From Lytechinus pictus (Eukaryota): a DNA stretch of 64,000 nucleotides. Location of the stretch: assembly GCF_037042905.1 (NCBI RefSeq), contig NC_087263.1, positions 10,850,001-10,914,000 of the forward strand, given 5' to 3'. A model generated the notes under the pieces. That model was not told the DNA's origin, searched no databases, and saw only the letters and a list, made by a program, of their open reading frames with translations. Both the position numbers and the translations under genes were made by a program. This document shows positions 1-64,000 of the stretch, piece after piece. The first letter of the stretch is position 1. Each line of letters opens with the position of its first letter.

Positions 1-954
1 AAATTTGTCGTGAACTAGTCGGGACTATGGCACGAACCATTGACGCATTCCGTGAACTGACACGATAAAATCGCGGCAATGCGGAAACCCAAAATCGTGC
101 AAGTGTAATAGCAGCATATAAAAGCCTGTAACAAGATTCTAAAAATGCATTCTTTTTCAAAATTTATATTCACTGTTTGATAAAGTCAGGCTTGTCATCG
201 TTTAAACAAAAAATATATTTGAATCTCTTAGGGGGTAAAATGTGTCACATTAAAATGACCGAGGTAAATGCAGCAGAGGTAATAATGGCAAATGAATAAT
301 TGCAGAGGTAAAAATCGAAGAACTATAATGACAAAGGGAAAAATGGCAGAGGCAAAGATGGCAGAGGTAGTAATGGAAGGGTTAAAAAAATAATGGTAAT
401 GAGTGCACAATTTTTATTTGATAGATGTCATATGTTTCGTCAATCGCAAAAATTGCATGATTATCAACAATTAATTTAGATTCTGATATAAGAACGACAT
501 AAAAAAAATCACCCGTCTAGTATTTTTGTTTAAGAAAGTCCGTTCGTTTACAATTGCCTATTAATGATTTGTAATCAATATAGAATCGATTGAAAACTAT
601 ACAGTTATTACTCTATCAATAATGCTTCAGTAAATTGTTGGAAAGATATAATACAATCTGATTAAAGAATGAGTAGATAATATATTATAATTGGCATAAA
701 TAATTCATGAGGATGAACTAATGCTATTTGCTAAATATGACAAACCGTGTTTTACATTCTTCTGATTCGCATAACCGGATGTGACGATTATTTGTTTTGT
801 CCCATTCTTTTTTCCCTGTTTTATTATTTTCTACACGCTTGCCTAAATCGATCATCATCTTCTTCTCTTGCGGAATCCAACAAATTGCACTCACACCCAC
901 ACCCGACAAACTTTCACTCACAAACTGACATGTAGATATCAATTAAGCGATGAA

Positions 955-1034
955 CCCGCCCCTTTTCGTGACGTAGACCACTGTCGTCATGGCAACGCAA
1001 TGGACGTTCAAGGAGCGTGCGCACATTGACCAAT
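955..1034. promoter_or_regulatory. CpG-rich promoter-like motif cluster: GC box, CRE-like site, RFX X-box, CCAAT
   Basis: CCCGCCCC 955-962, TGACGTAG 969-976, GTCGTCATGGCAAC 983-996 (fits the X-box consensus) and CCAAT 1030-1034, all within 80 bp in AT-rich DNA, ~0.9 kb upstream of the neuropeptide ATG. Confidence 0.5.
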
Positions 1035-1896
1035 AATAAGTTACTGCTCATCGATGAGAATGACTTATGGCGAGTGACGGACATCGTTCACATTTGCACA
1101 TAACATACTGAATTTTACGGGCGATGGGTTTTTATAAGATAAGGCAGACCAAATTTCGTATTCATTAAAATATTTTTTTGTCGATTTTTTACTTTCATTT
1201 ATATAAGCGTCCACGAAAGACGAGTACTGTTAGTATGCCTTCTTAGTTTAGGTTTAAACATAATTTTTATAGTTGTATTTCAAGTGTGTGTGTTGATTAT
1301 TTCGTTTACATACTTGCTTTGGTGATCAAAAGATAATTCGTTTCCGCTTCCAATCCTGGATTTAAACTGATATTATATGAATTCTTTAAGATCTCTTATA
1401 ACAAAGTGAAAGCTTGTTATTTAGGATTTTCGTGCTTGTAGTGGCGCACATGACTGTAAATGACATTATTCATTGGTATTATCGCTATCAACAAGAAAAT
1501 CGTTAAAGTAGTAAAAGCGGTGGTGGGAGTGCATTAATTGACAAAACACGGTGCTAGTGAGTGTGTGTAATGGTAGCACGTACTTCAGCGCAGTCATTGT
1601 ATGTTCGAACTCTGAGAGACGTAAGACGATACTGTGTGAGCCGGCGTTCATTTAGCGCCAAAATTTCTCGATCCCACTGAAACACCAGATCGCACGGGGG
1701 AAACTGGGACGCCACCACCACCTTTCTGCTCGAAACTTTCGGACCTTACCCCACGTCACGGAGAGCATTTAATCCGAGAATAAAGTTTCTTCTGCTGGAG
1801 TCTGTGGTAACAAAAGAGGAACAGATATTGGGATAGATCATTCTTTTCGCGAGGCTTTAGAGGAATTTCTTTCCGGGCTCTTTGTTGCCGAGCAAT

Positions 1897-2064
1897 ATGC
1901 GCTGCTATACCTGGGTGCTCACGGTCTCCGTGTTCCTAACGACCGCAGTGCTGGCTATCGCCTCGCCGAGATGGCCCGGGGGAAACAGCCAACAGATGCC
2001 ACGATGGGAACTTGGAGATACAGATTTCAATTCACCTATTACCGATACAAGTTTTGTCAAACGG
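1897..2064 (+). CDS. SS1: First coding exon (56 aa) of a secreted neuropeptide precursor, probably SS1 (somatostatin/allatostatin-C-type, Spnp19-like)
   Basis: ATG at 1897 gives MRCYTWVLTVSVFLTTAVLAIASPRWPGGNSQQMPRWELGDTDFNSPITDTSFVKR. It has a hydrophobic signal peptide and a dibasic KR, followed by the canonical donor CGG|GTAAGT (2065-2070, phase 0). It closely resembles the N-terminus of the S. purpuratus SS1/Spnp19 precursor as I recall it. The exon structure is secure; the gene name rests on recall. Confidence 0.8.
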
Positions 2065-3918
2065 GTAAGTTTATGTCTTTGATAATTTCTTAACCATTAC
2101 GAATATGTGTACATCGAACGAGTCAGATTAATCTAGGGTGCCTGATTCACTTTCGAACGGACATTATAGTTTTGACAAGTTATCAAATTAAAGCTGAAAA
2201 TAAGTCATCGTATTGTCCTTTGCTTAAGAGGAAATCCTTTAAAGACAAGAAGTTGCAGAAACCTTAAAAATAAAATGCACCGAAGTACATCAGATCGTTT
2301 CGTTCACTTTCAGTACGATGATTCCATCATTTCCCAAACTAGGCTTACTTGTCGCTTAATGATTAAGAAAAAATGTAAGAGTCGAAATGCTCTTAGTCTG
2401 CTATTATACATGTGAGATATTCGTTAAAATACATGAAGAAAAGTTGGCTTGGTGTCCAAACTATCTGCATAGAATCTTCTTGCGATTTTCGATACCAATT
2501 TTATTTTGTTTTATATATCTAAAACATTTTACTAGAAATTAGATTACATAGCCTTGATATCCAGAGAGGGGCGACTATTGAATTGAAGAAATTGTTAAGG
2601 GCAATCATTCGACGACATTGATCACTGGATCCATAAAAGTCATTTCACGAATGAAAGTTTAGAAAAAAAGAAAGAATTGTAATTAGGTAATGCCATGCAC
2701 CACATATGTCTGGACAATGCATAAATTAAGAATCGTGATGGCAGGCTTACCATACTTAAACTGACCAAATATGGTAGAAGTGATGGAATCCGTCGGGTAA
2801 CTCTGAAGCATTTATGTGTCTTCCTTTTGAAGTTCCGTGAAAATTGATTGTCCCGTCATAAATTCTCCAATAATGAAACTAGAAACCATCCACTTCAATG
2901 TCACACTAATATAGTTTTCCCAGGGGAGCGAGGAGTAATATTTCCACATATCGAACGGATAGAAATATGGAAAATTACAGGGTAGTTCAAATGAAAAGAA
3001 GGAAAGAATAAACCGTACAGTAAACAGTGCATGCAAAAATCATACACTCGTTTAACTATGTTTATTAAATAAACTAAATGGCCTAAATGAAAGGAACAAA
3101 CAGGGGCACCGTAGAAAGAGTGACCGACGCGCTACGCCTATGATACTACACTTCACATTCCTACCGACCTTTTTTACTACTTGTGGAATCGTGGGCGGAT
3201 ATGTGTGGGGGAAATGAAGATGAATTCTAATATGGAGAAAATGAATGCATTGGAAGATTGGGAAAACGGATTAAGAGATGATCATAATGAGAGAGGGTGG
3301 GTGAGTGTATGAAGTAGGACAGGAGTCAGGCTATGAACATAGAAGCAATGATGAACGCGTCGTACCAACAGCAAATAATTTCCTTGAAAACATTCAGTCT
3401 GCTGTATACCTTGTATATATTTCCACCGAGACGTGATTATAACTCTTAGCAAAGTACTCTCTGTATCTTGTGATTTCCGTAGGTTTTCTTTTGGGATCAC
3501 TAAGGCAAAGTAGGCAAAGGGTTTAGGTTCTCTGATATATTTCCTTCTTTTATGCTCTAGAACTGTATAAGAAGGGATGGGACGCAACAAGGTCGACGGT
3601 ACGGATTAATGGCTCATAAGCATACATCTTAATTACAAAACACTTACAATGTTCTTGTTTGTGGAAACTCTTCATGATTTCAGAACAAAACACGACAGCT
3701 CTACAACAGCTGTTTTCTTCAGGCAAATCAATAGAACCAACTCCAAACCCGATAGATGTTATGTAATTAGAAATAATGAAAACTTAAATAGATTTGTCTT
3801 GGAAGCCGTTTGCCTTGTGGTAATGGCGGTATAAGGAACGTTGCATAGACCTCGGATATAAAAATGTCAAAATATGAGCTTTACTCTATTGTAAGGAAAA
3901 ACAGTCGATGTTCTTCAG

Positions 3919-4042
3919 GGGCCTGTTGCATAAAACTTTTTACCTGACAAAACTCTGGTAAAAACTGAAAACTAATTGACTTTAACACTCCGGTAAAAAC
4001 AACCTGGGTTTTATCAGGTAAAAAGTTTTATGCAACGGGCCC
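3919..4042. mobile_element. PIF/Harbinger-type MITE with CAG target-site duplication
   Basis: ~34-bp TIRs GGGCCTGTTGCATAAAACTTTTTACCTGACAAAAC / GTTTTATCAGGTAAAAAGTTTTATGCAACGGGCCC, flanked by CAG (3916-3918) and CAG (4043-4045). Confidence 0.75.
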
Positions 4043-4108
4043 CAGGAAAAGCACTGAGAGTACAAGAATACAGACCTCTTGGTAGGAAAATGTGCGAAAT
4101 ACTACATT

Positions 4109-4300
4109 GGTGACTCGACATTTGCTCCTGCAACAATTGCTCCGGGTTTCATTTCGTCTGTGCTAGGGTTAGGGTTGCAATAATGTTTTATGTTAGGTTA
4201 AGGTTTAGGTTTGGGGCAGGGTATAGTGTCAACTCCATTCTTTCGATCACTGTATGGAATTTATAGCAGAACGTTTTTCGCCGGAGCTAAACCCACGGAA
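4109..4300 (+). mobile_element. Non-autonomous element with subterminal inverted repeats and a TTAGGG-like core (copy 1)
   Basis: GACATTTGCTCCTGCAACAATTGCTCC ... CTAGGGTTAGGGTT ... TCGCCGGAGCTAAA. An inverted homologue lies at 54489-54700. Confidence 0.65.
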
Positions 4301-5966
4301 CAGCTACATTTTCTTTTACTTTCTTGTAGAGTATTGCCATTGTTTGTTTGGGATTTTTTTTTTCTTGTTGCATGAATATTTCTTTTCCCAAAACTGGGAT
4401 GAAAGTAATCCATAAGATGAATGTGTGTTGCCACCATTCTTGTTCTTTATGTGTCCCCAGATACCGATATCTTTCCCTTCAATTAATAGGCTTTAATATT
4501 CACCGGGTAGCGGTTACCTTGTTTACAAGAGATTCGTGGCTGACACTTAGAGTGAGAGGGGTCAGTAGGCAGCGTAATAGGGTCTGGACAACTGTCCTCA
4601 AACTTGGTCTCCATCATTGCGTCACATATTTTGTTGTGTCACCGCCAGACAAAAGGTAACCAGCCACCCCAAAACAACAAGAAGCCGTCAGGGAAGGTTC
4701 TGTGTATATATTCATATTATAGTACATGTACACTCGTTTTCAAAAATCAAAATTAGAGAAAGTTGGTCAATCTGAAGGGGTAAAGCTTCCTCTTCATACA
4801 GTCGAAATTTAAAGTTGTAATGAAGAAGAGAGAATTATACGCACAGTCTCAGGATCTCCTGCTTACCCTCTTACCATGATGGTACCCTCATGCAGCTACT
4901 GCAACATACGAAAGCAAACTCGTGAAAGTTTACCCCTAAAGTACACCGTTTGCTTTATCACTCCGTTGTGAGGATTATTGTGGTCATGTGGGAAGGAAGT
5001 AGTAACTTAGCCCCTCTTTTTACTGATAAGGTTGTTAACCGCCAAACAAAACCACTCTATGCGTTTAGGGAGGAGGGATACTGACTCTTCTTTTTGATAA
5101 GTGAGTGTTCTCTGTACATATTTTGGCATGGATGGCTCAGAACCGCACATCATTTTATTCTATCATGTCAGCTTCAAACTAAATACTGCATAACTTCTTA
5201 CCAAAGGAAAGAGCTACAATGGAATTCTTGATTTTGATTGGCAGTTAAGAATAGTTAACATGGAATGAAAAGGCAAAGTTACCATAATTAGCATAGGAGA
5301 ATATTTTATGCAACAGGGCCTTGACATATTCTTGTTGTATTCCACTATACTGCTCTTCCTAAAGAATCGAATTGCTTAACAATATAAATAGCTGGAGATG
5401 TCTGATATTTGGCGTTGAACTATGCCATATTCCTCAAAGAACCATCGGCATTCCCATGTATGCGTTTTCTTTTGTCATTGCCATTCTACCCACTGTCCAA
5501 TTCTTAATTCTATCTATCTATCTGGGATTCCTCCAACCTGGCCTGATTTTCTCTTCTACATTTATCTTCCATCATCATTTGGATTAAGCTATGGTTGACG
5601 AAAACTATGTCATTTCCGTTTCAGTATGATCCGATGATTGTTTATTTTACATTATTATAATCACGGTCTTATGCATTACAAATTGTTTTAAAAGATTTCT
5701 AAAACATGTATCAGGGAATGAGTTTCTGATTGATTCACAGACTGATCCGTAACGAGATTTCTAGTGAACATTATACCTTCACTATGAAGGTATACAGAAT
5801 TGTCATAATAATTATGAATAATATTATGACAATTCTGTATTCTTCTAAATAAGTTTTTATTAAAATAAAATGATTGGATAAACAGGGTTGAAAACCCTGC
5901 AGCTTTTGGGCGCAAGTTAAAGCACACTACATGGACATGACTTTCACCTATTATCGTGACATTTAG

Positions 5967-6260
5967 TAATAATAATAATGATATTAATAATAATAGGCAT
6001 TTATATAGCGCCATCTATCTAGAAATATTCTATTCCACATTGTTATTAATATTATTACCCCGACTTTAGCTCGAGCTGCTTTTCAGCGCTCATGCATTCA
6101 AGGAATTAATCCTGCCGGGTACCCATTCACCTCACCTGGGTTGAGTGCAGCACAATGTGGATACATTTCTTGCTGAAGGAAATTACGCCATGGCTGGGAT
6201 TCGGACCAACGACCATCTGTTTCAAAGTCAGAAGGCTAATCCACTGGGCAAAAACGCTCC
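5967..6260 (-). mobile_element. tRNA-derived SINE (Meta-like core, L2-like tail)
   Basis: Minus strand shows an A/B-box head, core CCTTCAGCAAGAAA...ACCCAGGTGAGGTGAATGGGTACC and tail GCGCTATATAAATGCC(TAT)n. Several homologues occur in the window. Confidence 0.85.
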
Positions 6261-6838
6261 CATTCAAAGAGTATTTCATTTTATCCAATAAATGTGCAAT
6301 GTTTTTAACAAAATAAAGCTCTTAGAATCGACAATCAATACATCATGTGTGAAAAACATGCATTTGCATGATTGACACTAAGTAGTACAACTGGATCAAC
6401 ATAAATTATCTGTTCGGCTTATTCACGCTGTTTTATGAAACTTCTGAAGGTTTCCATGACGAAGAATAAAGAGAGCAGGCCTAGTGATTTCACGGTACAC
6501 CATATATTCTTTCGCGGGCATGTGTTGGGCCTGTAAAAGGGACCACCCGATTTTGACATTTCGACAAGTGTGTTCTTGTCGTCTACACGAGAAATGATCG
6601 GAGGATGTCATGGTATTATAGTTTTGGATTTGCATTCACCATAAGGCCTTTTACATTAAGAAACATATCCAGAAACCCACGAGAAAAGAAGTTACCAACA
6701 ATTAGATTATCATAACCCTTTCAATGGATCCCGATCTCGTTTTAAATCGCCTTATCCTTGGAATTCCTTTTTTTCATTTTGTTATTTGCATAATGCCTTT
6801 ACACCTATAAACAACTCAAACATAATGTATCGATGTTA

Positions 6839-7003
6839 CACTGTAAAAAATGAAGTGCTAATTTAGCACTTACAGTGCTTGTATAGTGACTGCACTACGA
6901 GTGCTGAGTTTCTAGTTCAAATTTAAATTAGAAAACCAGCACTCGTAGTGCAGTCACTATACAAGCACTTAAGTGATAAATTAGCACTTCATGTTTTACA
7001 GTG
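6839..7003. mobile_element. Palindromic CACTA/EnSpm-type MITE (CACTG termini, TA TSD)
   Basis: CACTGTAAAA...TTTTACAGTG, nearly fully self-complementary over ~80-bp arms, with TA on both flanks. Confidence 0.85.
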
Positions 7004-8389
7004 TAAATTACTTCCTGATTGTGTTCAATTCTGCATTAAATTCATGAATAACACTTTCTTGTACTTAGTAACTCAAAATGGATAACTTACTCATTTATTG
7101 AATTTTACACTAGCCCTAGTCTTCTGAAAAAGAAAAAATCGTCACGAACTATATCCAAAGTAGATATGAACTGACTTATCGAAAACGGTCTTTATATGAT
7201 AATGATGGCATTCCCGGTATCCGCATATCATGCAATACTACGAAAAGTTCATTTAGGCTTTACACATTCCTTGTCGAAAGGGGAAGTAAATGGATGTAAT
7301 TCCTACTGTTTTTTTCTAAAAAATAAAAACAATTCCAATTTTACATCCTTATTCACGTATCTTAGTCTAAGCAGCTTCAGCCTATGCAATCCACGCTGAT
7401 ATCTAACACTCTTCAAAAGTAATCAAACACAATGCATATAAAGAGGTATGTGATAATAAGGAGCCACTTAAGTAATGGAAAATAATGTATTCATAGTCGG
7501 AGGGGAGAGTGTTGAAAGGAGAATTGACTGTCTTCAATGGAGTAAATGAAGGGCAAATTTTTGTATAGAATTATAATTTGAATAGAAGAATAGTACTGTA
7601 TATAGGTAGTAGATTTGGTTTTTTAGATTGGGTAAGATACAGGATGAAAGAAAGAGAGAGAGAGAGGCATATAAATAAATAGAAATAGAGAGGGAGAGAG
7701 ATAGAGAGAGTGAAGCGGAGAGACTAGAAGAGAGGCAGGGAAGAGGTAGGGAAGAGGAAGCGATTCGAAATGAACATGCTACAATTGTACTCTATCGAGG
7801 CCACTTAAATGTATCCATTAACAGGTGTCTATTCATGCAATGAATGATTTCCTCAAGTTGGAAATAGTCAAAGAAGTATCATAATCGGTTCCCTGTCGTA
7901 ACCGAGGGATTTACGCACAAAGCTATAGGGAGTTACAGACTTACAGAAGTCAATGGGTTAACCGTTGGAAGCATGCTTTGTGAAGTCTCACATCCGCTTC
8001 TTCATCATATGAAATATGAGGTGAACAAATCCCACATGATTAATTACATAGAAATGAAGGGCAAACGTGAAGAAAGGTAGCTTTGCGAATTGTGAATTAA
8101 TGTTTATTATTACGATATAAACTCAAAAGAATTATTCATGGGAACATAACGATAATGATAATGATTTTCACATGACGGTAATGAATCCTGATGAGAATGT
8201 AAGTGGTTCTTTACTGCATAAGTATCATGATGTTTTACACAAAGATTTAGACCAGGGACTACATGTAAACTATTGCATCAGTTATACACACAAAATGGAT
8301 AAATCGGGGTCATCAAACTTGGTTTTACTGTAATTTTCAGCGTTTTAATAATTGTGTGTCTGTTCTATACTATTGTTGCTACTATATAC

Positions 8390-8500
8390 TATTATAATTG
8401 TTACTATTACTACTACTACTACTACTATAAATACTACTACTACTACTACTATAAATACTTCTACTACTACTACTTCTACTACTATTACTAATTAGACTAC
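8390..8500. repeat. (TAC)n/(TAA)n microsatellite
   Basis: Direct reading. Confidence 0.9.
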
Positions 8501-8814
8501 TATAAATTTTACCTATTAGACACGGCTGACCGGGCAAAGATGCATTTAAATAATAAAGAAATGTAACATTAACGATGATCTTGATTAGTAATGATTCCAT
8601 AATCCATGACAAACGTATACACACACCAATACATAGGCAGAGACGGGTATGATATCACAGTGCAGGTCGAAAAAAAAAAAAGAATAATGACTACTTCAGA
8701 ATATTTATGACATTACATTAATGTTTAATGTCTTGCTTATATCAGGCCATATGCCACGTAGTGTAAATCATTTAATAAAAGTGAAAGGGGAACTCTCGTT
8801 TTTTCCTCTAAAAA

Positions 8815-9062
8815 AATAATGATAGTAGTACCAACATGCTTATTTAGCGCATATCACTGCCAATCGGGTATTAGTACCCTGGTTTTAGCCCCGCAGCCTT
8901 TTACAGCGCGGTGTCATGTCAAAAAATACATTACTGCCAGGTACCCATTTGCCTCATCTGGGTAGAGTGCAGCATAATGTGGATACATTGCTTGCCGAAG
9001 GAAATTACGCCATGGCTGGGATTCGAACCCACGGCCCCTGTTCCAAAGCCAGAAGACTAATC
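8815..9062 (-). mobile_element. tRNA-derived SINE, slightly 5'-truncated
   Basis: B box GGTTCGAATCC on the minus strand; same core as 5967-6260. Confidence 0.8.
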
Positions 9063-10666
9063 AAAATGATGTAAATACATTCAGAATGAATATCATAAAT
9101 ATTAAAATAATGTTGCTGATTCACACATATACATACATCAAATGCGATGGGCTCGGAAATAAAGACAGTGCAGATTTGAAATTGCATAGTGGCAACTTTA
9201 AAGTATCACATTTCTTAGTATGATCAGATCCACTCTGCCACTGATGTATTGTGATTTGCTCTCTTATCTTTGTATTTTTTGTTTTAATTACTATCAAAGG
9301 ATGACAAAAAAGGAATAAGAGAGCTTCAAAAAGGTGGTCGATGTAAAGAGAAGAGGAAGAGGGGGCAATAGAGAGAAAGAGAGGGAGGGAGGGAGAGTGA
9401 GAATAGAGATAGAATGCCATAATATTTCCAGCAGAGAGAAAGCCGCATCGATAAAATATAAAGAGCAATATTTTTCATTGACCAGAATTTTGATCATGGC
9501 AGTGCATTTGTCTCTCTGTCATTTACTTCCTTATATTTTTTTTGTAAAACCGAGAAATGACATGTAGGAAACGGAATATTGAAAGGACAAGAATGCAGGA
9601 GTGTGTGTGTGTGTATGAGGGTGGGTTTGTATGTGTGATTGTGTGAAGGTTGCCATGATAGGCAAACGAAATTGAAAAGAGACTTAGGAGTGTTTATGTG
9701 TTGTATGTGTGCGGGTGAATGTGTGTGTTTGTGTGCAGGAGAGAGCGCGAAAGAAAGGAGGGAAAGGGGGCGAAGGGCAATAAATATACTTATGATTTAA
9801 AAAAAAGTGAAAAAGGGACAGTTCTCCCTTGATCAATATGTAGTAAAGTGAAATAGAATAGATTTACAAAATTATGATATTTAGACAGATTGGCAATGTA
9901 AAGGAAACAAATAAAACAAGTGTAGTTGTTGTGTGTTCGAAATGAAAATCATAATTGGAGACAATCCGAGACAGAGGGAATGGGAGAGGAAACAAAGAGA
10001 TTAAGAGAAAATAAATATATATGAAGACAGACAGACAGAGAGAGAGAAAGAGAGAGAGAGGGGGATACGACAGGAAGAAGATAATAAATAGAGAAAGGCA
10101 ATATAAAGGAACTCAATTATAAGAAGATGCCAAACCCTCTATTTTGCTCTCTCCTTGGAGTCATTCAATCCCCACAACATATACCTAGTGCTTAAAGTGC
10201 ATCCGTTCCCGATTCCTACCATACTTGGCGGAAAACTTAGCATCTCTCTTAAAGCTCCAATATCATGCGTTCGTAGATCGTATGGTGAAAGCATCTTAGC
10301 CTCTAAGTATTTGTCATTTTATGGTATTTCCGTAAGATTTCACGTTTTGGGTTCTAGTCAGGCATTTAATTCGAGATCCGGGCTGTCATAATGCTGCGTA
10401 ATAACGGCAAACAGACATAAGTCACATTGCAACACAATTTGAGTTAACATTTACTCAATATAAAATTTTCATTTTTTGATTGGTGAATATATATAAACGC
10501 TTGATTGCCTAGCGATATATCGGGCAAGGCATCGCATTGAGTCTAGTTTATGAAAAAATATTTTTTGATGAACGTCAATTTTTATCTTGCGGAAAATATT
10601 TGTTTGTGTGTGATATTTGCACACATCTAACGGAGTATGCGAGCGTCCCTGGGTATGCTATATGTA

Positions 10667-10938
10667 GAGGTGATGTGGCTCAGTGGATAAGTATTCGGAC
10701 TTTGTACCACAAGGTCCGGGGTTCAAATCCCACCGCAGCAATAGCGTCCTTTGGCAAGGCGTTTATCTACATTTGCCACTCTCGACCCAGGTGTAGTAAA
10801 TGGGTACCCGGTAGGAATGAATTCCTTGAATGCTCAATGCGCCCGATCAGGGTCACCGTGCTAAAGCCGGGGTAATAGTATGCAGCGCTTAGAAACATTT
10901 GTATTAAGCGCTATATAAATGTTGCATTTTATTATTAT
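10667..10938 (+). mobile_element. tRNA-derived SINE (related subfamily)
   Basis: A box TGGCTCAGTGG, B box GGTTCAAATCC, core TCCTTTGGCAAGGC...GACCCAGGTGTAGTAAATGGGTACC, tail GCGCTATATAAAT...(TAT)n. Confidence 0.85.
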
Positions 10939-13900
10939 GCGATGGTATGTGACGGTTGATATATTATTATTATCATGATTTTGGAAATAACGTTTGGACA
11001 GATTTTCATTCAAAGTTTCCTCGCATTTACAAAGCCTTAAGTGGGTTTTTTTCTCAGCGAACATGCATATTCACCAATCATTTTAATTGCTGTAGCATTG
11101 GCTGTGAAAGAAATGATGTAGGAGACAGAATAGATTGCAAATATGTTTGTATCCAGATTATAACGATAATAAGCCTCACAACATTCACGAAGGATGTGCT
11201 ATTTTAAAGGTCCCGCTTAACCAGATATTGACAGCTCTCATCAGACATAAATAAGGTGGAAACAATTGCAGTTCATAAAATAAATAGAAAATGAATATCC
11301 CTGGGATTTTCCCCAAGATGAGAAGAGGAAATGAAGGAGATAAAGGGGTGGGGAGTTTAAGAAAATGGCGGAAGGAAGAGGAGGGAATTCATATTAAAAA
11401 ATGCTAATGATTCAATGTTTAAGATGTGCAGTCGTTAATTCATAAGTATTTCAAATTTCCTTTAACTGAAGATTCCATATTTCTTAAGAGTGCCTTCCGC
11501 TGCCATTTATCGTATTTCGATTTAGTCCCGTTGTCATGATTTCTTGGAAAAAAAATACAAGAACAAGAACTGTGAAAGAAACTTGCTTTTCCAACCTCGC
11601 CCATTTTTTGTATTAAGTTTTCATTTGTCATCAAATAATTATATCTTTACAAAGTAATATATATATAGATACATTGAGAACTCATATAAAATTATTTAAC
11701 AATTTACATTTTCTCTTTTTTTTTTCTTGAGTGCTACAATAAAACCTACTAAACTCAACGAACTCAAATCCCTTTTCTCGTGTCAAATATTCACAACATA
11801 AAAATATTTTTTCCAAATACAATAAAACTTTAATAAACTCTAAGCGAATTGATTTTGATTTTGATTTTGATTTATTGTTTTCTTCTGCATCCATAACATT
11901 CGTATAATACATTTTTCATAACATAATAAACATAATATGCTAGCATTTTTGGCATGAATCATAAATAAAGAGTATTAAAAAGATAATTTCAGACAAAAAT
12001 GATTAACTATATGATATTCACAATTTGCAGGAGAAGGATTGTCATCATAAGCAGATTGCTTGAAAAAAATGACAATTGAAGCCATTATCAATGTTGCCGT
12101 AAAAAACCCATCATGTCCATCAGCTTGGCCTCATAAATCAACTATGTCTTATCTTAACAACAGAGTCTCAGCCTGTTGGACCGTACCCACCACCCCCAGC
12201 CAACCCATTTCTTTCGTTGATGATATATCAATAGATAAACACACACGTATAGGAACATTAATGAAAATCCATATATTCCTTGTGTATATATAATAATGAT
12301 AATAATGATAATGATAAAAAAAATCACAGAAGCAAAACAAAACACAAACCCCTCCCCACCCCATGGCCTGTTGTGTCCCTGCCCTCTACTCCTCCCCATA
12401 CCCCCCTCCCATGCTCTTTATCGTCACGACCTTCCCTTAACCCAAATAATCGATCCCAAAGGTGAACTTGCGTGCGTTAACTATGACCGAAGCCCGATAC
12501 GGCGTAGATAAGGGTCCCGCGTTACCGCGCTTATCACGTTTGGGACCTTCCCGCAATTTGAGGGCTATCACGACGTCAAATCAACGCATGTCACGAAGGT
12601 CGTTCACGGTCTAGCAGCTCGAATAACACCATGACTTTCGCGTTACCGTATAGGTCACGGTCGGCGGAAGAGTTTGTAGTACAAGTACACCCAATTGCTC
12701 TGGGAATGAGAACACAACCCCCGCTCCCAAACCGATGTAAGTTTATCATTATTAGCATGGGGAAACGAGTGACCCCCTTTTATTTTTGTTTAGTTGATCA
12801 AAAGCAACCAAACTTATAAAAAAAAAAACCAGATAGGGGAAAAGAAGAAGGAAGGGTATGCATATGACATAAACGGGTCAAAGAACTTGTTCTAACATTT
12901 TGATTGATGAAAGAGTGACGTCATGTCTCCGTTTGCCCCCTCCTCAATATAAATCGATGCTGCTTGTGGTTGTGGGTTAGGCTAAATACATGTTTCGGTG
13001 CATTATCACTTGGACAGTTCTAAATCTGTGTCAGTTTGTTATTCTGAATTTCATTTATAGATGTTTCAAGATGATAATCACAACAATGACAGGAACCAGA
13101 AATTAGTCAAGCCGAATGGACGAAATTCTCTAAGAACAAGTGCGCGCATTCATTTCACCCTGGTCGTTCCTATATGCAAGAATATTCACAAGTTGACAAA
13201 CGATGCTAGCCATGGTAAATTTTAGATGGCATTAAACCGAATTTGCGCTCTTCTGACGAAATTTGATAGGAGGCGTGCGGTATTGGTATACGTTGTACGA
13301 GGCAAAGGGCTCATATTTTCCATTACTCAGGCCGTCCACTTTCGACTGATATGTCTACCTTTCAGATACAGCGCACAAAACTAACCCGAAAAGTAAATAT
13401 TTGCTTTATGAACATGAAAATCTTGACACTTGTGTTTTTAGTCACGTCCACCAAATGGGTGAGGCATTGTTTAAATTTGAACAAATTGTTTAAAACTAAA
13501 TCGTCATTAAAATTGAAAATATTAATTGCTTAAAAGCAAGAAAACTCAGGCCATAACAATACAAAATGACAATTGTTTAATTTCCTTTAAACTCTTAAAG
13601 AGCAACCATAACCAGGTTACATGTTTAATTGTTTTACTATGTATGGGATTGATGTTTATAATTTCGTGGGGGTAAAATGCGACGTTGGTAGCTCACGAGC
13701 TTATCTCCTGAGCTAAGACTAAGATCTTCGTTTAACTCTAAAATATAAAAATTACCTGATTTCACTTTTTTTTTGTTTATTATGTTATTTAGATTTATTA
13801 TCGTGTTATGTATAGTATTAGTGCTTGTACTTTTTTCTTTACTCTGTCGTGTTATGTTTCTCATATTTTGCACAACTCTGAAACGAAAAATCAATAAAAT

Positions 13901-14951
13901 CCAAATCTAGATCTAAAGCTGGGTGGTTCTCAAGGCCAAATATTTACAAAAAAACTGTCTCCGATTTTTTTGTAATATTGATTGCTTCATATCTACTGTT
14001 TCATCCTTGCCTTGTGATCCACAGTGCATCTTGAATTCTTCTGATCAAAATTGAAAGCGATGCTTCACTAATGTAACCAAAATGGACGTATTCTTCCCTC
14101 AACCTAGCGATGATTACGCGGTAATGTAATTTTTGATGAAAATGTATTTACCACCGACGCTCTTCAGGAACAGAGTATAATGTAATAATGTACAGCTCCT
14201 AATTACGTCTGGAATTCTCCAGATTGGATCTGATTAGTAGTTCACTCTTCATTTATAGAGAGGAAGTGAGCAAAGTGAATTACAAACAGAGTAAAAGTAG
14301 TTATGAGACAATAAAAGCTCCAAAAACTTGTCATTTGTCTCCGTTCCTTCTTTCTTTCCTTTTCTATGTAGTTTTATGGCACGTCTTCTTGTTAACGGCT
14401 TATTCACATCCATCTGTGTGTGTGGGTGGGGGTGGGGTGGGGGTGGGGGGTTGTAGGTGTGTGCACATATATAGATTTATACTAACAAAATAATGTGTGT
14501 TCCTCGTAACGGAATACCTAGTATGTGTAAAGTTTACAACTTTCTTGAATGTTTTGAATACATTGTTTATTATTATTATTACTATTTATATTGTTATCAT
14601 TACTAATCTTATCATTTTATCATAAATAATTGCACACTACGTATTTCATCAAAATGAAAAAAAATACCAAAGCTCTTTTAATGACCCCCCCCCCTCCTCC
14701 CTTTTTTATTACGGATGGTTCCGTTTACACCATCACGCCTACAAGAACATATGGAGTACATATACCCTCCCCCCTCTAAAAAAACAACCCTGGATCGGAA
14801 CCCATTGTATAAAACCATAGTAGCGGGTAGCCGGGTTAGACATTTTAATATCCTGCTTTGCTAAAAGCTATGCACTATAAATCATTTTTCCTCCTTTTTA
14901 TTGCCACTTATTAAGATAAAAATGGAAAATTCACAGAGTATTCAATTACCC

Positions 14952-15153
14952 ATGGGCTATATATCTACCGCACACCATATTAATGATTGATACCCTTATC
15001 AAACATTACATAGATATCTCGAGCGTCACATCGCGTTATTTTTGCGTTAAAACTGCGAATCTGTACTTTTCGTAATACATAAAATATATTTTTGAGAGGA
15101 TTTGTAATATTTTCCGTTGTGTTCTTTATCTAAATGGTGTCAATTTAGGTGTA
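14952..15153. repeat. Left copy of a perfect 202-bp direct repeat (putative target-site duplication)
   Basis: Identical to 15952-16153 (ATGGGCTATATATC...CAATTTAGGTGTA). Confidence 0.95.
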
Positions 15154-15234
15154 TGTGTGTGTGGGGGTGTGTGTATGGTGGCAGGTCATTTGGAAGAGTG
15201 TCATATTGTTATGATTACATGTTTTTTTCGCAGT

Positions 15235-15951
15235 AGTTAAGGTGTGTGTGTATTTGACTTTTGTCAGACGTGTATCAATCAGATATGATTATTTACGTCA
15301 CCTTTAACGTCACCATCCGAAAGACGTGACCAGGGATCGAACTTCGAACCTCTGCATCAATTTGTAACTTCCCCACAGCTTGGATTACAGGCGCACGCCA
15401 CGCCAGTTAAGGTGTGTGTGTGTATTTGAGTTTTGTCAGACGTGTATCAATCAGATATGATTATTTACGTCTGGGACCGACCTTTAACGTCACCATCCGA
15501 AAGACGTGACCAGGGCTCGAACCTCGAACCTCTGCATCAATTTGTAACTTCCCCACAGCTTGGATTACAGGCGCACGCCACAACGCCCAGTTAAGGTGTG
15601 TGTGTGTGTATTTGAGTTTTGTCAGACGTGTATCAATCAGATATGATTATTTACGTCTGGGACCGACCTTTAACGTCACCATCCGAAAGACGTGACCAGG
15701 GCTCGAACCTCGAACCTCTGCATCAATTTGTAACTTCCCCACATAGCTTGGATTACAGGCGCACGCCACAACGCCCCGTTAAGGTGTGTATTTGAGTTTT
15801 GTCAGACGTGTATCAATCAGATATGATTATTTACGTCTGGGACCGACCTTTAACGTCACCATCCGAAAGACGTGACCAGGGCTCGAACCTCTGCATCAAT
15901 TTGTAACTTCCCCACAGCTTGGATTACAGGCGCACGCCACAACGCCCAGTT
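15235..15951 (-). mobile_element. Tandem array of 4 chimeric SINE units (7SL/Alu-like head, B box, Deu/Nin-like core, (CA)n tail)
   Basis: Units are 15235-15404, 15405-15588, 15589-15776 and 15777-15947. Minus-strand unit: ACTGGGCGTTGTGGCGTGCGCCTGTAATCCAAGCTGTGGGGAAGTT...GAGGTTCGAGCCC...GTCTTTCGGATGGTGACGTTAAAGGTCGGTCCCAGAC...AATACACACACAC. Confidence 0.8.
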
Positions 15952-16153
15952 ATGGGCTATATATCTACCGCACACCATATTAATGATTGATACCCTTATC
16001 AAACATTACATAGATATCTCGAGCGTCACATCGCGTTATTTTTGCGTTAAAACTGCGAATCTGTACTTTTCGTAATACATAAAATATATTTTTGAGAGGA
16101 TTTGTAATATTTTCCGTTGTGTTCTTTATCTAAATGGTGTCAATTTAGGTGTA
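15952..16153. repeat. Right copy of the 202-bp direct repeat
   Basis: Identical to 14952-15153. Confidence 0.95.
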
Positions 16154-17304
16154 GGGATAAACAACAGGCTATATATAGTCCCATTTATTCATGCCATTGT
16201 TAAACAATTAATAGGCAAGATCTACCCTAAATGAAACGTGACAAAACTGAATCAATTCAGCTCATTCAGATAGCCATGATTGCCAATGGATGCACCTGAG
16301 TATCGATCGATACCGTTGGGGGTATTTTCGTCACTTCTACGCAATCGCACGATCGATAGCTAAAGAGTCATTATCTGGACGGCGGATTGAAAATAACCCC
16401 CGCCGGAGAAATCGGATCGGATTTAAATCGGAAACTGTATCGATTTGGAAATCAGTCATGAATTTGGGACGGCTGTTTCAATTACGTTACAGCATATGAC
16501 ACAAATTCTCACAGGAATACCGGAGAGACTAACTGAATGGGAGAAAAACGGGCCATGCAGAAATGTCCGGCGAGTATGTGTCAGTTTTAAACTTTTTATT
16601 TGTTGAAAAAGAAGGAAATACTAATGCATGCAATCATTGTTACGGATCTTATAACGTACATAAAATCGTGCCATGCCATTAGGAATTAAGACGATGATTA
16701 ACAATCCAGATTTATAATTGTATTAGGATTAGCTCTTTGTGCGTGTTTGACAATCGGATAAAAACGATAAATCAATTAATATCGCGAGAAAAAAATGCTA
16801 TTGATACGGAAAAATGATTCAATTTCGATGAATGAATTATTCTGCTTTCTTAGGGAAGCTAGAGTTGATGGCGTATATATGGAATGTGGCAGAATCGTAG
16901 GAGTAATGTTCGTAAAAATTCTATACAGGTCAATTCAATTGAGTCTAAATTTTCCATGTCTTGAACATGTTGAATGGGTTTGCAAAAATGAAGTTGTGAT
17001 ACTTTTGTGTACATTCTGTAATACGTCTACAACTCGTCTAATTGACCATGCTGACCCAAGTTATCTTTAAAATGTCTCTAAATTTGCGATATGATTACTC
17101 CTATCAAAGGGAGATAGAAATGTATTAAGCGGATATTGTTAGTCATAATTTAATACATATTTTTGATATTATAATGATGCAGTCAATCTAATTATTTTTT
17201 TTGTGTATATACAACATTGCATTATTCCAAAAGAGATTCTTTCATCAAATAAATAATGTCAATATCAAATTACACATTAAAACAGCTATCCGCATCATGT
17301 AGTT

Positions 17305-17912
17305 TTGAAGAGATGGTCCAGGCTGGGGATGTTTACATCTCAATAAATAGAGTAAAATTCACAAAGCAAAGTGCTGAAACTGTAATCAAAATCGGATCAC
17401 AAACAACGAAGTGATTAAATTTTGAAGATTTTCATTATTCTGGTTAAACAGTTCTAAGCATGTCTTCTTGAATATTCATTTGGTGGGCTATTGATGTCAT
17501 ATCCCCACTTGTTCTTTTGTATTATATTATTTGAAATTAGGTTTATTCAAAATTTTTCCACCAAGAACTAAAAATTGGATTGACAGCTGATTAAGTGCAT
17601 TAGTTATTTATTGCCGCTACTTATTTCATCATACTGGACACACATCATTTACACATGTATGAGAAAATGTAACAATTTATTTCATGTAATAACATAAGAA
17701 AAAGGAAAGTGGGAATATGACATCATGAGCCAACCTAGTGAAAATTCATGACGATGTGCATATAGCTGCTTTCACAAAATATTGATAAAGTTTAAAATTC
17801 AATAACTTTATTATTTGTTATCCAATTTAGATGAAATTTTCAGCATTTTGCTATGTAAATTTTACTCTATTTTTTTAAATATAAATATTTTCAGCCCGGA
17901 CAATCCCTCCAA
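17305..17912. mobile_element. Kolobok-type non-autonomous DNA transposon (degraded)
   Basis: Imperfect TIRs of over 100 bp (GAGATGGTCCAGGCTG...CAGCCCGGACAATCCCT) with TTAA-like flanks; related in design to 55379-55963. Confidence 0.65.
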
Positions 17913-19737
17913 TAACACTTGATGATAAATGCGCATTCTAGGTACAGACACAGACTCACACTCACTCAGCATCACTCTCAGGCGAACTTTAAATAAATAA
18001 TGACCTACTAGTTATATAGTATAAAACATTGAGACATCGTTCAGGGATAGGAGAATGATTTACAATTTATGAGAAATTAGCTAAGACAAAAATAAACGGC
18101 AAAGAACGCAGGTGTGAAGACACAAACGTTAAAATGTCATTAGCTGTCAAGGGGCTAATGGCGTCTCGACAATGTCTTATAGGTAATATGTCACCTTTTG
18201 TATTCTATGCAGCAGCAATTATTTATTTATATACCCCACATAAATCATGATATGTTCTTGATTTGTCAATGTAAATCCTCGCCATCCTCGCGCGAATATT
18301 TACGACCTTTTAACTGATGTTCATTACCAGACGCTTCCGCAGCCATAACATCATAACCCTGGATGTAATATGTCATTCATTGTACTACGTAGAAAATTGT
18401 AATATACATTGTAATGTACATTGCATTAAACATTGAAATGTCGTAATATACAACAGACTATACATCGTAACTTACATTGAAATAATTGTAACATATAATT
18501 GAATTTACATTGAAATATTTTGATGATGAAATATTATTTGATATTTTAATATATAAAATATCGTTTAATATCTTGATATATGGAACATCATTTAATGTGA
18601 TCCAAACTTTGGTTACTCTTGATGATAATAAAGGTGCATCTCCTGTGAGACTGCGTGCACACACTCTTCATACCAATCATATGAAGAAAAAACAAGTTCG
18701 TTGTACTCAAGTAAAGTTGGTAATGGTTTTCTAGCCTTGAGAAATGGTTTAGGTTCGCTTTAATTGTCCTCATTGTTGGCTCTACATGAAAGTTCTCTCA
18801 ACATGTATTTTTCCCCATTAGTTTTCGCGGTTTTACAATAATCATTTGTTTGCTTGAAAGAAGACAAATTTTCTACATTGAACGCGTATATTCCGATATA
18901 TTAAATGTCATTGATATTGTAAGGTTTGTGGACATATTTGGCAGTTCTACATGTTTTAGAAATCGTTAAAATGGAATGAATAAAAGTATACAAATACTGG
19001 TTTGCAGGATGAAGCAAATGTAAGTTAAAAAGAAAAAAAAAACACATTGTCATTGTTTGATTGTTATTGATTAACCTAATACACCTGCATGTACACTCTC
19101 TCGAAAAAGAAATGTTTAAATGTTAAAATGATATTCTTCAAATTTACTGTTACTTCGACATATCATGGCAAAGATTCATAAAACCAAAGTTAAATTGGTT
19201 ATAACTTCATTGTATAAAGATAGTTCAGGCTTTCCACTATAAATGACGTGTGATATACATTTATTATAGCAAGCGGTGTATTTTTTTAAAGTTTTTTTTT
19301 AATTTATTAATTAAAAAAGTCAAGTATAAGAAAAAGTGAAAGAACAGGAAGAAGAAAAGGGCCAGTCTAGTATCGAAGTACCTGCTCTTACCCCTGGACT
19401 TCCTTGAAAAACTTCTCTTTTGTCTGTCCACGTAATTTATCATAAATGTGTTAAATTGAACAGATATTCCCCGCAGAGTCCACGGGAATATTTTACCAGG
19501 CGTTATTTCGTCACTAATACCGGACGGGGAACCAATTACTATCACCCCCACTGCCAACCGGGATATCTATATGAAAGACACCCGATCCGGGCGATAATAA
19601 CCCTATTAATGTCATTATGGTGCACTAGCCAGTTACCGGTATAGAAAATGCTTGATTGAAAACAATATGGCATATACACGGCGTGCGCTTCCAAAAGGTT
19701 TGCTTCTTAAAGGTGATACTTAAAGACGGGATGGTGA

Positions 19738-19906
19738 NNNNNNNNNNNNNNNNNNNNNNNNNNNNNNNNNNNNNNNNNNNNNNNNNNNNNNNNNNNNNNN
19801 NNNNNNNNNNNNNNNNNNNNNNNNNNNNNNNNNNNNNNNNNNNNNNNNNNNNNNNNNNNNNNNNNNNNNNNNNNNNNNNNNNNNNNNNNNNNNNNNNNNN
19901 NNNNNN
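19738..19906. other. Assembly gap (169 N)
   Basis: Run of n next to a (GAT/GGT)n low-complexity tract. Confidence 1.
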
Positions 19907-20350
19907 GGTCATGATGATAATGATGATGGCAGTGGTTGTGGTGGTGGTCGTGGTGGTAATGATGGATGTGGTTGTGATGATAACAGTGGAAGTGGTGGTG
20001 ATGACGATAATAATGGCGGTCATGGTTTTGATGATCGTGGTGTTTGTGTTGATGATGACAAAGCAGCAATTATTCGCGTAGTGAAGTTGGTGATAATGAT
20101 AAAATGATAGTGATGATTATAATAACGCTTGTGGTAATGACGGAGAAATTGGATGTGGTGGTAATGGTTTGATGTTAAATGTATAATTTTTAATGCCTGC
20201 GTTAAAAGCCCACACTGTTCATAGCAGTGCTGGTGATGGCGATGGTGATGATGATGACGAGTGGATGATGATAAAGGTAGTACTGCCAGTAACGGTGATG
20301 TCAGTAAATTCAACAATGAGGCCAATGGTGTTGGTGGTGATGGCGATCAC
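19907..20350. repeat. Degenerate (GAT/GGT)n trinucleotide low-complexity region
   Basis: Direct reading; source of the spurious M/V/H-rich ORFs. Confidence 0.85.
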
Positions 20351-20362
20351 TACCACCATTGT

Positions 20363-20650
20363 GGGCGCGTCGTGGTCTAGTGGTTCTGACTCTCACTTTT
20401 CAAACGGAGGGTCGAGGGTTCGAATCCTATATAGCCATGGCGTGTTTTCCTTCAGCAATAAATTCATCCACACTGTGCTGCAATCGACCCAGGTGAGGTG
20501 TATTGGTACCCTGCAAGATTAAATCCTTGCAAGCACGAGCGCTGAAAGGCAGCTCGAGCTAAAGCTTGGGTAATAATAATAAGAATAACAATTCCCCTCG
20601 GAATAGATTGTTTCTAGATAGATGGCGCTATACAAATGCCTTTTATTATT
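20363..20650 (+). mobile_element. tRNA-derived SINE
   Basis: A box TGGTCTAGTGG, B box GGTTCGAATCC; same core and tail as 5967-6260. Confidence 0.85.
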
Positions 20651-20949
20651 TCAATAATGACTTGGTGATATTGAAGATAGTATTGTTAGTCCCTGAATCA
20701 AGTGTTACCGAAGGTGGGGTATGACAAGGTGTCATTGGTGTTTTCTTTAATGAAAATGATAATAATGTCGGTGATGACGAAAACAAAGTAGGAAGACATA
20801 AAATAACTCATTTAGCTCTGAATAAACGTATAGAGCTTAGTAAAATTATATGTAGACCATAGCGAATTAATACAACACGTATATTATGAGCTTAACTACG
20901 TTCTCATTTTCTGTTTAAAGACATATAAATCTTCTTTTTTGACTTACTT

Positions 20950-21464
20950 CTACATGTAGATATTTGTTCGTAACATGTAAAATCGCATTGCTAGACCCTG
21001 GGCATACTCGTGTGCGATTTTGTTATCATTTTTTTCTTTCATCAAACTGATAGGCGTTGCATGGTTTAACTTGAAGACACCCAACATCCGTATAGTCTGA
21101 TTACAAGTATTTTCATCATTACTGCAAAAACTGATTTGCACATCCTCTCTTTCACTGCCGATGTAGGTTGCATTCAGTATCATGTCTGGTAATCCCGATT
21201 GATTAAATGTCGTATCTAGTAACTGGGATAATCAACCAGATATTTAGTTTGATTCCAGCGTTGTTAACCAGTATGTCCTGCTCAGCAAACTCATCGTCCC
21301 ATTTTCGCCACTGGGATGTAGCCCGGAGGCGGTACCTCAAAAAAAAGGGCAACTATAGGTTTGCGAAGCAGCTTCTTTATGGCGGCCCTGACAACATTGT
21401 TCCTTTCAACAGTATGGTCAGGCGTCTGGTTTTACTATGTGACATAAAGGCCGTAGGGTTGAAC
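20950..21464 (-). pseudogene. Possible decayed coding exon (frameshifted) of unknown, perhaps extracellular, protein
   Basis: A poly-T/AG acceptor near 21465 is followed by protein-like frames joined by two 1-nt shifts: ...VVRAAIKKLLRKPIVALF / RYRLRATSQWRKWDDEFAEQDILVNNAGIKLNIW / QLLDTTFNQSGLPDMILNATYIGSEREDVQISFCSNDENTCNQT... Confidence 0.3.
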
Positions 21465-21634
21465 TAAAAAAAAAATCAATCTTAAAACTGACAGTTTGTC
21501 GTTAGTATATGGTTTTAAAGCAAGTGTATATTTTTAGAAAACATTATACGCACTAAAATGTAGGGGTTGAAATTTGAACGCTAGGGGTTGGTATATATGG
21601 CAGCATTACAAGGGCTGCTAATGAGAGTAATATC

Positions 21635-21925
21635 AATAATAATAATAATAATAATCATAATATAAAGCATTTATGAGGCGCCGATTTATCTAATTTCCTA
21701 TTCAATGGCACACTATATATTACCCCGGCTGTAGCTCGAGCTGCTAAAGGCGCTTGGTGCATTCAAGGAATTAATCCTGCCTGGTACCCATTCACCTCAC
21801 CTGGGTTGAGTGCAGCACAATGTGGATAATACTTTTTACTGAAGGAAACACGCTGTGGCTGGGATTCGAACCCACGTCCCTGTCATTGAAAGACGAAATT
21901 CGTAACCACTAGACCACGATGCCCC
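21635..21925 (-). mobile_element. tRNA-derived SINE
   Basis: A/B boxes, shared core and (TAT)n tail on the minus strand. Confidence 0.85.
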
Positions 21926-24304
21926 ATCATACTCTTTTCAATGTAATCAGCGACATTATAAGAACCCTAACAGATATGATAAAGGTGTAAATTCAAACCT
22001 TTCGTAATGTCAATCATTAAAGGTGAAAAGTTCCCCATATTAGGTGCAAACGAGCATTTATTGGTGCAAAAAATAATAAAGGTGGGAAAACTTTACGCTT
22101 TTTTAATCAAGATGCAAGATTACACCCCAAAGGTGCTGCCAATGTTTTATATAGGGTGCACACGTGGACGTGTATTTCTTATTGTGTACATTGTCTACGT
22201 GCTTTAGGAATATCATTGGAACAGGAAAAATACACACGACTACCTTGCTACAGTCTGACCTACGAATTCGACTCGGAAACAACCAATGATGTCTAATTCG
22301 AACTAACGTAATAACTGTGATCGGTGTGGAGTCGGTTACGTTCGGTGTGACTAACGCACAAGAAAGTATAGGTCACTTGTTTCGGTGAATAAATCGATAA
22401 GAAAATGGTTGGAATAAATTTGATCTTCTTTTTCTTTGTATTTACCAGGCTGGTATTTACTGCATGCGCACTTGACCAAACCAGCTCTTGAGCTGTAACT
22501 CATTTGTTTTCGTAAGTAAACCTTGAACTAGACGTAATTGATTTTTACAAGGCATTTTAAATTGAAGCGCGATGCATACTGCCGCAGATCTGTTTCGTCA
22601 TGAGGTATGTGCTTGTATACACTTTAAGTACGTTAAAGAAAAGACGCCACACTCCTCGGTTTTTGAAGCTTACTTGCGCAATAGATTTAAATGTGAAGTG
22701 TTCCATTTATTATGTATTTCGAAAGGATTGAACAGACAAGTAAAATATAGCTAAATATACAAGTTCGATAGTCTAAATGGTCTTTATCGTCATGTTTGTT
22801 ATATCATTTTGGCTTTGGACATTGCCTCCCTATGGCGTACAATTGTGTTACATTATACCTTGTGTAGTACTAGTCATTGTTAGGCAAACATGAAAATTTG
22901 ACAACTTTTACTTGCTGATGGTTCTTCTCATTGCAAGAGATCAAAAGGTGTAAGGAATATAACGAGCTATGATTCGATGGGCATCTTATGACGGGATTAA
23001 TATCAACTTTGGAACATCACGAACATTCGCGTGGTTATGTTTAATTTATTTCAACTGATATGCATTCAACTTTATTTGCAGACAAAAGACTAATCAAACT
23101 AAATTACAGAAAAAATCAGACGCAACTGAAATTTCAAGTAATCATTAAGGCATATTGTGGATCTGCCGTTGATGCCCTTAACAAAAAAAAATGCTTTTAA
23201 ATCCTTTCGTTCACTAGTTTACCAACTACTAGTTTGTAGATCTAATGAAAATAAGATATTTATTATATTTACAAAAACTACTAGCTGGTAAATTATTATA
23301 TTGCATTTACTTGCCCTCCATTCATTGAAGTTGCAAGGGAAATGGGGGTAAAAGATGAAAGAGATTTAACATACAAGTCACATGGTATCACGTGACATGA
23401 TCAGGTGACTTCACATCTAAAGGAGATATGAACTGAGCGGAGATGCATAACCGCAACCATATGAAAACAACGCAGCTCCCGCTCCAGTTGGAACGCACGC
23501 TGGTGAGTATCCCCAACCACAACTGTGTGCTCTGCCTATTAAGCACGAATGCCAAGTTTACCACGGCATCAATCACGGTGCAGCCTCAAAAGACGTAGGT
23601 TCATTGAAAAGTGCAAGCGGGGAAATTGTCTGTGAAAGAAAGCGTGTTTAGAAGCAGAAGAGGGCTGTTGCGGTGTTTCATTTCATCTTTATCGAGTAAG
23701 AAAAAAAATGACTGCCGCGTTCTTCTAGCAAAAGACGATTATCGTTGTAGAGCCGCCCACATGATCATGTTCTCCTAAGATTTTGAACACTTGTATTTGT
23801 TTCCGAGTTATATAAGATGGAAACCACCCCCCATCCCTTCCTGTGAAAAGGAAACGCTATTCAAACGTGACATGATTAATAGTTTGATATGAAAAGAATC
23901 CATTATTTATCCTCTCTTAGAGTAGATGAAACAGGACTTAATTTATTAATGAATTGTGTTGTTTAATCCTGCCGGCACACGCCATTGAGTTTTGTAATCA
24001 CTTGACTTTACAATGAGTGTTTTTTATTCGTTACCTTGCAAGATTAATGAGATGCAATTGCCAACGGTTCAAGCACTTTGAAGCGACTTGTTGTTAAGGT
24101 TAAATATATCGAATAAAAGCTTTAGTCTATACCTTGACGAAGTTACCGTCATTCGGCATTATGAAAAATGAATAAAACACGATGAAGTATTCCATTTGTA
24201 ACTCGTTAAATTTCTCAGTAATTCATTGGTTTTTAGTATTTCCCTTTTTACAGCCCTTTCTTTTTTCACTACTGGTTGATCAGAGAAAAGAGCAATATTT
24301 TTTC

Positions 24305-24547
24305 AATCTGTGAACGAATTTTTCGGCATTACTCCTATGTGCTTAAGATTGCATGCTCGATCTGTAATGAAAATCATAAGTCAGAAAAAAATTGAACCAG
24401 CGGGATTTGAACCTGTCATCTACTTGCCGGGTAGCGACTCAACCACCAGGCTATTATTTTTTCCTGACTTATGATTTTCATAACAGATCGAGCATGCGAT
24501 CTTAAACACAGGAGTAATGTCGGAATTTAAAAAATTGTTCACAAATT
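24305..24547 (-). mobile_element. Foldback element: ~88-bp inverted arms enclosing a tRNA-like Pol III unit
   Basis: Arms at 24305-24392 and 24456-24547. The loop on the minus strand reads TAGCCTGGTGG (A box)...GGTTCAAATCC (B box), then T7. Confidence 0.75.
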
Positions 24548-26423
24548 ATTATTACCTCCTATTAAAGCCTCTTTATTTACTATTTTTCAATCTGTATGGA
24601 GAAAGCGATATTGAAGTTTGCCCAATGAAGGTATATTTACTTTGCATTCCGTTGATGTACATGTATTTGGTATTTTCATAATTCCGGGGATCGATAAAGA
24701 ATTGTTTATCGAAAACTCAAAACACGCACAATTTTTCTGACTTGTGTTGTCAAGAAGTACTACAAAAGAGTGGGATAAAAGTTCTTTATTTAGCTTGGCC
24801 TTAGTAATGGCTAATACATTCTCCTAAAAAAATGAGATAAAGAATTTATGTTTTATATTATGATGGAAGGTACACTGAGCGAGTACTTTTATATTTCAAC
24901 ACTTTATGCATTTTCCCTATTCCTTTACAATTCGAGTAATTACCTACATTTAATATTTTCTACCCATATCTCCATCTGTCTCGCTTCCATCTTGAACCAT
25001 TTCCTTTCTTTTATCCCGTTTCTGTCCGTCTCTCTCTCTCTCTCTTATATATGAAGTGCATGTATATCTGTGTGTGTGTGTTCTTTATTTTCTCGCGTTT
25101 TGTCGCCAGAGTACCATACATATCCTTTTATCGCAGATTTTTTTTAAACCACTTTCTTCTGTCCAGATTCACCAGGTTCGAGCTTCTCGTCCATGTTTTG
25201 TTTTTGATGTTGTTTTTCTTAGGCAAATCATGATATTACATTTCCCCGTTTCTTTTTGTTCTTTTTTGTCAATGGGTACGCAGATTACCCATTTCACATT
25301 GACCTTTGTAATTTTCCTACTTTTGGAATATTTCCCATTGACTTGATTATTACCATCTACCAGCATGTTCTGATATTTATTGTCATGTGTCCTTTTTATT
25401 AACAGATGTCATTACAAGTCAGGGCCGTCCCGTGTTAATATCCTCGTTTTAATTCACCTTTTATCCCCTTTGTTTGTTCGGGGAAGCAACGGGATATTAT
25501 GGGGTTTTGGCTGATTAATTTAAGCGAAACTACCAGAGCGTACAAATGCCAGTTGGGGAATCTTTATCGCCGATATATAAAAAACTGATATTTAAATTGT
25601 TAATCTGTTAATGACTGGTTTCTCTCCAGTACAAGTGTGCTCGATTCAGTGCACATCCTTGCAGGTATTCGACACTTGATTAGTATTGTATTGCCTTTTG
25701 CAATATTAATGACCCACAATTAATACTGATATGCACCTATTCAACCAAAGACTGCCAACAGCGCTCCGGTGAGAAGCCGAGAGAGAGAGAGGGAGAGAGA
25801 TCAGTCATGTGTGTCTTATGAAACGAAATACAGATATAGCCCATAAGTTCTTTGTAAGTATAAGAGTAATTTATTTTATCCGAAGATTTTAATTTTTTGC
25901 CACAGTTAAAAAAATCATCAAGAAGTTACAAATCTAGCACCAAGAAAAAAAATAAGATAAAGAAAAAGAAAGGAGAATTGGTAAAATAGAATTATTTTTT
26001 TAAAGCATACGGTCTAAATAAATCACGAATTTTGTTGTTTCTTTCAAGAGGGTCAACATTAGCGCTCGCTCTCATCGCTCACTCGCGACAATTTAACGTT
26101 TTTCTCCATTAGCCATGTATTGCCACGTCATTTTTTTTTTCATTACGCTTACCCTCCAAATTGACTGAATATATATTATACCAAATGCGTCATATCCCTA
26201 ATCCATTTATTAATCTCTCAAAGTAAGTCTCCTTTTAGAAATACAAAATACATCTGCTTGAACATTGCATTACGGTCTAATAAAGCATTGGCATTAATTT
26301 CACATTAATGGCGGATCATGAACCAAGAAATAATTATCTTGCAAATTATGTTTCATATTAATCAACTCTAAGCCGAAAATACACTTCCCTTAGACGTGCT
26401 AGATGATATGAGCAATATCAGGT

Positions 26424-26537
26424 AGGTTACAGTCACACCAAGCGAATCTGTATCCAAACCGGCCAATGAAATGTCATTGGAAATAACCGATAGCTTCGAT
26501 CGGTCTGGAGTCGGTCTCGGCGTTGTGTGACTGCGAC
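26424..26537. mobile_element. Degraded small MITE (family also at ~22250-22352 and 54827-54941)
   Basis: CAGTCACAC...GTGTGACTG termini with shared internal TCCAAACCG...TCGGTCTGGAG. Confidence 0.45.
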
Positions 26538-26774
26538 GTTGGGTCGCAGTTTCTTGGTAAGCCGTGGCGTAGCAGAAGACGCAGCCCAGAAAATGTCGCT
26601 AATCAGGTAAACAGACGTAACTAATGTCATTCTAATTATTTCGGCATTCGGTAAAAGGAAGGTAATTTGAACTTTTGGGTCAGCGTATTGGAACGTACTC
26701 AAAACAAACGCGATAACCGTGTGCGTGGTCAACGAGGTTTAGAGTTCATATGAAGGTGCATGACGCCGCTGTTA

Positions 26775-27345
26775 AAGAGAGAGAGAGAGGAAGAGGGGGG
26801 GGGGTAGATGAAGATGGAGAGAGGACGAGGAAGGGAGAGAAGAAGGAAAGCATAGAGGGACAAAGATAGAAAGGTAAAGGGCATACAGACGCAGAGAGAG
26901 AAAGAGACATAGCGGGACAAAACGGGAAAAAGACGGCGAGAAAGACAGACACACGAAGAAAAAAACAGAGTCAGAGAGATAAAAAAAGAGAGTGAAAGGG
27001 ACAAGATGGTAGAAAAGAAGAAGAAGACAAAGAGGAAGAAGGAGTAAGAAAGAAAGAAAAAAAGAAAGGAAGAAAGTAAAAAAGAAAGTAAGAAAGAAAG
27101 AAAGAAAGGAAGACAAAATAATGAAGATTGTATATAGAAATAGGGAGAGAGAAAAAGATACAGGAAGATATAGGTCTAAGTCGTGCGTATAATCACGCCT
27201 AATCGTAAACAAGAAAGCATGTTGGCCGATTGGAAACTGATACCGCTCTCCCTCACGCTCCCTCTCTTCTCATCTCTCTCTCTCTTTCTGCCACACACTC
27301 ACACACACACACACACACACACCCATTACAAACACACACACCCTC
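26775..27345. repeat. Purine-rich (AG/GAAA)n tract followed by (CT)n/(CA)n microsatellites
   Basis: Direct reading. Confidence 0.85.
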
Positions 27346-27956
27346 ACACTCTCATTCCCCCTTTCCGTCCTTCAATCAACTTTCAAAATAATTCTACATG
27401 TTCTTTGTCAGGCACGTTTCACCATGCCATATAGGACCCCGATCCCAGCCGCTAACTTCATCCAAACAAGTGGCAAATCTTCGCATCATATCCATTTTGA
27501 TATGACGTTGTCCTTTATTGACCCGTTATCGAACTATTTCTAGGAGTCTCTCGGAAATTTATAGAACAATAGAATATTTTGGGGGCTTTATTTTGCATTT
27601 AAGTAATTAAATTTCTCAATAAATATGCTGGAGTACTTTGGTAAATAGTGCGTAAATGTATATATGTTATTATCAATGATAATAACCTGCTTTAACCTTT
27701 TGACGTCGGAGTTAAACCCAGGGGCTGTGGGCTGTGACGATGCGAGACCGGTCCCGATTCCCTAGAAATTAATCGGCTTCGGTTGATGAGTTTCGCTTTA
27801 TATCCATAGTAATCGCTTAATTTTTATGTAAATCAGTTCTATTTAAATTCTGGAAACGCAACTAGTAAGCCAAGTTTGATAGTCATTGATAAGTTTGTTT
27901 TTTTGCGCACGAGACGCACTCTCTACATGCAAAATAGCAAATATATTCCCTAATCA

Positions 27957-28189
27957 CACTGCAAAAACTCCGGTGTTGATTTAACACCAGTATGTATGTC
28001 CACACCAGAGAAGTATTGAAACAACGCCAGTTTGGAATCAAACCGATGCTGTTTTAAAACAAATTGGTGCTGTATAAGCACCTATCTGGTATTAAACTAA
28101 TACCAAACCGGTATTGTTTAACACTTCTCTGGTGTGGACATATATAGAGTCCGGGCTGGTGTTAAATCAACACCGGAGTTTTTGCAGTG
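27957..28189. mobile_element. CACTA/EnSpm-type MITE (CACTG termini, CA TSD), copy 1
   Basis: CACTGCAAAAACTCCGGTGTTGATTTAACACCAG / CTGGTGTTAAATCAACACCGGAGTTTTTGCAGTG with CA on both flanks. Homologue at 50648-50896. Confidence 0.9.
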
Positions 28190-28663
28190 CACACTCCTCT
28201 TGGAGTGATACTAGGCACCAATCCCTTTGGAGTGAACTGTACATCATTTAAGAGTACATTGTGACTCCTTTAGGAGTAAACTGCAAGAAGAACCTCCTGA
28301 ACTACTAACATCTCTCATCTCGGATGGCAACTGCAGAAATAAAACCGAAATGTCACTGTTCGTGAACACAGAACAAAGAATAGTGATTATTGTTACATGT
28401 AGATCTTGGATGACATCTAAACTACATAACACGATTTTCAGACATATTATGAATGATGGAAAACCGATGAAATCGGACTTGTTTTTCACGATTTAGATTG
28501 CCTCCTAATACTGATATATATGTTCTTCTTTTTCGTCGCTGCATCATTCTCTTTTTCTCTTCTACAAGTGTCTGGAAATGTATACAATAAATCCAAAAAG
28601 AAATGAAACGGGATTTCAGATAAAAATATCAAAATAATTAAACGTGTTTTCATAAGCGTCATA

Positions 28664-28996
28664 CGCGGCGTGATGGTACAGCGATTCTGACGCTCGCCTT
28701 GTAACCAGAGGGTCGTGTGTTCGAATCCCACCATGGCCTAGCGTCTTTGGCAAGGCGTCAATCCCCACTTTGCCACTCTAACCCGGTGCTTATTGGGTAC
28801 CGGTAGGAAACAACTGTCACTGTGGTTGGTTTATCAAGTGTGCGCCCCACAGGCTGCTTGAAACATGAGAAAAGTTAAAAATCCAGTGACCGGGTAATGA
28901 TAATTGTGAAGCGCTTTGATCAGTCGTAGATTGATATCGCGCTATATATAAAAGTGAATTATTATGATGATGATGATGATTATTATTATTATTATT
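28664..28996 (+). mobile_element. tRNA-derived SINE (divergent subfamily)
   Basis: B box GTTCGAATCCC, core TCTTTGGCAAGGC...TGGGTACCGG, tail GCGCTATATATAAAAG...(TAT/GAT)n. Confidence 0.8.
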
Positions 28997-30207
28997 TCGG
29001 TTTTGACTCGGAATATGACACAGGTCAAATGTCCTCTTTGATTTGAAACAATAAATTATTAATGCAATCATGCACGGCACAATAAGAGTTCTTGGATCGT
29101 GCAATCATGGTATGATATCAATGTCTTGTTGGAAAGGCAAGATGGCCTGCGAGTGACTTTTGGGGCTCTGCTTTTGTGTGTTTTGTTCATTGAAGAAATA
29201 ATGATATTATTTGAGATGAACGAATTGGCAATATCATTTGAACCCCCTCCCCTAACTTGCTTTATATTGCATGGCTATAGCAGGTGGCTCTTAACAACCC
29301 CTATCTATATGGCGCCGTTATAAGAGAGGGAATACGACGAGGATTGTGTTTTGTTTTCTCTCGTTCTCTCTGTCTGTCTTTTTTTTTTTTTTTTGAATTC
29401 TTTTCTTTAAAAAAAGATTTGCTGTTGTGGAATACATTTTTTGTTTACCATGATTTCTATTCAATAATTGCTTAAACTGTATTATTATTTTCTGCCCCCC
29501 CCCAAAAAAAAAAAAGACCAGTAAAACAATTTTCGTTGCAGCTGAAAGAGCTATCAGCCGTAATTATGTAAAGCTTCGCAAACGTAGGATTGTATGACCT
29601 TTTATCTCATACAGGAATAAGAACCATGAAGTGAAGAGCCATTTTTTGTGAAATTATGTCAAGTGGTAAAAAGTATACGAAAACTCTAATAAACAATACA
29701 GATCATTAATATAAAATAAAGTACACAAGCGATGTACGTATAATCTCTACACGATGTTTACCGAATAAAAGCAAAAATAAAAACAGCAACAACGACGGTA
29801 GAAGGTAAATGCACTTTTGACTCGCTTGCACGATAATTAGGATTTTCGCATAAATCTACATCTTGTTTTGCCAAAAACATTTACTGTGAGGTTACGCCGG
29901 TTTCTGCGGATAACGCCCACGTAACGAGAACCATTATATATTCCAAGATGCTTTCCCGCAAGACGGAAATTGTACAAATGAACGTAGTAAAATATCTATG
30001 AAAGAAATTGAATATTGATGCAGATGCTGTTTACATGCAAACCTGGTTTGAATTTCATTTGGAACTTGGATTATATCACCCCTCTTTCTCTTTTCTTGGT
30101 CTTAAACGCGATTGAGATAAATATGATATTGTCATCTGAATATACTTCATTCAACAGTCCATTAACATGATCAGATGATTACACATTTTATACTCCTCGT
30201 CCATCTC

Positions 30208-30551
30208 CATAAAAATGGTTAGACAAAAATAATAAAAATTAACGCTCAAATGATTGGTCCTTTTAAAGGAAGACTATATCACAACAGTTAGTATAATGAT
30301 GGGCGAGAAGAAAAGTGAATTCTTTATTAGGTAGTACGCCCCTCTTTCCTCTTTTGACTCCATTCCAATTTTAAAGAGCTTCATAAAAATGGTTAGACAA
30401 AAATAATAAAAATTAACGTTTTAATGATTGGTCCTTTTAAAGGAAGACTATGTCACAACAGTTATTATAATGATGGGCGAGAAGAAAAGTGAATTCATTA
30501 TAAGGTAATACGCCCCTCTTTTCTCTTTTGACTCAATTCCAATTTTAAAGA
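30208..30551. repeat. Local tandem duplication, 174-bp period, 2 copies
   Basis: 30208-30381 and 30382-30551 both start CATAAAAATGGTTAGACAAAAA and differ by about ten substitutions. Confidence 0.9.
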
Positions 30552-32425
30552 TCAATAAAACAAGTAAATGAAAATAGAAATGATGTCACAGTTATCATGT
30601 TGATAGTTGACCCCCACCTCCCACCAAAAAAAACACACTGATATTCCGTATACTCATGATAGTTGTCGAAATTTAAGTGTTATAGTCTTTCCTATTTTAT
30701 TTTTCTTTCCTTATTTTTAAAATGAAAAGTCCAACCAAATGAGATAATAACAATCTAAGTAAAAAAACGGCAAATAGCACAATAATTACAACTGACCATG
30801 CACATAAATTTATTGCTTAAGTTTACTGTCAAGTTTGAGCGGTATAGACATTTCTTGGTTTCCATCTTTAAATGTATATTCCAGAATTTGGCTCTGTAAA
30901 AATGATACCCATACAAAAGATATCCATAATTGAACTAACGTCCGTTTGAATTCCGACGCAAAAATGATTCAATTTTAAATATTTTGTCATGGCAACGATA
31001 GCTGTAGTCTGTGAAGCTGTGGTTCATTTATTTGACAAACACGTTTGTTACTTGACCTCAATCGAAATTATGCAAGAGCTTTGATTTTAAAGGTATGCAA
31101 ATTCAGGGCCTATCCTTGACCTTCCCCAAAAAAGGATGGCAGCAGAATAATTCGATTGATATTTAAGCTGATCCACGGGTTGTTCTTATTTATTGTTAGA
31201 TAAGATTATGGTTTGATAAATACGATTACACAATCAAGTCTCTTCTTTGTCACACTCTTTCGAATATGAAAATGTTAATGAAGACGTTTCCCAAATCCCC
31301 AATTACTACGCGTAAGTTCAGAAGGGGAAGGGGGTGGGTATAACAAAGAGAGGTCCGAACATATACCATAGATAGTATTGAACTGATATAAAATTGAACT
31401 GACATGCAGTTTCTTACGAAGTCGCCATGACGACATTTAACTTTATAGTTCTAAACTTTCGCACACGTCTTGCATATCGCCATATCGACTTGCAACTTCA
31501 CATGTCGTCGCAAGGATAGTACATCGACAAGACACGATATAATACCTCGCCATCGACTCTAGAGGAGTGGCCAGCTTCTGTAAAATAAAAGAAGGAAGAA
31601 AAACGCAAGCAGGGAGGAACAAACTTTACAGAAATAGAACATCTTTGGTCTTTATATATTGATTGAGGTATGAGGTCGGGCATTCCGGCCGGCGTATCTG
31701 ATGGCAATTCGAAGGATAGGGTATATCTCCAGCACTGAATTGACCAAAATGATGTGATTTTTCATTCCGATTATCAAGGTGATGTTGTATTTGCCAATTG
31801 TCCGTCGTGATTTGTTTTCCACTTTGTGTAACGTCGAAGATCTTTATCTTACCACTCTCTCCATCTTCTCCAAATAAACAAAAATTTATATATAAATACT
31901 GATGTGATTATCATGGGGGTATTATACCGCTTTAGTCAATAGTTGCATAGTATTCTTTTCAGACTGATATTTTGCCCATATCTTTCATTTTGGCACCATG
32001 GACAACCAAGTTTGGAGTTCGCTTAAAGGCATTTATTAGGCGAGCATTAAAAAGTTGTTATTATTATGTTTCCATTATATCACATCGCTAATTTTTTCAT
32101 TTGTCTGATGTGCATGATTGTAGATAAGTATAAAAGGATTAACCAATCTCATTAGGAGACATCGTGTCTGGAGCTATTAAAATAAACAGTTTTTGTACAA
32201 ACAGTATTGTTTTAATTACAAGGATATTCATCCAACGCATTAAACATATATCATTGGCGAACAAACGAAAATGCCGTAGGCCTAGGTTTAGAATTGACTC
32301 CTTCTCTTCCAAATACTTTGAAACCTGTAATGATGGGACTGTCCGGTTTTACTTCATAGTAGGCAATGGGTTAAGATGGCGTTGAAGGATGTGCCAATAT
32401 TCAGGCAACTGCAAGTTCGAGGCAG

Positions 32426-33163
32426 TTTTTATACGCCCGTCCTAGACGGGACGTATTATGGTATCACGCTCGGTGTTCGTCTGCCTGACCGTTAACTTTT
32501 CCTTGTAAACGCGATAACTTCAGTGTAACTTAGTCTAGGCTCATATGATTTGGTATGTATGATACAAGCATAAATCCCAGGAAGCCTATTGATTTTTAGG
32601 TCAAAAGATCAAGGTCACAGTGAGATGTTTTTTAACCCTTTTGCAGTCCTTGTAAACGCGATGACTTCAACTTAACTCTACCCATGCTCATATAATTTGT
32701 TGTGTATAATTACTAGCAAGGATCCCAGGAAGCCTTTTGATTTTGGGGTCAAAAGATCAAAGGTCAAGGTCACAGTGACATGTTTTCATCTTACCCTTCT
32801 GCAGTCCTTGTAAACGCGATAACCTCAGTTTAACTTAACCTAGGCTCATATAATTTATTGTGTATGATACTAGCATCAATTCTAAGTAGCCTTTTGATTT
32901 TGAGGCCAAAAGGTCAAAGTTCAAGGTCACAGTGACATGATTTTATGTTACCCTTCTCAAGTCTTTGTAAACGCGATCACTTCAGATTTAATTAACCTAG
33001 GCTCATATATCTTGGTGTGTATGATACTAGCATGGATCCCAGGTATTCTATCGATTTGGAGATCAAAAGATCAAAGGTCAGGTCGCCACCTTCCACTTTA
33101 CTTGCTTGACCAATAACTCAATTTTCCACGTTACAGGCGGGTGTATTCTTGTGTTTTTTTTTT
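32426..33163 (+). mobile_element. Helentron-associated (HINE/DINE-1/pearl-like) element with internal ~157-bp tandem repeats
   Basis: 5' T-run plus TATACGCCCGT subTIR and hairpin (CCCGTCCTAGACGGG), GTCT/GCCT microsatellite remnant, ~3.8 repeats starting at 32501, 32648, 32806 and 32963, then 3' subTIR GGCGGGTGTAT and a T-run. Confidence 0.75.
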
Positions 33164-33621
33164 CCAGCAGACCTTGAAGAATAAGAGTGATTTTAAGGTT
33201 CGCATCTGATGGTCCCCCGTTGCCATCCACATGTAAAGACAGTATGAAAACACCAACACATGCCAATAACCACACACAACACCCTCACGCACATTCTACC
33301 AGTGCACTCGAACCGCACACATACCATCCTCATATCACAACCACAGAATCACACACACACGCGCACATAACCTACGCAATCATAATTTATCCACAAACCG
33401 GCAGGCAGACATTATCGCACAACCTCACACATCGCATAACCCCATACACACACCCGACAACCTCACACACCCACACCCACCATATGATATGCCATCACCC
33501 ATACACATGCACAAACGCACACACCCACACACACATCGTGTTTAAAGACGAAAGCATACGAGAGCGCGAACTGCGAACTTGTTCACAAAAAATTATGACA
33601 TTTAAACCTGCATGAAGTGTG

Positions 33622-33818
33622 CACTCTTAAAAAGGTTAGGCAAAACATGCCCCAAAATCCACACAACTATTGGTTAAAATTTGTCCAAATTGGGTAATAA
33701 TAATAATTGGGTTATAAATTTCCTCAATTAGATAATAATTGTCCAGAATATATATATTTTTTACCAACATACATTACCCAACACAGTGGACAGTATGTTG
33801 CCCAACATTTTAAGTGTG
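33622..33818. mobile_element. CACTC-terminated CACTA-type MITE (TG TSD)
   Basis: CACTCTTAAAAAGGTTAGGCAA...TTGCCCAACATTTTAAGTGTG; related to 49563-49710. Confidence 0.7.
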
Positions 33819-34785
33819 TGGCATACATGGCATGTATGTTTCCACGAATCGTTCATCGTTTGGCGGTTTGAATATCGAGGCAGAGCATCAGAAATTACTT
33901 CTGACGTTATGAATGATGAATGGATGAAGGTGTTGAAGAAACTCGATTTATGTCCTTGAAAAAAAATAAATACATCTCTCCATCTTGATTGAGCTGAATA
34001 CACGAAATATCGAGAAACCTCCTGATTTTTCTAACGATGAACATCATTTTAAAAGGTTTTTTTTTTTTTTTCTTTACTGGGCCTGTAATTGCTTGCCAAT
34101 ATTAGGGAAAATTGATGAATCTGGGTTGACAATCATTCCTGTTTGTGTGTGAATTTGAGTCTGTCATATTCTCAGACATTTCATCTTCGATTCATAATCT
34201 TCTGACCTAGATAGTTTTTTGTCTACTTCTTTCTTTAAAAAAAAGAAGAAGATATATGGGTTCCCTTAAAATTGACTTTTTCCTCCCTTTTTGGTAAATT
34301 GGTTCCCTTGGTTATGAAAGGTCAACGGTGACGAAATTAAACCACTTACGATTGGTCGTGCGACTGGTTGCGAACACTTGGTTTAATCGCAATGGTTGGT
34401 CGCAAAAGGCTACAATTGCCATCGATCTGATGACGTCATTGAACTGACGAGATCACCTAACAAGCCTAAATGCCGTTACACATTGGACGGTTCAATACAT
34501 CCTAATCCACAAATCTCTGGATCACAACTAAAATCGGTTTCTACTGGAAGTTAACGGTAGCTCACAGCCGCTGTTATCAACATAATAAATATAAATGTCC
34601 CACCACTTTTGTTTTTCTTCGAAGCATTTTTTCAATTTATTGTACTAAGTAACTGAATACTTTAGGTTTTTTTCTAGACATGTTCACTTTTTCAACTTTC
34701 TATGTAATTGAATCATTTGTTGTTGTTTATCACGCATGTATTATAGTGAATTGTAAAAGAAAAAAACGAGTGTTAAAAATAAATT

Positions 34786-35346
34786 CAAATCAAACGTAAA
34801 GACCATACCTTCAATACAACGGTGGATGTAAGGAATAATAACGATGATATTATGCAACATTTATATACATGTAGCGTTTAATACAAATGTTTCTAAGCGC
34901 TGCATACTATTGACCCGGAATTTGAAATCGAAGGCATGCTAGAGTTGCTACCGCCTTGAAAATTTGATTCTCGTGTGATTTCCCTTTAGGATTTATATTG
35001 TCAAACACGATTTCTCCAAAGAAAGCAAAGAAACAGACACGAAGGAAATAACTTATTGAAAGAATAATGGACGAAGTTATACCTATTGATTTAGTGGATA
35101 AAAAGTATATATTTGCGTTCGATGGATTTGAGCGTATAGGCCTGTTGATTTTGATTTTCCAGTAGACACAACAGGTACACATGCCGACGCAGTTCTCGTG
35201 CAAAACACATGAATTATGCCTTTTTATAATCTATAATTCGAATCAAACCAAGACAAATCAAACGTAATGACCATACTCTTCAATACACTGGTGGATGTAA
35301 GGAATAATAACGATAATAATATCCAACATACATATAGCGCTCAATA
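34786..35346. repeat. Old ~95-bp direct repeats (34786-34883, 35254-35346) that include a SINE 3'-tail remnant
   Basis: CAAATCAAACGTAA...GGTGGATGTAAGGAATAATAACGAT occurs in both. 34845-34918 is the reverse complement of the tail of SINE 10667-10938. Confidence 0.65.
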
Positions 35347-35480
35347 TGATTAATTTATGATTAATATATAATATTTATAATTAATATATAATACGTATAA
35401 GTTGAATTATGCCTATATTACGTATAAATATATATCTCTCTGACGGTCAATCGGATCGGAGTCGCCCAAGCCACTAACCC

Positions 35481-35552
35481 GTCTATGTGGTCTAGTGGTT
35501 AGGGCACCGGCGTTCAAAGCTGGGGACCCGGATTCGATTCCCGACAGAGACA
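35481..35552 (+). pseudogene. tRNA-like sequence (tRNA-Glu-type scaffold; pseudogene or SINE head)
   Basis: Cloverleaf: acceptor GTCTATG/CAGAGAC (6/7), D arm GTCT/GGGC, anticodon stem CCGGC/GCTGG, T loop TTCGATT with two T-stem mismatches. A T6 run follows. Confidence 0.65.
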
Positions 35553-35693
35553 ATTTTTTCGGCATCACCAATTTTTCCAAAGGGCAGATAGCTCTGGGGA
35601 AGCTTGATTTAAGCTACGCCTACCATATAGATCTCTTCATTCATTTATTTCACTAAATATTTAAATACACGAGTTGCCAAAGCTGTTTTACAC

Positions 35694-35695
<2 letters not shown>

Positions 35696-35748
<53 letters not shown>
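35696..35748. repeat. (TA)n microsatellite
   Basis: Direct reading. Confidence 0.95.
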
Positions 35749-35751
<3 letters not shown>

Positions 35752-36417
35752 TTATACACACACACACGTGGATGTATCGATGTATTTAAATTTCAATACA
35801 TCTGTAAAACTAAGTTTCCTATTCGACCTAATTTCATTCACTCACTACCTGTCTTCAAATATTAAAGGGTTTACAAAACACAAATTAAAATACTAGAAAG
35901 GAGCTGTAAATCTACCATCCCCTACCTATGATACATGTCTTGATGTTGAATATAGGTCACGACAACGAACCCCTCTCATACGTTACGGTAGCAAACATTT
36001 AAATATTGAAGAGGAACAGATTGAATCTAGATATACAAACCGGGTTAGGGTGGATAGCAAAGCACCTGTCGCGTCGAGAAGGTCGTCAATGTAAGGCAAG
36101 TAGTTTCGTATCATGCAACCGTAAATAGGGCAATGTAGTCCCACCCGATGAATTTACTGCTTGGGATTCTTATCCAATTCGACGGATCATGTGTAGTCCC
36201 ACGTGTTAGGTATTCATGGATAGTTCGGTAATTCGGGCAGACTGGATTACAGGGAAGATACACCCCACCCCAACAAACACAACCACACCAAACACACGCA
36301 CACACATCCTTACATCCACACACTATCGGTACACCCGCCTTATTGATATTCAGTCTCAGGTATAGATACCTCGTTTTTCCCTACTTGTAAAAACACTACA
36401 TCCTAGTCTGCTCGAAA

Positions 36418-36454
<37 letters not shown>

Positions 36455-37209
36455 GGGGGGGGGGGGGGGTGGGTAACAGTAGACCCAAATAAATAAAAGT
36501 GACCTTTTAATAATTAACGAATGAGTGTTGCTTTCTTGCGTGTACTATAACGCATTACCAGGTTTTTAGATTCAAAAACTTTATTTATAATAGAAATGTC
36601 TTGCGCACATAATGTCACAATGGAGGGGTTTTCTTTGCGTTACTTTTCAAGGTAATTTCATACTTACAAGTCAAATAGAAGATACAAAAGTGAGTCTAAC
36701 AAAAAATCATTGAGAAGTTATCGAAGTGAGAAAGGATATGACGCATTATGTGACCTTCTTTAATCATGGATCGAGAATTATCATGTTTGGAAAAAGTTGG
36801 ATCTTTGCAGGAAATATTGCGCCGCCATCTATTTTCAATTTACATGACTTGTTCTTAAAGATGAAATTAAAAAAAAAAACATACTGACGGTTTCATGAAG
36901 CATGATTATTAAAATAGGCACACTAAATCATTCAAAAGTTCTCGTTTTTAAACGTGGTACAACGAATGACCAAAGGTCGGATGTTTCCGCACGCAAAGAC
37001 TAACGTTGAATTAAATGCTTTATTATCATGATTATAGTTTCTTTTAATGATATTTTGGTATAGTTGCTCTTTATGATGTAATTAACAATATCAAATGAAA
37101 CAATGTTGTGAAGTTTTGAACAGATGTGTAGGTGTCACACAATGGTTATACCAAATTCCCGCGAATACATAACGATATGATGAATATCATCAGACTATTT
37201 GAACATTAC

Positions 37210-37700
37210 AATAGTAGTGATAATCCCATACTTGTAGTCACGATAGTGGTAGCTGCAGCAGCGGCTGTAGTAAAAGTAGTAGTAGCAGTAGCAGTAGAAG
37301 ATGATGATGATGATTATTATCATTATGTTGTTGTCAATATGAGTAGTAGTAATATTAATGATAGTAGTATAGTAGCAGTAGTAGTAGTAGTAGTAATATT
37401 AATAGTATAAGTAATAAAGATTTTATTGCTTTCGCAGAAAGAAACGGTAGTGGTGGTTGTGATGGTAAATAATAGTGTCACTAATATTGATAGCGATAAT
37501 GATTGCGATAACTGTGCTATAACGATAACGAGTATAAGTTAAACAAAATGATGGTAGTTGGTTTAATAACGATAATGATAATGATTATATAATGATGGTA
37601 ATAATAATAATAATGATAGTAATAACAATAATTATAACAACAGTAATAACATTATTGATGATAATAATAATAATAATAAAAATCATAGCAATAATAATGC
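37210..37700. repeat. (TAG)/(GAT)/(TAA) trinucleotide low-complexity region
   Basis: Direct reading. Confidence 0.85.
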
Positions 37701-38475
37701 TACTGAAAACAATACCCCCTATTATCCTCATGCTACTGCGTCTAAGACCCGCCTCTGTTGAAGCTGAGAACTATAGTTTCACACATGATGAAAGTACTGA
37801 TTTATATTATACTAAGATATGATTGTGATATTGACATTGCCGACATGTTATGTAATGTTATAATTTTTATATTTCCATAGAGACGTTTTTTTTTGGTGGG
37901 GGTGTTAACCTGTCTGCTACGTTGACAACGTTTTCGAACTGGCTGCGTATAAATTTTGTTTGCGTTGTCTTCTCGTTCTGAAAATTTATTTTACTAGTTT
38001 TTTTTCGGAACAATGGCATATACAATGTATTTTTCTTTTGATTTTATTCCCTCTGTTGTCCGAATACACGAATGCAAAGGTCATCGAATGTGTTCCCCTG
38101 CGGCCATGAAAAACAAAATCAAATGTTCTTGCGTGGCGATGACATTTGTTTGGCCATGTAATATCTCTACGTCAAAGTTATGATAACGAGTTTGATATTG
38201 AAAATCCTCAAATTAACTAGATCTTTATTGAATTTTTGTGCAGGATTACACAGGAGTATCAAATATCCCTCATCGTCATTCCATTGAAAAGAATTGTTTC
38301 TTTCATAATGTTGGGAAATACAAATCAATCCGAATTGACTTGAGGTTGGAGCTTCTTGGTTATATACACAGTTAACCATTACACTATGGAACAATATCCA
38401 TCGCAGGCTTTTATTTCATTCTCAAATTATGGTGTTTACAAATGTAGTATTACTTTCCATAGTGTGTGTATGTAA

Positions 38476-38586
38476 AGAGGCTTTCACAATTGCTCGTGCG
38501 ATCGTTTGCGATCATTTGGTCACAATATATGTTGCACAGAATCGCAACAGTTGTAAGCAGTCGCACCACCAATTGTGAAAGGGGCT
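38476..38586. mobile_element. Short Harbinger-type MITE related to 61999-62896
   Basis: GGCTTTCACAATTG...CAATTGTGAAAGGGGCT; the right end matches the TIR of the larger element. Confidence 0.6.
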
Positions 38587-38979
38587 TTAGTAAGCGGGTG
38601 AGGAGTATGGAAGGTGTCTGTATTGTGAGCAGGGACGGGGTGGTGTGCGTAATCAACATTTTCCCCATTGCTATCAATCAGACATGACCATTAGTTTGTG
38701 AAGTTATCTCCTAAAGACACGATTCGTGGATCGAAACACCGATTTCTGAATCTCTAGTCTCTAAATATCAGATTTAAGCTAAAAAAGGACTGTATACGCT
38801 GTAACAAGTAGGTAACGGATGAAACGTACATGCATATATTAGTCCATTGGCTCTCTTTTATTAGATAAGCAGTTTTCAGCAGCTTCTTTTTGCCACATTT
38901 TAATATAGTAATAAATGATTTTTAAAAAATATTTTTTTCATCTTGCTTTGAGACAAATAGATTTTAGGCTTGGTTTTCT

Positions 38980-39090
38980 GTTATTTATTATTTATTTATT
39001 CATGTTTTATTTGTTACAAATGAGAAAATAAGGTGTAGGGTAGTCCGGTTCAGTTATAAAAACTGCTTTACGACGAGTTTATGCTATAAA
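38980..39090 (-). mobile_element. 3' end remnant of a CR1/L2-type retroelement
   Basis: (TTTA)n tail plus AGTTATAAAAACTG motif, the reverse complement of the motif at ~63640-63660 that precedes a (TGAA/TAAA)n tail. Confidence 0.35.
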
Positions 39091-41459
39091 TGTTTGGCCA
39101 ATTGGTATCGTTTATAAAAGAATCGAAAAAAAGTTGGATTGAACTGAAAAAGAGAAGTTTAAAGAATAGGAAGGTTGCATTTATACGAGAGGGATCTTCT
39201 TTTGAATTAAGTTTTAGGGAATGGAATGTCGAGGAGAGTATTCAGTGTACATTAAAACAGAACTTGTAGAAGGATGGTGGAATGGTATTGTATTACAATT
39301 GTGGAAGGATCAGGAAAATTTGTGGGGGGGGTCTATCACCTTTCAGCGGCTTTTGTTTTTATTGATAAAAAAAAACAACAGCAAGTGATGCTTCCTGGCG
39401 TTTGCATATCTTCATCAGAATTTACCTTTTTTTTTTAATTCAATTATTTCACCATTATGTTTATGTTTGTATTTCTTTCTTTATTACTTCCATTTGTATT
39501 TATGTACTTTTTCCCCCTGCCGACTACATCAGCCGATGAACAGAAGAGTTGATAATTATCTGATGCCATATATTTAAGCAACAACGGTTGAAGATAATGA
39601 AAAGAAAAAAAAATAAGAGAAAAGGAAATTTGAAAGTAAGGAACACTGATATATTTGTAATTGATTCAGAGCATTGTATTCTCTCCCTCTTTTATTCATG
39701 TTGAAAAAAAATACCCGTTGTTATACCGAATCAATGATCATTAGTAAGAGAACTTCCCCAGGTATCGGAAATAATGGGGAAAAAACCCGCAATTTAGACA
39801 TTTTGCGAAACACAACAACGTATCATTGCTAACAATAATCGACTTACAAATAAGTAAGAATATACAACTTTAGCCAAGCGTTTAACAATCACAAAATTAA
39901 CCATGAGATACTCGTATTCTATTTCAACGATATAACGAAAGCAGGACTTACCATTAACTAATTATCGTCTCGCTACTCGGATTTTGATAAGGCCTATGCA
40001 TTTATGTATAGTATTTTGGCTACTTTTTTGTGAGGTGCAAAAACGTTATGGACCTCGTAGAGGTATTTGTGACCGTAGCATTAACCGCCTGTGAAATATG
40101 AATGTTCCCCAGTCATAACGTGAATTTCACTCCACAGTTCCATGATCTGCTGGCTTTCATCTTTCTTCGTCAATATATAAGGCAGATAAATTTTCTCAAA
40201 TAAATTATTAAAATGCCCTTTTTACCAAATTTATTTTAGCAACTTTTTACTACGTGAATATGGGATGATATTTTAAGGTTCTACAATCGCGGAAGTGGTT
40301 TACACCATAGCGTGCCGTTAATGTTAATATGATAAAAATTAAATAAAAGTCTGGTCAAAGTTAGCATATAGGGTTAACTAAACCACCTCTATAGCAACAC
40401 AAATCCGACTCCCAAATACTTTATTTTGTACTTCTAAAATGTTTCTTTTTTTCGTCCAGGGTACATCAAACCAGGTACTGACAATTAGATCCAAGGCGCC
40501 AAATCCCCCGGTAGTCTGTTTTTAATGTGCATTAAATGTCAAGAAAATTATCGTCTAGAGTTTTACAATGTCAAGGGAACGTTAAAAAAAAGTGAACAGG
40601 GGGTGCCCCCAACCAACAGAAGATTTCTGTAATAGTTTTAAAGTGATTTCTTCCGATTTTTCCACCTGTTTATAATCTGATATAGATTAGGAAGTTAATT
40701 GTTTGACGAACGGGTAACGGTTTTGAGAGAAAACGGTTTTAGGGGTTTCATCGCCGAATTTAAAGTCTCGGTGACTTAATTCGATTGCCCCCATCAGCGG
40801 GAGTGTGAACCGCCCTCAATGTGTCAAAATTGCCTTACGGAGACGAGATGCATGCTGGGAGGAACAGTGTGTCTATCAAAACTGCTGGATACCTAGGCTG
40901 AAGCAGGCCTATAGACTCAGAATGGAATACCGTTTTCCAGGGACCCGAACATCTCCACAATAAGGTTTGCAATCTGCCGCTTTATGACAATAGCTAGTAA
41001 AGACATTCCATTTCCAATTCAATCCTATTCTTGATTTCATTTCCATTTAAAACATGATACAAAGTACTAATATAAATACAAATTGACAGATTGACATTTA
41101 AAAAGAGAAGCGTTATAAAAAATCGTTTTCTGCAGGTTTTATTCAGACTATGAACCAATTAGAACTGTTCTATATTTATTGTTGGTAAATCTATCGTAGA
41201 TATTTGTGTTATGGCCGGGACCAAGGTTAGGCAATACCACGATGTGATAATGTTGCAATAAATAATTCACTGACCAAATTACAAACAATATCATTCTTTT
41301 CAGCGTTTGTACGTTGCTTTGAGTAATCAGGCAGCAATTCAGTCTTCCGCAAATGCCATATTTTTTGTTTGTTTTCTGTATGCTTCAACACCACCTTTTC
41401 CCTGTATTACTTCGCACTCCTGACATTTGTCTTCATAATGCATATGGCATTTTCATTTA

Positions 41460-41599
41460 TTTGATGTAAGATAAAACAGCAATGTGGATAAAATAAAATG
41501 CCTTGCTCAAGGGCATACATGTAAGTGCCGTGCCAGGACTCGAACCGCCGATACTCGGATCTCCGATCAAGCCTTAGACCACTCGGCCACGGCACCTCC
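41460..41599 (-). mobile_element. tRNA-derived SINE 5' fragment
   Basis: Minus strand TGGCCGAGTGG (A box), GGTTCGAGTCC (B box), CCCTTGAGCAAGGCA core start. Confidence 0.7.
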
Positions 41600-42539
41600 G
41601 TGAGTTATCACTTATGATGAGCAATCAATACTGATATAATGCCCAATGAGCATTTTTCACTTTAAGGGTTTTTGGTGGATCTTGCGATCACAGAAATCAA
41701 GGATTTGTTATCAAAGGCATTGAATGATGGAAATGATCCATGCCGAATCCTTTCAAAAAAAAATATTTTAAAGTAAAATCCTTACAATAAAAAGTGAGTA
41801 AAATCGCATATTTTATTTATTTTTTACCTAGTGTGCGATTGTTTTCATTTGTTTACCGATGCCATTTCATTTCAATCACAAGGTAATTATTTTAAATCTT
41901 CCAACAATGGTTAACTTAGCAAACATCGTATCTCTTAGAATACCTAAATTTGTTTTATAAGTTATCTTTGGTTATATTGAGAGAAAATCAAGGCAAAAAA
42001 CAACGACTGCAGATAATACTAATGCAAAATGGCTTTACTAATATCTGCCTACTTTCTACCGTAATGGAATAAAGAGTCGGAACTAATCCACCCACTCGAA
42101 AAGCATAGTCTCGGAGAGGGGATCATTAAAGATCATGTGAATCTATTATCGAATTGTGTATTACCCCATACAACCTCGCGTTACAAATGAAAGGTGATGT
42201 CGCCATAAAGAGCAAATGCGATTTGATAAACTGGAAGGTCCGTAACCCGCGAAGTAGGAGACGAACCTGGCTGAATAAACAGGTTTGCTAAATAAGCCCC
42301 CACCATCAATCAAAACCCTGCTTCCTTAATTCTATAATTACTTCCAAAATTCTCTCGATCTTGATTCAGCTGGGAGAAAATCTTCTCGATGATAAATCAG
42401 GTACATTATCTATCAAATCTTACCCATTTTCCCCCTTCGCAATCTTGTCCGGATTTGAAGATTTCTACCACTCAAAGCTGGATCAAATTCTGGAGTTGGT
42501 CTTGATTTGTTATTAGGGATTGTCCTATCCACGATGCAC

Positions 42540-43062
42540 GACGGATTCAAGCACACAGTTAATGTCTTGAAAATGCCCGTCAAATAATGAAGAGCTGGGA
42601 GGTCTTTGTCGAAAATTTGTTTAACAATTTATTCAATTCATATAAACATTTATTTTATTGTATGCGGGGGCTTCGTGATCAATGTGGGGGCGTCGTGGTC
42701 TATGGGTTACGACTCCCGTCTCTCAATCAGAGGGACTTTCCTTCAGCAAGAAATTGATCCACATTGGGCTGCACTCAACCCAGTTAAGGTGAATGGTTAC
42801 GCGGCAGGATAGATTCATTGAAATGCACCAAGCGCCTTTAGCAGCTTGAGCTACAGCCGGGGTAATATATAGTGCGTCATAGTGTAGGCAACTGGATAAT
42901 AAGCGCCTCGTAAATGCTATATATTGATATTATTAACAGCAGTTTAGTCGTGAAGTTTGCAGCTTTCGAAAAATTGCTATTACATCTGTGTCGTTTGTCC
43001 AGAATCCAGAACGAGACTGCTATATTGATTCACCGATTTTCAACAAAGACTTACCTGACCTC
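42540..43062 (+). repeat. Dispersed ~230-bp repeat (copy 1), interrupted by a SINE
   Basis: 42540-42618 and 42936-43062 align with 48237-48452 and with the reverse complement of 54220-54422. Confidence 0.65.
42686..42935 (+). mobile_element. tRNA-derived SINE with internal deletion of the B box
   Basis: Head GGGGCGTCGTGGTCTA...CAGAGGGA is joined directly to CTTTCCTTCAGCAAGAAA; tail resembles 21635-21925. Confidence 0.8.
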
Positions 43063-43797
43063 AACCAAATGATATTCCGTTTCTTTCTTCCTCCCCCATC
43101 GTGTATCGTGCACCTGCTGGTTGTTTTTTCCTGCTGTCCTTATTGCAAAGATTTTAATATTTTTCAAGCAGTTTGTCTTATAATTTATTTATACCGGTTA
43201 ATTAATAACAAGGAACAAGCTGGGCCTACTGTACGGTGTATTGTAAGGAATTGTGAGGTTTCAACTTGCTATTTTGAAAATCATTGGATGCACCTATTGG
43301 TTATGCTTCATGAGTTTGAATGAAATACATGTATTTCAATCGGTCTGCTATTTCGGTCTGCGAAACTAAAAGTAGTTTAATGAATATAATGAATTAAAAA
43401 GCAAAACAAACACTTTCTTAAACTGCCCTTCCAAATCTGGTACATGTGCATAATGAAAACTAAAATAATTTGAAAACTCTGTAATGTCAAATCAACATTC
43501 TTAAGCAATGAATTATTCATTATCTCTAACCATGAGTTCTTTGCAATCTCTTTGTTAATAAAGATAAATGTAAATGTATTTTGTATCGTATATGATAACA
43601 TTGAAACTTGGTAAAACGTGTTACATTCAGTTTTTACTGCAAGACTATATGTTAATAAACCATAAATTGAAATATATTCAGGTTGGTTTTCATTATTATA
43701 ATTCAATAATTATGTAGCTCAGTCATTAAGCCCTATAATCCTATGTACAGTATTTATATGGTATTTTACTTTGTGATCAGATATTTTAAGATTTGAA

Positions 43798-43800
<3 letters not shown>

Positions 43801-43832
<32 letters not shown>

Positions 43833-44090
43833 GCTGAATTTATAAAGCCCTTTTTGCTGAGGATACAAAGCGCTGATATTATTACCCCGGCTTTAGCTCG
43901 AGCTACCATCACCAGCGCTCAGTGCATACAAGGAATTACTCCTGCCGGGTACCCATTCACCTCAGCTGGGTCGAGTGCAGCACAGTGTGGATAAATTTCT
44001 TGCTGAAGGAAAACACGCAATGGCTAGGATCGAACCCACGACCCTCGGATTCAAAGGCGAGAGTCAGAATCACTAGACCACGACGCACCC
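43801..44090 (-). mobile_element. tRNA-derived SINE
   Basis: A box TGGTCTAGTGA, B box GGTTCGATCC, shared core, long (TAT)n tail. Confidence 0.85.
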
Positions 44091-46420
44091 ACTTAATCAT
44101 TAAGTAATGAATAAATCCAAAATTTGGTTGGTCACTAATTCGAAGCCGATCTGGATTTATTTTAAATCCTTGAAATTTAGAGTGTGTGTGGCATTATGCA
44201 GTTTTATTTCCAGCTTATCTTAATACGTGACAAAGCAAATTAGCTATCATGATGTTGCACGAGATATATCAAATTCAAAATCAGCGAATATGCATTATGC
44301 CGTTACCATGGCATCCAAACAAGAAGGATTACCAGATCAACCCAATCTCTGCAGAGGAAAATATATCGCAGGAAGTTGGTGCCCACATACAGTACCGGCA
44401 TTTTTGTATTGTTTGTTTTCTTCCATTAACTGTATCTTTTGTTTTTGATCTAACGTTCATACGATCGACAGCTGTTATAAGATTTACTCTAAATTTATAT
44501 GTCAAAAACGGGCATTTCGAAAAGGCCAAAGTCAATGCCATTCTTATTATTTCATTGATTTTTATTATTTTATTTCATTTACATATTTATTCGAAGGGTA
44601 GCCCATCGAACACCCTATGCGTCTTGTGGAAACGTACGAATTGAAACCATTTTAGTTGTATTTTTTTTCCACTTCAGACTTGATCATCATCGACTTAACT
44701 TTTGGAAGAAATGACAAATAGCTACAAGTGCCACTTTTTTAAAAATTACCAAATATAAAAAAAGACGTTTTACGTGAACACATCTGTCTATGCTCTTCAT
44801 GACATTTAGAAGGATTTTGGAAACTTCAATTCGAAGAAAAAGAAAGAAACGCGATTTGCTCTTTGTTTCTTTGCTAATTCGATACTCTTTTTTTATTAGG
44901 AAATGTATGCGTATATCACATAACCTAATTTGACTAATTCCTTACAAAATTATATAGAATTGGGTTAGGCTGATGTGTTTTATTTTTTCTTCGCCCTTTT
45001 TTCGCATCCAGACATAGGTTCCAAATGGGAATTGAGTTGGATATAAATAAAAAAGATATAACTCGGGTAATCCCTGTTTCTTATTATATTGTCTATCCTC
45101 GTCCTTCTTTCATATTTAACATTCGGAGATTATATTTTACATCAGATTTGTAACACCCGAATGTTCATCAGCAACTAAATCAAACTTAACGTGTAAGGTA
45201 TATGAATTAGACCATGTGTGATAAGACCAAACGAAAAGTAAAAAATAGAAAATAAAAAAATAAAAAAGGAGGTTTAAACCAAGTGCCAATTTAACAAAGG
45301 TTGGTTACTCCTATCGCGGGAAAGGTAACTAATTTGTATTGTTATTTTGTATTTCTTATTTTGTATGTATTGATTAATTGTTATTTTTATGGAGTGAATT
45401 TTGCTCAGATTATTTTCCAAGTAATTGGTTTAACCGTCAAAGAGTCTGGTTCCAATAACAAGCCAAATTGGCTGAAGCACCGTTTGGACAGTGCGATAAT
45501 GTCCAGTAGCAGTTAAGTTCAGTTCAACTTTCTTCAATGAGTGAATTTTAAAAACACTTTACAAAACATTGAATTAAAAAACATGCAAATCAAACTAAAA
45601 TAAAACAATTAAACATTAAATGTATGTACGAACATGTTGGTATAGTGATTTATGCTCTGGGTTTCATGTCCTATCAAAGTTATCTGATGCTATTTTTTCC
45701 CCGAGAATTTGATCGGTCACTATTATTTTAGAAATGATGTGGTGTAAACAAAGATTGACTGTTTTATAAGGTCTTTGTCGGCTCATACTTCCATTGCCTC
45801 TCTGCGCAATGATTTTTTGCGTGGCGCGCAAGGATTCATCACTTTGATCGATAAAACAACAATTACATGATTGATGAAGTATGGCATATATGACTATACA
45901 GAGGGGGTGCGAACCAAGCTCTGTGCAATTATATTTAAGAATACAAAGGTATACATGACGCATCTCTTTCTCACACCCCCCCCCCCCCCTTGCTCCCCTT
46001 CTCTTGTACCGATCGCTTTTGGGCTCATGCCTGCTGTCTGTTTTCCCGGCTCTCTCTCTCTTAACCCCACGTCTCCCACCATCATGACCATAATTTTGAC
46101 ATTCAACAGTAAAATTGCCTAATTAACTTCAAGCCAAGATATCCACAATTTCTCCCATGAGTAAACTAATACAATGTTTTTAATCATGGATCTTATGCAT
46201 ATTAATTTCTGACACTTTAACTGTCTCGTTTATAATTGCTCTGTGTGTGAGTGTGTTAGTCCGTTCTGTGTGTGTTAAGGACAGAGAGTACTTGTGTTAA
46301 TTTGTTAGGGTGAAGTATAATTGTGTGCACTTCGATACATCTAAACTAATTATGATTTGCTTCTGTTTTGATACATGAGATAAATGCTCATGAGATGATA
46401 TGCCTACACGAGATGAATGT

Positions 46421-46703
46421 GGTGGCGTCGTGGTCTAGTGGTTACGACTCTCATCTTTCAATCTTAGGGATGTGGGTTCGATTCCCTGCCGTGACGAGTT
46501 CTCCTTCAGCAAGAAATTTACCCACATTGGGCTGCAATAAACCCAGGTGAGCTGAATGGGCTCCCGATAGGAAGATATTCCTCGAATGCTTGAGCGCCTA
46601 TATGTCAGCTCGGCTACAGCCTAGGTAATAAAAATTTGATAGACAGTGTTGAGAGCACTATACTGTAGAGCATTGCGCTATATAAATTAACCGTATTATT
46701 ATT
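46421..46703 (+). mobile_element. tRNA-derived SINE
   Basis: TGGTCTAGTGG, GGTTCGATTCC, CCTTCAGCAAGAAA core, GCGCTATATAAAT tail. Confidence 0.85.
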
Positions 46704-48236
46704 GATATTGTGTTAATTCTTACGATATCAAAGGAAGATATTGCCACTCCTATCAAAAGGGATAAAAATCTCGTTAGCCCAATTCGGGAAATCTTAGCAA
46801 AACATGAACGGTCTTGGAAGGGGGTAAAATATCCTATGACGAGAGATTCGACTTTAATGTGCCATTAGCGAACGCGTAATTCTATGCTATCACGTCCTGT
46901 TTAATACATCAATATTGTGGCTTATTTTTAGTCAATGTCCCTTCATATATTCATAATGCCAGTTAAATTCTCATGTTTTAACATTTCGAAAAATGGAGCT
47001 CATTGTACAAACTTTGTGTAATAAATCTACCAGTTGGATGAAGTTCGAAGAGTTCTTTGCAAACCGCACTTACACGTTATGAATATAACTCGGCAATGTT
47101 TGCTATAGGAAAGGCTTTAGTAAATCTTAAAATAATAGAGTAAACGATCTATAACAATACAAAAAAATCATCAAAACTACAAGAAACAGTCATAATCCTT
47201 TTGTTGTTCCCGGAAGTATATTAATTTGTTTCCGATCTTGAGGGTGACTGTGAATATGTACTGCCCCCTCAACATAGTTCTCTATAATCGTCAAATGACG
47301 TTGACAAAAATGATTAATAAAAATAACTTTCAAACTCGTGGGCGCTCTGTAAGCATGCCTTAGATATCTACTTTTATCATTGTGACATTTAAAAGGATTT
47401 ATAACACGGAATTATGCATCGCTTGTAAACATCGTCACTATTATACAGTTCACATTTCCTTCTAAAGATTTATATTCGTAAGGATCTGTCGTAAGGTTTG
47501 TGTACATTGAAGAGTGATTTCAGAATGAAGAGCACGTTTATTTATTTTTTTTTATCAATTTCGACTGAGAATTACAAGAAAAAGATCATCTGATCAATAT
47601 ATCGAATAAAATTTGAATATTTTTTTTTTCAATGCTGCGTTGTAACTGTTGGGACCTTTACTTTATTCTACATCTTAGTAATTTGATACAGACAAATGTA
47701 CTTGTCTATAAACGTCAATGTTTATGATCATTTTAATATCATTAATAATAACATAATAATAATAAATGTCATCATCGTCATCATTATTACTATTATTAGT
47801 GTTGATTTTATTCCCATGTATAAAGAATATTTTTTGGGGGAAATAAATTTGTGAAGTTTGCACTGTGATTTTGACTGTTGAAAAAGTATTTGATATTAGT
47901 ACAATATACCTTACTACTTTTTTTATATTTTGCAAACATTGTTGGATATTTCTTCTATCATTCATTTAATTTATGGGTTGTTTTACAATTGCCTAATGAT
48001 TCCTAATGATAGTAATGAAAAATAGAAATAAAAAGGAAACAAAATTATCTAATTAATAAAGATAAAACGTATGACGTGACACCGTTGACATAATTCGTCT
48101 CGTCACTGCATTCGGAGTGCTGATAAAAATGCCCAAATAACATTAATGTTGCATTTGATTTATACATGCAGATGGACGAGTAAGTACTAGGTAGTTTCAC
48201 ATGCTCATTTCCAAACTATGTCTGTTTTACCAACGT

Positions 48237-48452
48237 TTATCTACGCAAGAACGCAGTAAATGTATTGAAAATACCCGTTGAATGACAATGAACAGCTGGG
48301 AGGTCTTTGTTTACTAAATTGGTGAACCAGAGTAGCAGTTTCGTCCTAAGTTTCGGAGCTGACGAAAAATTGCAAATATGTCGTGGGTCAGAAACCAAGC
48401 GAAAATGCTGTTTTGATTCACCAATTTTCGACAGAGACGTCTTGGATGTCAA
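48237..48452 (+). repeat. Dispersed ~230-bp repeat (copy 2)
   Basis: Internal inverted repeat GTCTTTGT...AAATTGGTGAA / TTCACCAATTTTCGACAGAGAC; homologous to copies 1 and 3. Confidence 0.7.
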
Positions 48453-49304
48453 TTGTCATGAATGACATTTGAAAATACAAGTTGAAAGTGTTCTGCATCA
48501 TGGTGCGAAAAGTCCCTAATTGTTTTGTTGGCATGGGTAGGCAATGGAATTTTGTGTCACTAGGCATTGAAATGTTGATTAACCTTTCATTTCATATTGA
48601 CTTTACCATTGAACGTAAAGTGTCAGGAGGATCACTATAAATGCGGGGCGTAAAAATACGTTTGCTCTGTCATAAATAGCAACAAATTTGCTTTAGGGGG
48701 GAAATATAGCACAATCCTTTACCGCTGTTCAATAAATGATCTGATGGCTGTCAAGAACGTCTGTTACAGCTAAACTTTGTTACATGATTGTTTATTTCAA
48801 CCATTTATTAGATATATTTTCAAGGATAATATCAACTGCACGTCTTAAATTAGCTGAAAGGTATACTCATACGCGTCGGAATTTAGTGCTCTTTATTTAT
48901 TTATTTTCATCATGCTATTTTGCATTAAGTTTATTTCGCTTGACGTAATTCAAATTGTCTGTTCTTCGTTAATGATTTATTTCACGTGAGTTCCTATATT
49001 TCTTTCCCCTTTGGGATAATATTTGTTTCTTTATTTCTAGAATATTATATTGATGCCCCCTACCCCCCCCCCTCCTCTCTCTCTATTTCTCTTACTTTCG
49101 CTTGTCTTGGTTTTCTTTTTTTATTCTGAGCTATCCTTAAAGCAATTAATTTTTTTTTAATGTGGTCATGTCTTTTGTTATAGGCCTATAATTATGATAA
49201 TCAAATTGAAGTCGTACCCTTTTTTATGTGTACGAAATGCTGAAAAAAAATTGTATATTTTCCTGTTGATTTTATATTTCATGGGTCTTGAAATTTGATG
49301 TGCG

Positions 49305-49335
<31 letters not shown>

Positions 49336-49562
49336 AGTTTTTGTTTATCAAAACAGTTACTTGTACCCATCATCAGCGGTTGAGCAAGGGTAAAGTATGC
49401 CTGCAGTTTAATTGTTTGCTGAGTGTGATATTGTTCTTAATTATTTCATTCCATTTTTTATTAATTAATTTCTGCAATATTTTAGGTAAAGGGTGGGACG
49501 CAACTCGAAAAATCCCACGTTTAAAACAAATTTTCCAACTCTGTATTCCTTATTATGCAGTA

Positions 49563-49710
49563 CACTCTTTAAAATGTTAGGCAACATACTGTCCACACAA
49601 CAATTGGTTAAAACTATTACTACACAGTATTGGTTGAAAACAACCCGCAGTTGGATAAGTTTTCAACCAATTGTTGTGTGGACAGTATGTTGCCCAACAT
49701 TTTAAGAGTG
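49563..49710. mobile_element. CACTC-terminated CACTA-type MITE (TA TSD)
   Basis: CACTCTTTAAAATGTTAGGCAACATACTGTCCACACAACAATTGGTT with matching reverse complement at the right end; TA flanks. Confidence 0.85.
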
Positions 49711-50290
49711 TATACATTATGGTAGACTAATAAAGTAGGTAAAGGTTTACATCTGATTTTTATAATCATTAAATATTATTATATCGCAAATGAGTGAGGC
49801 GGCTGTTATATTTAAAAAAAATTGATCAAAGTATAATATATCCTCGCGGATCATCTCATTGTCAAAAAAAAAAATTGTGTGGTATTTTACTCAAACGTGC
49901 ATTCAATTTGCTATATCACTTCATGATATAGAATTTTGTTACATCAGAAATTATGAATGCGCTAGGCCTTACAATACTTTCGATTACGTATAGGGATATT
50001 AAAAATAACACTGGCTGAATCCAGGGTATGATATCTGTAATGTGGAAATTAAAAAAGAAATATCTTTGCATCCCATAAATGAATGTACTAGGCTCATTGC
50101 TTTCTATTGCGTCCAAGAATTCATGCTACAATATCTTACATGCGGAAATTAAAGAGGAAATGTTTGTGCAGATTTTCCTTCTTTTTTTAATCTCCCGTAG
50201 TCATAATGAATTCATTTGTCTGCATTTGTTGTTTGCCGAGCTAGAATGAAAAGCGTGAGTGTACAATTGTGGGCGCGGTCATAAATCTTA

Positions 50291-50553
50291 CCGCCCTTTC
50301 ACACGGTAATAAATATCGTAATTTGAACGATGATTCCAGCGAATATTTAGCACATAAGAGACACCACCAGAACATGATTAGAATCACGAACGATAATCAC
50401 AATCACGAATTCAAATTCTACTCCGGAGGTGAATTCCAGTTAAGTTTCACTTAAATCATCGTTTTCGAGCGATCATGTGAAAGTCCGATGATTCTAAAGG
50501 CGAATTGCAATCATCATTACAATGAAGATTTAAGATTCACGCGTGAAAAGGAC
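50291..50553 (+). mobile_element. Harbinger-type MITE (copy 1)
   Basis: GCCCTTTCACACG...CGCGTGAAAAGGAC; inverted homologue at 51427-51616. Confidence 0.65.
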
Positions 50554-50647
50554 ATCTACGGCTACCACAAATCTAGGACAGTTTCATTATTATAATATAT
50601 ATATATATTATGAGGAGGGGTCCAGGTATGAATATGATGATGCAGTA

Positions 50648-50896
50648 CACTGCAAAAAAAAACCTTCAGTGTTAATTTAACGCCAGTACGGAATCTATAT
50701 ATGACCACACCAGAGAAGTGTTGAAACAATACCGGTTTATAATTAAATCGATGGTGTTTTAAACACTAATTGGTGTTGTATAAACACCTATCTGGAATTA
50801 GTCTAAAACCAAACCGGTGTTGTTTTAGCACTTCTCTGGTGTGGTAATGTATAGATTCCGGACTGGTGTTAAAGTAGCACCGCAGTTTTTGCAGTG
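50648..50896. mobile_element. CACTA/EnSpm-type MITE (CACTG termini, TA TSD), copy 2
   Basis: Homologous over its full length to 27957-28189. Confidence 0.85.
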
Positions 50897-51426
50897 TATT
50901 AATTAAATCTGAAGAGAGCAGAACAAGCCACATATTTTCTTTTTGTATTTCTATTTATGCTGAGAGTAACACTGTCATGGTATTTTATGTCATGTATAAG
51001 GCTCATATTTGTTTGTATTTTGGGAGGAAAAATGAATGTATGGGAGGGGTCCAGCCCCGAGCACCCCCTCCCCCTTTCACATAGGTGATGTAGGTAACGA
51101 ACGGCAATGAGGGTTACATTTTGTTATCAGCTCGTCAAACTGCTGATGTTTTAATAGGAGCAGACTCGTAGGATATTCAGGTAATGAGGGACAAATTGGA
51201 AACAAATAGCCAGTCGATTAATAACTACTTTGCCGAGAGATTGAAAGTGACAGGACTGGTTTGCGCTGCATCCATGTCGGTGGGAAGCGACTTCAGACCA
51301 TGAATGAGCGATTGTCCTGGATATGAAATCAAAAACATGATGTGCGCTCTAGGCATAGTTGGATCAAGACAAAACAGATAACTTATCAGTACTTTCCATG
51401 CAGATGAGGGCTGGAAAGAACACAGA

Positions 51427-51616
51427 GGACCTTTTCACGCGTGAATCTTGAATCATCATTGTAATGATGATTCATATTGTAATCTTGACTGTGATTAGCG
51501 TTCGTGATTCTAATCATGTTCTATATTGGTTTCACACGTGCTAAATATTCGTCATTAGCTTATTTTCAATGGAATCATCATTCAAATTACGATTTTTTTT
51601 ACCGTGTGAAAGGCGG
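51427..51616 (-). mobile_element. Harbinger-type MITE (copy 2, internally deleted)
   Basis: Reverse complement of both ends of 50291-50553. Confidence 0.65.
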
Positions 51617-51769
51617 ATAGTCACACAGATAATGGATTATGTGAATGGTATTTTCACATAGAAAATGCTCAGGTTTAACAGTGTGGCGGTGATTTCACAT
51701 TATGTTCCACACTGTGGCACACACTGGGACACTTTGTTCTTTCTAGTAGATGGTCTCGCAAAGTGCTAT

Positions 51770-51897
51770 CCTTCTGTAACTCTGTTACCATGGAAACAGG
51801 GTTCTCCAGCCAATCACAATCAAATATACCATGGTAATTGCCATGTCAACGTTACAATACCCCAGTAGTTGTGACTCTTAATGAAATGGGGCCCCGG
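51770..51897 (-). mobile_element. Partial GGGCCC-terminated Harbinger-type MITE
   Basis: Ends ATGAAATGGGGCCCC. CAGCCAATCACAATCAA and ACCATGG motifs are shared with 59920-60050 in inverted orientation. Confidence 0.5.
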
Positions 51898-52996
51898 CTG
51901 ACAAGAATATAGTATTTCACTTAGAACGTTTGGTTGTAAAACAAATGCAGGAGTATTTGCAGTACTTAGATAATACATTAAAAAAGGGTTTATTCTTGTT
52001 ATACATATTTCGCTCTATACTTAACATGCTACATTGGAGAAATCGGCTTTTATAAACTTCGAAACCATTTACATACTTTAAAACACAAAGGGGAAACGTA
52101 ACACTGAATAACATTTAATAATTGTATCATTACCCCTTTATTTGGTATGCGTTAAACGTGTTTTATTGACATAAGAGTCCATAGCACTTATGGCCACCGC
52201 ATACCGCCCGAATTCAGAATAAGTTCTAAATCATCGTACGAATAATTATTTTAAATGTCGTACAATGCTACCATCCTTATTAAAATAAAAGCAAATTGAA
52301 TTCCTATTCGTAATTACAATGGGTGGCTGAGCAGAGGATTATCCTCATGGGGGGGGGGGGCATCTATTGTTGCCCCCCTCCCAAACAAAAATATTATTTT
52401 CTGTTCCGCCACCCATGGTAATGGCGTCTAGCAATTGCACGATTAGCTGCGATTTGAAATAAATTTGGCGTTTTCTCCAAAATTAAAATATCAAATCATC
52501 CAACATTGCTATATATATATCAATATTCTCATATCACATTTGAACTTCAAATCAAAACAATAACGTTATTATTATTATTGTTATCATTATTATTATTGGA
52601 AAATGAGCAAAATGCGATTTGTTCCAAAATCGCATCATGGATCACTCGTAGGCCGAAGCCTCCAGAGATGTCAAAGTGTGTATGACTTGGTACTTACGTG
52701 ATGGTATGCTTTTATATCATAAGAGGAATTAACATACATTGTTGATATGTTCAAGACTTATATTTAAACATGTTGTATAAATTGTATTGTTTTAAACTTT
52801 TACCGAAAATGATTTCAAAAGTGTATATGAAATTTTAAACATTATTCATGAAATACATTGTGGGCCGTATTAAAATTCATGTCGTGCATATGGGCGATGA
52901 AGATTTATCTGCTGTGAAAATTGGGAATGAAACGGGAGCTGAAGAAGTTATGGTTTTTCTTAATCCAATCAACTTGCGTGGGGGATGTTGAGTAGG

Positions 52997-53200
52997 CATT
53001 GGCGGCGGAAGCCAAAAACTCAGGGGGGGGTCCACCTGAAATTTAGTGATGGACACAAATAAAAAAATTGACAAGCAAAAAAAAAAAAAAAAAAAAAAAA
53101 GGTCATCAACTAAAAGTTTAGGGGGGGGACCGTCCCCCCACCTCAAATTTAGGGGGGGTCTGTCCCCCCCCGTCCCCCCCCCCCACTTCCGCCGCCTATG
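52997..53200. mobile_element. hAT-type MITE with 8-bp TSD
   Basis: TIRs CATTGGCGGCGGAAG / CTTCCGCCGCCTATG (14/15); TGAGTAGG duplicated at 52989-52996 and 53201-53208. Confidence 0.9.
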
Positions 53201-54219
53201 TGAGTAGGAATAGTCGTGCTATAAGTCGCGTATCATTTATTCCGGTGAAGTGCACAAGTCAATGTAATCGAGTTCCAGTGACTGACACGAATCCAAGAAT
53301 ATCTAAAAGTTATTGATCATAGTCTATTTTAGGTTATGCCAATCAAAATTCTCTATAAAACGTCAAAAAGAAATGACAGTGCTCTAGAAAGCTATCATGT
53401 AGACGATTCAACAAATTGCAGAAAGGTAGTCAAATTAAACGTTGATAATATCCTTGGTATAAGTGCTCTTATAACCTGATTAAAGGCATACAATATTATA
53501 TTATCACTTACGTGTGGAGGGAGAATTGTATTTTTGTCAAGATAATAAAGTCAAGATATATTTCAAATACCTTTAAAGACAACGACGTCAGAAATCTAGT
53601 AGTATAAAAGTGGTGTTTCAAAGGTCTCAAACTGAAATGTATATAATGAGCAATTGAAAGGTTTGAGGAGTGGCACCCTTTTCCAAGTGATACAATTAGC
53701 ACTTAATTAAAATAATGTTCGACCCACACTTAAATAGTCCTCCGACCTTGTAATTGCTGATTTAACATTTCATTTTTAATGTAAATGTCGATAGGCCTAA
53801 CGGATATTCTTCTATTCGAATTTTACAATTTGTCGTTTTATTTAATCTATAAGTGGGAGACTTAAATCACGAAAGAGACAGATACGAAAAAATGGTAAAA
53901 TATGAGAAAGCAAAGCCCTAACGGTATTTTTACACCAAGGACCAGACTCTAAGTTATAAGACAATAAGAACGGTTTTAATTTGGATCAGTGCAAGGGGGT
54001 GCATTTAATTGATTTAAGCAGTTATAAAACTTAGGCATATGGAGTTAGTACAGATAAACACTGGATGAACTCATTATTCATATTATACTTTGTAACCTTC
54101 CAAATCAGACTTGGCTACAAGCTTCCTTATAAAGGATAAATATGGAGCTCCGCAGCGCGAAATAGAACGCTGTCAATAATATTGAGAATACATTGTCAAA
54201 TGCCCTCCATGGCGGTGAG

Positions 54220-54422
54220 CAACCAAGAAGTCTTTGTCGAAACTTGGTGAATCAAAGCAACAGTTTCCTCCTGGAGTGTGGACAAACGACGTATTTGTTA
54301 TTTCTCGTCAGCTCCGAAACGAACTGATGTTCCGGTTCACCAATTTTCGACAAAGATCTCCTAGCTGTTCTTTGTCATTTGACGGACATTTCAAACACAT
54401 TTACTGTGTTCTTGAATTCGTT
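54220..54422 (-). repeat. Dispersed ~230-bp repeat (copy 3)
   Basis: Reverse complement of 48237-48452. Confidence 0.7.
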
Positions 54423-54488
54423 CTACATCGCGGTGCGAAACTCCTTATTGTACAGTCGAAACGCAAGCTCGACCATGATGGCAAACTC

Positions 54489-54700
54489 TTCCATGACATT
54501 TGCTCCGGCGACAATTGCTCCGCTGTGAATTCCACGCACTATTGGAATCGCCAACTTCAACCCTGGATTAGACACTATAGCCTTTCCTGACCCTTACCGT
54601 AAAGCTAACATAAAACCCTTTTGCAAAAATAACCCTAACCCTATATCTTAGACGAAATAAAGTCCGGAGGAATTGTCGCAGGAGCAAAGGTCGTGTCACC
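54489..54700 (-). mobile_element. Element with subterminal IRs and TTAGGG-like core (copy 2)
   Basis: GACATTTGCTCCGGCGACAATTGCTCC...AACCCTAACCCTA...GGAGGAATTGTCGCAGGAGCAAAGGTC; reverse homologue of 4109-4300. Confidence 0.7.
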
Positions 54701-54826
54701 TGGCGAACATGACGTCTCATATCGTTTGAACATGAAGCTAACATAGCTGCATGATTTGAGGAGTCAGACTGTGGAACAAATTTAGCATTTGGACGAGTAT
54801 TCCTGTACGAACAAGTATTTCAATAA

Positions 54827-54941
54827 CGCCCAAGTCACACAATTGAAACCTATTCCAAACCGACCGAGGGTAAATCATTGGAACGATCTACTTGCTTTGG
54901 TCGGTCTGGAGACGGTTGAATTGCTGATGTGACTGGGGCGT
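54827..54941. mobile_element. Small Harbinger-like MITE
   Basis: ACGCCCAAGTCACA / TGTGACTGGGGCGT termini. Confidence 0.55.
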
Positions 54942-55378
54942 GAGTTCGTCGCGATGATTCGCGCAATAAATCAATCGTTGAAGTGTTCCTGAATTCATTT
55001 AAATCTTTTGGATCCAATGTACCGTACTCAAAAGGGCAGGGATACGCTATTCATCATGTCAACGGATTTCTGTCGAGTGAGGAGATAGAGAGAGGGAGTG
55101 ATGGGAAGAAGTAGACAGGGGGCAGAGAGGGATGGAGGGAGAAAGCGCGCGCGCTTGAGAAAGAGAGAGAGGGGGGGGGGGGGGGCAAAATGAAACACAG
55201 AGAAAATTATAAAGAAAGAGATATTCAGTAACCTCCTCCATGTGATTACCATAGCATTCGAGTATGAGAAAAAAAAATCGATTTGCTCAATAGCGGTTCT
55301 TCAAGGCGGCTGCGGACTACTGCAACAAAAACTCTTCCCGTTTCTCTTCTAACAAGACAAATTGTGGCAATTGCTTAA

Positions 55379-55963
55379 AGGGCAAGTCCACCCCAACAAG
55401 AAGTTGATTTGAATAAAAAGAGAAAAATCCAACAAGCATAACACTGAAAATGTTATCAAAATCGGATGTAAAATAAGGAAGTTATGACAGTTTAAAGTTT
55501 CGCTTAATTTCACAAAACAGTTATACTCACATCCTGGCTGGTATGCAAATGAGGAGACTATGACTTCATCCACTCACTATTTCTTTGGTATTTTATTATA
55601 TGGAATATTCTAATTTTCTCCTCATTGTCAAGTGATACAACAATTAATTCCTTCCTGAACATGTGGAATTAGCATTGTTTAATAATATATGGTTCAGTCA
55701 AGTTGGTCCTTATTGTCAAATCTATAAAAAACTGAAATATTGTATGATTCAAACAATAAAAAACAAAAGAAATAGTGAGTGATGGACATCATCGACTAAC
55801 TCAACTAGTTGTGCATATCACTGTTTTGTGAAAAATAAGCGAAACTTTAAAATGTCATAACTTTCTTATTTTACATCCGATTTTGATGATATTTTCAGCA
55901 CTATGCTAGTTTGATCTTTCTCTATTTATTCAAGTTAGCATTTTCCTGGGGTGGACTTGACCT
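55379..55963. mobile_element. Kolobok-type non-autonomous transposon with TTAA TSD
   Basis: TTAA|AGGGCAAGTCCACCCCA ... TGGGGTGGACTTGACCT|TTAA with ~140-bp imperfect TIRs. Confidence 0.85.
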
Positions 55964-56554
55964 TTAATTGTGAATACCAACCATCACTGCACAATGTCAG
56001 GTCTTAAAACAAAATTTGTCATCATTCATAATGCATTCCTCTTCTTTTGTCAAGATTCAAAGAGTAGGGCTAATAAAAACTATACCTTAACGAAAAATGA
56101 AACCATTGCAAACAGTTGATTTGTTGGAGAAAAAAACAATAAAATCAAGGAAAAGACCAACGGAAGTGTGATAAAAAGAATACTTTCATGATTAAGGAAG
56201 TGATGGGCATTTGAACGTTGGTGTCTCTATTGTTACAAAGATCCTCTAAATCGAAATTCGGAAATTCGACCAATATGAGTGATGTCACAGATCAACATTG
56301 CAATTACTTTCATTCATATTTCACTATTTTTATGTATTTGGTTTGTTTTTAGTCTATGTGAGGTCACGTAATACCAGATTTGCAAAATACACAAAGGACG
56401 AAGAGAACGTAATATCATTGCTATTTAGGGCGAATATTTAATGTGCGACATCATACATCTTGGCCCAATTGGTTGGAGGGCCGCCCTTCCTCTCCAACAA
56501 AACATATTGACACCGCCATTACTTGCACGCGCGCGCAAACCTTAGATTGATGTG

Positions 56555-57131
56555 TTAAAAGAAAATGAAACTTGAAACCAGTTGAATTCATATATAAAAG
56601 AGAATAATCAAAGAAATAGATAAGTGAAAGTTTGAAAAAGATTGATTGAATGTTGAAAAAATTAAAGATATTTGAACGTTGAGGTCCCGAACACTATATG
56701 TATATCCTATTGGCAAAGCGACCAATATGCCATTTTTATTTAAATTTATGCTTCACTTAAATTTTCTTTTTTATCTAGTCAATCCCAAGATAAGATTCGT
56801 TTTCACGAGGGGGCGTGTAACAGAAGTTTCACAATATTACATCATGGGTGGATTGATTGTGATGACATTAGAATGGGCAAAACAGATGTTTTGTGATATA
56901 TTTTCAATGCACAAAGGGAAAGTTTGTGCATGTGATGATGTGAGACAAATCATGTCCCCATTGCCAACAGGAGGATAACCATTGCATTTGCGACCAAGAC
57001 ATTCAAATGCTCATGAACTTCTTATCTCTTGTCCAATTTTACTCAATTTTTTTTCATCTAATTTCGTGATTTATTTTTGTTTTTTGCTTTCACACAAGCT
57101 AACTTGCTCCTAGGATTTCATTCACATTTAA
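56555..57131. mobile_element. Degraded TTAA-flanked Kolobok-type element
   Basis: TTAAAAGAAAATGAAAC...GATTTCATTCACATTTAA, with eroded long TIRs. Confidence 0.45.
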
Positions 57132-57947
57132 ACAGATAAATAACACGATACACGTGCACCCCTATTCCACTCGATCCCCCGTTCACGTTATTTGTTTTAG
57201 CTAATGAATCTGGACCCAAGTACAATAATTTCTTAACGATTAATTCATATTTTCTGCTATGACACTGTAAAGAAGGTTTCAGACAATCCATATTTTTCTG
57301 ATATAATGTTTGTGTCACTCTTCAATGCAAAACTATGAAGTAAAATTCACGTATTTTCTGTGTCTATGAAAGTGATCGCAAATTGAACATATATTCTACA
57401 CGATGAAGGCATACTTTTTTATATATTGTGACGAAGTTCCCGGACATTTTACATAGTTTAAAATGTTATAGAACCACTCTACAATGCAATACAATGAAGT
57501 ATTTTCTGTGTCCATGAAAGTGATCTCATACGTATCTGTATACCCCCACTTCGCTACCGCCAGCTATTAATGTTATAAATCAGAAAATCGCAGAAGCAAT
57601 ATCAATTCTTTATACAGTATAAAGTCTATGAAAAATCGATATGGGTCAAGGTCTAAATATTGCAATTTTGTGACAACACTTTCGCAATAACAAGTCGTAA
57701 AGAATGGTAAGTTGCAAAAGATAATTGGGAAATGTCAAATCGAATTTTTCTATCACACCTAAAAGCCTATGATATTTAGACCACCACGTTATGTGTCCAT
57801 TGACCTTTGTTGACCTATATTAAATCGGTAGATAACGATTGACCAGTTGTAAATATTATTTCGATATACATGTAGGTGACGTAATTATAACATATTTGTG
57901 ACATCCATATACGTACGTACACGAACTCCATGCCATCCACGCACCAA

Positions 57948-58567
57948 CACTCTAAAAATTGAATGTTAAAACAACAGTTGAAAGGTTGAAGAAGTGGCAG
58001 CCGTTTCTAAATGTTGCATTTATCATTTAAAATGGTTCGACCCAACAGTTAAAGTGATTGGTTAACATTGGTTTGACTTTTAAAAATCTGAGCTAGAAGG
58101 TCACACTTGTCACCTGTGTCTGTGATATGTTACAAAAATGAAGCCCAGAAAAAATTGCGTTCGAAAATAATTATTTAGTGCTTCAAAAATTGAAATATAA
58201 AGTGACCGAAAACACCATCTTAATTTCATCCCATACACTTATGTGTACTATTTAGGCGACTATAAGACGCATATTTACAAAATCGGGGTTTGCCTTTTAG
58301 TTTTAGCTTTTCATTCTCAATAATGGTTGTTTTCAGGGTTTATTAGTTCTAATACATGCACTTGTACACATGTTTCATCTTGGTTTGATAATTTTTTAAA
58401 TCGGCTGCTCACAAAGTTAAACAATACCTTTAACATGTTGGATTCAGCTGTATACAATGGTGGATATAACATTTGAAGAAAGAAAAGTTGTCACTCCTAC
58501 AACCCTTCTTGAAAATGAAATGTTAAACATTTAAAATTGTTGATTTAACATTTCATTTGTTAGAGTA
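57948..58567. mobile_element. CACTC-type MITE carrying a nested TTAA-flanked insertion (58053-58429)
   Basis: Host CACTCTAAAAATTGAATGTTAAA / TTTAACATTTCATTTGTTAGAGT. The insert has imperfect TIRs AGTGATTGGTTAACATTG / CAAAGTTAAACAATACCT between TTAA at 58049-58052 and 58430-58433. Confidence 0.7.
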
Positions 58568-59919
58568 AACAACAGTAAGAACAGAGGACGCATTTTCGAT
58601 GGCAAATAATGAAGGAGTAAGCTAATGGAGGCAAATCACAGATGTTTCTTAGTATAACTAAGTATATAAAGCAAACTTCAATATCTGGAGTCTAGTTTGC
58701 ATACATAAACAAACATGCATACCTAGTTGTTGTGCCCATGGCCTAACTAGCCTCTCGAACGTTTTCACTCCATGTCCGCACTCACGGACCCAAGAGGTAA
58801 ATAAATTTGCGATTTTTTTTTTTGAGATTACTTATAAGGAGAGAGAGAGGGGGGGGGGGGCGGAGTAGCGACCAAGCTCCTGGTGCCAAATTTGAAATTG
58901 AAGAATGTGGTGAACAATTTCAGATGAACATTGTAAAATTAGCAACAAAACTGAGATTTTAAGGATTTTGAAGAATTTAACATTCACTCTTAGCCTCTCT
59001 GAAGTGTTTCTGCGAGTAAATTCAAGCGATTTTATTCAAGTTGCATCACTGCCATTCTGGATTAGTATCCAACCCGACTCATGGAAAGATGATACATTTG
59101 GACAATTAAAGCAATTTTGAAAACATGTATGACTAATGATAATGGATTTGTAGCATTTCCGTCATATTTTCTTGATCGTTTCTTCCTTTTCCCCTGATAT
59201 GCATTGAAGCCTTTTTTCGAATGAATGATGGCAATATGATAACGGTTCTATTATTGTACTCTTTTTGTCACCATTCCTATGTTAGCATAACAAAAAATAC
59301 CTGTAACATATCCTTCATTTTAAGGTCCCGCCCCAGCGTTCCCAGTCCGTTGAATGAAAATGTATAACTTGGATATGATTCAATTACGCTGGCAACTATG
59401 GGAGAACAGACTATCTACGTTCCTTACTCGAGAGAATATCATTTGTTATCAGTATTATCATATGCAGGATATTCGAAGCTCCCTATATGTAAGCAAATAT
59501 CCAGTAGACATATATAAGTTGTATTAAAAAAACTGCTAAATTTAAGAGAGGAAATCGATTCATGAAAATGCGCCTATTATTCCAATTCACTTAGGAATAC
59601 CAGCGCATATTATTTTCAGGGTTTTGTTTCTCGGTTTTCAAGAATAAGGGTGTTAGTATTGTATTAGCAACAAAACGAGCGTTGGTACATTTATGACTCT
59701 GTTTGCACATAAAACGAAAAGTGTAAACGTGTACAGATATGCAACATCCTGTCACCCCTTCAAGGAGACGTCCGCCCCAACAACAAAAAAATGAATAAAA
59801 AGAGAAAAATCGAAAAAATATAACCTTGAAAAGGTCATCAAAATCGGCTACAAAATGGGAAAGTTGTATCATTCTAAGATTTTGATTTATTAAAAACAAG
59901 TAATTATATGCACATCCTG

Positions 59920-60050
59920 GGCCCCGTTGCATAAACGTTTCCATTGTGGTTACTTTAATTGCCTTTTTATGGCAACTTGCATCAATCCTTGATTCTGATT
60001 GGCTGTTACCATGGTAATTACCATTGATGCGCAAAGTTGCAATATATGGG
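59920..60050 (+). mobile_element. Partial GGCCCC-terminated Harbinger-type MITE
   Basis: CTG|GGCCCCGTTGCATAAA terminus, as in 3919-4042. Confidence 0.55.
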
Positions 60051-60412
60051 CACTGGTCAGTATGCAAACGAATGGGACGATGACGTCATCCACTCACTAT
60101 TTCTTTGTGTATTTTATTCCATGAAATAAGTTTTTTTTTCTCATTGTCCTATGAAACAAAACTTCATGGCTTCTGCCTAAAAACATGTATAAATACAATT
60201 ACCAAAAAACATTTTGTTTCAATAAGAGGGTCCTTGTTTTAATATCTGTAAACATTTAAATGCAATTCTATAATTCAAGAAAATACCTAAAAAGAAAGGA
60301 GACCCAAACTCTGTTGGTTCGATGGTACGCCAGTATAGTATTTTTTGGTCGTATTGTATATATCGTATAATACGATGTTACATTTACCATGATGTCATTT
60401 TTTATTAAAAGT

Positions 60413-60615
60413 CGTAGCAGAAGTAGTAGTAGTAGTTTTCGTAGCAGATGTATCAGTAGTAGAAGTAGCAGTAGTCTGGTAGTAGTAGTAGTAGTAATAT
60501 TATTATTATTATCATTATTATTATTAGAGGTAGTAGTAGTAGGAGTATAGTAAAAAATAGGAGTAGTAGTAGTAGTTGTTGTAGTAATAATAGTAGTAGA
60601 AGTAGAAGCAGTAGC

Positions 60616-60656
<41 letters not shown>

Positions 60657-60676
60657 AATAGTAGTATAGTAGTAGT
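60413..60676. repeat. (TAG)n/(TAT)n microsatellite
   Basis: Direct reading. Confidence 0.9.
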
Positions 60677-61750
60677 TAAAGAAGACGGAAACAAAAAACA
60701 CGAAGGTAGAATTAAAACATAAATCAGTACAATAACTGCAACAAGGAGGGGAAAATAGTATTTAAAAAAATGTGGAACTAAAACAAGAGCTAACAGAAGA
60801 AAAAGAAGGAGACAAGAAATCGAAAAAAATTGGAAAGGAAAGATATAAAATAAGAAAGAAAAGAAGAAGACTAATAATTATGACTAGAAGTCCAATTAGA
60901 CAAAGAGGCTGTTGTGATAATAGCTTATGATAAAAATTGATATTATTCATTACTTAGTTCTATCAAGCTTCTACATTTATATTATTAAAACATTATAACA
61001 CTCCTTTGCAAAATTCTAGGCATATTCTCGTGTCTCGTTTAACTTCATTATAACATTTAATTCCATTAATAGATAAACCACTGGTGTATCATTTAAACAT
61101 GACCCTTGTCTCATTAAAATGCACTTAAAAGATCGAAGTCAAGCCATAGTTTACACGTGACGCATGGATCGAACTAATCACCAACAAATTAAATGTCAAA
61201 CTTAACGCACGCATGCTGCGAATAGGACGTCATTCTCATAATGTTGCAATTGATAATCAATCGCTCCGCGGGGGTCGTGGTAAATAGAATCCCGCAATGC
61301 TAAATGGTGATTGGCTTGTTATGTAACGCGCCCTCATCGATATGATAAGAACCGGGAAGGTCAACTCCCATGACAGCGATTTCGGGAGTGCAGAAAATAG
61401 TAATATCGATTAACTGACGCGATGAATTATTTATACCATGCTATATACGAATCATAATATACATTTATACATGGTGAACTGCGATTACTGAAAACGAAAT
61501 GATGTTCTAGTACTTTACTGTAGCAACAGAAATGAGTTTTCACAACTACTACGAAACGCTTTTTGGAACGTAGATAATATGTTGTCAACAGATCCTGTTT
61601 CTGTTCATGGTATCTCCCGTAGGAACTCAACGGGACAGCGTTTTGCTGGTAAACGCCAAGCTGGTATATAAAACCATAGTAGGTCCATGATAAAACCGAT
61701 TACCTCGGAAACATTTTACGTCTAGGTTAATCAGTCATAGTGGCTGAATT

Positions 61751-61995
61751 TTGTACGACTTGATGCGAGAGGTGGCACAACTAAGTAGTCGCATTTAATC
61801 GACTGGAGGTCGTACGACACTTACACATGTGCTAGCGACCTATAGAGACCAGCCTTGCGACTGGGTGCGAAAATATATAGGCCATAATACTGTTGTAAGA
61901 CCGATCGCAACACGGCTTACAACATTGCACTACCGTTGCATTCGCATGTATGCGACCTTTCCTCGGTGTTATACAAAATAGGCGTTAAGAATAAA
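61751..61995 (+). repeat. Diverged copy of an internal segment (62255-62504) of the adjacent Harbinger element
   Basis: TTGTACGACTTG...GAGAGGTGGCACAACTAAG...TTCCTCGGTGT is present in both. Confidence 0.85.
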
Positions 61996-61998
61996 TTA

Positions 61999-62896
61999 GC
62001 CCCTTTCACAATTGACGTACGACCAGATTACGACCGCCTGCAACAGTTTTTTATTGTTGTTGCACGATTGATCTCTTGGTGTCTTGCGAGAACTCGCAGT
62101 CGTTGTAGACGATCGCACGTACTTGATGTGGTCGTGACTGGTCGCATCTAAACTTTGAACATGTTCAAAATCCAAACGCGATCAAATACGATCGATTCAC
62201 TCGCATCAGGTCGTACCATCGGTCGGGCGATCATCGTGTGAGTGTTGTTCAACGTTGTACGACTTGGCGCGAGAGGTGGCACAACTAAGTTGTCGCATTT
62301 AGTCGACTGGAGGTCGTACAACACTTGCACATGTGCTTGCGACCTACATGTACAGAGACCAGTCTTGCGACTGGGTGCGATAATATATAGGCCGTAAGAC
62401 TGTTGCAAGACCGATCGCAACACGGCTTACAACATTGCACTACCGTTGCATTCGCATGTATGCGACTGTTCCTCGGTGTGATAAAATAGGAGTTAAAAAT
62501 AGATAAAAGAGAGGGCAGAAAATATTAGAAAAAACTCCACGAAATTAAAGCTATGGCTGCTATTACATTGCTATGAGTTCGAATAGACCTCACATCAATC
62601 ACACGAACACTCGCACTGGTTTCATTCAAACGTACGAGCAATCGCATTGTCTAACGTCGGCTCTCACGACTATGCAATCAGTCGTGCAACACTCGCATGT
62701 GATCGCACGAGCACAATAGGAGCATAAGCGACTTACTCGTGCAACGGGTTTTACTGGTTGTTTTTGTAGTACGACAGCTGTTGCAACTGTGAAAGCCTCT
62801 GTGCGATCTTATGACATGACTAGCGATTGATGCCTGTTGCAGCCTGTTGCACGACCGAAAGGTCGCAAATGGTCGTACGTCAATTGTGAAAGGGGC
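61999..62896. mobile_element. PIF/Harbinger non-autonomous element with TTA TSD
   Basis: Perfect TIRs GCCCCTTTCACAATTGACGTACGACCA / TGGTCGTACGTCAATTGTGAAAGGGGC; TTA at 61996-61998 and 62897-62899. Confidence 0.9.
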
Positions 62897-62997
62897 TTAA
62901 ATGTTCATTGGTAATTGTTTTGTGCGTAAGAAATGTTCACCGGTCGTTTAAAGTTCATCTTAACCTACGAAAAGCTTTATGAAATACCCACCTGGTG

Positions 62998-63305
62998 CCT
63001 AATCACATTCTTCTCAGAGGGATACTAGGGACCGATCCCTTCGGAGTACACTGTACAACCTTATGGAGTGCATTATAGCTCCTTCTGGAGTGAACGGTGA
63101 TCACTCACTCATCTAAGAGTGATACCAGGTACCCGAATCCCTTCAGAGTGAACTGTACATCCTTATGGAGTGCATTATAGCTCATTCTGGAGTTAACCGT
63201 GATCTCTCACTCATCTAAGAGTGATACCAGGTACCAATCCCTCCAGAGTGAACTGTCCATCCTTATGGAGTGCATTATAGCTCCTACTGGAGTGAACGGT
63301 GAATC
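62998..63305. repeat. ~101-bp tandem repeat x3 (GGAGTG/CACTC-rich, likely CACTA subterminal repeats)
   Basis: GGAGTGCATTATAGCTC at 63065, 63167 and 63267. A single related unit surrounds the MITE at 27957-28189. Confidence 0.8.
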
Positions 63306-64000
63306 TTTTAGAAGCATTTTCACTACAAAAAGTGGTAAATTCTACTCTCAAAACATGTAAATCTCACCCCGGAAAGGAGTCATTAGGGACCAGATGAGGA
63401 CAAGACAACCCAAACCACTTTGAAAGTGGGGGGGGGGGGGGGGTGGGACGTAGATTTACTCAATATTATAATTTAAAACACCTAACATGCACATGTGTAT
63501 GTTATTGAATAAGAATTAATCTAAGCTCTGTAGATACATATTATTTTTGTGTTATCTAAAAGTCAAATGTTTTATGTGAATTTTCATTTCACGTTTATAT
63601 TATATAAATATACTTGTACTAGTGGAGCTCGGTTCCGTTGTAAAACAGTTTTTATAACTCAGACGAACCAACCTTCGCCTTAATCAATTTTATTATTTGT
63701 AATGAATGAAACGAATAAATGAATGAATAAACATATAAGAAAATATGTATTAATATAAAATCTCATGGCGATTTATTTTTTACACAGCATTGGTGATTTT
63801 CTCCGATTGATTGGATTGATAAGTAATAAACTGGGCTATGAGATTTGTGTCACTAAATCTTGCTGCATTATCAAATAGCATTACGAAGTGACAGATTACA
63901 AGCTCTGTTTAGCTTTAGCTTCTCACCAACCATGCCCACACACCAAACCAAACTTGGTATTAACTGGTACTTAATCCGTCAGATAAAGTTGTTAATGGCT

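Follow-up and report, generated by a model that had tools for sequence, protein, structure and literature searches.

How did a long and exact repeat of host DNA come to lie on both sides of a SINE array? The question was raised by a window from Lytechinus pictus, i.e., the whole stretch of 64,000 nucleotides that was analysed. An earlier note on this DNA had explained the repeat as a 202-bp target site duplication (TSD) of an RTE-type enzyme. The reading preferred here, to which we give a probability of about 70%, is that four units of a young, 7SL-headed SINE form an array with an 11-bp TSD, and that the 202-bp repeat arose when synthesis primed by a microhomology brought a copy of nearby host DNA into the 5' junction.

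Structure of the duplicated locus

Positions 14952-15153 and 15952-16153 were identical at 202 of 202 sites. The repeat could be extended on neither side, enclosed 798 bp and was the longest among the exact repeat pairs of at least 30 bp listed for the window. The offset between its two copies was exactly 1000. By TRF, the array was recognized with a period of 180 and 4.0 copies, i.e., four head-to-tail units of 168-184 bp. With the 81-bp spacer next to it, the enclosed DNA had no TTTT on the minus strand. The duplication, the four units and the spacer had been described in the earlier note and were confirmed in the assembly. The features are collected in Table 1.

The units had been described as joined by CTTAACT. 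This joint was found between units 2 and 3, between units 3 and 4 and after unit 4, but CTTAACG was read between units 1 and 2. The ACT of the joint doubles as the first three bases of the SINE, and the joint motif extends to ACACCTTAACT.

In the 812-Mb genome, the 202-bp segment matched only its own two copies. A bindin match of 236.7 bits places the host among the echinoids. Because it is unique, the segment is host DNA. An LTR-like repeat that accompanies the SINE family, which the earlier note had named as the finding that would speak against it, was therefore ruled out. The 0 differences over 202 bp put the divergence of the two copies below about 1.5%, and the proposal of a very recent duplication of host DNA was borne out.

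Other repeats were also found in the window. Tandem repeats were placed at 30208-30551 (174 bp x2), 32500-33084 (157 bp x3.8) and 63012-63302 (102 bp x2.9), and a 60-bp exact pair at 61897/62407, 510 bp apart. ARAGORN predicted a tRNA-SeC (tca) at 35481-35552, which may be the head of a tRNA-type SINE.

Table 1. Features of the locus in the window of Lytechinus pictus
Feature	Position	Strand	Basis or remark
Proximal 202-bp copy	14952..15153	.	Putative native host DNA and duplication template; unique apart from its twin
81-bp spacer with CA/TG-rich run (15154-15178)	15154..15234	.	Probable native flank, not a transduced tail
3' copy of the probable true TSD ACACCTTAACT, in part shared with the (CA)n tail	15235..15245	-	Motif at all four unit ends
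SINE unit 4, 3'-most, with the most wear (head and body have short deletions)	15246..15407	-	89.6% to unit 1
SINE unit 3, allele with 7-bp duplicated B-box-like motif	15412..15591	-	Alignment to dispersed monomers
SINE unit 2, 2-bp insertion allele and 7-bp duplication allele	15596..15779	-	Alignment
SINE unit 1, 5'-most: 7SL head, B-box-like motif, body, 3' hairpin, short CA tail	15784..15950	-	Identical to the youngest dispersed copies
Head of unit 1 from the 5' Alu domain of 7SL (SRP RNA); every unit has one	15905..15950	-	Rfam Metazoa_SRP, E=5.6e-06
3' half (TAACT) of the putative split 5' TSD	15948..15952	-	Motif comparison
Putative 194-bp locally templated insertion, copy of 14953-15146	15953..16146	.	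Exact copy, between the two joint-motif halves
5' half (TACACCT) of the putative split 5' TSD, equal to the 7-bp microhomology with the template start	16147..16153	-	Motif comparison

The SINE family and its head

The element had been identified as a SINE, and this identification stands; its 7SL-derived head had been overlooked. Each of the four units gave an Rfam match to SRP RNA at its 5' end, with E values between 4e-06 and 0.28 and scores under the 70-bit cut-off. Among 25 scored candidates in the genome, seven were full 7SL genes. The head of the unit was 91% identical to one of them, the variant gene L040 (positions 2-46, 45 nt), and 30/31 identical to the six others. Its score against 7SL was 68, and the maximum in 2000 shuffles was 26. 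A closing helix ACT/AGT is common to the unit head and L040, whereas the six other 7SL genes have ACC/GGT. The closing pairs 1-3/43-45 of the head and helix 3 were kept. A tRNA head was ruled out, since ARAGORN predicted none at the locus and the head is 7SL.

The 3' end of 7SL was not detected in the unit, i.e., BLAST with word size 7 against the seven host 7SL genes matched only their first 31-46 nt. The element is SINE1-like, yet with the 5' part only it does not have the build of Alu, B1 or Ebu1, in which a central deletion joins the 5' and 3' parts. The head is followed by a B-box-like motif, the body, a 3' hairpin and a (CA)n tail. The sequence GTTCGA in the unit is what we take to be B-box-like, as part of a putative Pol III promoter from which the element would be transcribed. 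The body may resemble the V/Vhc domain. The fold of the whole unit was no better than that of shuffled sequences (z -0.06).

The family comprises about 1,600-1,850 copies, i.e., 1,609 candidates, dozens of them at 99-100%, with 1,846 genome matches to a 21-nt tail motif and 246 exact matches to a 33-nt head motif. When loci were picked by the tail motif, the 7SL head was found directly in 25 of 30, and another head in 0 of 30. Judged by these sequence comparisons, the SINE family is young and abundant, with a 5' head derived from host 7SL. The earlier view of the insert as a young SINE in multimeric form, ending in a (CA)n tail, was upheld.

Further arrangements around the 7SL genes and the SINE copies were observed. 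On contig C10, a SINE copy ends about 31 bp upstream of three 7SL genes (L034, L038 and L039, at about 1290-1470). The B-box-like sequence GGTTCGAGTCC lies about 20 bp past the terminator in five 7SL genes (L034 and L036-L039, just after 1800) and is absent from L040. The SINE copies of L098 and L224 are both broken by another repeat, which sits at nearly the same point in each.

Target site duplications across the family

The survey covered 139 non-redundant loci with at least 800 bp of flank on each side, and it was biased to young copies and to contigs C1-C6. In 102 full-length monomers, the best flanking match was at most 7 bp in 92 and 8-12 bp in 10. By another scoring of the surveyed loci, one monomer had a TSD of 15 bp, and a 13-bp TSD overlapping the AACT of the head was seen in the monomer L257. 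Flank matches of 26-37 bp at L014, L026, L031, L101, L127 and L139 do not abut the element, and hence they were not counted as long duplications. A long near-identical repeat that abuts the element was found at two of the 139 loci only, i.e., this locus and L111. None of the 138 other family loci had a true long TSD.

A long TSD is not a trait of this SINE family. The earlier note had taken the 202-bp repeat as a habit of RTE enzymes. This was not supported, since the TSDs were at most 12 bp in 102/102 monomers and the empty paralogues of L111 show that its long repeat is no TSD. The model for the claim was RTE-1 of C. elegans, which is said to have ~200-bp direct repeats around the retroelement; no paper on these repeats was found in the library searched. 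In contrast to that case, long repeats here are no family trait (one locus and L111 of 139) and probably not TSDs.

A parallel locus

The order of L111 is flank, 347-bp copy, truncated SINE, (CA)n, 120-bp spacer and copy, with an offset of 576 bp. The locus lies inside a host repeat, of which 39 other copies have the spacer and the segment contiguous at 97-99%. Nineteen L111 paralogues were fetched. Fifteen of them were empty, with spacer and segment contiguous. In the other four, SINE DNA shares the 3' junction of L111, but alleles and 5' junctions differ, so these are separate insertions. This weakens a reading in which the L111 copy was made after the insertion.

The two copies of L111 differ from each other by 0 substitutions and 1 indel, and from 17 paralogues by 5-12 substitutions. 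Since they are closer to each other than to the paralogues, the upstream copy was made locally. Since the empty paralogues keep the spacer, the long duplication of L111 is not a TSD, and such a layout does arise with a native spacer. At the junctions of L111, an 18-bp re-copy, short microhomologies and iterated switches were found.

In the host repeat that holds L111, L179, L181, L184 and L190, five apparently independent SINE insertions were seen at one 3' site. Their 5' junctions range from a small deletion over an inversion to a 350-bp templated copy.

Origin of the spacer

The 81-bp spacer had been taken for a 3'-transduced tail. This claim was not supported. A donor was found neither by BLAST nor by a pattern search with 3 mismatches in 29 nt, in which the sole match in the genome was the spacer itself; the assembly may lack the other haplotype. 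No other array with the same array-spacer joint was found genome-wide.

Read runs from other organisms, with a best word share of 0.24, were also searched; four of them were used, and none covered the array. In three of the four runs, the spacer was recovered end to end at about 85% in low-copy contigs. The 202-bp segment was contiguous with its left flank at about 88% in a related organism, where a record of run X1 covers 14691-15092. In run X4, the contig with the segment ends about 85 letters beyond 15092, and the contig with the spacer begins at the equivalent of 15151. These ends are close to the 30-letter overlap of adjoining contigs, as expected if segment and spacer are neighbours. The last 61 bp of the segment were unaligned in the relative, and the X1 contig stops 27 letters earlier. 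The segment was left uncovered in runs X6 and X10, which is no evidence either way. The extents of the contigs therefore give a hint that segment and spacer may be adjacent in the relative. From the old, low-copy matches we infer that the spacer is native flank and not a transduced tail.

The rival reading is that a pre-formed tetramer with 81 nt of donor flank was copied from one read-through transcript by an RTE-type enzyme, with a true 202-bp TSD. The lack of TTTT in the 798-nt insert and the 5' junction at the first base of the SINE agree with it. Its best point is the CA run of the spacer, which stops exactly at the segment boundary and abuts TACACC, as would be met at about 0.1% of positions at random; the ACAC microhomology explains this only partly. 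A hagfish SINE1 with a microsatellite tail is also described as RTE-mobilised (PMC7245038), although the TSDs of the hagfish RTE are given there as about 17 bp. However, this reading has no donor for the spacer or the array and no true long TSD at 138 other loci, and it leaves unexplained why joint-motif halves bracket the distal copy, as set out below. We regard it as quite unlikely.

No partner LINE of RTE type was found for it. The hairpin-variant search gave 95 overlapping matches, with a LINE ORF upstream at 0 of the 37 distinct sites listed, and the 20 fetched regions gave SINE copies only. L108 was considered as the partner and rejected, because it is a decayed LINE-like remnant with its own end and no shared tail. 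This remnant (L108, 1-1320) stands just upstream of a truncated SINE and has RNase H-like and CCHC-like motifs by eye. An RTE element may or may not be the partner.

Growth of the array

The units of the array are different alleles of the family. Unit 1 is identical to 21 of 104 dispersed monomers, with many copies at 99-100% genome-wide, and unit 3 is identical to 11 of the 104. The nearest dispersed copy of unit 2 is 1 event away and that of unit 4 is 3 events away. Units 1 and 3 are thus different dispersed alleles, 1 event apart, and units 1-3 differ by only 1-2 events. Mixed alleles were also found in other multimers of the family. Exact tail-to-head joints numbered 24 genome-wide, against 0.05 expected. 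About 10 of these are one dimer spread by a host repeat, i.e., one SINE dimer with the same flanks at about ten places (L042-L047, L196, L200, L203-L206 and L211-L214), and the shared flanks indicate that it was carried by the larger repeat.

These data are explained better by insertions that followed one another at a regenerated site, or by template jumping, than by plain unequal crossing-over. Expansion of the array in place, with slippage or conversion, may also have produced units only 1-2 events apart. An age gradient along the array was seen here and at L016, was inconsistent in other multimers, and is not claimed.

L016 (809-1822) holds six mixed-allele units tail to head without a spacer, with one 9-bp TSD and an old 3'-most unit (83.5%). 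A second host repeat (L005, L006, L021 and L210) is an insertion hot spot, and the joint of the dimer at L210 is native target sequence.

A probable split TSD and a proposed templated junction

The joint motif was found at all four unit ends (one T>G), and its leading copy is present only as two halves. The distal copy of the segment sits between these halves, i.e., TACACCT at 16147-16153 and TAACT at 15948-15952, with 194 bp between them. The motif ACACCTTAACT and the start of the segment, ACACCTAAATT, are alike at 9 of 11 positions. As background, the window has 300 ACAC sites on its minus strand, and 9/11 is attained at 10 of them, six of which come from this locus; elsewhere the count is 4/294. 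A target preference could cause such a match. This was ruled out, as CT after the tail occurs in 3/126 monomers and the flank logos have no strong consensus.

The true TSD is likely to be the 11-bp motif that joins the units. In the orientation of the element, the empty site would have been flank, TACACCTTAACT, spacer and 202-bp segment. A SINE would have inserted at the motif and duplicated it. Further copies of different family alleles would then have been added at the regenerated motif, giving (SINE-TSD)x4. The 5' junction would next have been open, most likely while the newest unit inserted, and the free upstream end TACACCT could have annealed to the similar sequence with which the 202-bp segment begins, some 90 bp past the array. 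From there, 194 bp would have been copied and then joined to the remaining TSD and the 5' end of the SINE.

The microhomology at the template start is 7 bp exact (9/11), and the template lies 90-280 bp beyond the array. At the 3' junction, the microhomology is 1 bp only. The copying enzyme may have been a reverse transcriptase or a host repair polymerase, for which a Pol theta-like enzyme is a candidate in templated copying. The reading of the TSD as split is post hoc and was not predicted. The case base for templated duplication is this locus and L111, and L111 is one in 138 and lies within a repeat.

Two further explanations bear on these junctions. The first is a two-step DNA rearrangement after the array was formed, i.e., a local tandem duplication with a deletion, or a later double-strand-break repair. 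It would give the same end product, and the native spacer, the absent donor and L111 all fit with it. However, its breakpoint must fall in the 11-bp 5' TSD without the loss of a base, and unit 1 and the duplication both stand at zero divergence, which makes it unlikely. The second is an artefact of assembly or polishing that wrote the segment twice. The round offset and the complete identity are what it would produce, in a structure known from the assembly. An assembler, however, is not expected to set the copy between joint-motif halves; L111 repeats this arrangement with an offset that is not round (576 bp), and the nearest N run is 3.6 kb from the locus. We consider an artefact very unlikely.

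Comparison with known systems

In the sources cited, 7SL-derived SINEs are listed for supraprimates, hagfish and shrew mole (PMC7245038, PMC13023118). An invertebrate one was not found in the papers searched, and an entry in Repbase or Dfam is possible. The closest likeness is the hagfish SINE1-1_EBu (Kojima 2020, PMC7245038), a young chimeric SINE that is described as headed by 7SL, as ending in a microsatellite and as having arisen independently of Alu and B1. According to the same source, it has 96 nt of the 7SL 5' end together with the 3' end, an (AAC)n tail, ~17-bp TSDs and an RTE partner. The sea-urchin SINE, in contrast, has about 46 nt of the 5' end only, a (CA)n tail, mostly no or short TSDs and an invertebrate host. 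Alu, B1, Tu and the shrew-mole Urop are likewise reported to be headed by the 5' Alu domain of 7SL RNA (PMC13023118), whereas the sea-urchin SINE has no central-deletion structure, no poly(A) tail and a non-7SL body. A 46-nt 5' Alu domain is reported as necessary for Alu retrotransposition (PMC11760393). The length of 7SL kept in the sea-urchin SINE equals this minimal domain.

Head-to-tail SINEs parted by the same TSD are described in the TSD1-(SINE-TSD1)n arrays of the blood clam (PMC11481361) and in the SINE-derived satellites of squamates (PMC10702118). The units of those arrays are reported as highly similar and truncated alike, and are ascribed to unequal recombination. The sea-urchin array differs from them in full-length units, different family alleles and a split leading TSD.

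The copying of nearby host DNA into a junction also has precedents. L1 insertions in human cells are reported to carry small duplications or stretches templated by genomic DNA close to where they integrated (PMC11702581), and extra nucleotides are described at the 5' ends of Alu and L1 (PMC2912911). The L1 cases come from human cells, whereas the two sea-urchin cases are inherited-looking alleles of an assembly, with a tail that is not of L1 type. Further literature is cited under PMC4758252 and PMC9659126. The templated junction insertion is a known kind of event, and the element is a variant of SINE1.

Meaning for the family

As far as the literature is covered by PMC13023118 (Feb 2026), no 7SL-derived SINE would have been described outside vertebrates before this one, unless Repbase or Dfam has an entry. 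The locus adds a junction anatomy and self-stacking arrays to what is known of such elements. It cautions against taking every long exact repeat around a retroelement for a TSD, or every spacer behind a SINE for a transduction. With the 46-nt head kept alone, the family offers a natural experiment on SRP9/14 hitch-hiking and on whether an enzyme other than that of L1 can serve it. As a tentative and rather speculative view, the family may be an independent invertebrate Alu-like SINE that arose from the 46-nt, putatively SRP9/14-binding tip of a variant 7SL gene. Its partner reverse transcriptase might then jump repeatedly between RNA templates and target DNA within insertions, which would produce mosaic arrays and copy hundreds of host bases at 5' junctions.
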